Shown here: one piece after another, positions 1 through 64,000 of the stretch
How the letters are laid out: every line of letters begins with the position of its first letter
Position numbering within the stretch: position 1 is the stretch's first letter
Assembly (NCBI GenBank): GCA_964016885.1
Contig: OZ024753.1
Location: 19,530,001-19,594,000 of the forward strand
DNA: 64,000 nucleotides
Direction of reading: 5' to 3'
DNA from: Eledone cirrhosa
Lineage: Eukaryota
The notes under the pieces: model-generated
Seen by the model: the letters and a program-made list of their open reading frames with translations, nothing else
What the model was told of the DNA's origin: nothing
The model's database searches: none
Program-made: the position numbers and the translations under genes

Positions 1-3000
1 ACTGAGATCAGCTACGACAGTAGTAACACTGTACTGAGACTACCTATGACAGTAGTAACATTGTACTGAGACTACCTATGACAGTTGTAACACTGCACTG
101 AGACTACCTATGACAGTAGTAACACTGTACTGAGACCAACTATGACAGTAGTAACACTGTACTGAGACCAACTATGACAGTAGTAACACTGTACTGAGAC
201 TAACTATGACAGTAGTAACACTGTACTAAGAGCAACTATGACAGTAGTAACACTGTACTGGGACTAACTTTGACAGTAGTAACACTGTACTTAGACCAAC
301 TATGACACTAGTAACACTGTACTGATACTAACTAGGAGAGTAGTAACACTGTACTGAGACTAACTATGACAGTAGTAACATTGTACTGAGACTAACTATG
401 ACAGTAGTAACACTGTACTGAGACTAACTATTGTAGTAGTTACACTGTACTGAGACCAACTATGACACTAGTAACACTGTACTTATACTAACTAGGACAC
501 TAGTAACACTGTACTGAGACCAACTATGACAGTAGTAACACTGTACTGGGACTAACTTTGACAGTAGTAACACTGTACTTAGACCAACTATGACACTAGT
601 AACACTGTACTGATACTAACTAGGACAGTAGTAACACTGTACTGAGACTAACTATGACAGTAGTAACACTGTACTGAGACCAACTATGACAGTAGTAACA
701 CTGTACTGAGACTAACTATTGTAGTAGTTACACAGTACTGAGACCAACTATGACAGTAGTGACAATGTACTGAGACTAACTATGACAGTAGTAACACTGT
801 ACTGATACTAACTATGACAGTAGTAACACTGTACTGAGACTAACTATGACAGTAGTAACACTGTACTGAGACTAACTATGACACTAGTAACACTGTACTG
901 ATACTAACTATGACAGTAGTAACACTGTACTGAGACTAACTGTGACAGTAGTAACACTGTACTGAGACTAACTATGACAGTAGTAACACTGCACTAAGAC
1001 TAACTATGACAGTAGTAACACTGTACTGATACTAACTATGACAGTAGTAACACTGTACTAAGACTAACTATGACAGTAGTAACACTGTACTAAGACTAAC
1101 TATGACAGTAGTAACACTGTACTGAGACTAACTATGACAGTAGTAACACTGTACTGATACTAACTATGACAGTAGTAACATTGTACTGATACTACCTATG
1201 ACAGTACTAACATTGTACTGAGACTAACTATGACAGTAGTAACACTGTACTGATACTAACTGTGACAGTAGTAACACTGTACTGAGACTAACTATGACAG
1301 TAGTAACACTGTACTGATAATAACTATGACAGTAGTAACACTGTACTGAGACTAACTGTGACAGTAGTAACACTGTATTGAGACCAACTATGACACTAGT
1401 AACACTGTATTGAGACCAACTACGACAGTAGTAACACTGTACTGGGACTAACTATGACAGTAGTAACACTGTACTGAGACTAACTATGACAGTAGTAACA
1501 CTGTACTGAGACCAACTATGACAGTAGTAACACTGTGCTGAGACCAACTATAACAGTAGTAACACTGTATTGAGACCAACTATGACACTAGTAACACTGT
1601 ATTGAGACCAACTACGACAGTAGTAACACTGTACTGGGACTAACTATGACAGTAGTAACACTGTACTGAGACTAACTATGACAGTAGTAACACTGTACTG
1701 AGACTAACTATAACAGTAGTAACACTGTACTGAGACTAACTAGGACAGTAGTTACACTGCACTGAGACCAACTATGACAGTAGTAACACTGTACTGAGAC
1801 TAACTATGACAGTAGTAACACTGTACTGAGACCAACTATGACAGTAGTAACACTGCACTGAGACTAACTATGACAGGAGTAAAACTGTACTGAGACCAAC
1901 TATGACAGTAGTAACACTGTACTGAGACCAACTATGACAGTAGTAACACTGTACTGAGACCAACTATGACAGTAGTATCACTGTACTGAGACTACTTATG
2001 ACAGTAGTAACACTGTATTGAGACTAACTATGACAGTAGTAACATTGTACTGAGACTAACTATGACAGTAGTAACACTGTACTAAGACTAACTATGACAG
2101 TATTAACACTGTACTGAGACTACCTATGACACTAGTAACACTGTACTGATACTAACTAGGACAGTAGTAACACTGTACTGAGACTAACTATGACAGTAGT
2201 AACACTGTACTAAGACCAACTATGACAGTAGTAACACTGTACTGGGACTAACTCTGACAGTAGTAAAACTGTACTGAGACCAACTATGACAGTAGTAACA
2301 CTGTACTGAGACCAACTATGACAGTAGTAAAACTGTACTGAGACCAACTATGACACTAGTAACACTGTAGTGATACTAACTAGGACAGTAGTAACACTGT
2401 ACTGAGACTAACTATGACAGTAGTACCACTGTACAAAGACTAACTATGACAGTAGTAACACTGTACAGATACTAACTTTGACAGTAGTAACACTGTACTA
2501 AGACCAAATATGACAGTAGTAACACTGTACTGAGACTAACTGTGACACTAGTAACACTGTACTAAGACTAACTGTGACAGTTATAACACTGTACTGAGAC
2601 TACCTATGACAGTAGTAACACTGTACTAAGACCAAATATGTCAGTAGTAGCACTGTACTCAGACTAACTGTGACACTAGTAGCACTGTACTAAGACTAAC
2701 TGTGACAGTAATAACACTGTACTGAGACTAACTGTGACACTAGTAACACTGTACTAAGACTAACTATGACAGTAGTAACACTGTACTAAGACCACATATG
2801 ACAGTAGTAACACTATACTGACACTAGTAACACTGTACTGATACTAACTAGGACAGTAGTAACACTGTACTGAGACTAACTAGTGTAGTAGTTACATTGT
2901 ACTGAGACCAACTATGACAGTAGTAACACTGTACTGAGACTAACTATGACAGTAGTAACACTGTACCGATACTAATTAGGACAGTAGTAACACTGTACTG

Positions 3001-6000
3001 AGACTAAATATGACATTATAACACTGTACTGAGACCAACTATGACAGTAGTAACACTGTACTGACACTACCTATGACACTAGTAACACTGTACTGATACT
3101 AACTAGGACAGTAGTAACACTGTGCTGAGACTAACTATGACAGTAGTAACACTGTACTGAGACTAACTATGACAGTAGTAACACTGTACTGAGACTAACT
3201 ATGACAGTAGTAACACTGTACTGAGACCAACTATGACAGTAGTAACACTGTACTGAGACTAACTATGACAGTAGTAACACTGTATTGAGACCAACTATGA
3301 CAGTAGTAACACTGTACTGACACTACCTATGACACTAGTAACACTGTACTGAGACTAACTATGACAGTAGTAACACTGTACTGAGACTAACTATGACAGT
3401 AGTAACACTGTATTGAGACTAACTATGACAGTAGTAACACTGTACTGAGACCAACTATGACAGTAGTAACACTGTACTGACACTACCTATGACACTAGTA
3501 ACACTGTACTGATACTACTAGGACAGTAGTAACACTGTACTGAGACTAACTATGACAGTATTAACACTGTACTGAGACTAAATATGACAGTAGTAACACT
3601 GTACTGAGACTAACTATGACAGTAGTAACACTGTACTGAGACTAACTATGACAGTATTAACAGTGTACCAAGACTAAATATGACAGTAGTAACACTGTAC
3701 TGAGACTACCTATGACAGTAGTAACACTGTACTGTCACTAACTATGACAGTAGTAACACTGTACTGAGACTAACTGTGACAGTAGTAACACTGTACTGAG
3801 ACCAAGTATGACAGTAGTAACTCTGTACTGAGACTAACTTTGACAGTAGTAACACTGTACTAAGACTAACTGTGACAGTAGTAACACTACTGAGACCAAC
3901 TATGACACTAGTAACACTGTACTAAGACTAACTATGACAGTAGTAACATTGTACTGAGACCAACTATTGTAGTAGTTACACGGTACTAAGACTAACTATT
4001 GTAGTAGTAACACTGTAATGAGACCAACTATGACAGTAGTAGCACTGTACTAACACTAACTATTGTAGTACTTACACTGTACTGAGACCAACTATGACAC
4101 TAGTAACACTGTATTGAGACAAACTATGACAGTAGTAACACTGTACGGAGACCAACTATGACACTACTAACATTGTACTGAGACAAACGATGACACTAGT
4201 AACACTGTATTGAGACAAACTATGACAGTAGTAACACTGTACTGATACCAACTATGACAGTAGTAACACTGTACTGAGACTACCTATGACAGTAGTAACA
4301 CTGTACTGAGACTAACTATGACAGTAGTTACACTGTACTGAGACAAACTATGACACTAGTAACACTGTATTGAGACAAACTATGACAGTAGTAACACTGT
4401 ACTGAGACCAACTATGACAGTAGTAACACTGTACTGAGACCAACTATGACAGTAGTAACACTGTACTGAGACCAACTATGACAGTAGTAACACTGTACTG
4501 AGACCAACTACGACAGTAGTAATACTGTACTGAGACCAACTCTGACAGTAGTAACACTGTACTGAGACCAACTATGACAGTAGTAACACTGTACTGAGAC
4601 TAACTATGACAGTAGTTACACTGTACTGAGACTAACTATGACAGTAGTAACACAGTACTGGGACTAACTATGACAGTAGTAACACTGTACTAGGACTAAC
4701 TATGACAGTATTTACACTGTACTGAGACCAACTATGACAGTAGTAACACTGTACTGAAACCAACTATGACAGTAGTTACACTGTACTGAGACAAACTATG
4801 ACACTAGTAACACTGTATTGAGACAAACTATGACAGTAGTAACACTGTACTGAGACCAACTATGACAGTAGTAACACTGTACTGAGACCAACTATGACAG
4901 TAGTAACACTGTACTGAGACCAACTATGACAGTAGTAACACTGTACTGAGACCAACTACGACAGTAGTAATAATGTACTGAGACCAACTCTGACAGTAGT
5001 AACACTGTACTGAGACCAACTATGACAGTAGTAACACTGTACTGAGACTAACTATGACAGTAGTAACACTGTACTAAGACCAACTATGACAGTAGTAGCA
5101 CTGTACTGGGACTAACTATGACAGTAGTAACACTGTACTGAGACCAACTATGACAGTAGTAACACTGTACTGAGACCAGCTGCGACAGTAGTAACACTGT
5201 ACTGAGACTAACTATGACAGTAGTAACACTGTACTGAGACCAACTATGACAGTAGTAACACTGTACTGAGACCAGCTGCGACAGTAGAAACACTGTACTG
5301 AGACCAACTATGACAGTAGTAACACTGTACTGAGACTAACTATGACAGTAGTAACACTGTACTGAGACTAGCTGCGACAGTAGTAACACTGTACTGAGAC
5401 CACCTGCGACAGTAGTAACACTGTACTGAGACCATCTACGACAGTAGTAACACTGTACTGAGACCAACTATGACGGTAGTAACACTGTACTGAGACCAAC
5501 TATGACAGTAGTAACACTGTACTGAGACCAACTATGACAGTAATAACACTGTACTGAGACTAAATATGACAGTAGTAAAACTGTACTAAGACCAACTATG
5601 ACAGTAGTAACACTGTACTGGGACTAATTATGACAGTAGTAACACTGTACTGAGACTAACTATGACAGTAGTAACACTGTACTGAGACTAACTTTGACAG
5701 TAGTAACACTGTACATAGACAAACTATGACAGTAGTAACACTGTACTGAGACCAACTATGACAGTATTAACACTGTACTGAGACTACCTATGACAGTAGT
5801 AACACTGTACTAATACTAACTAGGACAGTAGTAACACTGTACTGAGACTAACTAGTGTAGTAGTTACAATGTACTGAGACCAAATATGACAGTAGTAACA
5901 CTGTACTGAGACTAACTATGACAGTAGTAACACTGTACTGATACTAACTAGGACCGTAGTAACACTATACTGAGACTAACTATGACAGTAGTAACACTGT

Positions 6001-9000
6001 ACTGAGACCAACTATGACAGTAGTAACACTGTACTGACACTACCTATGACACTAGTAACACTGTACTGATACTAACTAGGACAGTAGTAACACTGTACTG
6101 AGACTAACTATGACAGTAGTAACACTGTACTCAGACTAACTATGACAGTAGTAACACTGTACTGAGACTAACTATGACAGTAGTAACACTGTACTGTGAC
6201 CAACTATGAGAGTAGTAACACTGTACTGAGACTAACTATGACAGTAGTAACACTGTACTGAGACCAACTATGAGAGTAGTAACACTGTACTGACACTACC
6301 TATGACACTAGTAACACTGTACTGATACTAACTAGGACAGTAGTAACACTGTACTGAGACTAACTATGACAGTAGTAACACTGTACTGAGACTAACTATG
6401 ACAGTAGTAACACTGTACTGAGACTAACTATGACAGTAGTAACACTGTACTGAGACCAACTATGACAGTAGTAACACTGTACTGACACTACCTATGACAC
6501 TAGTAACACTGTACTGATACTAACTAGGACAGTAGTAACACTGTACTGAGACTAACTATGACAGTATTAACACTGTACTGAGACTAACTATGATAGTATT
6601 AACACTTTACTGAGACCAACTATGACAGTAGTAACACTGTACTGAGAATAACTATGATAGTATTAACACTGTACTGAGACTAAATATGACAGTAGTAAGA
6701 CTGCACTGAGACTAACTATGACAGTAGTAAGACTGTACTGAGACTAACTATGACAGTATTAACAGTGTACCAAGACTAAATATGACAGTAGTAACACTGT
6801 ACTGAGACTACCTATGACAGTAGTAACACTGTACTGTCACTAACTATGACAGTAGTAAAACTATACTGAGACTAACTGTGACAGTAGTAACACTGTACGG
6901 ATACTAACTATGACAGTAGTAACACTGTACTGAGACTACCTATGACAGTAGTAACACTGTACTCGGACTACCTATGACAGTAGTAACACTGTACTGAGAC
7001 CAACTATGACACTAGTAACAATGTACTGGGACTAACTATGACAGTAGTAACACTGTACTGGGACTAACTATGACAGTAGTAACACTGTACTGAGTCAAAA
7101 CTATGACAGTAGTAACACTGTACTGAGACTAACTTTGACAGTAGCAACACTGTACTGAGTCAAAACTATGACAGTAGTAACACTGTACTGGGACTAACTA
7201 TGACAGTAATAACACTGTACTGAAACCAGCTATGACAGTAGTAACACTGTACTGAGACCAACTATGACAGTAGTAACACTGTACTGAGACTAACTATGAC
7301 AGTAGTAACACTGTACTAAACTAAATATGATACTAGTAACACTTTACTGAGACCAACTATGACAGTAGTAATACTGTACTGAGACTAAATATGACAGTAG
7401 TAACACGGTACCGGGACTGACTATGACAGTAGTAAGTAACACTCTACTGAGACTAACTATGACAGTAGTAACACTGTAATGAGACCAAGTATGACAGTAG
7501 TAACACTGTACTGAGACTAACTTTGACAGTAGTAACACTGTATTAAGACTAACTGTGACAGTAGTAACACTACTGAGACCAACTATGACACTAGTAACAC
7601 TGTACTAAGACTAACTATGACAGTAGTAACATTGTACTGAGACTAACTATTGTAGTAGTTACACGGTACTAAGACTAACTATTGTAGTAGTAACACTGTA
7701 ATGAGACCAACTATGACAGTAGTAACACTGTACTAACACTAACTATTATAGTAGTTACACTGTACTGAGACCAACTATGACACTAGTAACACTGTATTGA
7801 GACAAACTATGACAGTAGTAACACTGTACTGAGACCAACTATGACACTACTAACACTGTACTGAGACAAACTATGGCACTAGTAACACTGTATTGAGACA
7901 AACTATGACAGTAGTAACACTGTACTAGGACTAACTATGACAGTAGTAACTCTGTACTGAGACTAACTATGACAGTAGTAACACTGTACTAAACTAAATA
8001 TGATACTAGTAACAATGTACTGAGACTAACTATGACAGTAGTAACACTGTACTGAGACCAACTATGACAGTAGTAACACTGTACTGAGACTAAGTATGAC
8101 AGTAGTAACACTGTACTGAGACCAACTATGACAGTAGTTACACTGTACTGAGACCAACTATGACAGTAGTAACGCTGCACTGAGACCAACAATGACAGTA
8201 GTTACACTGTACTGAGACAAACTATGACACTAGTAACACTGTATTGAGACAAACTATGACAGTAGTAACACTGTACTGAGACCAACTATGACAGTAGTAA
8301 CACTGTACTGAGACCAACTATTACAGTAGTAATACTGTACTGAGACCAACTATGACAGTAGTAACACTGTACTCAGACCAACTATGACAGTAGTAACACT
8401 GTACTGAGACTAACTATGAGAGTAGTAACACTGTACTGAGACTAAATATGACAGTAGTAACACTGTACTAAGACCAACTATGACAGTAGTAACACTGTAC
8501 TGGGACTAACTATGACAGTAGTAACACTGTACTGAGACCAACTATGACAGTAGTAACACTGTACTGAGACCTGCTGCGACAGTAGTAACACTGTACTGAG
8601 ACAAGCTATGACAGTAGTAACACTGTACTGAGACCAACTATGACAGTAGTAACACTGTACTGAGACCAGCTGCGACAGTAGTAACACTGTACTGAGACCA
8701 ACTATGACAGTAGTAACACTGTACTGAGACTAACTATGACAGTAGTAACACTGTACTGAGACCAGCTGCGACAGTAGTAACACTGTACTGAGACCAGCTG
8801 CGACAGTAGTAACACTGTACTGAGACTAGCTACGACAGTAGTAACACTGTACTGAGACCAACTATGACAGTAGTAACACTGTACTGAGACCAACTATGAC
8901 AGTAGTAACACTGTACTGAGACCAACTATGACAGTAGTAACACTGTACTGAGACTAAATATGACAGTAGTAACACTGTACTAAGACCAACTATGACAGTA

Positions 9001-12000
9001 GTAACACTGTTCTGGGACTAATTATAACAGTAGTAACACTGTACTGAGACTAACTATGACAGTAGTAACACTGTACTGAGACTAACTTTGACAGTAGTAA
9101 CACTGTACATAGACAAACTATGACAGTAGTAACACTGTACTGAGACCAACTATGACAGTATTAACACTGTACTGAGACTACCTATGACAGTAGTAACACT
9201 GTACCAAGACTAACTATGACAGTAGTAACACTGTACTGAGACTAACTTTGACAGTAGTAACACTGTACATAGACAAACTATGACAGTAGTAACACTGTAC
9301 TGAGACCAACTATGACAGTAGTAACACTGTACTGAGACCAACTATGACAGTAGTAACACTGTACTGAGAATAACTATGACAGTATTAACACTGTACTGAG
9401 ACTAAATATGACAGTAGTAACACTGTACTGAGACTAACTATGACAGTAGTAACACTGTACTGAGAATAACTATGACAGTAGTAACACTGTACTGAGAATA
9501 ACTATGACAGTATTAACACTGTACTGAGACTAACTATGACAGTAGTAACACTGTACTGAGACTAACTATGACAGTAGTAACACTGTACTTAGACCAACTA
9601 TGACATTAGTAACACTGTACTGGGACTAACTATGACAGTAGTACCACTGTACCAAGACTAAATATGAAAGTAGTAACACTGTACTGTCACTAACTATGAC
9701 AGTAGTAACACTGTACTGAGACTAACTTTGACAGTAGTAACACTGTACTAAGACTAACTGTGACAGTAGTAACACTACTGAGACACACTATGACACTAGT
9801 AACACTGTACTAAGACTAACTATGACAGTAGTAACATTGTACTGAGACCAACTATTGTAGTAGTTACACGGTACTAAGACTAACTATTGTAGTAGTAACA
9901 CTGTAATGAGACCAACTATGACAGTAGTAACACTGTACTAACACTAACTATTGTAGTAGTTACACTGTACTGAGACCAACTATGACAGTAGTAACACAGT
10001 ACTGAGACCAACTATGACACTACTAACACTGTACTGAGACAAACTATGAGACTAGTAACACTGCATTGAGACAAACTATGACAGTAGTAACACTGTACTG
10101 AGACCAACTGTGACAGTAGTAACACTGTACTGAGACTACCTATGACAGTAGTAACACTGTACTGAGACTAACTACGACAGTAGTTACACTGTACTGAGAC
10201 TACCTATGAATGTAGTAACACTGTACTGGGACTAACTATGACAGTAGTAACACTGTACTAGGACTAACTATGACAGTAGTAACACTGTACTGAGACTAAC
10301 TATGACAGTAGTAACACTGTACTAAACTAAATATGATACTAGTAACAATGTACTGAGACTAACTATGACAGTAGTAACACTGTACTGAGACCAACTATGA
10401 CAGTAGTAACACTGTACTGAGACTAACTATGACAGTAGTAACACTGTACTGAGACCAACTATGACAGTAGTTACACTGTACTGAGACCATCTATGACAGT
10501 AGTAACACTGTACTGAGATCAACTATGACAGTAGTTACACTGTACTGAGACAAACTATGACACTAGTAAAACTGTATTGAGACAAACTATGACAGTAGTA
10601 ACACTGTACTGAGACCAACTATGACAGTAGTAACACTGTACTGAGACCAACTATGACAGTAGTAACAATGTACTGAGACCAACTATGACAGTAGTAACAC
10701 TGTACTGAGACCAACTACGACAGTAGTAATACTGTACTGAGACCAACTATGACAGTAGTAACACTGTACTGAGTCCTTCTATGACAGTAGTAACACTGTA
10801 CTGAGACTAACTATGACAGTAGTAACACTGTACTGAGACTAAATATGACAGTAGTAACACTGTACTAAGACCAACTATGACAGTAGTAACACTGTACTGG
10901 GACTAACTATGACAGTAGTAACACTGTACTGAGACCAACTATGACAGTAGTAACACTGTACTGAGACCAGCTGCGACAGTAGTAACACTGTACTGAGACT
11001 AACTATGACAGTAGTAACATTGTACTGAGACCAACTATGACAGTAGTAACACTGTACTGAGACCAGCTGCGACAGTAGTAACACCGTACTGAGACCAACT
11101 ATGACAGTAGTAACACTGTACTGAGACTAACTATGACAGTAGTAACACTGTACTGAGACCAGCTGCGACAGTAGTAACACTGTACTGAGACCAGCTGCGA
11201 CAGTAGTAACACTGTACTGAGACCAGCTACGACAGTAGTAACACTGTACTGAGACCAACTATGACAGTAGTAACACTGTACTGAGACCAACTATGACAGT
11301 AGTAACACTGTACTGAGACCAACTATGACAGTAGTAACACTGTACTGAGACTAAATATGACAGTAGTAACACTGTACTAAGACCAACTATGACAGTAGTA
11401 ACACTGTACTGGGACCAATTATGACAGTAGTAACACTGTACTGAGACTAACTATGACAGTAGTAACACTGTACTGAGACTAACTTTGACAGTAGTAACAC
11501 TGTACTGAGACCAACTATGACAGTATTAACACTGTACTGAGACTACCTATGACAGTAGTAACACTGTACTGAGACCAACTATGACAGTAGTAACACTGTA
11601 CTGAGAATAACTATGACAGTATTAACACTGTACTGAAACTAAATATGACAGTAGTAACACTGTACTGAGACTAACTATGACAGTAGTAACACTGTACTGA
11701 GACTAACTATGACAGTAGTAACACTGTACTGAGAATAACTATGACAGTATTAACACTGTACTGAGACTAACTATGACAGTAGTAACACTGTACTGATACT
11801 AACTATGACAGTATTAACACTGTACTGAGACTAACTATGACAGTAGTAACACTGTATTGAGACTAACTATGACAGTAGTAACACTGTACTGAGACCAACT
11901 ATGACAGTAGTAACACTGTACTGAGAATAACTATGACAGTATTAACACTGTACTGAGACTAACTATGACAGTAGTAACACTGTACTGAGACTAACTATTA

Positions 12001-15000
12001 CAGTAGTAACACTGTACTTAGACCAACTATGACAGTAGTAACACTGTACTGAGACTAAATATGACAGTAGTAACACTGTACTGGGACTAACTATGACAGT
12101 AGTAACACTGTACCAAGACTAAATATGAAAGTAGTAACACTGTACTGAGACTACCTATGACAGTAGTAACACTGTACTGTCACTAACTATGACAGTAGTA
12201 ACACTGTACTGGGACTAACTGTGACAGTAGCAACACTGTACTGAGATTAACTATGACAGTAGTAACACTGTACTGGGACTAACTATGACAGTAGTAACAC
12301 TGTACCAAGACTAAATATGACAGTAGTAACACTGTACTGAGACTACCTATGACAGTAGTAACACTGTACTGTCACTAACTATGACAGTAGTAACAATGTA
12401 CTGAGACTAACTATGACAGTAGTAACACTGTACTGAGACCAACTATGACAGTAGTAACACTGTACTGAGACTAACTATGACAGTAGTAACACTGTACTGA
12501 GACCAACTATGACAGTAGTTACACTGTACTGAGACCATCTATGACAGTAGTAACACTGTACTGAGATCAACTATGACAGTAGTTACACTGTACTGAGACA
12601 AACTATGACACTAGTAAAACTGTATTGAGACAAACTATGACAGTAGTAACACTGTACTGAGACCAACTATGACAGTAGTAACACTGTACTGAGACCAACT
12701 ATGACAGTAGTAACACTGTACTGAGACCAACTATGACAGTAGTAACACTGTACTGAGACCAACTACGACAGTAGTAATACTGTACTGAGACCAACTATGA
12801 CAGTAGTAACACTGTACTGAGTCCAACTATGACAGTAGTAACACTGTACTGAGACTAACTATGACAGTAGTAACACTGTACTGAGACTAAATATGACAGT
12901 AGTAACACTGTACTAAGACCAACTATGACAGTAGTAACACTGTACTGGGACTAACTATGACAGTAGTAACACTGTACTGAGACCAACTATGACAGTAGTA
13001 ACACTGTACTGAGACCAGCTGCGACAGTAGTAACACTGTACTGAGACTAACTATGACAGTAGTAACACTGTACTGAGACCAACTATGACAGTAGTAACAC
13101 TGTACTGAGACCAGCTGCGACAGTAGTAACACCGTACTGAGACCAACTATGACAGTAGTAACACTGTACTGAGACTAACTATGACAGTAGTAACACTGTA
13201 CTGAGACCAGCTGCGACAGTAGTAACACTGTACTGAGACCAGCTGCGACAGTAGTAACACTGTACTGAGACCAGCTACGACAGTAGTAACACTGTACTGA
13301 GACCAACTATGACAGTAGTAACACTGTACTGAGACCAACTATGACAGTAGTAACACTGTACTGAGACCAACTATGACAGTAGTAACACTGTACTGAGACT
13401 AAATATGACAGTAGTAACACTGTACTAAGACCAACTATGACAGTAGTAACACTGTACTGGGACCAATTATGACAGTAGTAACACTGTACTGAGACTAACT
13501 ATGACAGTAGTAACACTGTACTGAGACTAACTTTGACAGTAGTAACACTGTACTGAGACCAACTATGACAGTATTAACACTGTACTGAGACTACCTATGA
13601 CAGTAGTAACACTGTACTGAGACCAACTATGACAGTAGTAACACTGTACTGAGAATAACTATGACAGTATTAACACTGTACTGAAACTAAATATGACAGT
13701 AGTAACACTGTACTGAGACTAACTATGACAGTAGTAACACTGTACTGAGACTAACTATGACAGTAGTAACACTGTACTGAGAATAACTATGACAGTATTA
13801 ACACTGTACTGAGACTAACTATGACAGTAGTAACACTGTACTGATACTAACTATGACAGTATTAACACTGTACTGAGACTAACTATGACAGTAGTAACAC
13901 TGTACTGAGACTAACTATGACAGTAGTAACACTGTACTGAGACTAACTATGACAGTAGTAACACTGTACTGAGACCAACTATGACAGTAGTTACACTGTA
14001 CTGAGACCATCTATGACAGTAGTAACACTGTACTGAGATCAACTATGACAGTAGTTACACTGTACTGAGACAAACTATGACACTAGTAAAACTGTATTGA
14101 GACAAACTATGACAGTAGTAACACTGTACTGAGACCAACTATGACAGTAGTAACACTGTACTGAGACCAACTATGACAGTAGTAACACTGTACTGAGACC
14201 AACTATGACAGTAGTAACACTGTACTGAGACCAACTACGACAGTAGTAATACTGTACTGAGACCAACTATGACAGTAGTAACACTGTACTGAGTCCAACT
14301 ATGACAGTAGTAACACTGTACTGAGACTAACTATGACAGTAGTAACACTGTACTGAGACTAAATATGACAGTAGTAACACTGTACTAAGACCAACTATGA
14401 CAGTAGTAACACTGTACTGGGACTAACTATGACAGTAGTAACACTGTACTGAGACCAACTATGACAGTAGTAACACTGTACTGAGAATAACTATGACAGT
14501 ATTAACACTGTACTGAGACTAACTATGACAGTAGTAACACTGTACTGAGACTAACTATTACAGTAGTAACACTGTACTTAGACCAACTATGACAGTAGTA
14601 ACACTGTACTGAGACTAAATATGACAGTAGTAACACTGTACTGGGACTAACTATGACAGTAGTAACACTGTACCAATACTAAATATGAAAGTAGTAACAC
14701 TGTACTGAGACTACCTATGACAGTAGTAACACTGTACTGTCACTAACTATGACAGTAGTAACACTGTACTGGGACTAACTGTGACAGTAGCAACACTGTA
14801 CTGAGATTAACTATGACAGTAGTAACACTGTACTGGGACTAACTATGACAGTAGTAACACTGTACCAAGACTAAATATGACAGTAGTAACACTGTACTGA
14901 GACTACCTATGACAGTAGTAACACTGTACTGTCACTAACTATGACAGTAGTAACAATGTACTGAGACTAACTATGACAGTAGTAACACTGTACTGAGACC

Positions 15001-18000
15001 AACTATGACAGTAGTAACACTGTACTGAGACTAACTATGACAGTAGTAACACTGTACTGAGACCAACTATGACAGTAGTTACACTGTACTGAGACCATCT
15101 ATGACAGTAGTAACACTGTACTGAGATCAACTATGACAGTAGTTACACTGTACTGAGACAAACTATGACACTAGTAAAACTGTATTGAGACAAACTATGA
15201 CAGTAGTAACACTGTACTGAGACCAACTATGACAGTAGTAACACTGTACTGAGACCAACTATGACAGTAGTAACACTGTACTGAGACCAACTATGACAGT
15301 AGTAACACTGTACTGAGACCAACTACGACAGTAGTAATACTGTACTGAGACCAACTATGACAGTAGTAACACTGTACTGAGTCCAACTATGACAGTAGTA
15401 ACACTGTACTGAGACTAACTATGACAGTAGTAACACTGTACTGAGACTAAATATGACAGTAGTAACACTGTACTAAGACCAACTATGACAGTAGTAACAC
15501 TGTACTGGGACTAACTATGACAGTAGTAACACTGTACTGAGACCAACTATGACAGTAGTAACACTGTACTGAGACCAGCTGCGACAGTAGTAACACTGTA
15601 CTGAGACTAACTATGACAGTAGTAACACTGTACTGAGACCAACTATGACAGTAGTAACACTGTACTGAGACCAGCTGCGACAGTAGTAACACCGTACTGA
15701 GACCAACTATGACAGTAGTAACACTGTACTGAGACTAACTATGACAGTAGTAACACTGTACTGAGACCAGCTGCGACAGTAGTAACACTGTACTGAGACC
15801 AGCTGCGACAGTAGTAACACTGTACTGAGACCAGCTACGACAGTAGTAACACTGTACTGAGACCAACTATGACAGTAGTAACACTGTACTGAGACCAACT
15901 ATGACAGTAGTAACACTGTACTGAGACCAACTATGACAGTAGTAACACTGTACTGAGACTAAATATGACAGTAGTAACACTGTACTAAGACCAACTATGA
16001 CAGTAGTAACACTGTACTGGGACCAATTATGACAGTAGTAACACTGTACTGAGACTAAGTATGACAGTAGTAACACTGTACTGAGACTAACTTTGACAGT
16101 AGTAACACTGTACTGAGACCAACTATGACAGTATTAACACTGTACTGAGACTACCTATGACAGTAGTAACACTGTACTGAGACCAACTATGACAGTAGTA
16201 ACACTGTACTGAGAATAACTATGACAGTATTAACACTGTACTGAAACTAAATATGACAGTAGTAACACTGTACTGAGACTAACTATGACAGTAGTAACAC
16301 TGTACTGAGACTAACTATGACAGTAGTAACACTGTACTGAGAATAACTATGACAGTATTAACACTGTACTGAGACTAACTATGACAGTAGTAACACTGTA
16401 CTGATACTAACTATGACAGTATTAACACTGTACTGAGACTAACTATGACAGTAGTAACACTGTACTGAGACTAACTATGACAGTAGTAACACTGTACTGA
16501 GACTAACTATGACAGTAGTAACACTGTACTGAGACCAACTATGACAGTAGTTACACTGTACTGAGACCATCTATGACAGTATTAACACTGTACTGAGATC
16601 AACTATGACAGTAGTTACACTGTACTGAGACAAACTATGACACTAGTAAAACTGTATTGAGACAAACTATGACAGTAGTAACACTGTACTGAGACCAACT
16701 ATGACAGTAGTAACACTGTACTGAGACCAACTATGACAGTAGTAACACTGTACTGAGACCAACTATGACAGTAGTAACACTGTACTGAGACCAACTACGA
16801 CAGTAGTAATACTGTACTGAGACCAACTATGACAGTAGTAACACTGTACTGGGACTAAATATGACAGTAGTAACACTGTACTAAGACCAACTATGACAGT
16901 AGTAACACTGTACTGGGACTAACTATGACAGTAGTAACACTGTACTGAGACCAACTATGACAGTAGTAACACTGTACTGAGACCAGCTGCGACAGTAGTA
17001 ACACTGTACTGAGACTAACTATGACAGTAGTAACACTGTACTGAGACCAACTATGACAGTAGTAACACTGTACTGAGACCAGCTGCGACAGTAGTAACAC
17101 CGTACTGAGACCAACTATGACAGTAGTAACACTGTACTGAGACTAACTATGACAGTAGTAACACTGTACTGAGACCAGCTGCGACAGTAGTAACACTGTA
17201 CTGAGACCAGCTGCGACAGTAGTAACACTGTACTGAGACCAGCTACGACAGTAGTAACACTGTACTGAGACCAACTATGACAGTAGTAACACTGTACTGA
17301 GACCAACTATGACAGTAGTAACACTGTACTGAGACCAACTATGACAGTAGTAACACTGTACTGAGACTAAATATGACAGTAGTAACACTGTACTAAGACC
17401 AACTATGACAGTAGTAACACTGTACTGGGACCAATTATGACAGTAGTAACACTGTACTGAGACTAACTATGACAGTAGTAACACTGTACTGAGACTAACT
17501 TTGACAGTAGTAACACTGTACTGAGACCAACTATGACAGTATTAACACTGTACTGAGACTACCTATGACAGTAGTAACACTGTACTGAGACCAACTATGA
17601 CAGTAGTAACACTGTACTGAGAATAACTATGACAGTATTAACACTGTACTGAAACTAAATATGACAGTAGTAACACTGTACTGAGACTAACTATGACAGT
17701 AGTAACACTGTACTGAGACTAACTATGACAGTAGTAACACTGTACTGAGAATAACTATGACAGTATTAACACTGTACTGAGACTAACTATGACAGTAGTA
17801 ACACTGTACTGATACTAACTATGACAGTATTAACACTGTACTGAGACTAACTATGACAGTAGTAACACTGTACTGAGACTAACTATGACAGTAGTAACAC
17901 TGTACTGAGACCAACTATGACAGTAGTAACACTGTACTGAGAATAACTATGACAGTATTAACACTGTACTGAGACTAACTATGACAGTAGTAACACTGTA

Positions 18001-21000
18001 CTGAGACTAACTATTACAGTAGTAACACTGTACTTAGACCAACTATGACAGTAGTAACACTGTACTGAGACTAAATATGACAGTAGTAACACTGTACTGG
18101 GACTAACTATGACAGTAGTAACACTGTACCAAGACTAAATATGAAAGTAGTAACACTGTACTGAGACTACCTATGACAGTAGTAACACTGTACTGTCACT
18201 AACTATGACAGTAGTAACACTGTACTGGGACTAACTGTGACAGTAGCAACACTGTACTGAGATTAACTATGACAGTAGTAACACTGTACTGGGACTAACT
18301 ATGACAGTAGTAACACTGTACCAAGACTAAATATGACAGTAGTAACACTGTACTGAGACTACCTATAACAGTAGTAACACTGTACTGTCACTAACTATGA
18401 CAGTAGTAACACTGTACTGAGACTCACTGTGACAGTAGTAACACTGTACTGATACTAACTATGACAGTAGTTACACTGTACTGAGACTACCTATGACAGT
18501 AGTAACACTGTACTGGGACTAACTATGACAGTAGTAACACTGTACTGAGACTAACTTTGACAGTAGCAACACTGTACTGAGACAAAACTATGACAGTAGT
18601 AACACTGTACTGAGACTAACTATGACAGTAATAACACTGTACTGAAACCAGCTATGACAGTAGTAACACTGTACTGAGACCATCTATGACAGTAGTAACA
18701 CTGTACTGAGTCAAAACTATGAAAGTAGTAACACTGTACTGAGACTAACTATGACAGTAGTAACACTGTACTAAGACTAAATATGATACTAGTAACACTG
18801 TACTGAGACCAACTATGACAGTAGTAACACTGTACTGAGACCAACTATGACAGTAGTAACACTGTACTGAGACTAACTATGACAGTAGTAACACTGTACT
18901 GAGACTAACTATGACAGTAGTAACACTGTACTGAGACCAACTATGACAGTAGAAACACTGTACTGAGACTAACTATGACAGTAGTAACACTGTACTGAGA
19001 CTAACTATGACAGTAGTAACACTGTACTGAGACTAACTATGACAGTATTAACACTGTACTGAGACTAACTATGACAGTAGTAACACTGTACTGAGACTAA
19101 CTATGACAGTAGTAACACTGTACTGAGACCAACTATGACAGTAGTAACACTGTACTGAGAATAACTATGACAGTATTAACACTGTACTGAGACTAACTAT
19201 GACAGTAGTAACACTGTACTGAGACTAACTATGACAGTAGTAACACTGTACTTAGACCAACTATGACAGTAGTAACACTGTACTGAGACTAACTATGACA
19301 GTAGTAACACTGTACTGGGACTAACTATGACAGTAGTAACACTGTACCAAGACTAAATATGAAAGTAGTAACACTGTACTGAGACTACCTATGACAGTAG
19401 TAACACTGTACTGTCACTAACTATGACAGTAGTAACACTGTACTGAGACTAACTGTGACAGTAGCAACACTGTACTGAGACTAACTTTGACAGTAGTAAC
19501 ACTGTACTAAGACTAACTGTGACAGTAGTAACACTACTGAGACCAACTATGACACTAGTAACACTGTACTAAGACTAACTATGACAGTAGTAACATTGTA
19601 CTGAGACCAACTATTGTAGTAGTTACACGGTACTAAGACTAACTATTGTAGTAGTAACACTGTAATGAGACCAACTATGACAGTAGTAACACTGTACTAA
19701 CACTAACTATTGTAGTAGTTACACTGTACTGAGACCAACTATGACACTAGTAACACTGTATTGAGACAAACTATAACAGTAGTAACACTGTACTGAGACC
19801 AACTATGACACTACTAACACTGTACTGAGACAAACTATGACACTAGTAACACTGTACTGAGACCAACTATGACAGTAGTAACACTGTACTGAGACTACCT
19901 ATGACAGTAGTAACACTGTACTGAGACTAACTATGACAGTAGTTACACTGTACTGAGACTACCTATGACAGTAGTAACACTGTACTGGGACTAACTATGA
20001 CAGTAGTAACACTGTACTAGGACTAACTATGACAGTAGTAACACTGTACTGAGACTAACTATGACAGTAGTAACACTGTATTAAACTAAATATGATACTA
20101 GTAACACTGTACTGAGACTAACTATGACAGTAGTAACACTGTACTGATACCAACTATGACAGTAGTAACACTGTACTGAGACTAACTATGACAGTAGTAA
20201 CACTGTACTGAGACCAATTATGACAGTAGTTACACTGTACTGAGACCAACTATGACAGTAGTAACACTGTACTGAGACCAACTATGACAGTAGTTACACT
20301 GTACTGAGACAAACTATGACACTAGTAACACTGTATTGAGACAAACTATGACAGTAGTAACACTGTACTGAGACCAACTATGACAGTAGTAACATTGTAC
20401 TGAGACCAACTAAGACAGTAGTAACACTGTACTGAGACCAACTATGACAGTAGTAACACTGTACTGAGACCAACTACGACAGTAGTAATACTGTACTGAG
20501 ACCAACTATGACAGTAGTAACACTGTACTGAGACCAACTATGACAGTAGTAACACTGTACTGAGACTAACTATGACAGTAGTAACACTGTACTGAGACTA
20601 ACTATGACAGTAGTAACACTGTACTGAGACCAACTATGACAGTAGTTACACTATACTGAGACAAACTATGACACTAGTAACACTGTATTGAGACAAACTA
20701 TGACAGTAGTAACACTGTACTGAGACCAACTATGACAGTAGTAACATTGTACTGAGACCAACTAAGACAGTAGTAACACTGTACTGAGACCAACTATGAC
20801 AGTAGTAACACTGTACTGAGACCAACTACGACAGTAGTAATACTGTACTGAGACCAACTATGACAGTAGTAACACTGTACTGAGACCAACTATGACAGTA
20901 GTAACACTGTACTGAGACTAACTATGACAGTAGTAACACTGTACTGAGACCAACTATGACAGTAGTAACACTGTACTGAGACCAGCTGCGACAGTAGTAA

Positions 21001-24000
21001 CACCGTACTGAGACCAACTATGACAGTAGTAACACTGTACTGAGACTAACTATGACAGTAGTAACACTGTACTGAGACCAGCTGCGACAGTAGTAACACT
21101 GTACTGAGACCAGCTGCGACAGTAGTAACACTGTACTGAGACCAGCTACGACAGTAGTAACACTGTACTGAGACCAACTATGACAGTAGTAACACTGTAC
21201 TGAGACCAACTATGACAGTAGTAACACTGTACTGAGACCAACTATGACAGTAGTAACACTGTACTGAGACTAAATATGACAGTAGTAACACTGTACTAAG
21301 ACCAACTATGACAGTAGTAACACTGTACTGGGACCAATTATGACAGTAGTAACACTGTACTGAGACTAACTATGACAGTAGTAACACTGTACTGAGACTA
21401 ACTTTGACAGTAGTAACACTGTACTGAGACCAACTATGACAGTATTAACACTGTACTGAGACTACCTATGACAGTAGTAACACTGTACTGAGACCAACTA
21501 TGACAGTAGTAACACTGTACTGAGAATAACTATGACAGTATTAACACTGTACTGAAACTAAATATGACAGTAGTAACACTGTACTGAGACTAACTATGAC
21601 AGTAGTAACACTGTACTGAGACTAACTATGACAGTAGTAACACTGTACTGAGAATAACTATGACAGTATTAACACTGTACTGAGACTAACTATGACAGTA
21701 GTAACACTGTACTGATACTAACTATGACAGTATTAACACTGTACTGAGACTAACTATGACAGTAGTAACACTGTACTGAGACTAACTATGACAGTAGTAA
21801 CACTGTACTGAGACCAACTATGACAGTAGTAACACTGTACTGAGAATAACTATGACAGTATTAACACTGTACTGAGACTAACTATGACAGTAGTAACACT
21901 GTACTGAGACTAACTATTACAGTAGTAACACTGTACTTAGACCAACTATGACAGTAGTAACACTGTACTGAGACTAAATATGACAGTAGTAACACTGTAC
22001 TGGGACTAACTATGACAGTAGTAACACTGTACCAAGACTAAATATGAAAGTAGTAACACTGTACTGAGACTACCTATGACAGTAGTAACACTGTACTGTC
22101 ACTAACTATGACAGTAGTAACACTGTACTGGGACTAACTGTGACAGTAGCAACACTGTACTGAGATTAACTATGACAGTAGTAACACTGTACTGGGACTA
22201 ACTATGACAGTAGTAACACTGTACCAAGACTAAATATGACAGTAGTAACACTGTACTGAGACTACCTATGACAGTAGTAACACTGTACTGTCACTAACTA
22301 TGACAGTAGTAACACTGTACTGAGACTAACTGTGACAGTAGTAACACTGTACTGATACTAACTATGACAGTAGTTACACTGTACTGAGACTACCTATGAC
22401 AGTAGTAACACTGTACTGGGACTAACTATGACAGTAGTAACACTGTACTGAGACTAACTTTGACAGTAGCAACACTGTACTGAAACCAGCTATGACAGTA
22501 GTAACACTGTACTGAGACCATCTATGACAGTAGTAACACTGTACTGATTCAAAACTATGAAAGTAGTAACACTGTACTGAGACTAACTATGACAGTAGTA
22601 ACACTGTACTAAGACTAAATATGATACTAGTAACACTGTACTGAGACCAACTATGACAGTAGTAACACTGTACTGAGACCAACTATGACAGTAGTAACAC
22701 TGTACTGAGACTAACTATGACAGTAGTAACACTGTACTGAGACTAACTATGACAGTAGTAACACTGTACTGAGACCAACTATGACAGTAGAAACACTGTA
22801 CTGAGACTAACTATGACAGTAGTAACACTGTACTGAGACTAACTATGACAGTAGTAACACTGTACTGAGACTAACTATGACAGTATTAACACTGTACTGA
22901 GACTAACTATGACAGTAGTAACACTGTACTGAGACTAACTATGACAGTAGTAACACTGTACTGAGACCAACTATGACAGTAGTAACACTGTACTGAGAAT
23001 AACTATGACAGTATTGACACTGTACTGAGACTAACTATGACAGTAGTAACACTGTACTGAGACTAACTATGACAGTAGTAACACTGTACTTAGACCAACT
23101 ATGACAGTAGTAACACTGTACTGAGACTAACTATGACAGTAGTAACACTGTACTGGGACTAACTATGACAGTAGTAACACTGTACCAAGACTAAATATGA
23201 AAGTAGTAACACTGTACTGAGACTACCTATGACAGTAGTAACACTGTACTGTCACTAACTATGACAGTAGTAACACTGTACTGAGACTAACTGTGACAGT
23301 AGCAACACTGTACTGAGACTAACTTTGACAGTAGTAACACTGTACTAAGACTAACTGTGACAGTAGTAACACTACTGAGACCAACTATGACACTAGTAAC
23401 ACTGTACTAAGACTAACTATGACAGTAGTAACATTGTACTGAGACCAACTATGACACTAGTAACACTGTATTGAGACAAACTATAACAGTAGTAACACTG
23501 TACTGAGACCAACTATGACACTACTAACACTGTACTGAGACAAACTATGACACTAGTAACACTGTACTGAGACCAACTATGACAGTAGTAACACTGTACT
23601 GAGACTACCTATGACAGTAGTAACACTGTACTGAGACTAACTATGACAGTAGTTACACTGTACTGAGACTACCTATGACAGTAGTAACACTGTACTGGGA
23701 CTAACTATGACAGTAGTAACACTGTACTAGGACTAACTATGACAGTAGTAACACTGTACTGAGACTAACTATGACAGTAGTAACACTGTACTAAACTAAA
23801 TATGATACTAGTAACACTGTACTGAGACTAACTATGACAGTAGTAACACTGTACTGATACCAACTATGACAGTAGTAACACTGTACTGAGACTAACTATG
23901 ACAGTAGTAACACTGTACTGAGACCAATTATGACAGTAGTTACACTGTACTGAGACCAACTATGACAGTAGTAACACTGTACTGAGACCAACTATGACAG

Positions 24001-27000
24001 TAGTTACACTGTACTGAGACAAACTATGACACTAGTAACACTGTATTGAGACAAACTATGACAGTAGTAACACTGTACTGAGACCAACTATGACAGTAGT
24101 AACATTGTACTGAGACCAACTAAGACAGTAGTAACACTGTACTGAGACCAACTATGACAGTAGTAACACTGTACTGAGACCAACTACGACAGTAGTAATA
24201 CTGTACTGAGACCAACTATGACAGTAGTAACACTGTACTGAGACCAACTATGACAGTAGTAACACTGTACTGAGACTAACTATGACAGTAGTAACACTGT
24301 ACTGAGACTAACTATGACAGTAGTAGCACTGTACTGAGACCAACTATGACAGTAGTTACACTGTACTGAGACAAACTATGACACTAGTAACACTGTATTG
24401 AGACAAACTATGACAGTAGTAACACTGTACTGAGACCAACTATGACAGTAGTAACACTGTACTGAGACCAACTAAGACAGTAGTAACACTGTACTGAGAC
24501 CAACTATGACAGTAGTAACACTGTACTGAGACCAACTACGACAGTAGTAATACTGTACTGAGACCAACTATGACAGTAGTAACACTGTACTGAGACCAAC
24601 TATGACAGTAGTAACACTGTACTGAGACTAACTATGACAGTAGTAACACTGTACTGAGACTAAATATGACAGTAGTAACACTGTACTAAGACCAACTATG
24701 ACAGTAGTAACACTGTACTGGGACTAACTATGACAGTAGTAACACTGTACTGAGACCAACTATGACAGTAGTAACACTGTACTGAGACCAGCTGCGACAG
24801 TAGTAACACTGTACTGAGACTAACTATGACAGTAGTAACACTGTACTGAGACCAACTATGACAGTAGTAACACTGTACTGAGACCAGCTGCGACAGTAGT
24901 AACACTGTACTGAGACCAACTATGACAGTAGTAACACTGTACTGAGACTAACTATGACAGTAGTAACACTGTACTGAGACCAGCTGCGACAGTAGTAACA
25001 CTGTACTGAGACCAGCTGCGACAGTAGTACCACTGTACTGAGACCAGCTACGACAGTAGTAACACTGTACTGAGACCAACTATGACAGTAGTAACACTGT
25101 ACTGAGACCAACTATGACAGTAGTAACACTGTACTGAGACCAACTATGACAGTAGTAACACTGTACTGAGACTAAATATGACAGTAGTAACACTGTACTA
25201 AGACCAACTATGACAGTAGTAACACTGTACTGGGACTAATTATGACAGTAGTAACACTGTACTGAGACTAACTATGACAGTAGTAACACTGTACTGAGAC
25301 TAACTTTGACAGTAGTAACACTGTACATAGACAAACTATGACAGTAGTAACACTGTACTGAGACCAACTATGACAGTATTAACACTGTACTGAGACTACC
25401 TATGACAGTAGTAACACTGTACTGAGACCAACTATGACAGTAGTAACACTGTACTGAGAATAACTATGACAGTATTAACACTGTACTGAGACTAAATATG
25501 ACAGTAGTAACACTGTACTGAGACTAACTATGACAGTAGTAACACTGTACTGAGACTAACTATGACAGTAGTAACACTGTACTGAGAATAACTATGACAG
25601 TATTAACACTGTACTGAGACTAACTATGACAGTAGTTACACTGTACTGAGACTACCTATGACAGTAGTAACACTGTACTGGGACTAACTATGACAGTAGT
25701 AACACTGTACTGAGACTAACTTTGACAGTAGCAACACTGTACTGAAACCAGCTATGACAGTAGTAACACTGTACTGAGACCATCTATGACAGTAGTAACA
25801 CTGTACTGATTCAAAACTATGAAAGTAGTAACACTGTACTGAGACTAACTATGACAGTAGTAACACTGTACTAAGACTAAATATGATACTAGTAACACTG
25901 TACTGAGACCAACTATGACAGTAGTAACACTGTACTGAGACCAACTATGACAGTAGTAACACTGTACTGAGACTAACTATGACAGTAGTAACACTGTACT
26001 GAGACTAACTATGACAGTAGTAACACTGTACTGAGACCAACTATGACAGTAGAAACACTGTACTGAGACTAACTATGACAGTAGTAACACTGTACTGAGA
26101 CTAACTATGACAGTAGTAACACTGTACTGAGACTAACTATGACAGTATTAACACTGTACTGAGACTAACTATGACAGTAGTAACACTGTACTGAGACTAA
26201 CTATGACAGTAGTAACACTGTACTGAGACCAACTATGACAGTAGTAACACTGTACTGAGAATAACTATGACAGTATTGACACTGTACTGAGACTAACTAT
26301 GACAGTAGTAACACTGTACTGAGACTAACTATGACAGTAGTAACACTGTACTTAGACCAACTATGACAGTAGTAACACTGTACTGAGACTAACTATGACA
26401 GTAGTAACACTGTACTGGGACTAACTATGACAGTAGTAACACTGTACCAAGACTAAATATGAAAGTAGTAACACTGTACTGAGACTACCTATGACAGTAG
26501 TAACACTGTACTGTCACTAACTATGACAGTAGTAACACTGTACTGAGACTAACTGTGACAGTAGCAACACTGTACTGAGACTAACTTTGACAGTAGTAAC
26601 ACTGTACTAAGACTAACTGTGACAGTAGTAACACTACTGAGACCAACTATGACACTAGTAACACTGTACTAAGACTAACTATGACAGTAGTAACATTGTA
26701 CTGAGACCAACTATGACACTAGTAACACTGTATTGAGACAAACTATAACAGTAGTAACACTGTACTGAGACCAACTATGACACTACTAACACTGTACTGA
26801 GACAAACTATGACACTAGTAACACTGTACTGAGACCAACTATGACAGTAGTAACACTGTACTGAGACTACCTATGACAGTAGTAACACTGTACTGAGACT
26901 AACTATGACAGTAGTTACACTGTACTGAGACTACCTATGACAGTAGTAACACTGTACTGGGACTAACTATGACAGTAGTAACACTGTACTAGGACTAACT

Positions 27001-30000
27001 ATGACAGTAGTAACACTGTACTGAGACTAACTATGACAGTAGTAACACTGTACTAAACTAAATATGATACTAGTAACACTGTACTGAGACTAACTATGAC
27101 AGTAGTAACACTGTACTGATACCAACTATGACAGTAGTAACACTGTACTGAGACTAACTATGACAGTAGTAACACTGTACTGAGACCAATTATGACAGTA
27201 GTTACACTGTACTGAGACCAACTATGACAGTAGTAACACTGTACTGAGACCAACTATGACAGTAGTTACACTGTACTGAGACAAACTATGACACTAGTAA
27301 CACTGTATTGAGACAAACTATGACAGTAGTAACACTGTACTGAGACCAACTATGACAGTAGTAACATTGTACTGAGACCAACTAAGACAGTAGTAACACT
27401 GTACTGAGACCAACTATGACAGTAGTAACACTGTACTGAGACCAACTACGACAGTAGTAATACTGTACTGAGACCAACTATGACAGTAGTAACACTGTAC
27501 TGAGACCAACTATGACAGTAGTAACACTGTACTGAGACTAACTATGACAGTAGTAACACTGTACTGAGACTAACTATGACAGTAGTAGCACTGTACTGAG
27601 ACCAACTATGACAGTAGTTACACTGTACTGAGACAAACTATGACACTAGTAACACTGTATTGAGACAAACTATGACAGTAGTAACACTGTACTGAGACCA
27701 ACTATGACAGTAGTAACACTGTACTGAGACCAACTAAGACAGTAGTAACACTGTACTGAGACCAACTATGACAGTAGTAACACTGTACTGAGACCAACTA
27801 CGACAGTAGTAATACTGTACTGAGACCAACTATGACAGTAGTAACACTGTACTGAGACCAACTATGACAGTAGTAACACTGTACTGAGACTAACTATGAC
27901 AGTAGTAACACTGTACTGAGACTAAATATGACAGTAGTAACACTGTACTAAGACCAACTATGACAGTAGTAACACTGTACTGGGACTAACTATGACAGTA
28001 GTAACACTGTACTGAGACCAACTATGACAGTAGTAACACTGTACTGAGACCAGCTGCGACAGTAGTAACACTGTACTGAGACTAACTATGACAGTAGTAA
28101 CACTGTACTGAGACCAACTATGACAGTAGTAACACTGTACTGAGACCAGCTGCGACAGTAGTAACACTGTACTGAGACCAACTATGACAGTAGTAACACT
28201 GTACTGAGACTAACTATGACAGTAGTAACACTGTACTGAGACCAGCTGCGACAGTAGTAACACTGTACTGAGACCAGCTGCGACAGTAGTACCACTGTAC
28301 TGAGACCAGCTACGACAGTAGTAACACTGTACTGAGACCAACTATGACAGTAGTAACACTGTACTGAGACCAACTATGACAGTAGTAACACTGTACTGAG
28401 ACCAACTATGACAGTAGTAACACTGTACTGAGACTAAATATGACAGTAGTAACACTGTACTAAGACCAACTATGACAGTAGTAACACTGTACTGGGACTA
28501 ATTATGACAGTAGTAACACTGTACTGAGACTAACTATGACAGTAGTAACACTGTACTGAGACTAACTTTGACAGTAGTAACACTGTACATAGACAAACTA
28601 TGACAGTAGTAACACTGTACTGAGACCAACTATGACAGTATTAACACTGTACTGAGACTACCTATGACAGTAGTAACACTGTACTGAGACCAACTATGAC
28701 AGTAGTAACACTGTACTGAGAATAACTATGACAGTATTAACACTGTACTGAGACTAAATATGACAGTAGTAACACTGTACTGAGACTAACTATGACAGTA
28801 GTAACACTGTACTGAGACTAACTATGACAGTAGTAACACTGTACTGAGAATAACTATGACAGTATTAACACTGTACTGAGACTAACTATGACAGTAGTAA
28901 CACTGTACTGATACTAACTATGACAGTAGTAACACTGTACTGAGACTAACTATGACAGTATTAACACTGTACTAAGACTAAATATGATAGTAGTAACACT
29001 GTACTGACAGCAACAATGACAGTAGTAACACTGTACTGAGAATAACTATGACAGTATTAACACTGTACTGAGACTAACTATGACTGTAGTAACACTGTAC
29101 TGAGACTAACTATGACAGTGGTAACACTGTAATGAGACCAACTATGACAGTAGTAACACTGTACTGAGAATAACTATGACAGTATTAACACTGTACTGAG
29201 ACTAACTATGACAGTAGTAACACTGTACTGAGACTAACTATGACAGTAGTAACACTGTACTTAGACCAACTATGACAGTAGTAACACTGTACTGAGACTA
29301 ACTATGACAGTAGTAACACTGTACTGGGACTAACTATGACAGTAGTAACACTGTACCAAGACTAAATATGAAAGTAGTAACACTGTACTGAGACTACCTA
29401 TGACAGTAGTAACACTGTACTGTCACTAACTATTACAGTAGTAACACTGTACTGAGACTAACTGTGACAGTAGCAACACTGTACTGAGACTAACTATGAC
29501 AGCAGTAACACTGTACTGGGACTAACTATGACAGTTGTAACACTGTACCAAGACTAAATATGACAGTAGTAACAATGTACTGAGACTACCTATGACAGTA
29601 GTAACACTGTACTGTCACTAACTATGACAGTAGTAACACTGTACTGAGACTAACTGTGACAGTAGTAACACTGTACTGATACTAACTATGACAGTAGTTA
29701 CACTGTACTGAGACTACCTATGACAGTAGTAACACTGTACTGGGACTAACTATGACAGTAGTAACACTGTGCTGGGACTAACTATGACAGTAGTAACACT
29801 GTACTGAGTCAAAACTATGACAGTAGTAACACTGTACTGAGACTAACTTTGACAGTAGCAGCACTGTACTGAGTCAAATCTATGACAGTAGTAACACTGT
29901 ACTGAGACCAACTATGACAGTAGTAACACTGTACTGAGACCAACTATGACAGTAGTAACACTGTACTGAGACTAACTATGACAGTAGTAACACTGTACTG

Positions 30001-33000
30001 AGACTAACTATGACAGTAGTAACACTGTACTGAGACCAACTATGACAGTAGTAACACTGTACTGAGACTAACTATGACAGTAGTAACACTGTACTGAGAC
30101 TAACTATAACAGTAGTAACACTGTAGTGATACTAACTTTGACAGTAGTAACACTGTACTGAGACTAACTATGACAGTAGTAACACTGTACTGAGACCAAC
30201 TATGACAGTAGTAACACTGTACTGAGACTAACTATGACAGTAGTTAAACTGTACTGAGACTAACTATGACAGTAGTAACACTGTACTAAGACCAACTATG
30301 ACAGTAGTAACACTGTACTGAGACTAACTATGACAGTAGTAACACTGTACTGAGACTAACTATGACGGTAGTAACACTGTACTAAGACCAACTATGACAG
30401 TAGTAACACTGTACTGAGACTAACTATGACAGTAGTAACACTGTAATAAGACTAACTATGACAGTAGTAACACTGTACTGGGACTAACTATGACAGTACT
30501 AACACTGTACTGAGACCAACTATGACAGTAGTAACACTGTACTGAGGCTAAATATGACAGTAGTAACACTGTACTGGGACTAACTATGACAGTAGTAACA
30601 CTGTAATAAGACTAACTATGACAGTAGTAACACTGTACTGAGATCAACTATGACAGTAGTAACACTGTACTGAGACTAAATATGACAGTAGTAACACTGT
30701 ACTGGGACTAACTATGACAGTAGTAACACTGTACTGAGACTAACTATGATAGTAGTAACACTGTACTGAGACTAACTATGACAGTAGTACACCGTACTGA
30801 GACTAACTATGATAGTAGTAACACTGTACTGAGACTAACTATGACAGTAGTAACACTGTACTGAGACCAACTATGACACTAGTAACACTGTACTGAGACT
30901 AACTATGACAGTAGTAACACTGTACTGAGACTAACTATGACAGTAGTAACACTGTACTGAGACTAACTATGACAGTAGTAACACTGTACTGAGACCAACT
31001 ATGACAGTAGTAACACTGTACTGAGACTAACTATGACAGTAGTAACACTGTACTGAGACTAACTATGACAGTAGTAACATTGTACTGAGACCAACTATGA
31101 CAGTAGTAACACTCTACTGAGACTAACTATGACAGTAGTAACACTGTACTGAGACCAACTATGACAGTAGTAACACTGTACTGGGACTAACTATGACAGT
31201 AGTTACACTGTATTGAGACTAACTATGACAGTAGTAACACTGTACTGAGACTAACTATGACACTAGTAACATTGTACTGAGACCAACTATGACAGTAGTA
31301 ACACTGTACTGAGACTAACTAGGACAGTAGTAACACTGTACTGAGACTAACTATGACAGTATTAACACTGTACTGAGACCAACTATGACAGTGGTAACAC
31401 TGTACTGGGACTAACTATGACAGTAGTAACACTGTACTGAGACCAACTATGACAGTAGTAACCCTGTACTGGGACTAACTATGACAGTAGTAACACTGTA
31501 CTGAGACTAACTATGACAGTAGTAACACTGTACTGAGACTAACTATGACAGTAGTAACACTACTGAGACTAACTATGACAGTAGTAACACTGTACTGGGA
31601 CTAACTATGACTGTAGTAACACTGTACTGAGACCAACTATGACAGTAGTAACACTGTACTGAGACCAACTATGACAGTAGTAACACTGTACTGAGACTAA
31701 CTATGACAGTAGTAACACTGTACTGAGACCAGCTGCGACAGTAGTAACACTGTACTGAGACCAGCTGCGACAGTAGTACCACTGTACTGAGACCAGCTAC
31801 GACAGTAGTAACACTGTACTGAGACCAACTATGACAGTAGTAACACTGTACTGAGACCAACTATGACAGTAGTAACACTGTACTGAGACCAACTATGACA
31901 GTAGTAACACTGTACTGAGACTAAATATGACAGTAGTAACACTGTACTAAGACCAACTATGACAGTAGTAACACTGCACTGGGACTAATTATGACAGTAG
32001 TAACACTGTACTGAGACTAACTATGACAGTAGTAACACTGTACTGAGACTAACTTTGACAGTAGTAACACTGTACATAGACAAACTATGACAGTAGTAAC
32101 ACTGTACTGAGACCAAATATGACAGTATTAACACTGTACTGAGACTACCTATGACAGTAGTAACACTGTACTGAGACCAACTATGACAGTAGTAACACTG
32201 TACTGAGAATAACTATGACAGTATTAACACTGTACTGAGACTAAATATGACAGTAGTAACACTGTACTGAGACTAACTATGACAGTAGTAACACTGTACT
32301 GAGACTAACTATGACAGTAGTAACACTGTACTGAGAATAACTATGACAGTATTAACACTGTACTGAGACTAACTATGACAGTAGTAACACTGTACTGAGA
32401 CTAACTATGACAGTAGTAACACTGTACTTAGACCAACTATGACAGTAGTAACACTGTACTGAGACTAACTATGACAGTAGTAACACTGTACTGGGACTAA
32501 CTATGACAGTAGTAACACTGTACCAAGACTAAATATGAAAGTAGTAACACTGTACTGAGACTACCTATGACAGTAGTAACACTGTACTGTCACTAACTAT
32601 TACAGTAGTAACACTGTACTGAGACTAACTGTGACAGTAGCAACACTGTACTGAGACTAACTATGACAGCAGTAACACTGTACTGGGACTAACTATGACA
32701 GTTGTAACACTGTACCAAGACTAAATATGACAGTAGTAACAATGTACTGAGACTACCTATGACAGTAGTAACACTGTACTGTCACTAACTATGACAGTAG
32801 TAACACTGTACTGAGACTAACTGTGACAGTAGTAACACTGTACTGATACTAACTATGACAGTAGTTACACTGTACTGAGACTACCTATGACAGTAGTAAC
32901 ACTGTACTGGGACTAACTATGACAGTAGTAACACTGTGCTGGGACTAACTATGACAGTAGTAACACTGTACTGAGTCAAAACTATGACAGTAGTAACACT

Positions 33001-36000
33001 GTACTGAGACTAACTTTGACAGTAGCAACACTGTACTGAGTCAAATCTATGACAGTAGTAACACTGTACTGAGACCAACTATGACAGTAGTAACACTGTA
33101 CTGAGACCAACTATGACAGTAGTAACACTGTACTGAGACTAACTATGACAGTAGTAACACTGTACTGAGACTAACTATGACAGTAGTAACACTGTACTGA
33201 GACCAACTATGACAGTAGTAACACTGTACTGAGACTAACTATGACAGTAGTAACACTGTACTGAGACTAACTATGACAGTAGTAACACTGTAGTGATACT
33301 AACTTTGACAGTAGTAACACTGTACTGAGACTAACTATGACAGTAGTAACACTGTACTGAGACCAACTATGACAGTAGTAACACTGTACTGAGACTAACT
33401 ATGACAGTAGTTAAACTGTACTGAGACTAACTATGACAGTAGTAACACTGTACTAAGACCAACTATGACAGTAGTAACACTGTACTGAGACTAACTATGA
33501 CAGTAGTAACACTGTACTGAGACTAACTATGACGGTAGTAACACTGTACTAAGACCAACTATGACAGTAGTAACACTGTACTGAGACTAACTATGACAGT
33601 AGTAACACTGTAATAAGACTAACTATGACAGTAGTAACACTGTACTGGGACTAACTATGACAGTACTAACACTGTACTGAGACCAACTATGACAGTAGTA
33701 ACACTGTACTGAGGCTAAATATGACAGTAGTAACACTGTACTGGGACTAACTATGACAGTAGTAACACTGTAATAAGACTAACTATGACAGTAGTAACAC
33801 TGTACTGAGATCAACTATGACAGTAGTAACACTGTACTGAGACTAAATATGACAGTAGTAACACTGTACTGGGACTAACTATGACAGTAGTAACACTGTA
33901 CTGAGACTAACTATGATAGTAGTAACACTGTACTGAGACTAACTATGACAGTAGTACACCGTACTGAGACTAACTATGATAGTAGTAACACTGTACTGAG
34001 ACTAACTATGACAGTAGTAACACTGTACTGAGACCAACTATGACACTAGTAACACTGTACTGAGACTAACTATGACAGTAGTAACACTGTACTGAGACTA
34101 ACTATGACAGTAGTAACACTGTACTGAGACTAACTATGACAGTAGTAACACTGTACTGAGACCAACTATGACAGTAGTAACACTGTACTGAGACTAACTA
34201 TGACAGTAGTAACACTGTACTGAGACTAACTATGACAGTAGTAACATTGTACTGAGACCAACTATGACAGTAGTAACACTCTACTGAGACTAACTATGAC
34301 AGTAGTAACACTGTACTGAGACCAACTATGACAGTAGTAACACTGTACTGGGACTAACTATGACAGTAGTTACACTGTATTGAGACTAACTATGACAGTA
34401 GTAACACTGTACTGAGACTAACTATGACACTAGTAACATTGTACTGAGACCAACTATGACAGTAGTAACACTGTACTGAGACTAACTAGGACAGTAGTAA
34501 CACTGTACTGAGACTAACTATGACAGTATTAACACTGTACTGAGACCAACTATGACAGTGGTAACACTGTACTGGGACTAACTATGACAGTAGTAACACT
34601 GTACTGAGACCAACTATGACAGTAGTAACCCTGTACTGGGACTAACTATGACAGTAGTAACACTGTACTGAGACTAACTATGACAGTAGTAACACTGTAC
34701 TGAGACTAACTATGACAGTAGTAACACTGTACTGAGACCAACTATGACAGTAGTAACACTACTGAGACTAACTATGACAGTAGTAACACTGTACTGGGAC
34801 TAACTATGACTGTAGTAACACTGTACTGAGACCAACTATGACAGTAGTAACACTGTACTGAGACCAACTATGACAGTAGTAACACTGTACTGAGACTAAC
34901 TATGACAGTAGTAACACTGTACTGAGACCAGCTGCGACAGTAGTAACACTGTACTGAGACCAGCTGCGACAGTAGTACCACTGTACTGAGACCAGCTACG
35001 ACAGTAGTAACACTGTACTGAGACCAACTATGACAGTAGTAACACTGTACTGAGACCAACTATGACAGTAGTAACACTGTACTGAGACCAACTATGACAG
35101 TAGTAACACTGTACTGAGACTAAATATGACAGTAGTAACACTGTACTAAGACCAACTATGACAGTAGTAACACTGTACTGGGACTAATTATGACAGTAGT
35201 AACACTGTACTGAGACTAACTATGACAGTAGTAACACTGTACTGAGACTAACTTTGACAGTAGTAACACTGTACATAGACAAACTATGACAGTAGTAACA
35301 CTGTACTGAGACCAACTATGACAGTATTAACACTGTACTGAGACTACCTATGACAGTAGTAACACTGTACTGAGACCAACTATGACAGTAGTAACACTGT
35401 ACTGAGAATAACTATGACAGTATTAACACTGTACTGAGACTAAATATGACAGTAGTAACACTGTACTGAGACTAACTATGACAGTAGTAACACTGTACTG
35501 AGACTAACTATGACAGTAGTAACACTGTACTGAGAATAACTATGACAGTATTAACACTGTACTGAGACTAACTATGACAGTAGTAACACTGTACTGATAC
35601 TAACTATGACAGTAGTAACACTGTACTGAGACTAACTATGACAGTATTAACACTGTACTAAGACTAAATATGATAGTAGTAACAATGTACTGACAGCAAC
35701 AATGACAGTAGTAACACTGTACTGAGAATAACTATGACAGTATTAACACTGTACTGAGACTAACTATGACTGTAGTAACACTGTACTGAGACTAACTATG
35801 ACAGTGGTAACACTGTAATGAGACCAACTATGACAGTAGTAACACTGTACTGAGAATAACTATGACAGTATTAACACTGTACTGAGACTAACTATGACAG
35901 TAGTAACACTGTACTGAGACTAACTATGACAGTAGTAACACTGTACTTAGACCAACTATGACAGTAGTAACACTGTACTGAGACTAACTATGACAGTAGT

Positions 36001-39000
36001 AACACTGTACTGGGACTAACTATGACAGTAGTAACACTGTACCAAGACTAAATATGAAAGTAGTAACACTGTACTGAGACTACCTATGACAGTAGTAACA
36101 CTGTACTGTCACTAACTATTACAGTAGTAACACTGTACTGAGACTAACTGTGACAGTAGCAACACTGTACTGAGACTAACTATGACAGCAGTAACACTGT
36201 ACTGGGACTAACTATGACAGTTGTAACACTGTACCAAGACTAAATATGACAGTAGTAACAATGTACTGAGACTACCTATGACAGTAGTAACACTGTACTG
36301 TCACTAACTATGACAGTAGTAACACTGTACTGAGACTAACTGTGACAGTAGTAACACTGTACTGATACTAACTATGACAGTAGTTACACTGTACTGAGAC
36401 TACCTATGACAGTAGTAACACTGTACTGGGACTAACTATGACAGTAGTAACACTGTGCTGGGACTAACTATGACAGTAGTAACACTGTACTGAGTCAAAA
36501 CTATGACAGTAGTAACACTGTACTGAGACTAACTTTGACAGTAGCAACACTGTACTGAGTCAAATCTATGACAGTAGTAACACTGTACTGAGACCAACTA
36601 TGACAGTAGTAACACTGTACTGAGACCAACTATGACAGTAGTAACACTGTACTGAGACTAACTATGACAGTAGTAACACTGTACTGAGACTAACTATGAC
36701 AGTAGTAACACTGTACTGAGACCAACTATGACAGTAGTAACACTGTACTGAGACTAACTATGACAGTAGTAACACTGTACTGAGACTAACTATGACAGTA
36801 GTAACACTGTAGTGATACTAACTTTGACAGTAGTAACACTGTACTGAGACTAACTATGACAGTAGTAACACTGTACTGAGACCAACTATGACAGTAGTAA
36901 CACTGTACTGAGACTAACTATGACAGTAGTTAAACTGTACTGAGACTAACTATGACAGTAGTAACACTGTACTAAGACCAACTATGACAGTAGTAACACT
37001 GTACTGAGACTAACTATGACAGTAGTAACACTGTACTGAGACTAACTATGACGGTAGTAACACTGTACTAAGACCAACTATGACAGTAGTAACACTGTAC
37101 TGAGACTAACTATGACAGTAGTAACACTGTAATAAGACTAACTATGACAGTAGTAACACTGTACTGGGACTAACTATGACAGTACTAACACTGTACTGAG
37201 ACCAACTATGACAGTAGTAACACTGTACTGAGGCTAAATATGACAGTAGTAACACTGTACTGGGACTAACTATGACAGTAGTAACACTGTAATAAGACTA
37301 ACTATGACAGTAGTAACACTGTACTGAGATCAACTATGACAGTAGTAACACTGTACTGAGACTAAATATGACAGTAGTAACACTGTACTGGGACTAACTA
37401 TGACAGTAGTAACACTGTACTGAGACTAACTATGATAGTAGTAACACTGTACTGAGACTAACTATGACAGTAGTACACCGTAATGAGACTAACTATGATA
37501 GTAGTAACACTGTACTGAGACTAACTATGACAGTAGTAACACTGTACTGAGACCAACTATGACACTAGTAACACTGTACTGAGACTAACTATGACAGTAG
37601 TAACACTGTACTGAGACTAACTATGACAGTAGTAACACTGTACTGAGACTAACTATGACAGTAGTAACACTGTACTGAGACCAACTATGACAGTAGTAAC
37701 ACTGTACTGAGACTAACTATGACAGTAGTAACACTGTACTGAGACTAACTATGACAGTAGTAACATTGTACTGAGACCAACTATGACAGTAGTAACACTC
37801 TACTGAGACTAACTATGACAGTAGTAACACTGTACTGAGACCAACTATGACAGTAGTAACACTGTACTGGGACTAACTATGACAGTAGTTACACTGTATT
37901 GAGACTAACTATGACAGTAGTAACACTGTACTGAGACTAACTATGACACTAGTAACATTGTACTGAGACCAACTATGACAGTAGTAACACTGTACTGAGA
38001 CTAACTAGGACAGTAGTAACACTGTACTGAGACTAACTATGACAGTATTAACACTGTACTGAGACCAACTATGACAGTGGTAACACTGTACTGGGACTAA
38101 CTATGACAGTAGTAACACTGTACTGAGACCAACTATGACAGTAGTAACCCTGTACTGGGACTAACTATGACAGTAGTAACACTGTACTGAGACTAACTAT
38201 GACAGTAGTAACACTGTACTGAGACTAACTATGACAGTAGTAACACTGTACTGAGACCAACTATGACAGTAGTAACACTACTGAGACTAACTATGACAGT
38301 AGTAACACTGTACTGGGACTAACTATGACTGTAGTAACACTGTACTGAGACCAACTATGACAGTATTAACACTGTACTGGGACTAACTAAGACAGTAGTA
38401 ACGCTGTATTGAGACTAACTATGACAGTAGTAACACTGTACTGAGACTAACTAGGACAGTAGTAACACTGTACTGAGACTAACAATGACAGTAGTAACAC
38501 TGTACTGAGACTAACTATGACAGTAGTAACACTGTACTGAAACCAACTATGACAGTAGTAACACTGTACTGAGACTATGACAGTAGTAACACTGTACTGA
38601 GACTAACTATGACAGTAGTAACACTGTACTGAGACCAACTATGACAGTAGTAACACTGTACTGAGACTAACTATGACAGTAGTAACACTGTACTGGGACT
38701 AACTATGACTGTAGTAACACTGTACTGAGACCAACTATGACAGTATTAACACTGTACTGGGACTAACTAAGACAGTAGTAACGCTGTATTGAGACTAACT
38801 ATGACAGTAGTAACACTGTACTGAGACTAACTAGGACAGTAGTAACAATGTACTGAGACCAACTATGACAGTAGTAACACTGTACTGAGACCAACTACGA
38901 CAGTAGTAACACTGTACTGAGACTAACTATGACAGTAGTAACACTGTACTGAGACTAACTATGACAGTAGTAACACTGTACTGAGACCAACTATGACAGT

Positions 39001-42000
39001 AGTAACACTGTACTGAGACTAACTATGACAGTAGTAACACTGTACTGAGACTAACTATGACAGTAGTAACATTGTACTGAGACCAACTATGACAGTAGTA
39101 ACACTCTACTGAGACTAACTATGACAGTAGTAACACTGTACTGAGACCAACTATGACAGTAGTAACACTGTACTGGGACTAACTATGACAGTAGTTACAC
39201 TGTATTGAGACTAACTATGACAGTAGTAACACTGTACTGAGACTAACTATGACACTAGTAACATTGTACTGAGACCAACTATGACAGTAGTAACACTGTA
39301 CTGAGACTAACTAGGACAGTAGTAACACTGTACTGAGACTAACTATGACAGTATTAACACTGTACTGAGACCAACTATGACAGTGGTAACACTGTACTGG
39401 GACTAACTATGACAGTAGTAACACTGTACTGAGACCAACTATGACAGTAGTAACCCTGTACTGGGACTAACTATGACAGTAGTAACACTGTACTGAGACT
39501 AACTATGACAGTAGTAACACTGTACTGAGACTAACTATGACAGTAGAAACACTGTACTGAGACCAACTATGACAGTAGTAACACTACTGAGACTAACTAT
39601 GACAGTAGTAACACTGTACTGGGACTAACTATGACTGTAGTAACACTGTACTGAGACCAACTATGACAGTAGTAACACTGTACTGAGACCAACTATGACA
39701 GTAGTAACACTGTACTGAGACTAACTATGACAGTAGTAACACTGTACTGAGACCAGCTGCGACAGTAGTAACACTGTACTGAGACCAGCTGCGACAGTAG
39801 TACCACTGTACTGAGACCAGCTACGACAGTAGTAACACTGTACTGAGACCAACTATGACAGTAGTAACACTGTACTGAGACCAACTATGACAGTAGTAAC
39901 ACTGTACTGAGACCAACTATGACAGTAGTAACACTGTACTGAGACTAAATATGACAGTAGTAACACTGTACTAAGACCAACTATGACAGTAGTAACACTG
40001 TACTGGGACTAATTATGACAGTAGTAACACTGTACTGAGACTAACTATGACAGTAGTAACACTGTACTGAGACTAACTTTGACAGTAGTAACACTGTACA
40101 TAGACAAACTATGACAGTAGTAACACTGTACTGAGACCAACTATGACAGTATTAACACTGTACTGAGACTACCTATGACAGTAGTAACACTGTACTGAGA
40201 CCAACTATGACAGTAGTAACACTGTACTGAGAATAACTATGACAGTATTAACACTGTACTGAGACTAAATATGACAGTAGTAACACTGTACTGAGACTAA
40301 CTATGACAGTAGTAACACTGTACTGAGACTAACTATGACAGTAGTAACACTGTACTGAGAATAACTATGACAGTATTAACACTGTACTGAGACTAACTAT
40401 GACAGTAGTAACACTGTACTGATACTAACTATGACAGTAGTAACACTGTACTGAGACTAACTATGACAGTATTAACACTGTACTAAGACTAAATATGATA
40501 GTAGTAACACTGTACTGACAGCAACAATGACAGTAGTAACACTGTACTGAGAATAACTATGACAGTATTAACACTGTACTGAGACTAACTATGACTGTAG
40601 TAACACTGTACTGAGACTAACTATGACAGTGGTAACACTGTAATGAGACCAACTATGACAGTAGTAACACTGTACTGAGAATAACTATGACAGTATTAAC
40701 ACTGTACTGAGACTAACTATGACAGTAGTAACACTGTACTGAGACTAACTATGACAGTAGTAACACTGTACTTAGACCAACTATGACAGTAGTAACACTG
40801 TACTGAGACTAACTATGACAGTAGTAACACTGTACTGGGACTAACTATGACAGTAGTAACACTGTACCAAGACTAAATATGAAAGTAGTAACACTGTACT
40901 GAGACTACCTATGACAGTAGTAACACTGTACTGTCACTAACTATTACAGTAGTAACACTGTACTGAGACTAACTGTGACAGTAGCAACACTGTACTGAGA
41001 CTAACTATGACAGCAGTAACACTGTACTGGGACTAACTATGACAGTTGTAACACTGTACCAAGACTAAATATCACAGTAGTAACAATGTACTGAGACTAC
41101 CTATGACAGTAGTAACACTGTACTGTCACTAACTATGACAGTAGTAACACTGTACTGAGACTAACTGTGACAGTAGTAACACTGTACTGATACTAACTAT
41201 GACAGTAGTTACACTGTACTGAGACTACCTATGACAGTAGTAACACTGTACTGGGACTAACTATGACAGTAGTAACACTGTGCTGGGACTAACTATGACA
41301 GTAGTAACACTGTACTGAGTCAAAACTATGACAGTAGTAACACTGTACTGAGACTAACTTTGACAGTAGCAACACTGTACTGAGTCAAATCTATGACAGT
41401 AGTAACACTGTACTGAGACCAACTATGACAGTAGTAACACTGTACTGAGACCAACTATGACAGTAGTAACACTGTACTGAGACTAACTATGACAGTAGTA
41501 ACACTGTACTGAGACTAACTATGACAGTAGTAACACTGTACTGAGACCAACTATGACAGTAGTAACACTGTACTGAGACTAACTATGACAGTAGTAACAC
41601 TGTACTGAGACTAACTATGACAGTAGTAACACTGTAGTGATACTAACTTTGACAGTAGTAACACTGTACTGAGACTAACTATGACAGTAGTAACACTGTA
41701 CTGAGACCAACTATGACAGTAGTAACACTGTACTGAGACTAACTATGACAGTAGTTAAACTGTACTGAGACTAACTATGACAGTAGTAACACTGTACTAA
41801 GACCAACTATGACAGTAGTAACACTGTACTGAGACTAACTATGACAGTAGTAACACTGTACTGAGACTAACTATGACGGTAGTAACACTGTACTAAGACC
41901 AACTATGACAGTAGTAACACTGTACTGAGACTAACTATGACAGTAGTAACACTGTAATAAGACTAACTATGACAGTAGTAACACTGTACTGGGACTAACT

Positions 42001-45000
42001 ATGACAGTACTAACACTGTACTGAGACCAACTATGACAGTAGTAACACTGTACTGAGGCTAAATATGACAGTAGTAACACTGTACTGGGACTAACTATGA
42101 CAGTAGTAACACTGTAATAAGACTAACTATGACAGTAGTAACACTGTACTGAGATCAACTATGACAGTAGTAACACTGTACTGAGACTAAATATGACAGT
42201 AGTAACACTGTACTGGGACTAACTATGACAGTAGTAACACTGTACTGAGACTAACTATGATAGTAGTAACACTGTACTGAGACTAACTATGACAGTAGTA
42301 CACCGTACTGAGACTAACTATGATAGTAGTAACACTGTACTGAGACTAACTATGACAGTAGTAACACTGTACTGAGACCAACTATGACACTAGTAACACT
42401 GTACTGAGACTAACTATGACAGTAGTAACACTGTACTGAGACTAACTATGACAGTAGTAACACTGTACTGAGACTAACTATGACAGTAGTAACACTGTAC
42501 TGAGACCAACTATGACAGTAGTAACACTGTACTGAGACTAACTATGACAGTAGTAACACTGTACTGAGACTAACTATGACAGTAGTAACATTGTACTGAG
42601 ACCAACTATGACAGTAGTAACACTCTACTGAGACTAACTATGACAGTAGTAACACTGTACTGAGACCAACTATGACAGTAGTAACACTGTACTGGGACTA
42701 ACTATGACAGTAGTTACACTGTATTGAGACTAACTATGACAGTAGTAACACTGTACTGAGACTAACTATGACACTAGTAACATTGTACTGAGACCAACTA
42801 TGACAGTAGTAACACTGTACTGAGACTAACTAGGACAGTAGTAACACTGTACTGAGACTAACTATGACAGTATTAACACTGTACTGAGACCAACTATGAC
42901 AGTGGTAACACTGTACTGGGACTAACTATGACAGTAGTAACACTGTACTGAGACCAACTATGACAGTAGTAACCCTGTACTGGGACTAACTATGACAGTA
43001 GTAACACTGTACTGAGACTAACTATGACAGTAGTAACACTGTACTGAGACTAACTATGACAGTAGTAACACTGTACTGAGACCAACTATGACAGTAGTAA
43101 CACTACTGAGACTAACTATGACAGTAGTAACACTGTACTGGGACTAACTATGACTGTAGTAACACTGTACTGAGACCAACTATGACAGTATTAACACTGT
43201 ACTGGGACTAACTAAGACAGTAGTAACGCTGTATTGAGACTAACTATGACAGTAGTAACACTGTACTGAGACTAACTAGGACAGTAGTAACACTGTACTG
43301 AGACTAACAATGACAGTAGTAACACTGTACTGAGACTAACTATGACAGTAGTAACACTGTACTGAAACCAACTATGACAGTAGTAACACTGTACTGAGAC
43401 TATGACAGTAGTAACACTGTACTGAGACTAACTATGACAGTAGTAACACTGTACTGAGACCAACTATGACAGTAGTAACACTGTACTGAGACTAACTATG
43501 ACAGTAGTAACACTGTACTGGGACTAACTATGACTGTAGTAACACTGTACTGAGACCAACTATGACAGTATTAACACTGTACTGGGACTAACTAAGACAG
43601 TAGTAACGCTGTATTGAGACTAACTATGACAGTAGTAACACTGTACTGAGACTAACTAGGACAGTAGTAACACTGTACTGAGACTAACAATGACAGTAGT
43701 AACACTGTACTGAGACTAACTATGACAGTAGTAACACTGTACTGAAACCAACTATGACAGTAGTAACACTGTACTGAGACTAACTATGACAGTAGTAACA
43801 CTGTACTGAGACTAACTATGACAGTAGTAACACTGTACTGAGACCAGCTGCGACAGTAGTAACACTGTACTGAGACTAACTATGACAGTAGTTACACTGT
43901 ACTGAGACTAACTATGACAGTAGTAACACTGTACTGAGACTAACTATGACAGTAGTAACACTGTACTGAGACTAACTATGACAGTAGTAACACTGTACTG
44001 AGACCAACTATGACAGTAGTAACACTGTACTGAGACCAACTATGACAGTAGTAACACTGTACTGAGACCAACTATGACAGTAGTAACACTGTACTGGGAC
44101 TAACTATGACAGTAGTAACACTGTACTGAGACTAACTATGACAGTAGTAACACTGTACTGAGACTAACTATGACAGTAGTAACACTGTACTGAGACCAAC
44201 TATGACAGTAGTAACACTGTACTGAGACCAACTATGACAGTAGTAACACTGTACTGAGACCAACTATGACAGTAGTAACACTGTACTGGGACTAACTATG
44301 ACAGTAGTAACACTGTACTGAGAGTAACTATGACAGTAGTAACACTGTACTGAGACTAACTATGACAGTAGTAACACTGTACTGAGACTAACTATGACAG
44401 TAGTAACACTGTACTGGGACTAACTATGACAGTAGTAACACTGTACTGAGACCAACTATGACAGTAGTAACACTGTTCTGGGACTAACAATGACAGTAGT
44501 AACACTGTACTGAAACTAACTATGACAGTAGTAACACTGTACTGGGACTAACTATGACAGTAGTAACACTGTACTGAGACTAACTATGACAGTAGTAACA
44601 CTGTACTAAGACTAACTATGACACTAGTAACACTGTACTGAGACTAACAATGACAGTAGTAACACTGTACTGATACTAACTATGACAGTAGTAACACTGT
44701 ACTGAGACTAACTATGACAGTAGTAACACTGTACTGGGACTAACTATGACAGTAGTAACACTGTACTGAGACCAACTATGACAGTAGTAACACTGTGCTG
44801 AGACCAACTATGACAGTAGTAACACTGTACTGAGACCAACTATGACAGTAGTATCACTGTTCTTGGACTAACTATGACAGTAGTAACACTGCACTGAGAC
44901 TAACTATGACAGTAGTAACACTGTACTGGGACTAACTATGACAGTAGTAACACTGTACTGGGACTAACTATGACAGTAGTAACACTGTACTGAGACCAAC

Positions 45001-48000
45001 TATGACAGTAGTAACACTGTGCTGAGACTAACAGTGACAGTAGCAACACTGTACTGAGACTAACTTTGACAGTAGTAACACTGTACTAAGACTAACTATG
45101 ACAGTAGTAACATTGTACTGAGACCAACTATTGCAGTAGTTACACGGTACTAAGACTAACTATTGTAGTAGTAACACTGTAATGAGACCAACTATGACAG
45201 TAGTAACACTGTACTATCACTAACTATTGTAGTAGTAACACTGTACTGAGACCAACTATGACACTAGTAACACTGTATTGAGACAAACTATAACAGTAGT
45301 AACACTGTACTGAGACCAACTATGACACTACTAACACTGTACTGAGACAAACTATGACACTAATAACACTGTACTGAGACCAACTATGACAGTAGTAACA
45401 CTGTACTGAGACTACCTATGACAGTAGTAACACTGTACTGAGACTAACTATGACAGTAGTTACACTGTACTGAGACTACCTATGACAGTAGTAACACTGT
45501 ACTGGGACTAACTATGACAGTAGTAACACTGTACTAGGACTAACTATGACAGTAGTAACACTGTACTGAGACTAACTATGACAGTAGTAACACTGTACTA
45601 AACTAAATATGATACTAGTAACACTGTACTGAGACTAACTATGACAGTAGTAACACTGTACTGATACCAACTATGACAGTAGTAACACTGTACTGAGACT
45701 AACTATGACAGTAGTAACACTGTACTGAGACCAATTATGACAGTAGTTACACTGTACTGAGACCAACTATGACAGTAGTAACACTGTACTGAGACCAACT
45801 ATGACAGTAGTTACACTGTACTGAGACAAACTATGACACTAGTAACACTGTATTGAGACAAACTATGACAGTAGTAACACTGTACTGAGACCAACTATGA
45901 CAGTAGTAACATTGTACTGAGACCAACTAAGACAGTAGTAACACTGTACTGAGACCAACTATGACAGTAGTAACACTGTACTGAGACCAACTACGACAGT
46001 AATAATACTGTACTGAGACCAACTATGACAGTAGTAACACTGTACTGAGACTAACTATGACAGTAGTAACACTGTACTGAGACTAACTATGACAGTAGTA
46101 ACACTGTACTGAGACCAACTATGACAGTAGTTACACTGTACTGAGACAAACTATGACACTAGTAACACTGTATTGAGACAAACTATGACAGTAGTAACAC
46201 TGTACTGAGACCAACTATGACAGTAGTAACACTGTACTGAGACCAACTAAGACAGTAGTAACACTGTACTGAGACCAACTATGACAGTAGTAACACTGTA
46301 CTGAGACCAACTACGACAGTAGTAATACTGTACTGAGACCAACTATGACAGTAGTAACACTGTACTGAGACCAACTATGACAGTAGTAACACTGTACTGA
46401 GACTAACTATGACAGTAGTAACACTGTACTGAGACTAAATATGACAGTAGTAACACTGTACTAAGACCAACTATGACAGTAGTAACACTGTACTGGGACT
46501 AACTATAACAGTAGTAACACTGTACTGAGACCAACTATGACAGTAGTAACACTGTACTGAGACCAGCTGCGACAGTAGTAACACTGTACTGAGACTAACT
46601 ATGACAGTAGTAACACTGTACTGAGACCAACTATGACAGTAGTAACACTGTACTGAGACCAGCTGCGACAGTAGTAACACTGTACTGAGACCAACTATGA
46701 CAGTAGTAACACTGTACTGAGACTAACTATGACAGTAGTAACACCGTACTGAGACCAGCTGCGACAGTAGTAACACTGTACTGAGACCAGCTGCGACAGT
46801 AGTAACACTGTACTGAGACCAGCTACGACAGTAGTAACACTGTACTGAGACCAACTATGACAGTAGTAACACTGTACTGAGACCAACTATGACAGTAGTA
46901 ACACTGTACTGAGACCAACTATGACAGTAGTAACACTGTACTGAGACTAAATATGACAGCAGTAACACTGTACTAAGACCAACTATGACAGTAGTAACAC
47001 TGTATTGGGACTAATTATGACAGTAGTAACACTGTACTGAGACTAACTATGACAGTAGTAACACTGTACTGAGACTAACTTTGACAGTAGTAACACTGTA
47101 CATAGACAAACTATGACAGTAGTAACACTGTACTGAGACCAACTATGACAGTATTAACACTGTACTGAGACTACCTATGACAGTAGTAACACTGTACTGA
47201 GACCAACTATGACAGTAGTAACATTGTACTGAGAATAACTATGACAGTATTAACACTGTACTGAGACTAAATATGACAGTAGTAACACTGTACTGAGACT
47301 AACTATGACAGTAGTAACACTGTACTGAGACTAACTATGACAGTAGTAACACTGTACTGAGAATAACTATGACAATATTAACACTGTACTGAGACTAACT
47401 ATGACAGTAGTAACACTGTACTGATACTAACTATGACAGTAGTAACACTGTACTGAGACTAACTATGACAGTATTAACACTGTACTAAGACTAAATATGA
47501 TAGTAGTAACACTGTACTGACAGCAACAATGACAGTAGTAACACTGTACTGAGAATAACTATGACAGTATTAACACTGTACTGAGACTAACTATGACTGT
47601 AGTAACACTGTACTGAGACTAACTATGACAGTGGTAACACTGTACTGAGACCAACTATGACAGTAGTAACACTGTACTGAGAATAACTATGACAGTATTA
47701 ACACTGTACTGAGACTAACTATGACAGTAGTAACACTGTACTGAGACTAACTATGACAGTAGTAACACTGTACTTAGACCAACTATGACAGTAGTAACAC
47801 TGTACTGAGACTAACTATGACAGTAGTAACACTGTACTGGGACTAACTATGACAGTAGTAACACTGTACCAAGACTAAATATGAAAGTAGTAACACTGTA
47901 CTGAGACTACCTATGACAGTAGTAACACTGTACTGTCACTAACTATTACAGTAGTAACACTGTACTGAGACTAACTGTGACAGTAGCAACACTGTACTGA

Positions 48001-51000
48001 GACTAACTATGACAGTAGTAACACTGTACTGGGACTAACTATGACAGTTGTAACACTGTACCAAGACTAAATATGACAGTAGTAACAATGTACTGAGACT
48101 ACCTATGACAGTAGTAACACTGTACTGTAACTAACTATGACAGTAGTAACACTGTACTGAGACTAACTGTGACAGTAGTAACACTGTACTGATACTAACT
48201 ATGACAGTAGTTACACTGTACTGAGACTACCTATGACAGTAGTAACACTGTACTGGGACTAACTATGACAGTAGTAACACTGTGCTGGGACTAACTATGA
48301 CAGTAGTAACACTGTACTGAGTCAAAACTATGACAGTAGTAACACTGTACTGAGACTAACTTTGACAGTAGCAACACTGTACTGAGTCAAAACTATGACA
48401 GTAGTAACACTGTACTGAGACCAACTATGACAGTAGTAACACTGTACTGAGACCAACTATGACAGTAGTAACACTGTACTGAGACTAACTATGACAGTAG
48501 TAACACTGTACTGAGACTAACTATGACAGTAGTAACACTGTACTGAGACCAACTATGACAGTAGTAACACTGTACTGAGACTAACTATGACAGTAGTAAC
48601 ACTGTACTGAGACTAACTATGACAGTAGTAACACTGTAGTGATACTAACTTTGACAGTAGTAACACTGTACTGAGACTAACTATGATAGTAGTAACACTG
48701 TACTGAGACCAACTATGACAGTAGTAACACTGTACTGAGACTAACTATGACAGTAGTTAAACTGTACTGAGACTAACTATGACAGTAGTAACACTGTACT
48801 AAGACCAACTATGACAGTAGTAACACTGTACTGAGACTAACTATGACAGTAGTAACACTGTACTGAGACTAACTATGACGGTAGTAACACTGTACTAAGA
48901 CCAACTATGACAGTAGTAACACTGTACTGAGACTAACTATGACAGTAGTAACACTGTAATAAGACTAACTATGACAGTAGTAACACTGTACTGGGACTAA
49001 CTATGACAGTACTAACACTGTACTGAGACCAACTATGACAGTAGTAACACTGTACTGAGGCTAAATATGACAGTAGTAACACTGTACTGGGACTAACTAT
49101 GACAGTAGTAACACTGTAATAAGACTAACTATGACAGTAGTAACACTGTACTGAGATCAACTATGACAGTAGTAACACTGTACTGAGACTAAATATGACA
49201 GTAGTAACACTGTACTGGGACTAACTATGACAGTAGTAACACTGTACTGAGACTAACTATGATAGTAGTAACACTGTACTGAGACTAACTATGACAGTAG
49301 TACACCGTACTGAGACTAACTATGATAGTAGTAACACTGTACTGAGACTAACTATGACAGTAGTAACACTGTACTGAGACCAACTATGACACTAGTAACA
49401 CTGTACTGAGACTAACTATGACAGTAGTAACACTGTACTGAGACTAACTATGACAGTAGTAACACTGTACTGAGACTAACTATGACAGTAGTAACACTGT
49501 ACTGAGACCAACTATGACAGTAGTAACACTGTACTGAGACTAACTATGACAGTAGTAACACTGTACTGAGACTAACTATGACAGTAGTAACATTGTACTG
49601 AGACCAACTATGACAGTAGTAACACTGTACTGAGACTAACTATGACAGTAGTAACACTGTACAGAGACTAACTATGACAGTAGTAACACTGTACTGAGAC
49701 CAACTATGACAGTAGTAACACTGTACTGGGACTAACTATGACAGTAGTAACACTGTATTGAGACTAACTATGACAGTAGTAACACTGTACTGAGACTAAC
49801 TATGACACTAGTAACATCGTACTGAGACCAACTATGACAGTAGTAACACTGTACTGAGACTAACTAGGACAGTAGTAACACTGTACTGAGACTAACTATG
49901 ACAGTATTAACACTGTACTGAGACCAACTATGACAGTGGTAACACTGTACTGGGACTAACTATGACAGTAGTAACACTGTACTGAGACCAACTATGACAG
50001 TAGTAACCCTGTACTGGGACTAACTATGACAGTAGTAACACTGTACTGAGACTAACTATGACAGTAGTAACACTGTACTGAGACTAACTATGACAGTAGT
50101 AACACTGTACTGAGACCAACTATGACAGTAGTAACACTACTGAGACTAACTATGACAGTAGTAACACTGTACTGGGACTAACTATGACTGTAGTAACACT
50201 GTACTGAGACCAACTATGACAGTATTAACACTGTACTGGGACTAACTAAGACAGTAGTAACGCTGTATTGAGACTAACTATGACAGTAGTAACACTGTAC
50301 TGAGACTAACTAGGACAGTAGTAACACTGTACTGAGACTAACAATGACAGTAGTAACACTGTACTGAGACTAACTATGACAGTAGTAACACTGTACTGAA
50401 ACCAACTATGACAGTAGTAACACTGTACTGAGACTAACTATGACAGTAGTAACACTGTACTGAGACTAACTATGACAGTAGTAACACTGTACTGAGACCA
50501 ACTATGACAGTAGTAACACTACTGAGACTAACTATGACAGTAGTAACACTGTACTGGGACTAACTATGACTGTAGTAACACTGTACTGAGACCAACTATG
50601 ACAGTATTAACACTGTACTGGGACTAACTAAGACAGTAGTAACGCTGTATTGAGACTAACTATGACAGTAGTAACACTGTACTGAGACTAACTAGGACAG
50701 TAGTAACACTGTACTGAGACTAACAATGACAGTAGTAACACTGTACTGAGACTAACTATGACAGTAGTAACACTGTACTGAAACCAACTATGACAGTAGT
50801 AACACTGTACTGAGACTAACTATGACAGTAGTAACACTGTACTGAGACTAACTATGACAGTAGTAACACTGTACTGAGACCAGCTGCGACAGTAGTAACA
50901 CTGTACTGAGACTAACTATGACAGTAGTTACACTGTACTGAGACTAACTATGACAGTAGTAACACTGTACTGAGACTAACTATGACAGTAGTAACACTGT

Positions 51001-54000
51001 ACTGAGACTAACTATGACAGTAGTAACACTGTACTGAGACCAACTATGACAGTAGTAACACTGTACTGAGACCAACTATGACAGTAGTAACACTGTACTG
51101 AGACCAACTATGACAGTAGTAACACTGTACTGGGACTAACTATGACAGTAGTAACACTGTACTGAGACTAACTATGACAGTAGTAACACTGTACTGAGAC
51201 TAACTATGACAGTAGTAACACTGTACTGAGACCAACTATGACAGTAGTAACACTGTACTGAGACCAACTATGACAGTAGTAACACTGTACTGAGACCAAC
51301 TATGACAGTAGTAACACTGTACTGGGACTAACTATGACAGTAGTAACACTGTACTGAGACTAACTATGACAGTAGTAACACTGTACTGAGACTAACTATG
51401 ACAGTAGTAACACTGTACTGAGACTAACTATGACAGTAGTAACACTGTACTGGGACTAACTATGACAGTAGTAACACTGTACTGAGACCAACTATGACAG
51501 TAGTAACACTGTTCTGGGACTAACTATGACAGTAGTAACACTGTACTGAAACTAACTATGACAGTAGTAACACTGTACTGGGACTAACTATGACAGTAGT
51601 AACACTGTACTGAGACTAACTATGACAGTAGTAACACTGTACTAAGACTAACTATGACACTAGTAACACTGTACTGAGACTAACAATGACAGTAGTAACA
51701 CTGTACTGATACTAACTATGACAGTAGTAACACTGTACTGAGACTAACTATGACAGTAGTAACACTGTACTGGGACTAACTATGACAGTAGTAACACTGT
51801 ACTGAGACCAACTATGACAGTAGTAACACTGTGTTGAGACCAACTATGACAGTAGTAACACTGTACTGAGACCAACTATGACAGTAGTATCACTGTTCTT
51901 GGACTAACTATGACAGTAGTAACACTGCACTGAGACTAACTATGACAGTAGTAACACTGTACTGGGACTAACTATGACAGTAGTAACACTGTACTGGGAC
52001 TAACTATGACAGTAGTAACACTGTACTGAGACTAACTATGACAGTAGTAACACTGTACTGAGACTAACTATGACAGTAGTAACACTGTACTGGGACTAAC
52101 TATGACAGTAGTAACACTGTACTGAGACCAACTATGACAGTAGTAACACTGTTCTGGGACTAACTATGACAGTAGTAACACTGTACTGAAACTAACTATG
52201 ACAGTAGTAACACTGTACTGGGACTAACTATGACAGTAGTAACACTGTACTGAGACTAACTATGACAGTAGTAACACTGTACTAAGACTAACTATGACAC
52301 TAGTAACACTGTACTGAGACTAACAATGACAGTAGTAACACTGTACTGATACTAACTATGACAGTAGTAACACTGTACTGAGACTAACTATGACAGTAGT
52401 AACACTGTACTGGGACTAACTATGACAGTAGTAACACTGTACTGAGACCAACTATGACAGTAGTAACACTGTGCTGAGACCAACTATGACAGTAGTAACA
52501 CTGTACTGAGACCAACTATGACAGTAGTATCACTGTTCTTGGACTAACTATGACAGTAGTAACACTGCACTGAGACTAACTATGACAGTAGTAACACTGT
52601 ACTGGGACTAACTATGACAGTAGTAACACTGTACTGGGACTAACTATGACAGTAGTAACACTGTACTGAGACCAACTATGACAGTAGTAACACTGTACTG
52701 AGACGAACTATGACAGTAGTAACACTGTACTGAGACCAACTATGACAGTAGTAACACTGTACTGGGACTTACTATGACAGTAGTAACACTGTACTGGGAC
52801 TAACTAGGACAGTAGTAACACTGTACTGAGACTAACTATGACAGTAGTAACACTGTACTGAGACTAACTATGACAGTAGTAACACTGTACTGAGACCAAC
52901 TATGACAGTAGTAACACTGTACTGAGACCAACTATGACAGTAGTAACACTGTACTGAGACCAACTATGACAGTAGTAACACTGTACTGGGACTAACTATG
53001 ACAGTAGTAACACTGTACTGAGACTAACTATGACAGTAGTAACACTGTACTGAGACTAACTATGACAGTAGTAACACTGTACTGAGACCAACTATGACAG
53101 TAGTAACACTGTACTGAGACCAACTATGACAGTAGTAACACTGTACTGAGACCAACTATGACAGTAGTAACACTGTACTGGGACTAACTATGACAGTAGT
53201 AACACTGTACTGAGACTAACTATGACAGTAGTAACACTGTACTGAGACTAACTATGACAGTAGTAACACTGTACTGAGACTAACTATGACAGTAGTAACA
53301 CTGTACTGGGACTAACTATGACAGTAGTAACACTGTACTGAGACCAACTATGACAGTAGTAACACTGTTCTGGGACTAACTATGACAGTAGTAACACTGT
53401 ACTGAAACTAACTATGACAGTAGTAACACTGTACTGGGACTAACTATGACAGTAGTAACACTGTACTGAGACTAACTATGACAGTAGTAACACTCTACTG
53501 AGACTAACTATGACAGTATTAACACTGTACTGAGACTAACTATGACAGTAGTAACACTGTACTTGGACTAACTATGACAGTAGTAACACTGTACTGAGAC
53601 CAGCTATGACAGTAGTAACACTGTACTGAGACTAACTATGACAGTAGTAACACTGTACTAAGACTACCTATGACAGTAGTAAAACTGTACTGATACTAAC
53701 TATGACAGTAGTAACACTGTACTGAGACCAACTACGACAGTAGTAACACTGTACTGAGACCAACTATGACAGTAGTAACACTGTACTGAGACCAACTATT
53801 GTAGTAGTAACACTGTACAGGGACTAACTATGACAGTAGTAAAACTGTACTGGGACTAACTATGACAGTAGTAACACTGTACTAAGACTAAATATGATAC
53901 TAGTAACACTGTACTGAGACCAACTATGACAGTAGTAACACTGTACTGAGACCAACTACGACAGTAGTAACACTGTACTGAGACCAACTATGACAGTAGT

Positions 54001-54042
54001 AAAACTGTACTGAGACCAACTATTTTAGTGTAGTACACTGTA
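1..54042. repeat. 32-bp tandem satellite array, open at the left window edge
   Basis: Continuous repeats of ACTGAGAC(T/C)AACTATGACAGTAGTAACACTGT with scattered substitutions and occasional 28-33 bp indel monomers. I saw no foreign insertion or orientation switch. The last degenerate unit ends ...TTAGTGTAGTACACTGTA near 54042. Confidence 0.99.
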
Positions 54043-54083
54043 TGTGTTCTATAACTGGCAGTGGCACACACACGCTAACTTTG

Positions 54084-54487
54084 CTAGTCACCAGTTGATA
54101 GGCAACCAGAAAGAAACCAAATTGCATGTGTCCAATCACCAAAGAGCCGAACTCCTACTGTCATCGCTTTCATCTCTCTCGCCCTCTCCATTTCTCTGTA
54201 TTCTGAATAAACGGGTCCCACGTGATGGCCATCCCACAGCCCCGGAGGACAGAATAGAAACGGCGTTTCCTCGGAGGAAGGTAAGGTGATGCACTTGAAG
54301 AGCCATTCCAGGTCGCGAGGCTCACACTTGCGGCTGGCCAGCTCAGCGTCTACGGTGGTATGTAGGTAGGTAGCCCTAGGGTCAAGGACACGAGATGACT
54401 CCACTGCCAAGCGCACGACCGTAAACCTGTCGGAGAACGACTGGTACTTGGAAAGTTTGCCCTCCACTGTTCGAAGTGCAGCAGAAC
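54084..54487 (-). CDS. Putative coding exon of an unidentified protein (possibly a terminal exon)
   Basis: GC-richer island with a stop-free minus frame (SAALRTVEGKLSKYQSFSDRFTVVRLAVESSRVLDPRATYLHTTVDAELASRKCEPRDLEWLFKCITLP...STGD*). It is preceded by AT-rich sequence ending ACTAACCCAG (acceptor CAG at 54490-54488). No family recognised, and the 3' boundary is uncertain because internal GT donors are possible. Confidence 0.5.
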
Positions 54488-54526
54488 CTGGGTTAGTATT
54501 TTATTACATTTTGTGGCAAAGAATTG

Positions 54527-54622
54527 CGTCCCTTTACGTTCAGTGTTCAAATCACGGAGAGATTAGCTTTGCCTTTGTTCATAGCGGGGTTGTTAAAATA
54601 GAGTATCTCAATGGCACCAGTA
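54527..54622 (+). mobile_element. Old degenerate fragment of the tRNA-derived SINE family
   Basis: CGTCCCTTTACGTTCAGTGTTCAAATCACGG...CTTTGCCTTTG...GGGGTTGTTAAAATAGAGTA aligns by eye to the B-box and core of the SINE at 54691-54874. Confidence 0.7.
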
Positions 54623-54690
54623 ACATATCTCCTCCTACCAAATTGTTGGCCTGGAACCAACATCAGAAACCATTATTCGATTATATTAAT

Positions 54691-54874
54691 GGCGGTGGAT
54701 TGGCAGTATCAGTAGAGGGTTGGACGCTATGCTTTCCAGCATAGTTACGTCCCTTTACGATCTGAGTTCAAATCCCGCCGAGGTTGACTTTGCCTTTCAT
54801 CCTTACGGAGTCGATAAAATAAAGTACCAGTAATGAACTGGGTAATTGCTCGCCTTGTGCCTAAAGTAGAAACA
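54691..54874 (+). mobile_element. tRNA-derived SINE, full length, octopod-like family
   Basis: GGCGG start, A-box-like TGGCAGTATCAG, B-box GAGTTCAAATCC and core GACTTTGCCTTTCATCC...GTCGATAAAATAAAGTACCAG. Flanked by ATTAAT direct repeats (54685-54690, 54875-54880). Second copy at 62205-62383. Family assignment is from recollection of octopus SINEs. Confidence 0.9.
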
Positions 54875-55167
54875 ATTAATGTTTTTAAAACACGTTGGAT
54901 TTCATGAACTACTCTCATCATTAGTATAGGTCTATCATCATGTAGAATAGCAAAACTGACGACATTCCAGCTGACTGAGAAAAAAAAGCATTATCGCCAT
55001 AACTGGATAATCACAATAAGTAGATTCAATGACCATTATTAAATAATATTGAACAACCAAGAAAAAGACATAGAAAAGACTTGTAAATAGATATATATCG
55101 CTAAGTATATATTAACATATGAGAAAGATAAAGTAAAGGATCATCTGCCCATACGCAAAATACTGTG

Positions 55168-55578
55168 AATTACCTCATAGCGGCAAATGGCAACTTCTTT
55201 TCCCGCCTTTTAGGTGTATTTACCCTATTTTATGAGTTAATTTATAGCATCTCTGTAAAAGAGCATACCTTCCTTTACATTAATACTATATTCCTAGCGC
55301 TTCAAAATGTAGTCCCTCGTCTATGTATATCGTCTCTATGCCTGCCCGGCTGTTGTTTAGCTATTTAGTTTAAAACAAGACCGGAGAGTTGTCAAGGTCC
55401 CAAAGTTCCTAGCCGATATCTGAAAGATGTGAGGCTCAATTCCTCATAGCAGCCGACGGCAACTTCGTTTTCCGTCTTTTAAAGGTCTTCACTCTATTTC
55501 ATAAACTATTTTATAGCATCTCTGCGCATGAGCACTTCATCCTTTATATTACTTCTATGATCTCAGCACTTCAAATGA
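55168..55578. repeat. Diverged ~140-bp direct duplication (55168-55309 and 55438-55578)
   Basis: Shared blocks CCTCATAGC, GGCAACTTC, TTTATAGCATCTCTG, GAGCA, TCCTTTA and CTTCAAA occur in the same order, about 270 bp apart. Confidence 0.8.
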
Positions 55579-55719
55579 CATATTCAGCATATATTACTTG
55601 TTCCCTGGAACACAAGGGACAGAATATCATACTTTTAGGTGTCTTAGCATCACTAAATTTCCAAGTGAATGTAAGACACACACACGAACATTATAGGAAA
55701 CGAGATAATGTTGAATATC

Positions 55720-57416
55720 CAGTTCCCGTTAAAAATTGTAAGGTTTGCCAGTTCCCGTTTAAAATTGTAAGGTTTGCCTGTACCGGTTTAAATTGTAAGG
55801 TTTGACAGTACCGGTTTAAATTGTAAGGTTTGCCAGTACCGGTTTAAATTGTAAGGTTTGCCAGTACCGGTTTAAATTGTAAGGTTTGCCAGTACCGGTT
55901 TAAATTGTAAGGTTTGCCAGTACCGGGTTAAATTGTAAGGTTTGCCAGCACCCGTTTAAAATTGTAAGGTTTGACATTACCGGTTTAAATTGTAAGATTT
56001 GACAGTACCCGTTTAAATTGTAAGGTTTGCCAGCACCCGTTTAAATTGTAAGGTTTGCCAGTACCGGTTTAAAATTGTAAGGTTTGACAGTACCCGTTTA
56101 AATTGTAAGGTTTGCCAGTACCCGTTTAAAATTGTAAGGTTTGCCAGTACCGGTTTAAATTGTAAGGTTTGACAGCACCGGTTTAAAATTGTAAGGTTTG
56201 ACAGTACCGGTTTAAAATTGTAAGGTTTGACAGTACCGGTTTAAAATTGTAAGGTTTGCCAGCACCCGTTTAAATTGTAAGGTTTGCCAGTACCCGTTTA
56301 AAATTGTAAGGTTTGCCAGTACCGGTTTAAATTGTAAGGTTTGACAGTGCCGGTTTAAAATTGTAAGGTTTGACAGTACCGGTTTAATATTGTAAGGTTT
56401 GACAGTACCGGTTTAATATTGTAAGGTGTGACAGTAGCAGTTTAAATTGATAGTTTGTCAGTACCGGTTTAAATTGTAAGTTTTTAGAGTACCGGTTTAA
56501 ATTGTAAGGTTTGCCAGTACCGGTTTAAAATTGTAAGGTTTGCCAGTTCCCGTTTAAATTGTAAGGTTTGCCAGTACCGGTTTAAATTGTAAGGTTTGCC
56601 AGCACCGGTTTAAAATTGTAAGGTTTGACAGTACCGGTTTAAAATTGTAATGTTTGACAGTACCGGTTTAAATTGTAAGGTTTGCCAGCACCGGTTTAAT
56701 ATTGTAAGGTTTGACAGTACCGGTTTAAATCGTAAGGTTTGCCAGTACCGGTTTAAAATTGTAAGGTTTGACAGTACCGGTTGAAAATTGTAAGGTTTGA
56801 GAGTACCAGTTTAAAATTGTAAGGTTTGACAGTACCGGTTTAAATTGTAAGGTCTGACAGTACCGGTTGAAAATTGTATGGTTTAAGAGTACCCGTTTAA
56901 AAGTGTAAGGTTTGCCAGTTCCCGTTTAAATTGTAAGGTTTGCCAGTACCGGTTTAAAATTGAAAGATTTGACAGTACCGGTTTAAATTGTAAGGTTTAA
57001 CAGTACCGGTTTAAATTGTAAGGTTTGCCAGCACCCGTTTAAAATTGTAAGGTTTGACAGTACCGGTTTAAGTTGTAAGGATTGCCAGCACCGGTTTAAC
57101 ATTGTAAGGTTTGACAGTACCGGTTTAAATTGTAAGGTTTGACAATACCTGTTTAAATTGTAAGGTTTGACAGTACCGTTTAAAATTGTAAGGGTTGCCA
57201 GTACCCGTTTAAAATTGTAAGGATTTCCAGTACCGGTTTTAAATTGTAAGATTTGCCAGCACCGGTTTAATATTGTAGGTTTGACAGTATCGCTTTAAAA
57301 TTGTAAAATTTGACAGTACCCGTTTAAAATTGTAAGGTTTGAGAGTACCGGTTTAAAATTGTAAGGTTTGCCAGAACCCATTTAAAAATGAAAGGTTTCC
57401 TTGTACCCGTTTATAA
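55720..57416. repeat. 28/29-bp minisatellite, about 60 units
   Basis: Unit CAGTACCGGTTTAAA(A)TTGTAAGGTTTG(C/A), with period 28 measured at 55806 to 55834. It contains the ACCGGT and TTTAAA palindromes and decays toward the right end. Confidence 0.98.
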
Positions 57417-57666
57417 TTCAAACCTTTCCCAGAACCATACATAAAAGAAAAGTTAAAACGATCGATACGGAAATGCATAATTAGTCTGTTGAAATAGGAG
57501 TAACTTTGAGTTAAACCGCCTTGACAACACAAAATCTTGATACTTGAGATTCTAGAACAAAATAAAATTAAATTAAGGAATCCATCGGAACCATTTTCAT
57601 AATCTTTTTCCCTTTGAGGATATTTTGTGAATTTGAGAAACAAATTATTAACTTGAAATCCTGACA

Positions 57667-57812
57667 TACGAGGGTAGGCTGAAAAGTTCATAGGCTGACT
57701 ACGAATGCAGTAATTTCAACTCTTTTTATTAATAACTGCATTATTTATTTCTAGGGCCAATGTTGAAAAGTAAACCTCATTTGGTCATTCCATAAGAGAT
57801 AGTTGGTCAGCC
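57667..57812. mobile_element. Tc1/mariner-type non-autonomous remnant
   Basis: TACGAGGGTAGGCTGAAAAGTTCATAGGCTGAC resembles a mariner TIR (TA + CGAGGG...CTGAAAAGT). Only a short complementary remnant, GTCAGCC (57806-57812), is left on the right. Confidence 0.6.
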
Positions 57813-58489
57813 AGGTTTAAAGTTGCCAAAGTAAACGGTATATCAGGACGGCACTGATATGATTCTATCAGGAGTTACGGGTCCTTACAGATATATAGCC
57901 GGGCTTCTATACCTCAAAGCAATGTGTCATTCCCGCCACGAATCTCAGGGCTTCCCTATGACTGTAATAAAGCCCAGTTTAAATAAAATTTACTTTGCAC
58001 CTGACAGGTAATATATATTTCCCACCGCTCATTGAAGTTTCTTCAAGTCATCGTTTCCATTACTAATTATTCCTGGTTCTAATTTTTCTTGGTAAGACTA
58101 TGTACGTTTAAGCTGACTCTCGTAGATGCCAGAGCTTTGGTTTTAACTTTAGAGTGGCATGACATGTAATCCTCATGACAAGTTCACTTTCTTTCATTAA
58201 ATATAACTTAATATGGAAAAATCTATTTTCAAAAAACAATATCAAGTATTCTTCAATCGACTTAGTGAGAGATAAAGCTGAGATACTGGAGAAGCCAAAA
58301 TATATAACTGAGGAATATTCTATTAAAAATCTGAAAGTTATGTGTAGTTTGATTAGTAGGATAGTGATAGAAACAGAATGGAAGCAAATTCATACGTTTT
58401 ATACTAAGAATGTACATGTACATATACATATATCATGTACATACACATCGGGTGAGAAATAAATACATACACAAAGAAACACACACACG

Positions 58490-58499
58490 TATATATATA

Positions 58500-58585
<86 letters not shown>

Positions 58586-58586
58586 A

Positions 58587-58675
<89 letters not shown>

Positions 58676-58827
58676 AATATATATATAAGTATATAAATAT
58701 ATATGTATATATATATATATGTATATAAATATATATGTATATAAGTATATAAATATATATGTATATAAATATATATATATATATGTATATAAATACATAC
58801 ATATGTATATATATATATATATATATA
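58490..58827. repeat. (TA)n microsatellite with TATAAA/TATG interruptions
   Basis: Direct reading. Confidence 0.98.
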
Positions 58828-58904
58828 CGTAGGTCCCGGGTTGAGTCGGGGATAACCACAGTAAGTAAGGTACTCAATACATGGCAGAGTAAATTTTTTT
58901 ATTT

Positions 58905-59144
58905 TATAGAAGGAGCTTCCGCATCGACTGCGTCGGCGCACAACGTGTGCGCGCGCGACATGCACCGCACGCTTCGCACCAGATAAATGAACCACTGCTC
59001 GGCGACGGCCCCGTCTCTTCTCAATCGAGTGAGCGAAGAAACTACTCCGTAGTTTCTTCGCTCACTGGATTGCGAAGCGTGCGGTGCATGTCGCGCGCGC
59101 ACACGTTGTGCGCCGATGCAGCCGATGCGGAAGCTCCTTCTATA
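58905..59144. repeat. CpG-rich foldback (palindromic MITE-like) element
   Basis: Left arm 58905-58978 plus 59024-59045 pairs with right arm 59049-59144 (96 bp, 3 mismatches by eye), with loop TCC. The left arm has a 45-nt insertion (58979-59023). Confidence 0.92.
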
Positions 59145-59242
59145 TATATATACATATATTATATATGTATATAAATATATTTCGTTTCTGAATTTGTTTA
59201 GCAAGATTCTTTATCTGAAATCGTGTGTTGAAACCGATATTG

Positions 59243-59561
<319 letters not shown>

Positions 59562-60297
59562 TATAAAGAATTAGTATGTCTACCCACATATATATACAGA
59601 TTTCATACCTATGCTAGCAAATATATGGGTTTTGTCTTAGTAACTTTGTGGTTCAATGCAAGGGGATGCAGAACAATTATATGAAAGACGTAAAATAAGA
59701 AAATTATAAAGATTTACTTACGAAAATTTCACTCCAACTAATTACTTTCTGAAAGGGAATAAACATGGTCCGATCGGAACAACATGGTGAAAAATCCTTT
59801 CCTCATCAGGGAGGTCTATTCTCAGCTAAGTTTCCTGGCAATGCGTGGACACAGGGAACTTATACAAAAATAATTCAGTGGATGGAAAAAAGCAAGCGAG
59901 GACTAAATTCCAGGACATTGAAAAAATCACTGCCTACTTGGTCGGTGGCAAGTTCAAAAGAATCGAGCACGTGACATCGAGGTTAATCAGTGAGGAGTGG
60001 GGTGCTAATAAGACACAGTTGCCTGACTATTACTATGAACCATAGTAGTAGTTTTGGCAAATGTTTGCTCAACAAAATAATTTCGAGATAATTATAAAGA
60101 ATTAGTATATCTACCAACAAATATATACAGATGCATACCTATGCTAGCAAATATATAGGTTCTTTCTTGGTAACTTTGTGGTTCAATGCAAGGGGATGCA
60201 GAACAATTATATGAAAGACGTAAAATAAGAAAATTATAAAAATTAACTTACTTACTAAAATTTCACTCCAACTAATTAGTTCCTGAAAGGGAATAAA
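59562..60297 (-). mobile_element. Retrozyme-like / Penelope-dependent non-autonomous element (~1.4 tandem monomers)
   Basis: ~200-bp direct repeats (59562-59763 and 60093-60297, offset ~531-534) around a unique core, bounded by (TA)n on both sides. A hammerhead fold spans the repeat/core junction on the minus strand. Confidence 0.65.
59732..59813 (-). ncRNA. Type I hammerhead ribozyme fold, probably partly decayed
   Basis: Minus strand reads stem I CUCC, CUGAUGA (59809-59803), stem II GAAAGG...CCUUUC with an internal UCCGAUCGGA palindrome, GAAA (59749-59746), GUAAUUAG, UU^, GGAG. The second repeat copy has a perfect CUAAUUAG palindrome in stem III but GGAA instead of GAAA. Confidence 0.7.
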
Positions 60298-60631
60298 TAT
60301 ATATGTATGTATATATATATATATATATATCTAAAAATATATGTATGTATATATATATATATATAAATATATATGTATATATATATATATATGTATATAA
60401 ATATATAGGTATATATATATATGTATATAAATATATATGTATATATATATATGTATATAAATTTATATATATATATATTTATATGTGTATATATATATAT
60501 ATGTATATAAATATATATATGTATATATATATATATGTATATATATTACATATGTATATATATATATGTATATAAATATATATATATACATATGTAATAT
60601 ATATACATATATATGTATACATATATATATT

Positions 60632-60681
<50 letters not shown>

Positions 60682-60761
60682 AATATATATGTATATATCT
60701 ATGTATATAAATATATATGTACATATATATGTATATAAATATATATGTACATATATATGTA
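60298..60761. repeat. Compound (TA)n / TATATG / TATAAA microsatellite
   Basis: Direct reading. Confidence 0.97.
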
Positions 60762-61371
60762 TGTCAGGTCACCAGTTGGTGCTACTGGTAACATGTATCC
60801 CAGTACAACCTGTCTCATGGTCGGGTCGTTGGCGACTAAACTGGCAACCCCACCAAGGTTTCTTGGTGAGGAGGATGACTTTGGACATCCTGCAGGACTA
60901 AAAACAAAACCTGTCAAAGGGCAAAGGAGCTCTTAAGAGTCAATGGCCATCCAAAATCACCGGGAGAGATGACCCCTTACCCTTTGTCAAGGCAGAATTC
61001 TAGGAGAAGGAAAACTCTGATATAACACCTGCAACCCTGATGGTATCCAATGATGTTGACTTGTTCTTCTTTTTGGTAAATATCATCTTGGTTAAGAGAG
61101 TGGGACTGGCTTTGTGCAGTGCCTTTGCTCACTATAAAAGCTTCACGGCACAGGCATTGCTTTATATCTGGAGATCTCTCTGCACTTGTCGTCACATGGT
61201 ACCATGGGCCCAACACTATGTGTCAATAATTGTCACAAGTGTAGTCTTTGTACCAGAGTTTTCAAGTCGCTGGCTGGACTAAAAAGTCACACTCGTTCAG
61301 CGCATCAGTAGGGGTTCTCCTACATGGATATAAAGTAGTGGCCGTACTCGAAAACGAGTTGGCAGCCACCA
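60762..61371 (+). mobile_element. Internally deleted RTE-clade LINE derivative (5'UTR joined to 3' end)
   Basis: RTE 5'UTR-like motif CTAGGAGAAGGAAAACTCTGA near 61000-61020. C-terminal C2H2 finger [23 protein letters not shown] (61240-61311), of the type found at RTE/BovB ORF ends. 3' hairpin ACTCG-AAAA-CGAGT just before the (TA)n tail. No endonuclease or RT seen. Confidence 0.75.
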
Positions 61372-61406
61372 TATAAATATATATGTATATATGTATATGT
61401 ATATAC

Positions 61407-61439
<33 letters not shown>

Positions 61440-61566
61440 TAAATATATATGTATATACATATATATGTATATATATATGTATATAAATATATAGGTATAT
61501 ATATATATGTATATAAATATATATTATATATATGTATATAAATTTATATATATATATATATATATA
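61372..61566. repeat. Compound (TA)n microsatellite
   Basis: Direct reading. Confidence 0.97.
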
Positions 61567-62841
61567 TATTATATTTAGAGTTTAAACTCAGTCATTTACA
61601 ATTAATCAGCTCAAAGAAAGAAGCATTTCCGAGCAGTGAAATACAAGTTAATATATATTAATATATGCTAAACACATACGTGTTTGTATTGTAAGAGACA
61701 AAGTTAGCTAGAATGAAATAAACTAATTAAAATGAATACAATTTGTCTGTCTCGATAGACAAGCATATATTGGCAAAAGCCGTGATTCCTGGACAAATTT
61801 AAATTTCAAAATCCAAACCTGCTCCGTAGATGAATTTGAACTTCGAAACCTAAATATATTTCGCAACGATGGTATAAAAATTGAAATATAAAAAAATTGA
61901 AATATACAAAGTGAACTATTCAAATCTTCTGTTCTTATCAACAGGAATCCAGTAAAATTAGTACATTTCACCTCCAAAAATTTTGCAGGACTGATTCACA
62001 CGTGGTATAATCAGCTATACTAGCCATCCCATACTCCCGGTGCTAGAAATAACAGCCGTTTATATGGGATTAAAAATTATTCTACGGTTAAGGAGCAATA
62101 ATATTATATTATATTTAGAGTTTAAACTTAAAGTCATTTACAATTAATCAGCTCAAAGAAAGAAGCATTTCCGAGCAGTGAAATACAAGTTAATATATAT
62201 TAATTGTTTCTACTTTAGGCACAAGGCCAGCAATTACCCAGTGCATTACTGGTACTTTATTTTATCTACCCGTAAGGATGAAAGGCAAAGTCAACCTCGG
62301 CGGGATTTGAACTCAGATCGTAAAGGGACGTAACTATGCTGGAAAGCATGGCGTCCGACCCTCTACCAATACTGCCAATCCACATATTAATATATGATAA
62401 ACACATACGTGTTTGTATTGTAAGAGACACAATTAGCTAGAATGAAATAAACTAATTAAAATGAATACAATTTGTCTGTCTCGATATAAGTCAATAAAGA
62501 CAAGCTTATATTGGCAAAAGCCGTGCTTCCTGGACAAATTTAAATTTCAAAATCCAAACCTGCTCCGTAGATGAATTTGAACTTCGAAACCTAATTTTTA
62601 ATCCGATATAAACGGCTGTTATTTCTAGCACCGGGACTATGGGATGGCTCGTATAGCTGATTATACCACGTGTGAATCAGTCCTGCAAAATTTTTGGAGG
62701 CGAAATGTACTAATTTTACTGGATTCCTGTTGATAAGCACAGAAGATTTGAATATTTCACTTTGTATATTTCAATTTTTTTATATTTCAATTTTTATACC
62801 ATCGTTGCAAAACATATTTAGGTTTCGAAGTTCAAATTCAT
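61566..62841. repeat. ~540-bp tandem duplication with an inverted segment in the second copy
   Basis: 61566-61853 is repeated directly at ~62106-62594 (interrupted by a SINE). 61830-62079 is repeated as its reverse complement at 62592-62841. The ORF track gives the same peptide on opposite strands (61723..61977 minus, 62694..63023 plus). Confidence 0.92.
62205..62383 (-). mobile_element. tRNA-derived SINE (same family as 54691-54874), 5' end 4 nt short
   Basis: About 8 differences in 180 nt from the first copy. 8-bp TSD ATATTAAT (62197-62204, 62384-62391). The empty site is preserved in the paralogous copy near 61650-61670. Confidence 0.93.
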
Positions 62842-63105
62842 GTTTTCTTTCCCTCTATATTTCCTTCTTCCCCCCATCTCTTCCTAGTCCCTCCACCCCA
62901 GAACTCCTTCCCTGTCTTATTTTCACCTTTTCGCCTACCTCGATGCAGCCCATCGGTCCTCTGTTGCCTCAGTACCCCCACCCTCCAAATTTTAAGATAG
63001 AATTGGCCGATTACGCTTTTTAATGCAGATGTGTTAGACCCCAGTAAATTGTTTTATTTCTGGTTGCTGCTCCATTTCTGTGGTTTCTAAGTTTCTTAGT
63101 GTTAC

Positions 63106-63185
63106 TTTTGTATTAGTATTTTGTATTAGTATTTTGAATTAATATCTTGTATTAGTATTTTTGTAGTAGTATTTTAGTATTTTTG
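63106..63185. repeat. 13-bp degenerate tandem repeat (TTTTGTATTAGTA), about 6 copies
   Basis: Direct reading. Confidence 0.8.
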
Positions 63186-63698
63186 TTCTCAACTTATTAA
63201 CCTGTCATTGTAAGATAGCATTGGCTGATTACTAACTATTTATAACAGTGGTGTTAGACCCCTGTAGAGCCGGCTTCATAAAATTCTTTCACTACAATCT
63301 CGTATTTAGTATTTTTCTCCACCTATTAATCTTTTCTATAGCTTAGCAATACCAATGAGAGATTTGTTGATTGTGGAAATGGAGTAGTAACCAGAAATTG
63401 TTCTTTTAATATATTTATTTCCTTATTTTTATAATGTTTTTTTTTACTCCCTTTCGATTTACCTATCCTTTCAACTCCCCCCTCCCCTTCTCCGGTACAC
63501 TTTTTTCGACTTTCTATTCATTATCCTTAGAATCTGGTGTATAGATTTCACTTTCAACGCTTGATTGAGTTTCCCCCACTCCCTCTTTCTTCAACCGGCA
63601 AGTTGAGCCACCCCTACCTCCAACCAAATGCAACACATTTTTACAAGACATTTTTGACCAGTCCTTTTGAGAATTACTATCTTCCCATATAAGGAATT

Positions 63699-63794
63699 AC
63701 CCCCTGAGAAGTTCGGCTATTTATTTAACAGGCTAAATATTCTTATTTAGTCCAGAATTAGCCGTCGAAACGGCTTGAGCTCTGCCGTCGGGGT
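63699..63794 (+). ncRNA. Type I hammerhead ribozyme fold with variant core
   Basis: Stem I ACCCC (63699-63703)/GGGGU (63790-63794); core CUGAGAAG (63704-63711); long stem II CGGCUA/UAGCCG enclosing GGCUAAAUA-UUCU-UAUUUAGUC; GAAA (63767-63770); stem III ACGGC/GCCGU with loop UUGAGCUCU; GUC^ at 63789. Confidence 0.75.
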
Positions 63795-63804
63795 CATACG
63801 TGTT

Positions 63805-63806
<2 letters not shown>

Positions 63807-63869
<63 letters not shown>

Positions 63870-63880
63870 GTATATATATA
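63807..63880. repeat. (TA)n microsatellite
   Basis: Direct reading. Confidence 0.97.
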
Positions 63881-64000
63881 TCCTCTTTGACGCTACATTT
63901 CTCTAGATGCTAATTAGTTACATAACAATTCACAAATATATATATATATACACTATTTCTATGGCACAATGCCCCCAATTGAATTCCATCCTAATTCCAC

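Follow-up and report, generated by a model that had tools for sequence, protein, structure and literature searches.

The hammerhead ribozymes of Penelope-like elements (PLEs) combine a short helix I with a long helix II and a palindromic helix III, leave one base unpaired between positions 9 and 10.1, and follow the consensus CUGANGAH G..C GAAA N palindrome N U H, with GUU in many of the aligned rows (PMC4209133; this and the other papers are cited here for those parts of their text that were available to us). Circles were proposed as PLE templates in 2014 (PMC4209133), and the traits documented for these elements include internal initiation at two sites, nicking of AT-rich DNA, a preference for (TA)n and partial tandems (PMC11167929, PMC8557442). 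In vitro, the PLE named PAc initiates within its own RNA and takes uncut RNA as its main template; in the available text, no RNA ends map to the cut site and ribozyme mutants insert equally well (PMC11167929). Animal retrozymes are treated as non-autonomous PLE derivatives of 51-972 bp (10.64898/2026.07.22.740005); their cut monomers are ligated far better by RtcB than by self-ligation, and most of their circles leave the ribozyme free, except some of the mussel ones (PMC7229834). In plant retrozymes and viroids the ribozyme is blocked by complementary sequence (PMC7229834, PMC4918200). As for cephalopods, 235 Hammerhead_1 matches have been counted in the giant squid (PMC6962438), and the repeat annotation of O. 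vulgaris holds 31 recently active PLE families, the words hammerhead, ribozyme and retrozyme being absent, on a term search, from the available part of that article (PMC13282606). The literature on octopus and cephalopod hammerheads, Penelope and circular RNA that we consulted describes no family such as the one reported here, the available parts of PMC7761336 and PMC1636495 having nothing specific on the subject; Repbase, Dfam and the supplements may hold it or a similar clamp.

The window, by which we mean the whole 64-kb stretch of Eledone cirrhosa DNA analysed here, carries near its right end a 736-bp insert within (TA)n, built of two direct repeats of about 204 bp around a unique core. 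The repeats are 91.7% identical over 206 columns (BLASTN) and differ by 12 substitutions, half of them transitions and half transversions (six each), and by two indels of 1 and 4 nt. The more-than-unit-length insert that an initial annotation had read from the letters, with repeats of about 200 bp in a (TA)n setting, is therefore real and amounts to 1.38 units. Its parts are as follows; on the minus strand, which carries the ribozyme, coordinates descend from 5' to 3'.

59562..60297, minus: whole insertion, 1.38 units of a 531-534-bp non-coding repeat, from alignment; both ends ambiguous through microhomology
60093..60297, minus: direct repeat of 205 bp, upstream (5') in the RNA sense and resembling a pseudo-LTR, from alignment
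59562..59763, minus: downstream (3') direct repeat, 202 bp, from alignment; its left end is the presumed start of reverse transcription
59764..60092, minus: unique core, from the repeat alignment
59251..59565, no strand: left (TA)n-type target array, from repeat detection
60297..60758, no strand: right (TA)n-type target array, from repeat detection
60208..60213, minus: TATATG, where family copies may, at most suggestively, have a second 3' end, 115 nt short of the one in the window copy
59732..59813, minus: complete type I hammerhead of PLE type, from descriptor, local fold and family bases; cleavage predicted
59813-59810/59735-59732, minus: helix I, 4 bp, from descriptor and fold
59809-59803, minus: CUGAUGA, from sequence
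59802, minus: extra base after CUGAUGA, G here and C in the family, from family comparison
59801-59796/59756-59751, minus: helix II, 6 bp, from descriptor and fold
59757..59795, minus: 39-nt loop II, hypervariable in the family by substitution and indel rows
59750, minus: extra A between helix II and GAAA, from sequence
59749-59746, minus: GAAA, from sequence
59746-59737, minus: helix III, broken at 59745 in the window copy, from sequence
59736/59735, minus: predicted cut site, after GUU
59717..59830, minus: distal extension of helix I predicted by folding, past a 4x4 internal loop, 59824-59818 with 59727-59721 and 59830-59827 with 59720-59717
60264..60290, minus: 3' half of a second hammerhead, with helix II arm, GGAA replacing GAAA, intact palindrome and cut site 60270/60269, from descriptor and sequence
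60106..60155, minus: predicted 21-bp hairpin, 12 nt upstream of the presumed start site; the family base at 60120 mends a mismatch
59984..59999, minus: 16-nt segment complementary to both sides of the cut site (hereafter the clamp), from predicted pairing

Both ends of the insert share microhomology with the flanks, TATA on the left and up to ATAAA on the right. The TATA of the left end is common to the target array, and within the unit the sequence continues from it as TAATTATAAAG, so that the 3' end of the element is internal, 177 nt past the cut site. The four-base microhomology at the start site may be a matter of chance, since the sequence is so AT-rich; the PAc start site, in the available account, is not homologous to its target (PMC11167929). 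What marks PLE derivatives is partial-tandem insertion into (TA)n together with a 3' end inside the unit, and the window copy has all of it. With its 1.38 units it holds one complete hammerhead, where the tandem-array definition of an active element by Li et al. 2026 (10.64898/2026.07.22.740005), as given in the part available, calls for at least two.

A relaxed type I descriptor, run on both strands, matches exactly once in the window, on the minus strand of the insert (C3 at 59809, G12 at 59749, H17 at 59736); the other strand shows no ribozyme. When the element was shuffled with its dinucleotides kept, any descriptor match arose in 5 of 20,000 cases and a match with near-palindromic helix III in 0 of 20,000. 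The complete minus-strand hammerhead claimed at the outset is borne out, together with the 3' half of a second one and the distance of 534 nt between the two cut sites. In the local fold, helices I and II form with pair probabilities of 0.74-0.90 and helix III is not formed in the window copy; the isolated 116-nt motif is no stabler than its shuffles (z 0.48, 134/200). The initial annotation had looked to Rfam Hammerhead_1 for confirmation, and there it fared badly: Rfam gives no match within 59563-60297 at E<=10, the 80 matches in 58500-61500 are all under gathering scores and nearly all on (TA)n, and nothing in 54024-64000 is at gathering score.

Each ribozyme site bears its own lesion, as had been described: helix III is broken at one and GGAA stands for GAAA at the other. 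The description had overlooked a third lesion, the G at 59802, as well as the extra A before GAAA, which is present in both repeats and has a counterpart in one unassigned AGAAA of a published figure (PMC4209133). With a G that the consensus excludes, one broken helix III and one GGAA, the window copy is likely dead and, by comparison with the known hammerhead core, very likely so. The family bases fit the PLE consensus, its 4-5-bp helix I and long helix II included, and the extra A falls outside it (PMC4209133). Given the family base, helix III can form a 10-bp self-duplex of -9.0 kcal/mol, against -2.0 for the window copy, and forms within the monomer with a probability of about 0.12 only, which would point to cleavage as a dimer.

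A search of public runs listed nine, six of which contain part of the stretch and none of which is recorded as RNA; four of the nine, from three organisms, were aligned to one unit (59700-60240) at 80% likeness. The family accounts for 2,480 of 17.1 million contigs in X1, 47 of 8.25 million in X5 and 21 of 6.94 million in X6, and for 7,250 of 12.5 million RAD reads in X7. The contig count by itself makes this a large family, in keeping with the multi-copy element that had been expected rather than a single-copy locus; summed depth, used below, is no copy number and serves as a proxy for conserved words. Family figures come from the 40 of 149 substitution rows, 12 of 19 indel rows, 24 of 331 loose ends and 24 of 2,575 pieces that were listed, and no piece of the four aligned runs spans 59700-60240.

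Within these limits the family has what the window copy has lost. At 59745 the family base restores GAAA-CUAAUUAG-UU in 440 of 460 X7 reads, in more than 99.9% of X1 depth and in all of X5 and X6, so that the palindromic helix III deduced earlier from the consensus of the two damaged copies is indeed the majority state. At 59802, C (RNA sense) follows CUGAUGA in all four runs (562 of 587 X7 reads, 99.5% in X1). Most copies change a helix I C-G to U.G at 59813, and one base of the helix I C run is absent from 98 of 788 X7 reads. The family keeps CUGAUGA, as predicted: loose-end consensuses of divergent copies retain CUGAUGA-C-G in all four runs and then diverge. Among the listed rows, loop II (59795-59757) takes 12 of the 40 substitutions and 8 of the 12 indels; the core, the helix II arms and the clamp take none of the 40, except for the two lesions of the window copy and 59813. 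A conserved core round a freely varying loop is the pattern that selection on a ribozyme gives. In the family, the repeat has a greater summed depth than the core. One subfamily, which occurs in X1, X5, X6 and X7 and predominates in X7 (823 loose reads), has a different 5' arm of helix II directly after CUGAUGA-C-G, leftwards of 59814. Viral and prokaryote contigs contain no match to the element, and six metagenome loci with an 18-base match were set aside as chance, having nothing in common beyond 18-24 bases.

The ends of family copies bear on how these are made. Pieces beginning at 60093-60094 make up 5 of the 24 listed out of 2,575, in X1 and X6; in X1, the loose ends of 20 contigs before 60208 consist of (TA)n, and at that point summed depth about doubles. 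These are hints, confounded by contig breaks and conservation, that 3' ends fall preferentially at one or two places, 60093 and 60208, and such a PLE pattern makes the circular permutation with free ends proposed in the initial annotation doubtful. Five of the six X7 read-end piles listed (59872/59875, 60100, 60208, 60235) lie on AATT sites and were discarded as restriction ends of the RAD library, the sixth being at 59953; joints from 60224-60240 to 59700-59747 were likewise rejected as evidence of tandem arrays, being merely the repeat running beyond the edge of the aligned stretch.

The two repeats of the window copy seem to share one origin. In the aligned part of the upstream repeat, the downstream repeat carries the family base at four of four near-fixed differences (60120, 60162, 60164, 60169); at 59745 and at the 4-nt indel it is the upstream repeat that has the family state, and at the polymorphic 60208 and 60213 both repeats have the same letter. 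The window copy departs from the family by at least 13 near-fixed differences in 509 places, and this distance predicts 10.3 substitutions between repeats that were initially identical, against 12 seen. Since the numbers agree and the family bases are split between the repeats, the latter were probably identical at insertion and decayed apart by about 3% each.

The insert as a whole is non-coding. Its six open frames (35-73 aa) have no Pfam match above cut-off; no longer homologue was found, in a weak test, for the 52-aa frame that runs out of the ribozyme; and the single match of the 71-aa plus-strand frame among 1.84 billion proteins (P0001) proved spurious, a translated tandem repeat with matches of 15-19 residues summed. 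Pol III boxes amount to one B-box-like 9-mer on the plus strand, which we discount as a promoter because it is at chance level by estimate, with no A box, and to none on the ribozyme strand. No RT or GIY-YIG remnant was detected in the element. Three element motifs are absent from the available part of the Naiad, Chlamys and Hydra supplement of PMC8557442, and among the families compared there no autonomous PLE partner was found, Naiad_Ovul having no support as a partner since it is not alike by eye and is without the motifs.

The unit is predicted to be structured. The 534-nt piece between the cut sites is stabler than its shuffles as a linear molecule (z -3.0, 0/100) and as a circle (z -3.7, 0/60), and the plus strand is likewise structured (z -2.8). 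For the folding test of family bases, 27 of the 40 listed rows were used, leaving out 12 in loop II and 60092, and the 13 near-fixed ones were applied. Seven of the 13 lie in predicted helices and all seven repair a mismatch, a partly circular result as the fold was made with them; together they shift the energy by -0.1, against +9.2 +/- 5.2 for random changes of the same kind (6/150). At paired polymorphic places the predicted pair is kept in three of six cases and broken in the other three.

Within this fold, the first part of the clamp (59999-59994) is predicted to pair over 6 bp with the six bases after the cut (60269-60264), and its second part (59991-59984) over 8 bp with the eight bases preceding the cut base (59744-59737). 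The duplex, at -16.3 kcal/mol, is equalled when the core is shuffled in 6 of 3,000 cases and when a wider stretch is shuffled in 8 of 2,000, figures that are generous because the clamp bounds were chosen after seeing the fold. It is the best distant duplex, ranking first of 178 sampled 15-mers; over all 534 registers it leads at 15 and 18 nt and shares the top place at 12 nt. Its pair probabilities are 0.83-1.0 both in the circle and in the cut linear monomer, the flanking arcs measuring 264 and 239 nt, and it pairs equally well with the uncut linear junction. Summed depth over 59966-60003, which holds the clamp, is several times that over 60004-60041 in X1, X5 and X6; one X6 contig alters three of the six bases of the first half, by eye leaving two as G.U and breaking one. 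To impose the active fold takes 2.5 kcal/mol in the isolated motif and 5.6 when the clamp is left out; with the clamp in place the cost is 9.1-12.3, and in the circle it is 11.0. Wherever the clamp is present, nascent RNA included, the price is thus 9-12 kcal/mol, and cutting needs kinetics, a dimer or a protein. On these predictions the clamp would hold the cut ends together and also keep the ribozyme locked, a resemblance to plant retrozymes and a difference from most of those of animals. The idea that the upstream junction might act as a switch and release the downstream ribozyme was considered and dropped, having little support: the cost falls from 12.3 to 9.1-9.7 kcal/mol only. Beside the presumed start site, seven bases at 60099-60105 could, by eye, pair with the 3' half of the helix III palindrome, a pairing absent from the predicted best fold.

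How, then, does the element compare with the described systems, as far as the available parts of the sources describe them? With the non-LTR retrozymes of animals (PMC7229834; 10.64898/2026.07.22.740005) it shares a non-coding unit, one type I hammerhead per unit, low GC, a structured predicted circle, a more-than-unit genomic copy, length and a proposed dependence on PLEs. Theirs is a canonical hammerhead, whereas here it is of PLE type (4-bp helix I, 6-bp helix II, extra base after A9); they form tandem arrays, the present element a dispersed 1.38-mer with one full motif; and the self-pairing block of the ribozyme predicted here is reported, in the part available, just for some mussel circles (PMC7229834). 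The candidate retrozyme of the initial annotation is thus sustained in its copy number, its lack of coding and its hammerhead per unit, and has to be amended as to the motif. Three features thought unusual there are not so: 534 nt is not exceptional in the length range of retrozyme consensuses, and GUU and a helix II of 6-8 bp are common in PLE hammerheads (PMC4209133).

With the pseudo-LTR hammerheads of PLEs (PMC4209133, PMC8557442, PMC11167929) the likeness extends to the CUGANGAH G core, short helix I, long helix II, palindromic helix III and GUU, and further to the partial-tandem layout, the (TA)n target, an internal 3' end downstream of the cut site and possibly two 3' ends. The element differs in having no RT or GIY-YIG remnant, and in its extra A, its 39-nt variable loop II and its 8-nt palindrome; PLE pseudo-LTRs have a tail of 30-40 bp, whereas the possible second end of the element lies 115 nt away. 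Plant LTR retrozymes and hammerhead viroids (PMC4918200) resemble it in that a complementary segment of the circle is predicted to pair with the ribozyme and to block cutting. Their hammerhead is of type III; here a type I motif straddles the repeat edge, and the plant-type LTR retrozyme or TRIM traits, namely LTR ends with a TG start, a primer site, a purine tract and an opposite-strand ribozyme, are absent.

Taken together, we consider it very probable that the element is a non-autonomous one of PLE type, whether it moves by a circular or by a linear route. More specifically, and with moderate confidence, we favour the view that the insert, now decayed, belongs to an abundant family of non-coding repeats with a PLE-type hammerhead, and that this family borrows the reverse transcriptase and endonuclease of a PLE and travels as a clamped 534-nt RNA circle. 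Read-through RNA of intact tandem or partial-tandem copies would be cut after GUU, probably with two molecules joined by the 10-nt helix III palindrome or with a protein assisting. The clamp would then hold the 5'-OH and cyclic-phosphate ends of the 534-nt piece adjacent, with one U unpaired, as the fold predicts. To judge from mussel and axolotl retrozymes, an RtcB-type ligase would seal the ends, and the pairing of the clamp would prevent the circle from being cut again. A PLE protein would nick (TA)n and start the cDNA at the internal UAUA, 177 nt past the cut site; the cDNA would round the template, cross the junction twice and stop in loop II, leaving 1.38 units with two identical repeats. 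As comparison with the family shows, these repeats afterwards decayed independently, with lesions now at both ribozyme sites.

The alternative to be taken most seriously, which we nonetheless hold to be unlikely, is that the same PLE derivative is copied from linear read-through or multimeric RNA, by internal initiation or template jump and with no circle, the hammerhead only trimming transcripts or acting late and the clamp being an off switch in linear RNA. The behaviour of PAc in vitro, described above, is just of this kind, and the layout of the insert and the hints of preferred 3' ends suit a linear template as well; the clamp pairs also with the uncut junction and raises the cost of the active fold in nascent RNA. 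Diverged tandem units, however, would yield repeats that differ from the moment of insertion, whereas the observed divergence fits identical ones (a weak test), and a clamp that covers both sides of the cut and leaves the cut base alone free is what the ligation of a cut monomer needs.

It is also conceivable, though improbable, that the family is mobile with a hammerhead that no longer cuts, and that the clamp is a neutral remnant left behind when the junction was once duplicated in inverted orientation. Points in favour are the extra A in front of GAAA, the 39-nt loop II without an evident tertiary partner and the lack of an Rfam match; inverted copies are common by-products of PLE insertion (PMC8557442), the clamp is altered in one X6 contig, and only one of nine predicted Xenopus retrozyme dimers was cleaved in vitro (10.64898/2026.07.22.740005). 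Mussel retrozymes too are without most loop 1-loop 2 contacts (PMC7229834). A dead ribozyme would hardly be expected to keep CUGAUGA-C-G and the helix III palindrome in four runs round a hypervariable loop, or to leave core, helix II arms and clamp nearly free of listed substitutions, and the depth peak over the clamp in three runs also tells against a neutral relic. Finally, a small plus-strand LTR-type element (TRIM-like) or a local tandem duplication of one repeat copy is highly improbable: two terminal direct repeats do flank a core, and the left repeat, read by eye on the plus strand, closes with AATAAA and then CA and TGG, which resembles an LTR end with a primer site, but the start has no TG, no purine tract precedes the second repeat, the TGG lies within the hypervariable loop (59767 differs in 146 of 408 X7 reads), and a local duplication leaves unexplained both the repeats that end exactly at the two (TA)n borders and the higher family depth over the repeat.

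Returning to the clamped circle, it is tempting to go further and to see in this family a high-copy animal RNA circle with a viroid-like lock, in which one 16-nt segment, situated half-way along the unit, splints the ends and silences the hammerhead while the circle serves as PLE template for 1.38-unit (TA)n copies from fixed starts; this fuller proposal is a tentative one, and we place its chances somewhat below even. If it holds, it would give direct evidence that the minimal hammerheads of PLE type make circles and that pseudo-LTRs arise by rolling round them, in a lineage that looks octopus-like by its flanking SINE-like repeats and for which we found no retrozyme in print. The GUU, the long helix II, the 534-nt unit and the kind of element are already known; what would be new is the extra A and the long variable loop of this PLE-type ribozyme, together with a predicted lock like that of plant retrozymes and viroids. 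The role of the hammerhead in PLEs lies between the circles proposed in 2014 (PMC4209133) and the uncut RNA used in the only in vitro system (PMC11167929), and the 2020 retrozyme paper, in the part available, could not say what stops animal circles from cutting themselves again (PMC7229834). Both questions become testable with a family that is short, abundant and non-coding and has a PLE-type motif, a predicted end clamp and repeat pairs that can be dated; should our reading fail, it would be one more among many hammerhead-bearing repeats of invertebrates.

The rest of the window is also rich in repeats. A satellite array with a 32-bp unit, repeated about 1,688 times with 91% matches and free of indels, occupies 16-54023 and ends sharply at 54023, and a tandem array of alternating 28- and 29-bp units (a 57-bp dimer in about 29 copies) occupies 55732-57398. 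Two further inserts in (TA)n accompany the element. The one at 58828-59143 is G+C-rich with a long internal inverted repeat, its arms lying by eye at about 58906-59040 and 59045-59145, has a weak Rfam hairpin match and is a putative MITE- or Helitron-like insert; the other, of about 600 bp (60764-61371), directly right of the element and with no Rfam match at gathering score, is presumably a SINE or a 5' piece of a LINE. The stretch 61560-62841 is arranged as A-B-A-inverted B, 61560-61853 being repeated at 62101-62594 (92-96%) and 61830-62079 inverted at 62592-62841 (96.8%); it gives no hammerhead descriptor match, and its layout is similar to the partial tandem with inverted copy described for PLE insertions. 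A SINE-like repeat of about 195 bp, which we take to resemble octopus SINEs, is present in three copies (62199-62394, 54682-54880 and 54524-54605), the two long ones being 94% alike, and one copy interrupts the second A unit of the 61560-62841 arrangement.

Follow-up and report, generated by a model that had tools for sequence, protein, structure and literature searches.

An inherited C3xA8 hammerhead core in a truncated Hydra-clade Penelope-like element of Eledone cirrhosa

Close to the end of a 64,000-nucleotide stretch of the Eledone cirrhosa genome (the window) lies a hammerhead-like sequence in which C at position 3 of the core faces A at position 8. Such a core is one change away from the published compensated U3-A8 core and also one change away from CUGANGA, and it raises the question of whether a single copy has decayed or whether the element has spread in this state and, if so, whether its RNA was cut. 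The window, its paralogues and the ends of short insertions point to a type I hammerhead in the pseudo-LTR of a truncated Hydra-clade element, with C3xA8 present in at least 1,227 copies and, on balance, probably weakened rather than dead.

The hammerhead fold and its host element

The three helices are arranged in the type I order around the core and, as the earlier note had read, they are in register together with GAAA and the GUC triplet, with a palindrome in loop III and 12 bases between the motif and the (TA)n tract (Table 1). U4 G5 A6, A9, the G10.1-C11.1 pair, G12 A13 A14, A15.1-U16.1 and an NUH triplet are all present, with the same majority letters in nine subfamilies. The G10.1-C11.1 pair is followed by an internal loop and then by stem II. 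Folding alone gives weak support. The minimum-energy fold of 63699-63794 by itself is a competing one, with the hammerhead helices at a pair probability of about 0.4, and the fold of 63690-63800 has z = -1.64, with 11 of 200 shuffles as good. A covariance-model search, proposed earlier as a check, likewise gave nothing, no Rfam hammerhead family having a match in the window (E up to 1) or in 63600-63810 (E up to 10).

It is on the family that the reality of the motif rests. A 21-base core stretch has 363 exact copies in the genome compared with 0 for the reversed pattern, so the motif is not due to chance. Among the 101 copies that fitted a subfamily rule, representing nine subfamilies, 6 of 50 positions in the helices, core and palindrome are variable compared with 56 of 85 in the loops and flanks (p = 5e-10), conservation at stem I, stem II and GAAA being inflated by overlap with the search anchors. 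The anchors mostly spare the palindrome and the 3′ arm of stem I and of stem III. None of the 8 stem III positions and none of the 6 palindrome positions vary among the nine subfamilies, and within the core only positions 3 and 8 differ. In the distant subfamily F2 a G-C pair of stem II has become A-U through change on both sides, as seen at one locus, L148. This locus (G000:C4:213650500-213655000) has the same fold with G8, and C3 in one arm and U3 in the other.

The palindromic loop III had been taken as a sign that the hammerhead acts as a dimer. Cofolding of two copies gives -26.9 kcal/mol compared with -6.5 kcal/mol for one, and from this modelling a dimer would be possible; it is not forced as in minimal Penelope hammerheads, helix III being a stable helix of 5 pairs that can form within one molecule.

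Table 1. Positions of the hammerhead, its parts and the surrounding element in the window
Feature	Position	Strand	Basis or comment
5′-truncated copy of a putative Hydra-clade Penelope-like element, 3′ UTR and pseudo-LTR	62843..63808	+	84-90% identity to 3′ ends of longer copies
Type I hammerhead fold	63699..63794	+	helix, core and palindrome constraint among subfamilies, sequence, folding
Stem I	63699-63703 paired with 63790-63794	+	sequence
Core strand C3 U4 G5 A6 G7 A8 A9 G10.1, C3 facing A8	63704..63711	+	sequence; variable position 7 fixes the register; C3 63704, A8 63709, G10.1 63711
Stem II, 6 pairs	63714-63719 / 63759-63764	+	39-nt loop II with inner hairpin 63731-63752; C11.1 63766
GAAA core strand (G12-A15.1)	63767..63770	+	majority letters the same in 9/9 subfamilies
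Stem III, 63771-63774 / 63784-63787	63771..63787	+	9-nt loop III, 6-base palindrome 63777-63782, possible dimer contact
GUC triplet, with cleavage predicted between C17 (63789) and 63790	63787..63790	+	5′ ends of paralogous short insertions pile up there; U16.1 63788
19 nt after the cut, ending at the family's first 3′ end	63790..63808	+	putative reverse-transcription start
(TA)n tract, insertion target	63807..63881	.	most paralogues enter (TA)n directly or after the tail

A DNA search of the 3.0-Gb genome gave 1,980 first-look candidates, 40 of which were scored. The window copy matches paralogues from 62843, consistent with the left edge suggested earlier, to about 63808-63809, and its identity to copies bearing a reverse transcriptase (RT) and GIY-YIG extends over some 950-1,000 bases of their 3′ ends. 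With L067 as reference it begins about 80 nt past the stop codon, and so is a non-coding 3′ remnant; it has no coding sequence and is without the 78-nt tail. The element body that the earlier note had tentatively placed at 62842-63700 corresponds to the 3′ untranslated part (62843-63700), the coding region lying upstream in longer copies. There the expected RT and GIY-YIG frames are indeed found, in support of a Penelope-like element. The single frame with an RT and, at its C terminus, a GIY-YIG that is looked for in endonuclease-bearing (EN+) Penelope-like elements is present in paralogues. In L203 an unbroken RT and GIY-YIG frame of 786 codons, stop to stop, lies between two hammerheads; the unit is 3,118 nt from cut to cut, full units being about 3.1 kb from hammerhead to hammerhead. 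YRDD and VIYQC...AYIG can be read by eye in this frame, and RWR and DKT in the RT, the CxCX5C linker, CxxC, and CxH round a conserved E and N are all there. Pfam and PDB searches of the family frame gave no match, and Atlas feature neighbours at 0.96-0.99 include clusters with RVT_1 or GIY-YIG in 18-77% of members, which is a lead only.

The family has pseudo-LTRs, tandem and inverted copies and an optional tail. Its 3′ ends fall 19 and 97 nt past the predicted cut, the window copy being of the 19 type, and most paralogues run into (TA)n either directly or after the 78-nt tail. They are often head-to-head pairs with one 3′ end of each kind. From these motifs and the (TA)n target, rather than from a tree, the family is assigned to the Hydra clade. 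A retrozyme, the other identity put forward earlier, was rejected, as the unit is a coding 3.1-kb element and the copies are dispersed, not non-coding and in tandem.

Upstream, window positions 1-54023 are a satellite array with a 32-bp unit in about 1,690 copies, followed by a 29-bp array at 55719-57418. An inverted pair from another repeat family (61577-62120 and 62400-62842) adjoins the element and is split at about 62190-62385 by a piece that we take to be tRNA-type SINE-like. Another CUGAUGAG core, probably the other hammerhead of the earlier note, is found at 59809 on the minus strand (about 59720-59820); its fold is no better than shuffles and it has no sequence likeness to 63699-63794. 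That the two are unrelated, as had been claimed, agrees with the lack of any blastn match better than E 0.34 against the rest of 54001-63600.

Core states across the genome and the order of the subfamilies

Cores with identical flanks were tabulated genome-wide, as the earlier note had advised, giving 3,676 U3-A8, 1,227 C3xA8, 38 U3.G8 and 4 C3-G8, all of them lower bounds because subfamilies with other flanks (C0, F2) are missed; the reversed-pattern controls gave 0. The Watson-Crick 3-8 pair that the window lacks is thus found as U3-A8 in the majority, 3,718 of the 4,945 cores have a 3-8 pair with U.G included, and the canonical CUGANGA accounts for only four. The odd C3xA8 core is inherited and is not due to decay of the window copy. 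The sharing of one core by 1,227 copies rules out both single-copy decay and the earlier suggestion of inactivation after insertion, and bears out the alternative that the change is fixed in the family. Comparison with CUGANGA alone had been too narrow, the nearest reference state being U3-A8. A canonical parent family was rejected, as C3-G8 cores in this flank context number only four. When CUGANGA was sought upstream of the 3′ half, 112 matches came up; among the 100 listed about 10 are in register, and in most, unrelated sequence adjoins a truncated copy. Nor is there support for activation through A-to-I editing of A8, DNA copies with G8 making up 4 of 1,231 C3 cores, which is no excess.

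The change had been ascribed either to loss of N7 or to G8A. Among the paralogues position 7 reads G, A, U or C and position 8 stays A, so that the A at position 8 stands and the loss of N7 does not. A shifted register, in which N7 is lost, the G in seventh place acts as G8 and an extra A precedes G10.1, is on these grounds extremely improbable. It could draw on the G that occupies the seventh place in nearly all C3 copies listed and on the extra base between 9 and 10.1 that the available part of PMC4209133 describes as common in Penelope hammerheads; the same G is seen in U3 copies, though, the place may also be A, U or C and so behaves as N7, and no change in length is seen.

As C3 lengthens a run of C, it favours a slipped helix that would bury the core and the cut site. 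The median probability of this helix, computed for 79 of the 101 subfamily-assigned copies, is 0.50 in C1 and 0.67 in C2, the C3xA8 groups, compared with 0.02-0.18 in the U3 groups, and two F2 copies, one of them canonical, also reach 0.60.

The coding-DNA tree, built from the last 600 coding bases of 36 copies with the hammerhead core outside the alignment, is a ladder of old U3 copies, C1 (the window's subfamily), C2 and young U3 copies. The trees took only copies passing length filters (66, 32, 90 and 36 rows), one of them being thinned within L002-L030 from 117 to 90 rows in all. A single clade of U3 cores is rejected by the AU test (p = 1e-13) for a group that was named after the tree had been seen. 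Mean within-group divergence is 10.4% in old U3-A8 (9 copies), 6.4% in C1 (11) and 3.9% in young U3 (12), and the longest unbroken frames are those of young U3 copies. Resting on these divergences, the order in time would be old U3, C3 and then young U3. An outgroup tree with other Penelope families had its root within the C3 copies and drew a long-branch warning, for which this rooting was dropped; the very young sister family was set aside as an outgroup for the motif, its hammerhead being different and minimal. Under either root, the sequences place C3xA8 between two U3-A8 groups, as a state carried by copying masters. The paired U3-A8 core of the youngest, coding-intact group suggests that selection still favours cutting. 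Against a weakened core, 1,227 copies over two successive subfamilies would be a long stay for a harmful state.

Other hammerhead-bearing sequences were met in the same genome. The sister family (L080, L110; G000:C2:215402938-215407600) is Penelope-like, and 150 of its 150 scored GIY-YIG matches are 100% identical, many in 832-codon frames; by eye, its 3′ end has a minimal, hammerhead-like motif in which position 4 is C and helix III is palindromic. L012 and L024 (minus 2770, plus 1156) hold a different hammerhead family that also has the U3-A8 core. L041 (minus 1270) and L044 (minus 491) belong to an abundant-looking type I family in which one copy has the canonical core and another C3xA8, and related sequence recurs among the matches of the CUGANGA search.

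Short insertions that begin at the predicted cut

If RNA of the family was cut, short copies might be expected to begin at the predicted cut (+1). A search for post-cut sequence with non-native letters 11-13 nt upstream gave 2,604 matches, the first 100 of which were classed by hand. In 23 of these the native sequence starts at +1. Starts at +2 and +3 number 4 each, 5 are ambiguous at -1/-2, and the eight positions from -3 to -10 hold 12 altogether, a background of 1.5 per position; the remainder are 12 stem III fold-backs, 24 small indels and 16 in which GAAA and stem III are absent through a jump between two hexamer copies. The excess at +1 has a Poisson probability of 1e-19, or 8e-12 for the 16 non-palindromic junctions, with both arms of one insertion included in the counts in several cases. 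The other 7 of the 23 junctions are palindromic and allow a second reading, as -1 ends that meet over a CG overlap. In L284, L285 and L295 the insert runs from +1 to the end of the tail with (TA)n on both sides, and other +1 inserts consist of two arms that meet at +1, with 0-5 additional bases. Neither a full-length insert from +1 nor a +1 arm with a partner arm reaching the core was found among 34 stretches. A second hot spot of 5′ ends is seen in the part of loop II that immediately precedes stem II's 3′ arm, where many head-to-head inserts are truncated (for example L007:1118-1202 and L069:9715-9832).

It would seem likely that the +1 inserts were copied from ribozyme-cut RNA, and that their pile-up records cutting inside the cell. 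An extra G is expected at junctions from capped RNA starts, as in LINE-1, and its presence at only 4 of 31 +1 junctions argues against a capped start. This weighs against taking the +1 ends for a transcription start or a reverse-transcriptase stop, with the ribozyme inactive throughout the family and its fold kept for protein binding. That explanation, which we regard as very unlikely, would account for the scarcity of the canonical core, the alternative reading of the palindromic junctions and the many truncations in loop II, and is in line with the lack of Anolis RNA reads ending at the cut site in the available part of PMC11167929. The peak nevertheless falls on the exact hammerhead bond and remains in the non-palindromic junctions, a stop at helix III would give -2 or -3 ends, and the 3-8 pairing of most cores, U.G counted, speaks against it.

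The flank type of the window was classed in the same manner. Among the first 100 of its 236 matches, 8 (7 loci) start at +1, 4 at +2, 1 at +3, 4 are ambiguous and 18 fall at -3 to -10, 7 of them at -9; the rest are 2 fold-backs, 12 jumps between the hexamers with loss of GAAA and stem III, and 51 indels. The excess at +1 is modest (Poisson p 0.002-0.008). The ratio of +1 to upstream ends is 8:18 for the window flank compared with 16:7 for young U3 (p = 0.01) when matches are counted, and 7:18 compared with 11:7 (p = 0.06) by loci. The window flank is common also to the small subfamily C0, whose few intact copies seen are U3, and of the 7 window-flank +1 loci 3 have the C0 tail and 1 is unplaceable. 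The C2 flank type, which mixes C3 and U3 copies, has +1 starts in 7 of 44 matches, clearly above background, and gives no sign of weakening. One tail variant was found in 20 intact copies with the same flanks, 17 of them C3xA8, 2 C3-G8, 1 G3 and none U3, in a sample for which many C3 copies had been fetched for their core; the other variant is present in 15 of the 15 young U3 copies with a tail. The C3-linked type of flank and tail is seen at six +1 loci (L279, L281, L293, L296, L298 and L299), which makes some cutting in the C3 phase likely.

A mechanism consistent with these ends can be proposed. Downstream of the ribozyme there would be two sites, at either of which the element's protein starts reverse transcription, much as the Anolis element starts at two internal sites that define its tail (PMC11167929, available in part). 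On uncut or re-joined RNA, copying would pass through the hammerhead and give long copies such as that in the window, and on cut RNA it would run off at the 5′ end to give inserts of 19 or 97 nt. As insertion would not need the cut, a master copy bearing the mismatch could keep spreading; according to the same part of PMC11167929, a Penelope hammerhead changed at either 3 or 8 no longer cleaves and keeps insertion in vitro, and the Anolis hammerhead cleaves only with its protein. In the 3-8 mutagenesis covered by the available part of PMC9901934 only the swap of C-G to G-C kept activity, from which low activity is predicted for an unpaired 3-8; rescue by U-A was not seen there, so U3-A8 may itself be slow. 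C3xA8 would then be a weakened core tolerated by the element, whose youngest group has the paired state.

Two further accounts of the C3xA8 core differ in where the activity would lie. In one, the core is dead alone and its RNA is cut in trans by a U3-A8 copy that, paired with it by way of the palindrome in loop III, supplies the core strand. The single 3-8 mutants are inactive in PMC11167929 and PMC9901934, and dimer action is described for Penelope hammerheads in PMC4209133, each as far as the available parts extend; the palindrome and stem III are invariant among the nine subfamilies, two copies as a duplex have far greater stability than one as a hairpin, and U3-A8 copies exceed C3xA8 three to one. 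Even so we consider this unlikely, since a single molecule can form helix III, the C3 groups occupy the trunk of the tree with no U3-A8 group shown to be active at the same time, and the other core letters, which a mere substrate would not need, stay fixed through the C3 phase. In the second account, C3xA8 works fully inside the cell as a natural core, thanks to a C.A wobble or to the element's protein holding the fold. Its fixation in two subfamilies, the six C3-linked +1 loci, the +1 share of the C2 flank and the dependence of the Anolis hammerhead on protein (PMC11167929, in part) would all fit, as would the finding, in the available part of PMC6155905, that the general acid is the ribose 2′-OH at position 8 and not the base. 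The lower +1 share of the window flank than of young U3, the U3 core of the youngest group and the misfold favoured by C3 make it quite unlikely all the same.

A weakened core thus remains the preferred reading. It may also be, as a more tentative and somewhat doubtful proposal, that a core unpaired at 3-8 still cut RNA in cells, with the help of a protein or of a palindrome partner, and that the family would preserve a dated walk from U3-A8 to C3xA8 and back to U3-A8, the cutting of each stage being readable in its share of +1 ends.

Relation to known elements and significance

The clade of the element, hammerheads in pseudo-LTRs and the U3-A8 core are already published. The available part of PMC8557442 (Craig et al, 2021) describes in the Hydra clade the same single frame with an RT and then a C-terminal GIY-YIG, and RWK-like, DKT, CxCX5C, CxxC and CxH motifs common to both. 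It also describes (TA)n targets, copies with a tail in tandem and inverted arrangement, a type I hammerhead near the 3′ end and, in some members, a G10.1-C11.1 pair likewise with an internal loop between it and stem II. In contrast to the CUGANGA found throughout the Hydra hammerheads of its File S2, as far as available, that core makes up 4 of 4,945 in the Eledone family. Loop II is 39 nt here compared with 3-9 in the Hydra clade, loop III 9 compared with 1-3, the tail 78 nt compared with 30-40 and the unit 3.1 kb compared with generally <3 kb.

The U3-A8 hammerheads of Perreault et al (2011; PMC3088659) have the same compensated pair as the majority core of the family, as do the Schistosoma Cercyon elements (Cervera and de la Pena, 2014; PMC4209133). 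An unpaired C facing A in more than 1,000 copies, as in the window's subfamily, is unreported in the available parts of these two papers. Poseidon of Anolis (Frangieh et al, 2024; PMC11167929, in part) likewise has a hammerhead upstream of two reverse-transcription starts that define the tail, and its long copies likewise span both sides of the cut; it belongs to another clade and has a C3-G8 core, and no reads end at its cut whereas genomic 5′ ends pile up at that of the Eledone family. The animal non-LTR retrozymes, in the available part of bioRxiv 10.64898/2026.07.22.740005, have hammerheads likewise tied to Penelope pseudo-LTRs and are tandem non-coding units, in contrast to the truncated piece of a coding element in the window. 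In the literature, of which coverage was incomplete, no lineage with C3xA8 fixed was found, and no Penelope insertions that start at the hammerhead cut.

As for the copy in the window, it is an ordinary relic without coding sequence. The available part of PMC8557442 calls the hammerhead's role in Penelope-like elements that carry an endonuclease unclear, and the family would be a genomic record of cut RNA copied into DNA. It provides natural isoforms of one ribozyme with all four combinations at 3-8, on which the roles of the pair, the protein and the dimer are testable without design. Should C3xA8 cut in cells, working ribozymes would be missed by searches requiring CUGANGA or UUGANAA; if it does not, the element would have been able to make more than 1,000 copies with its ribozyme off.
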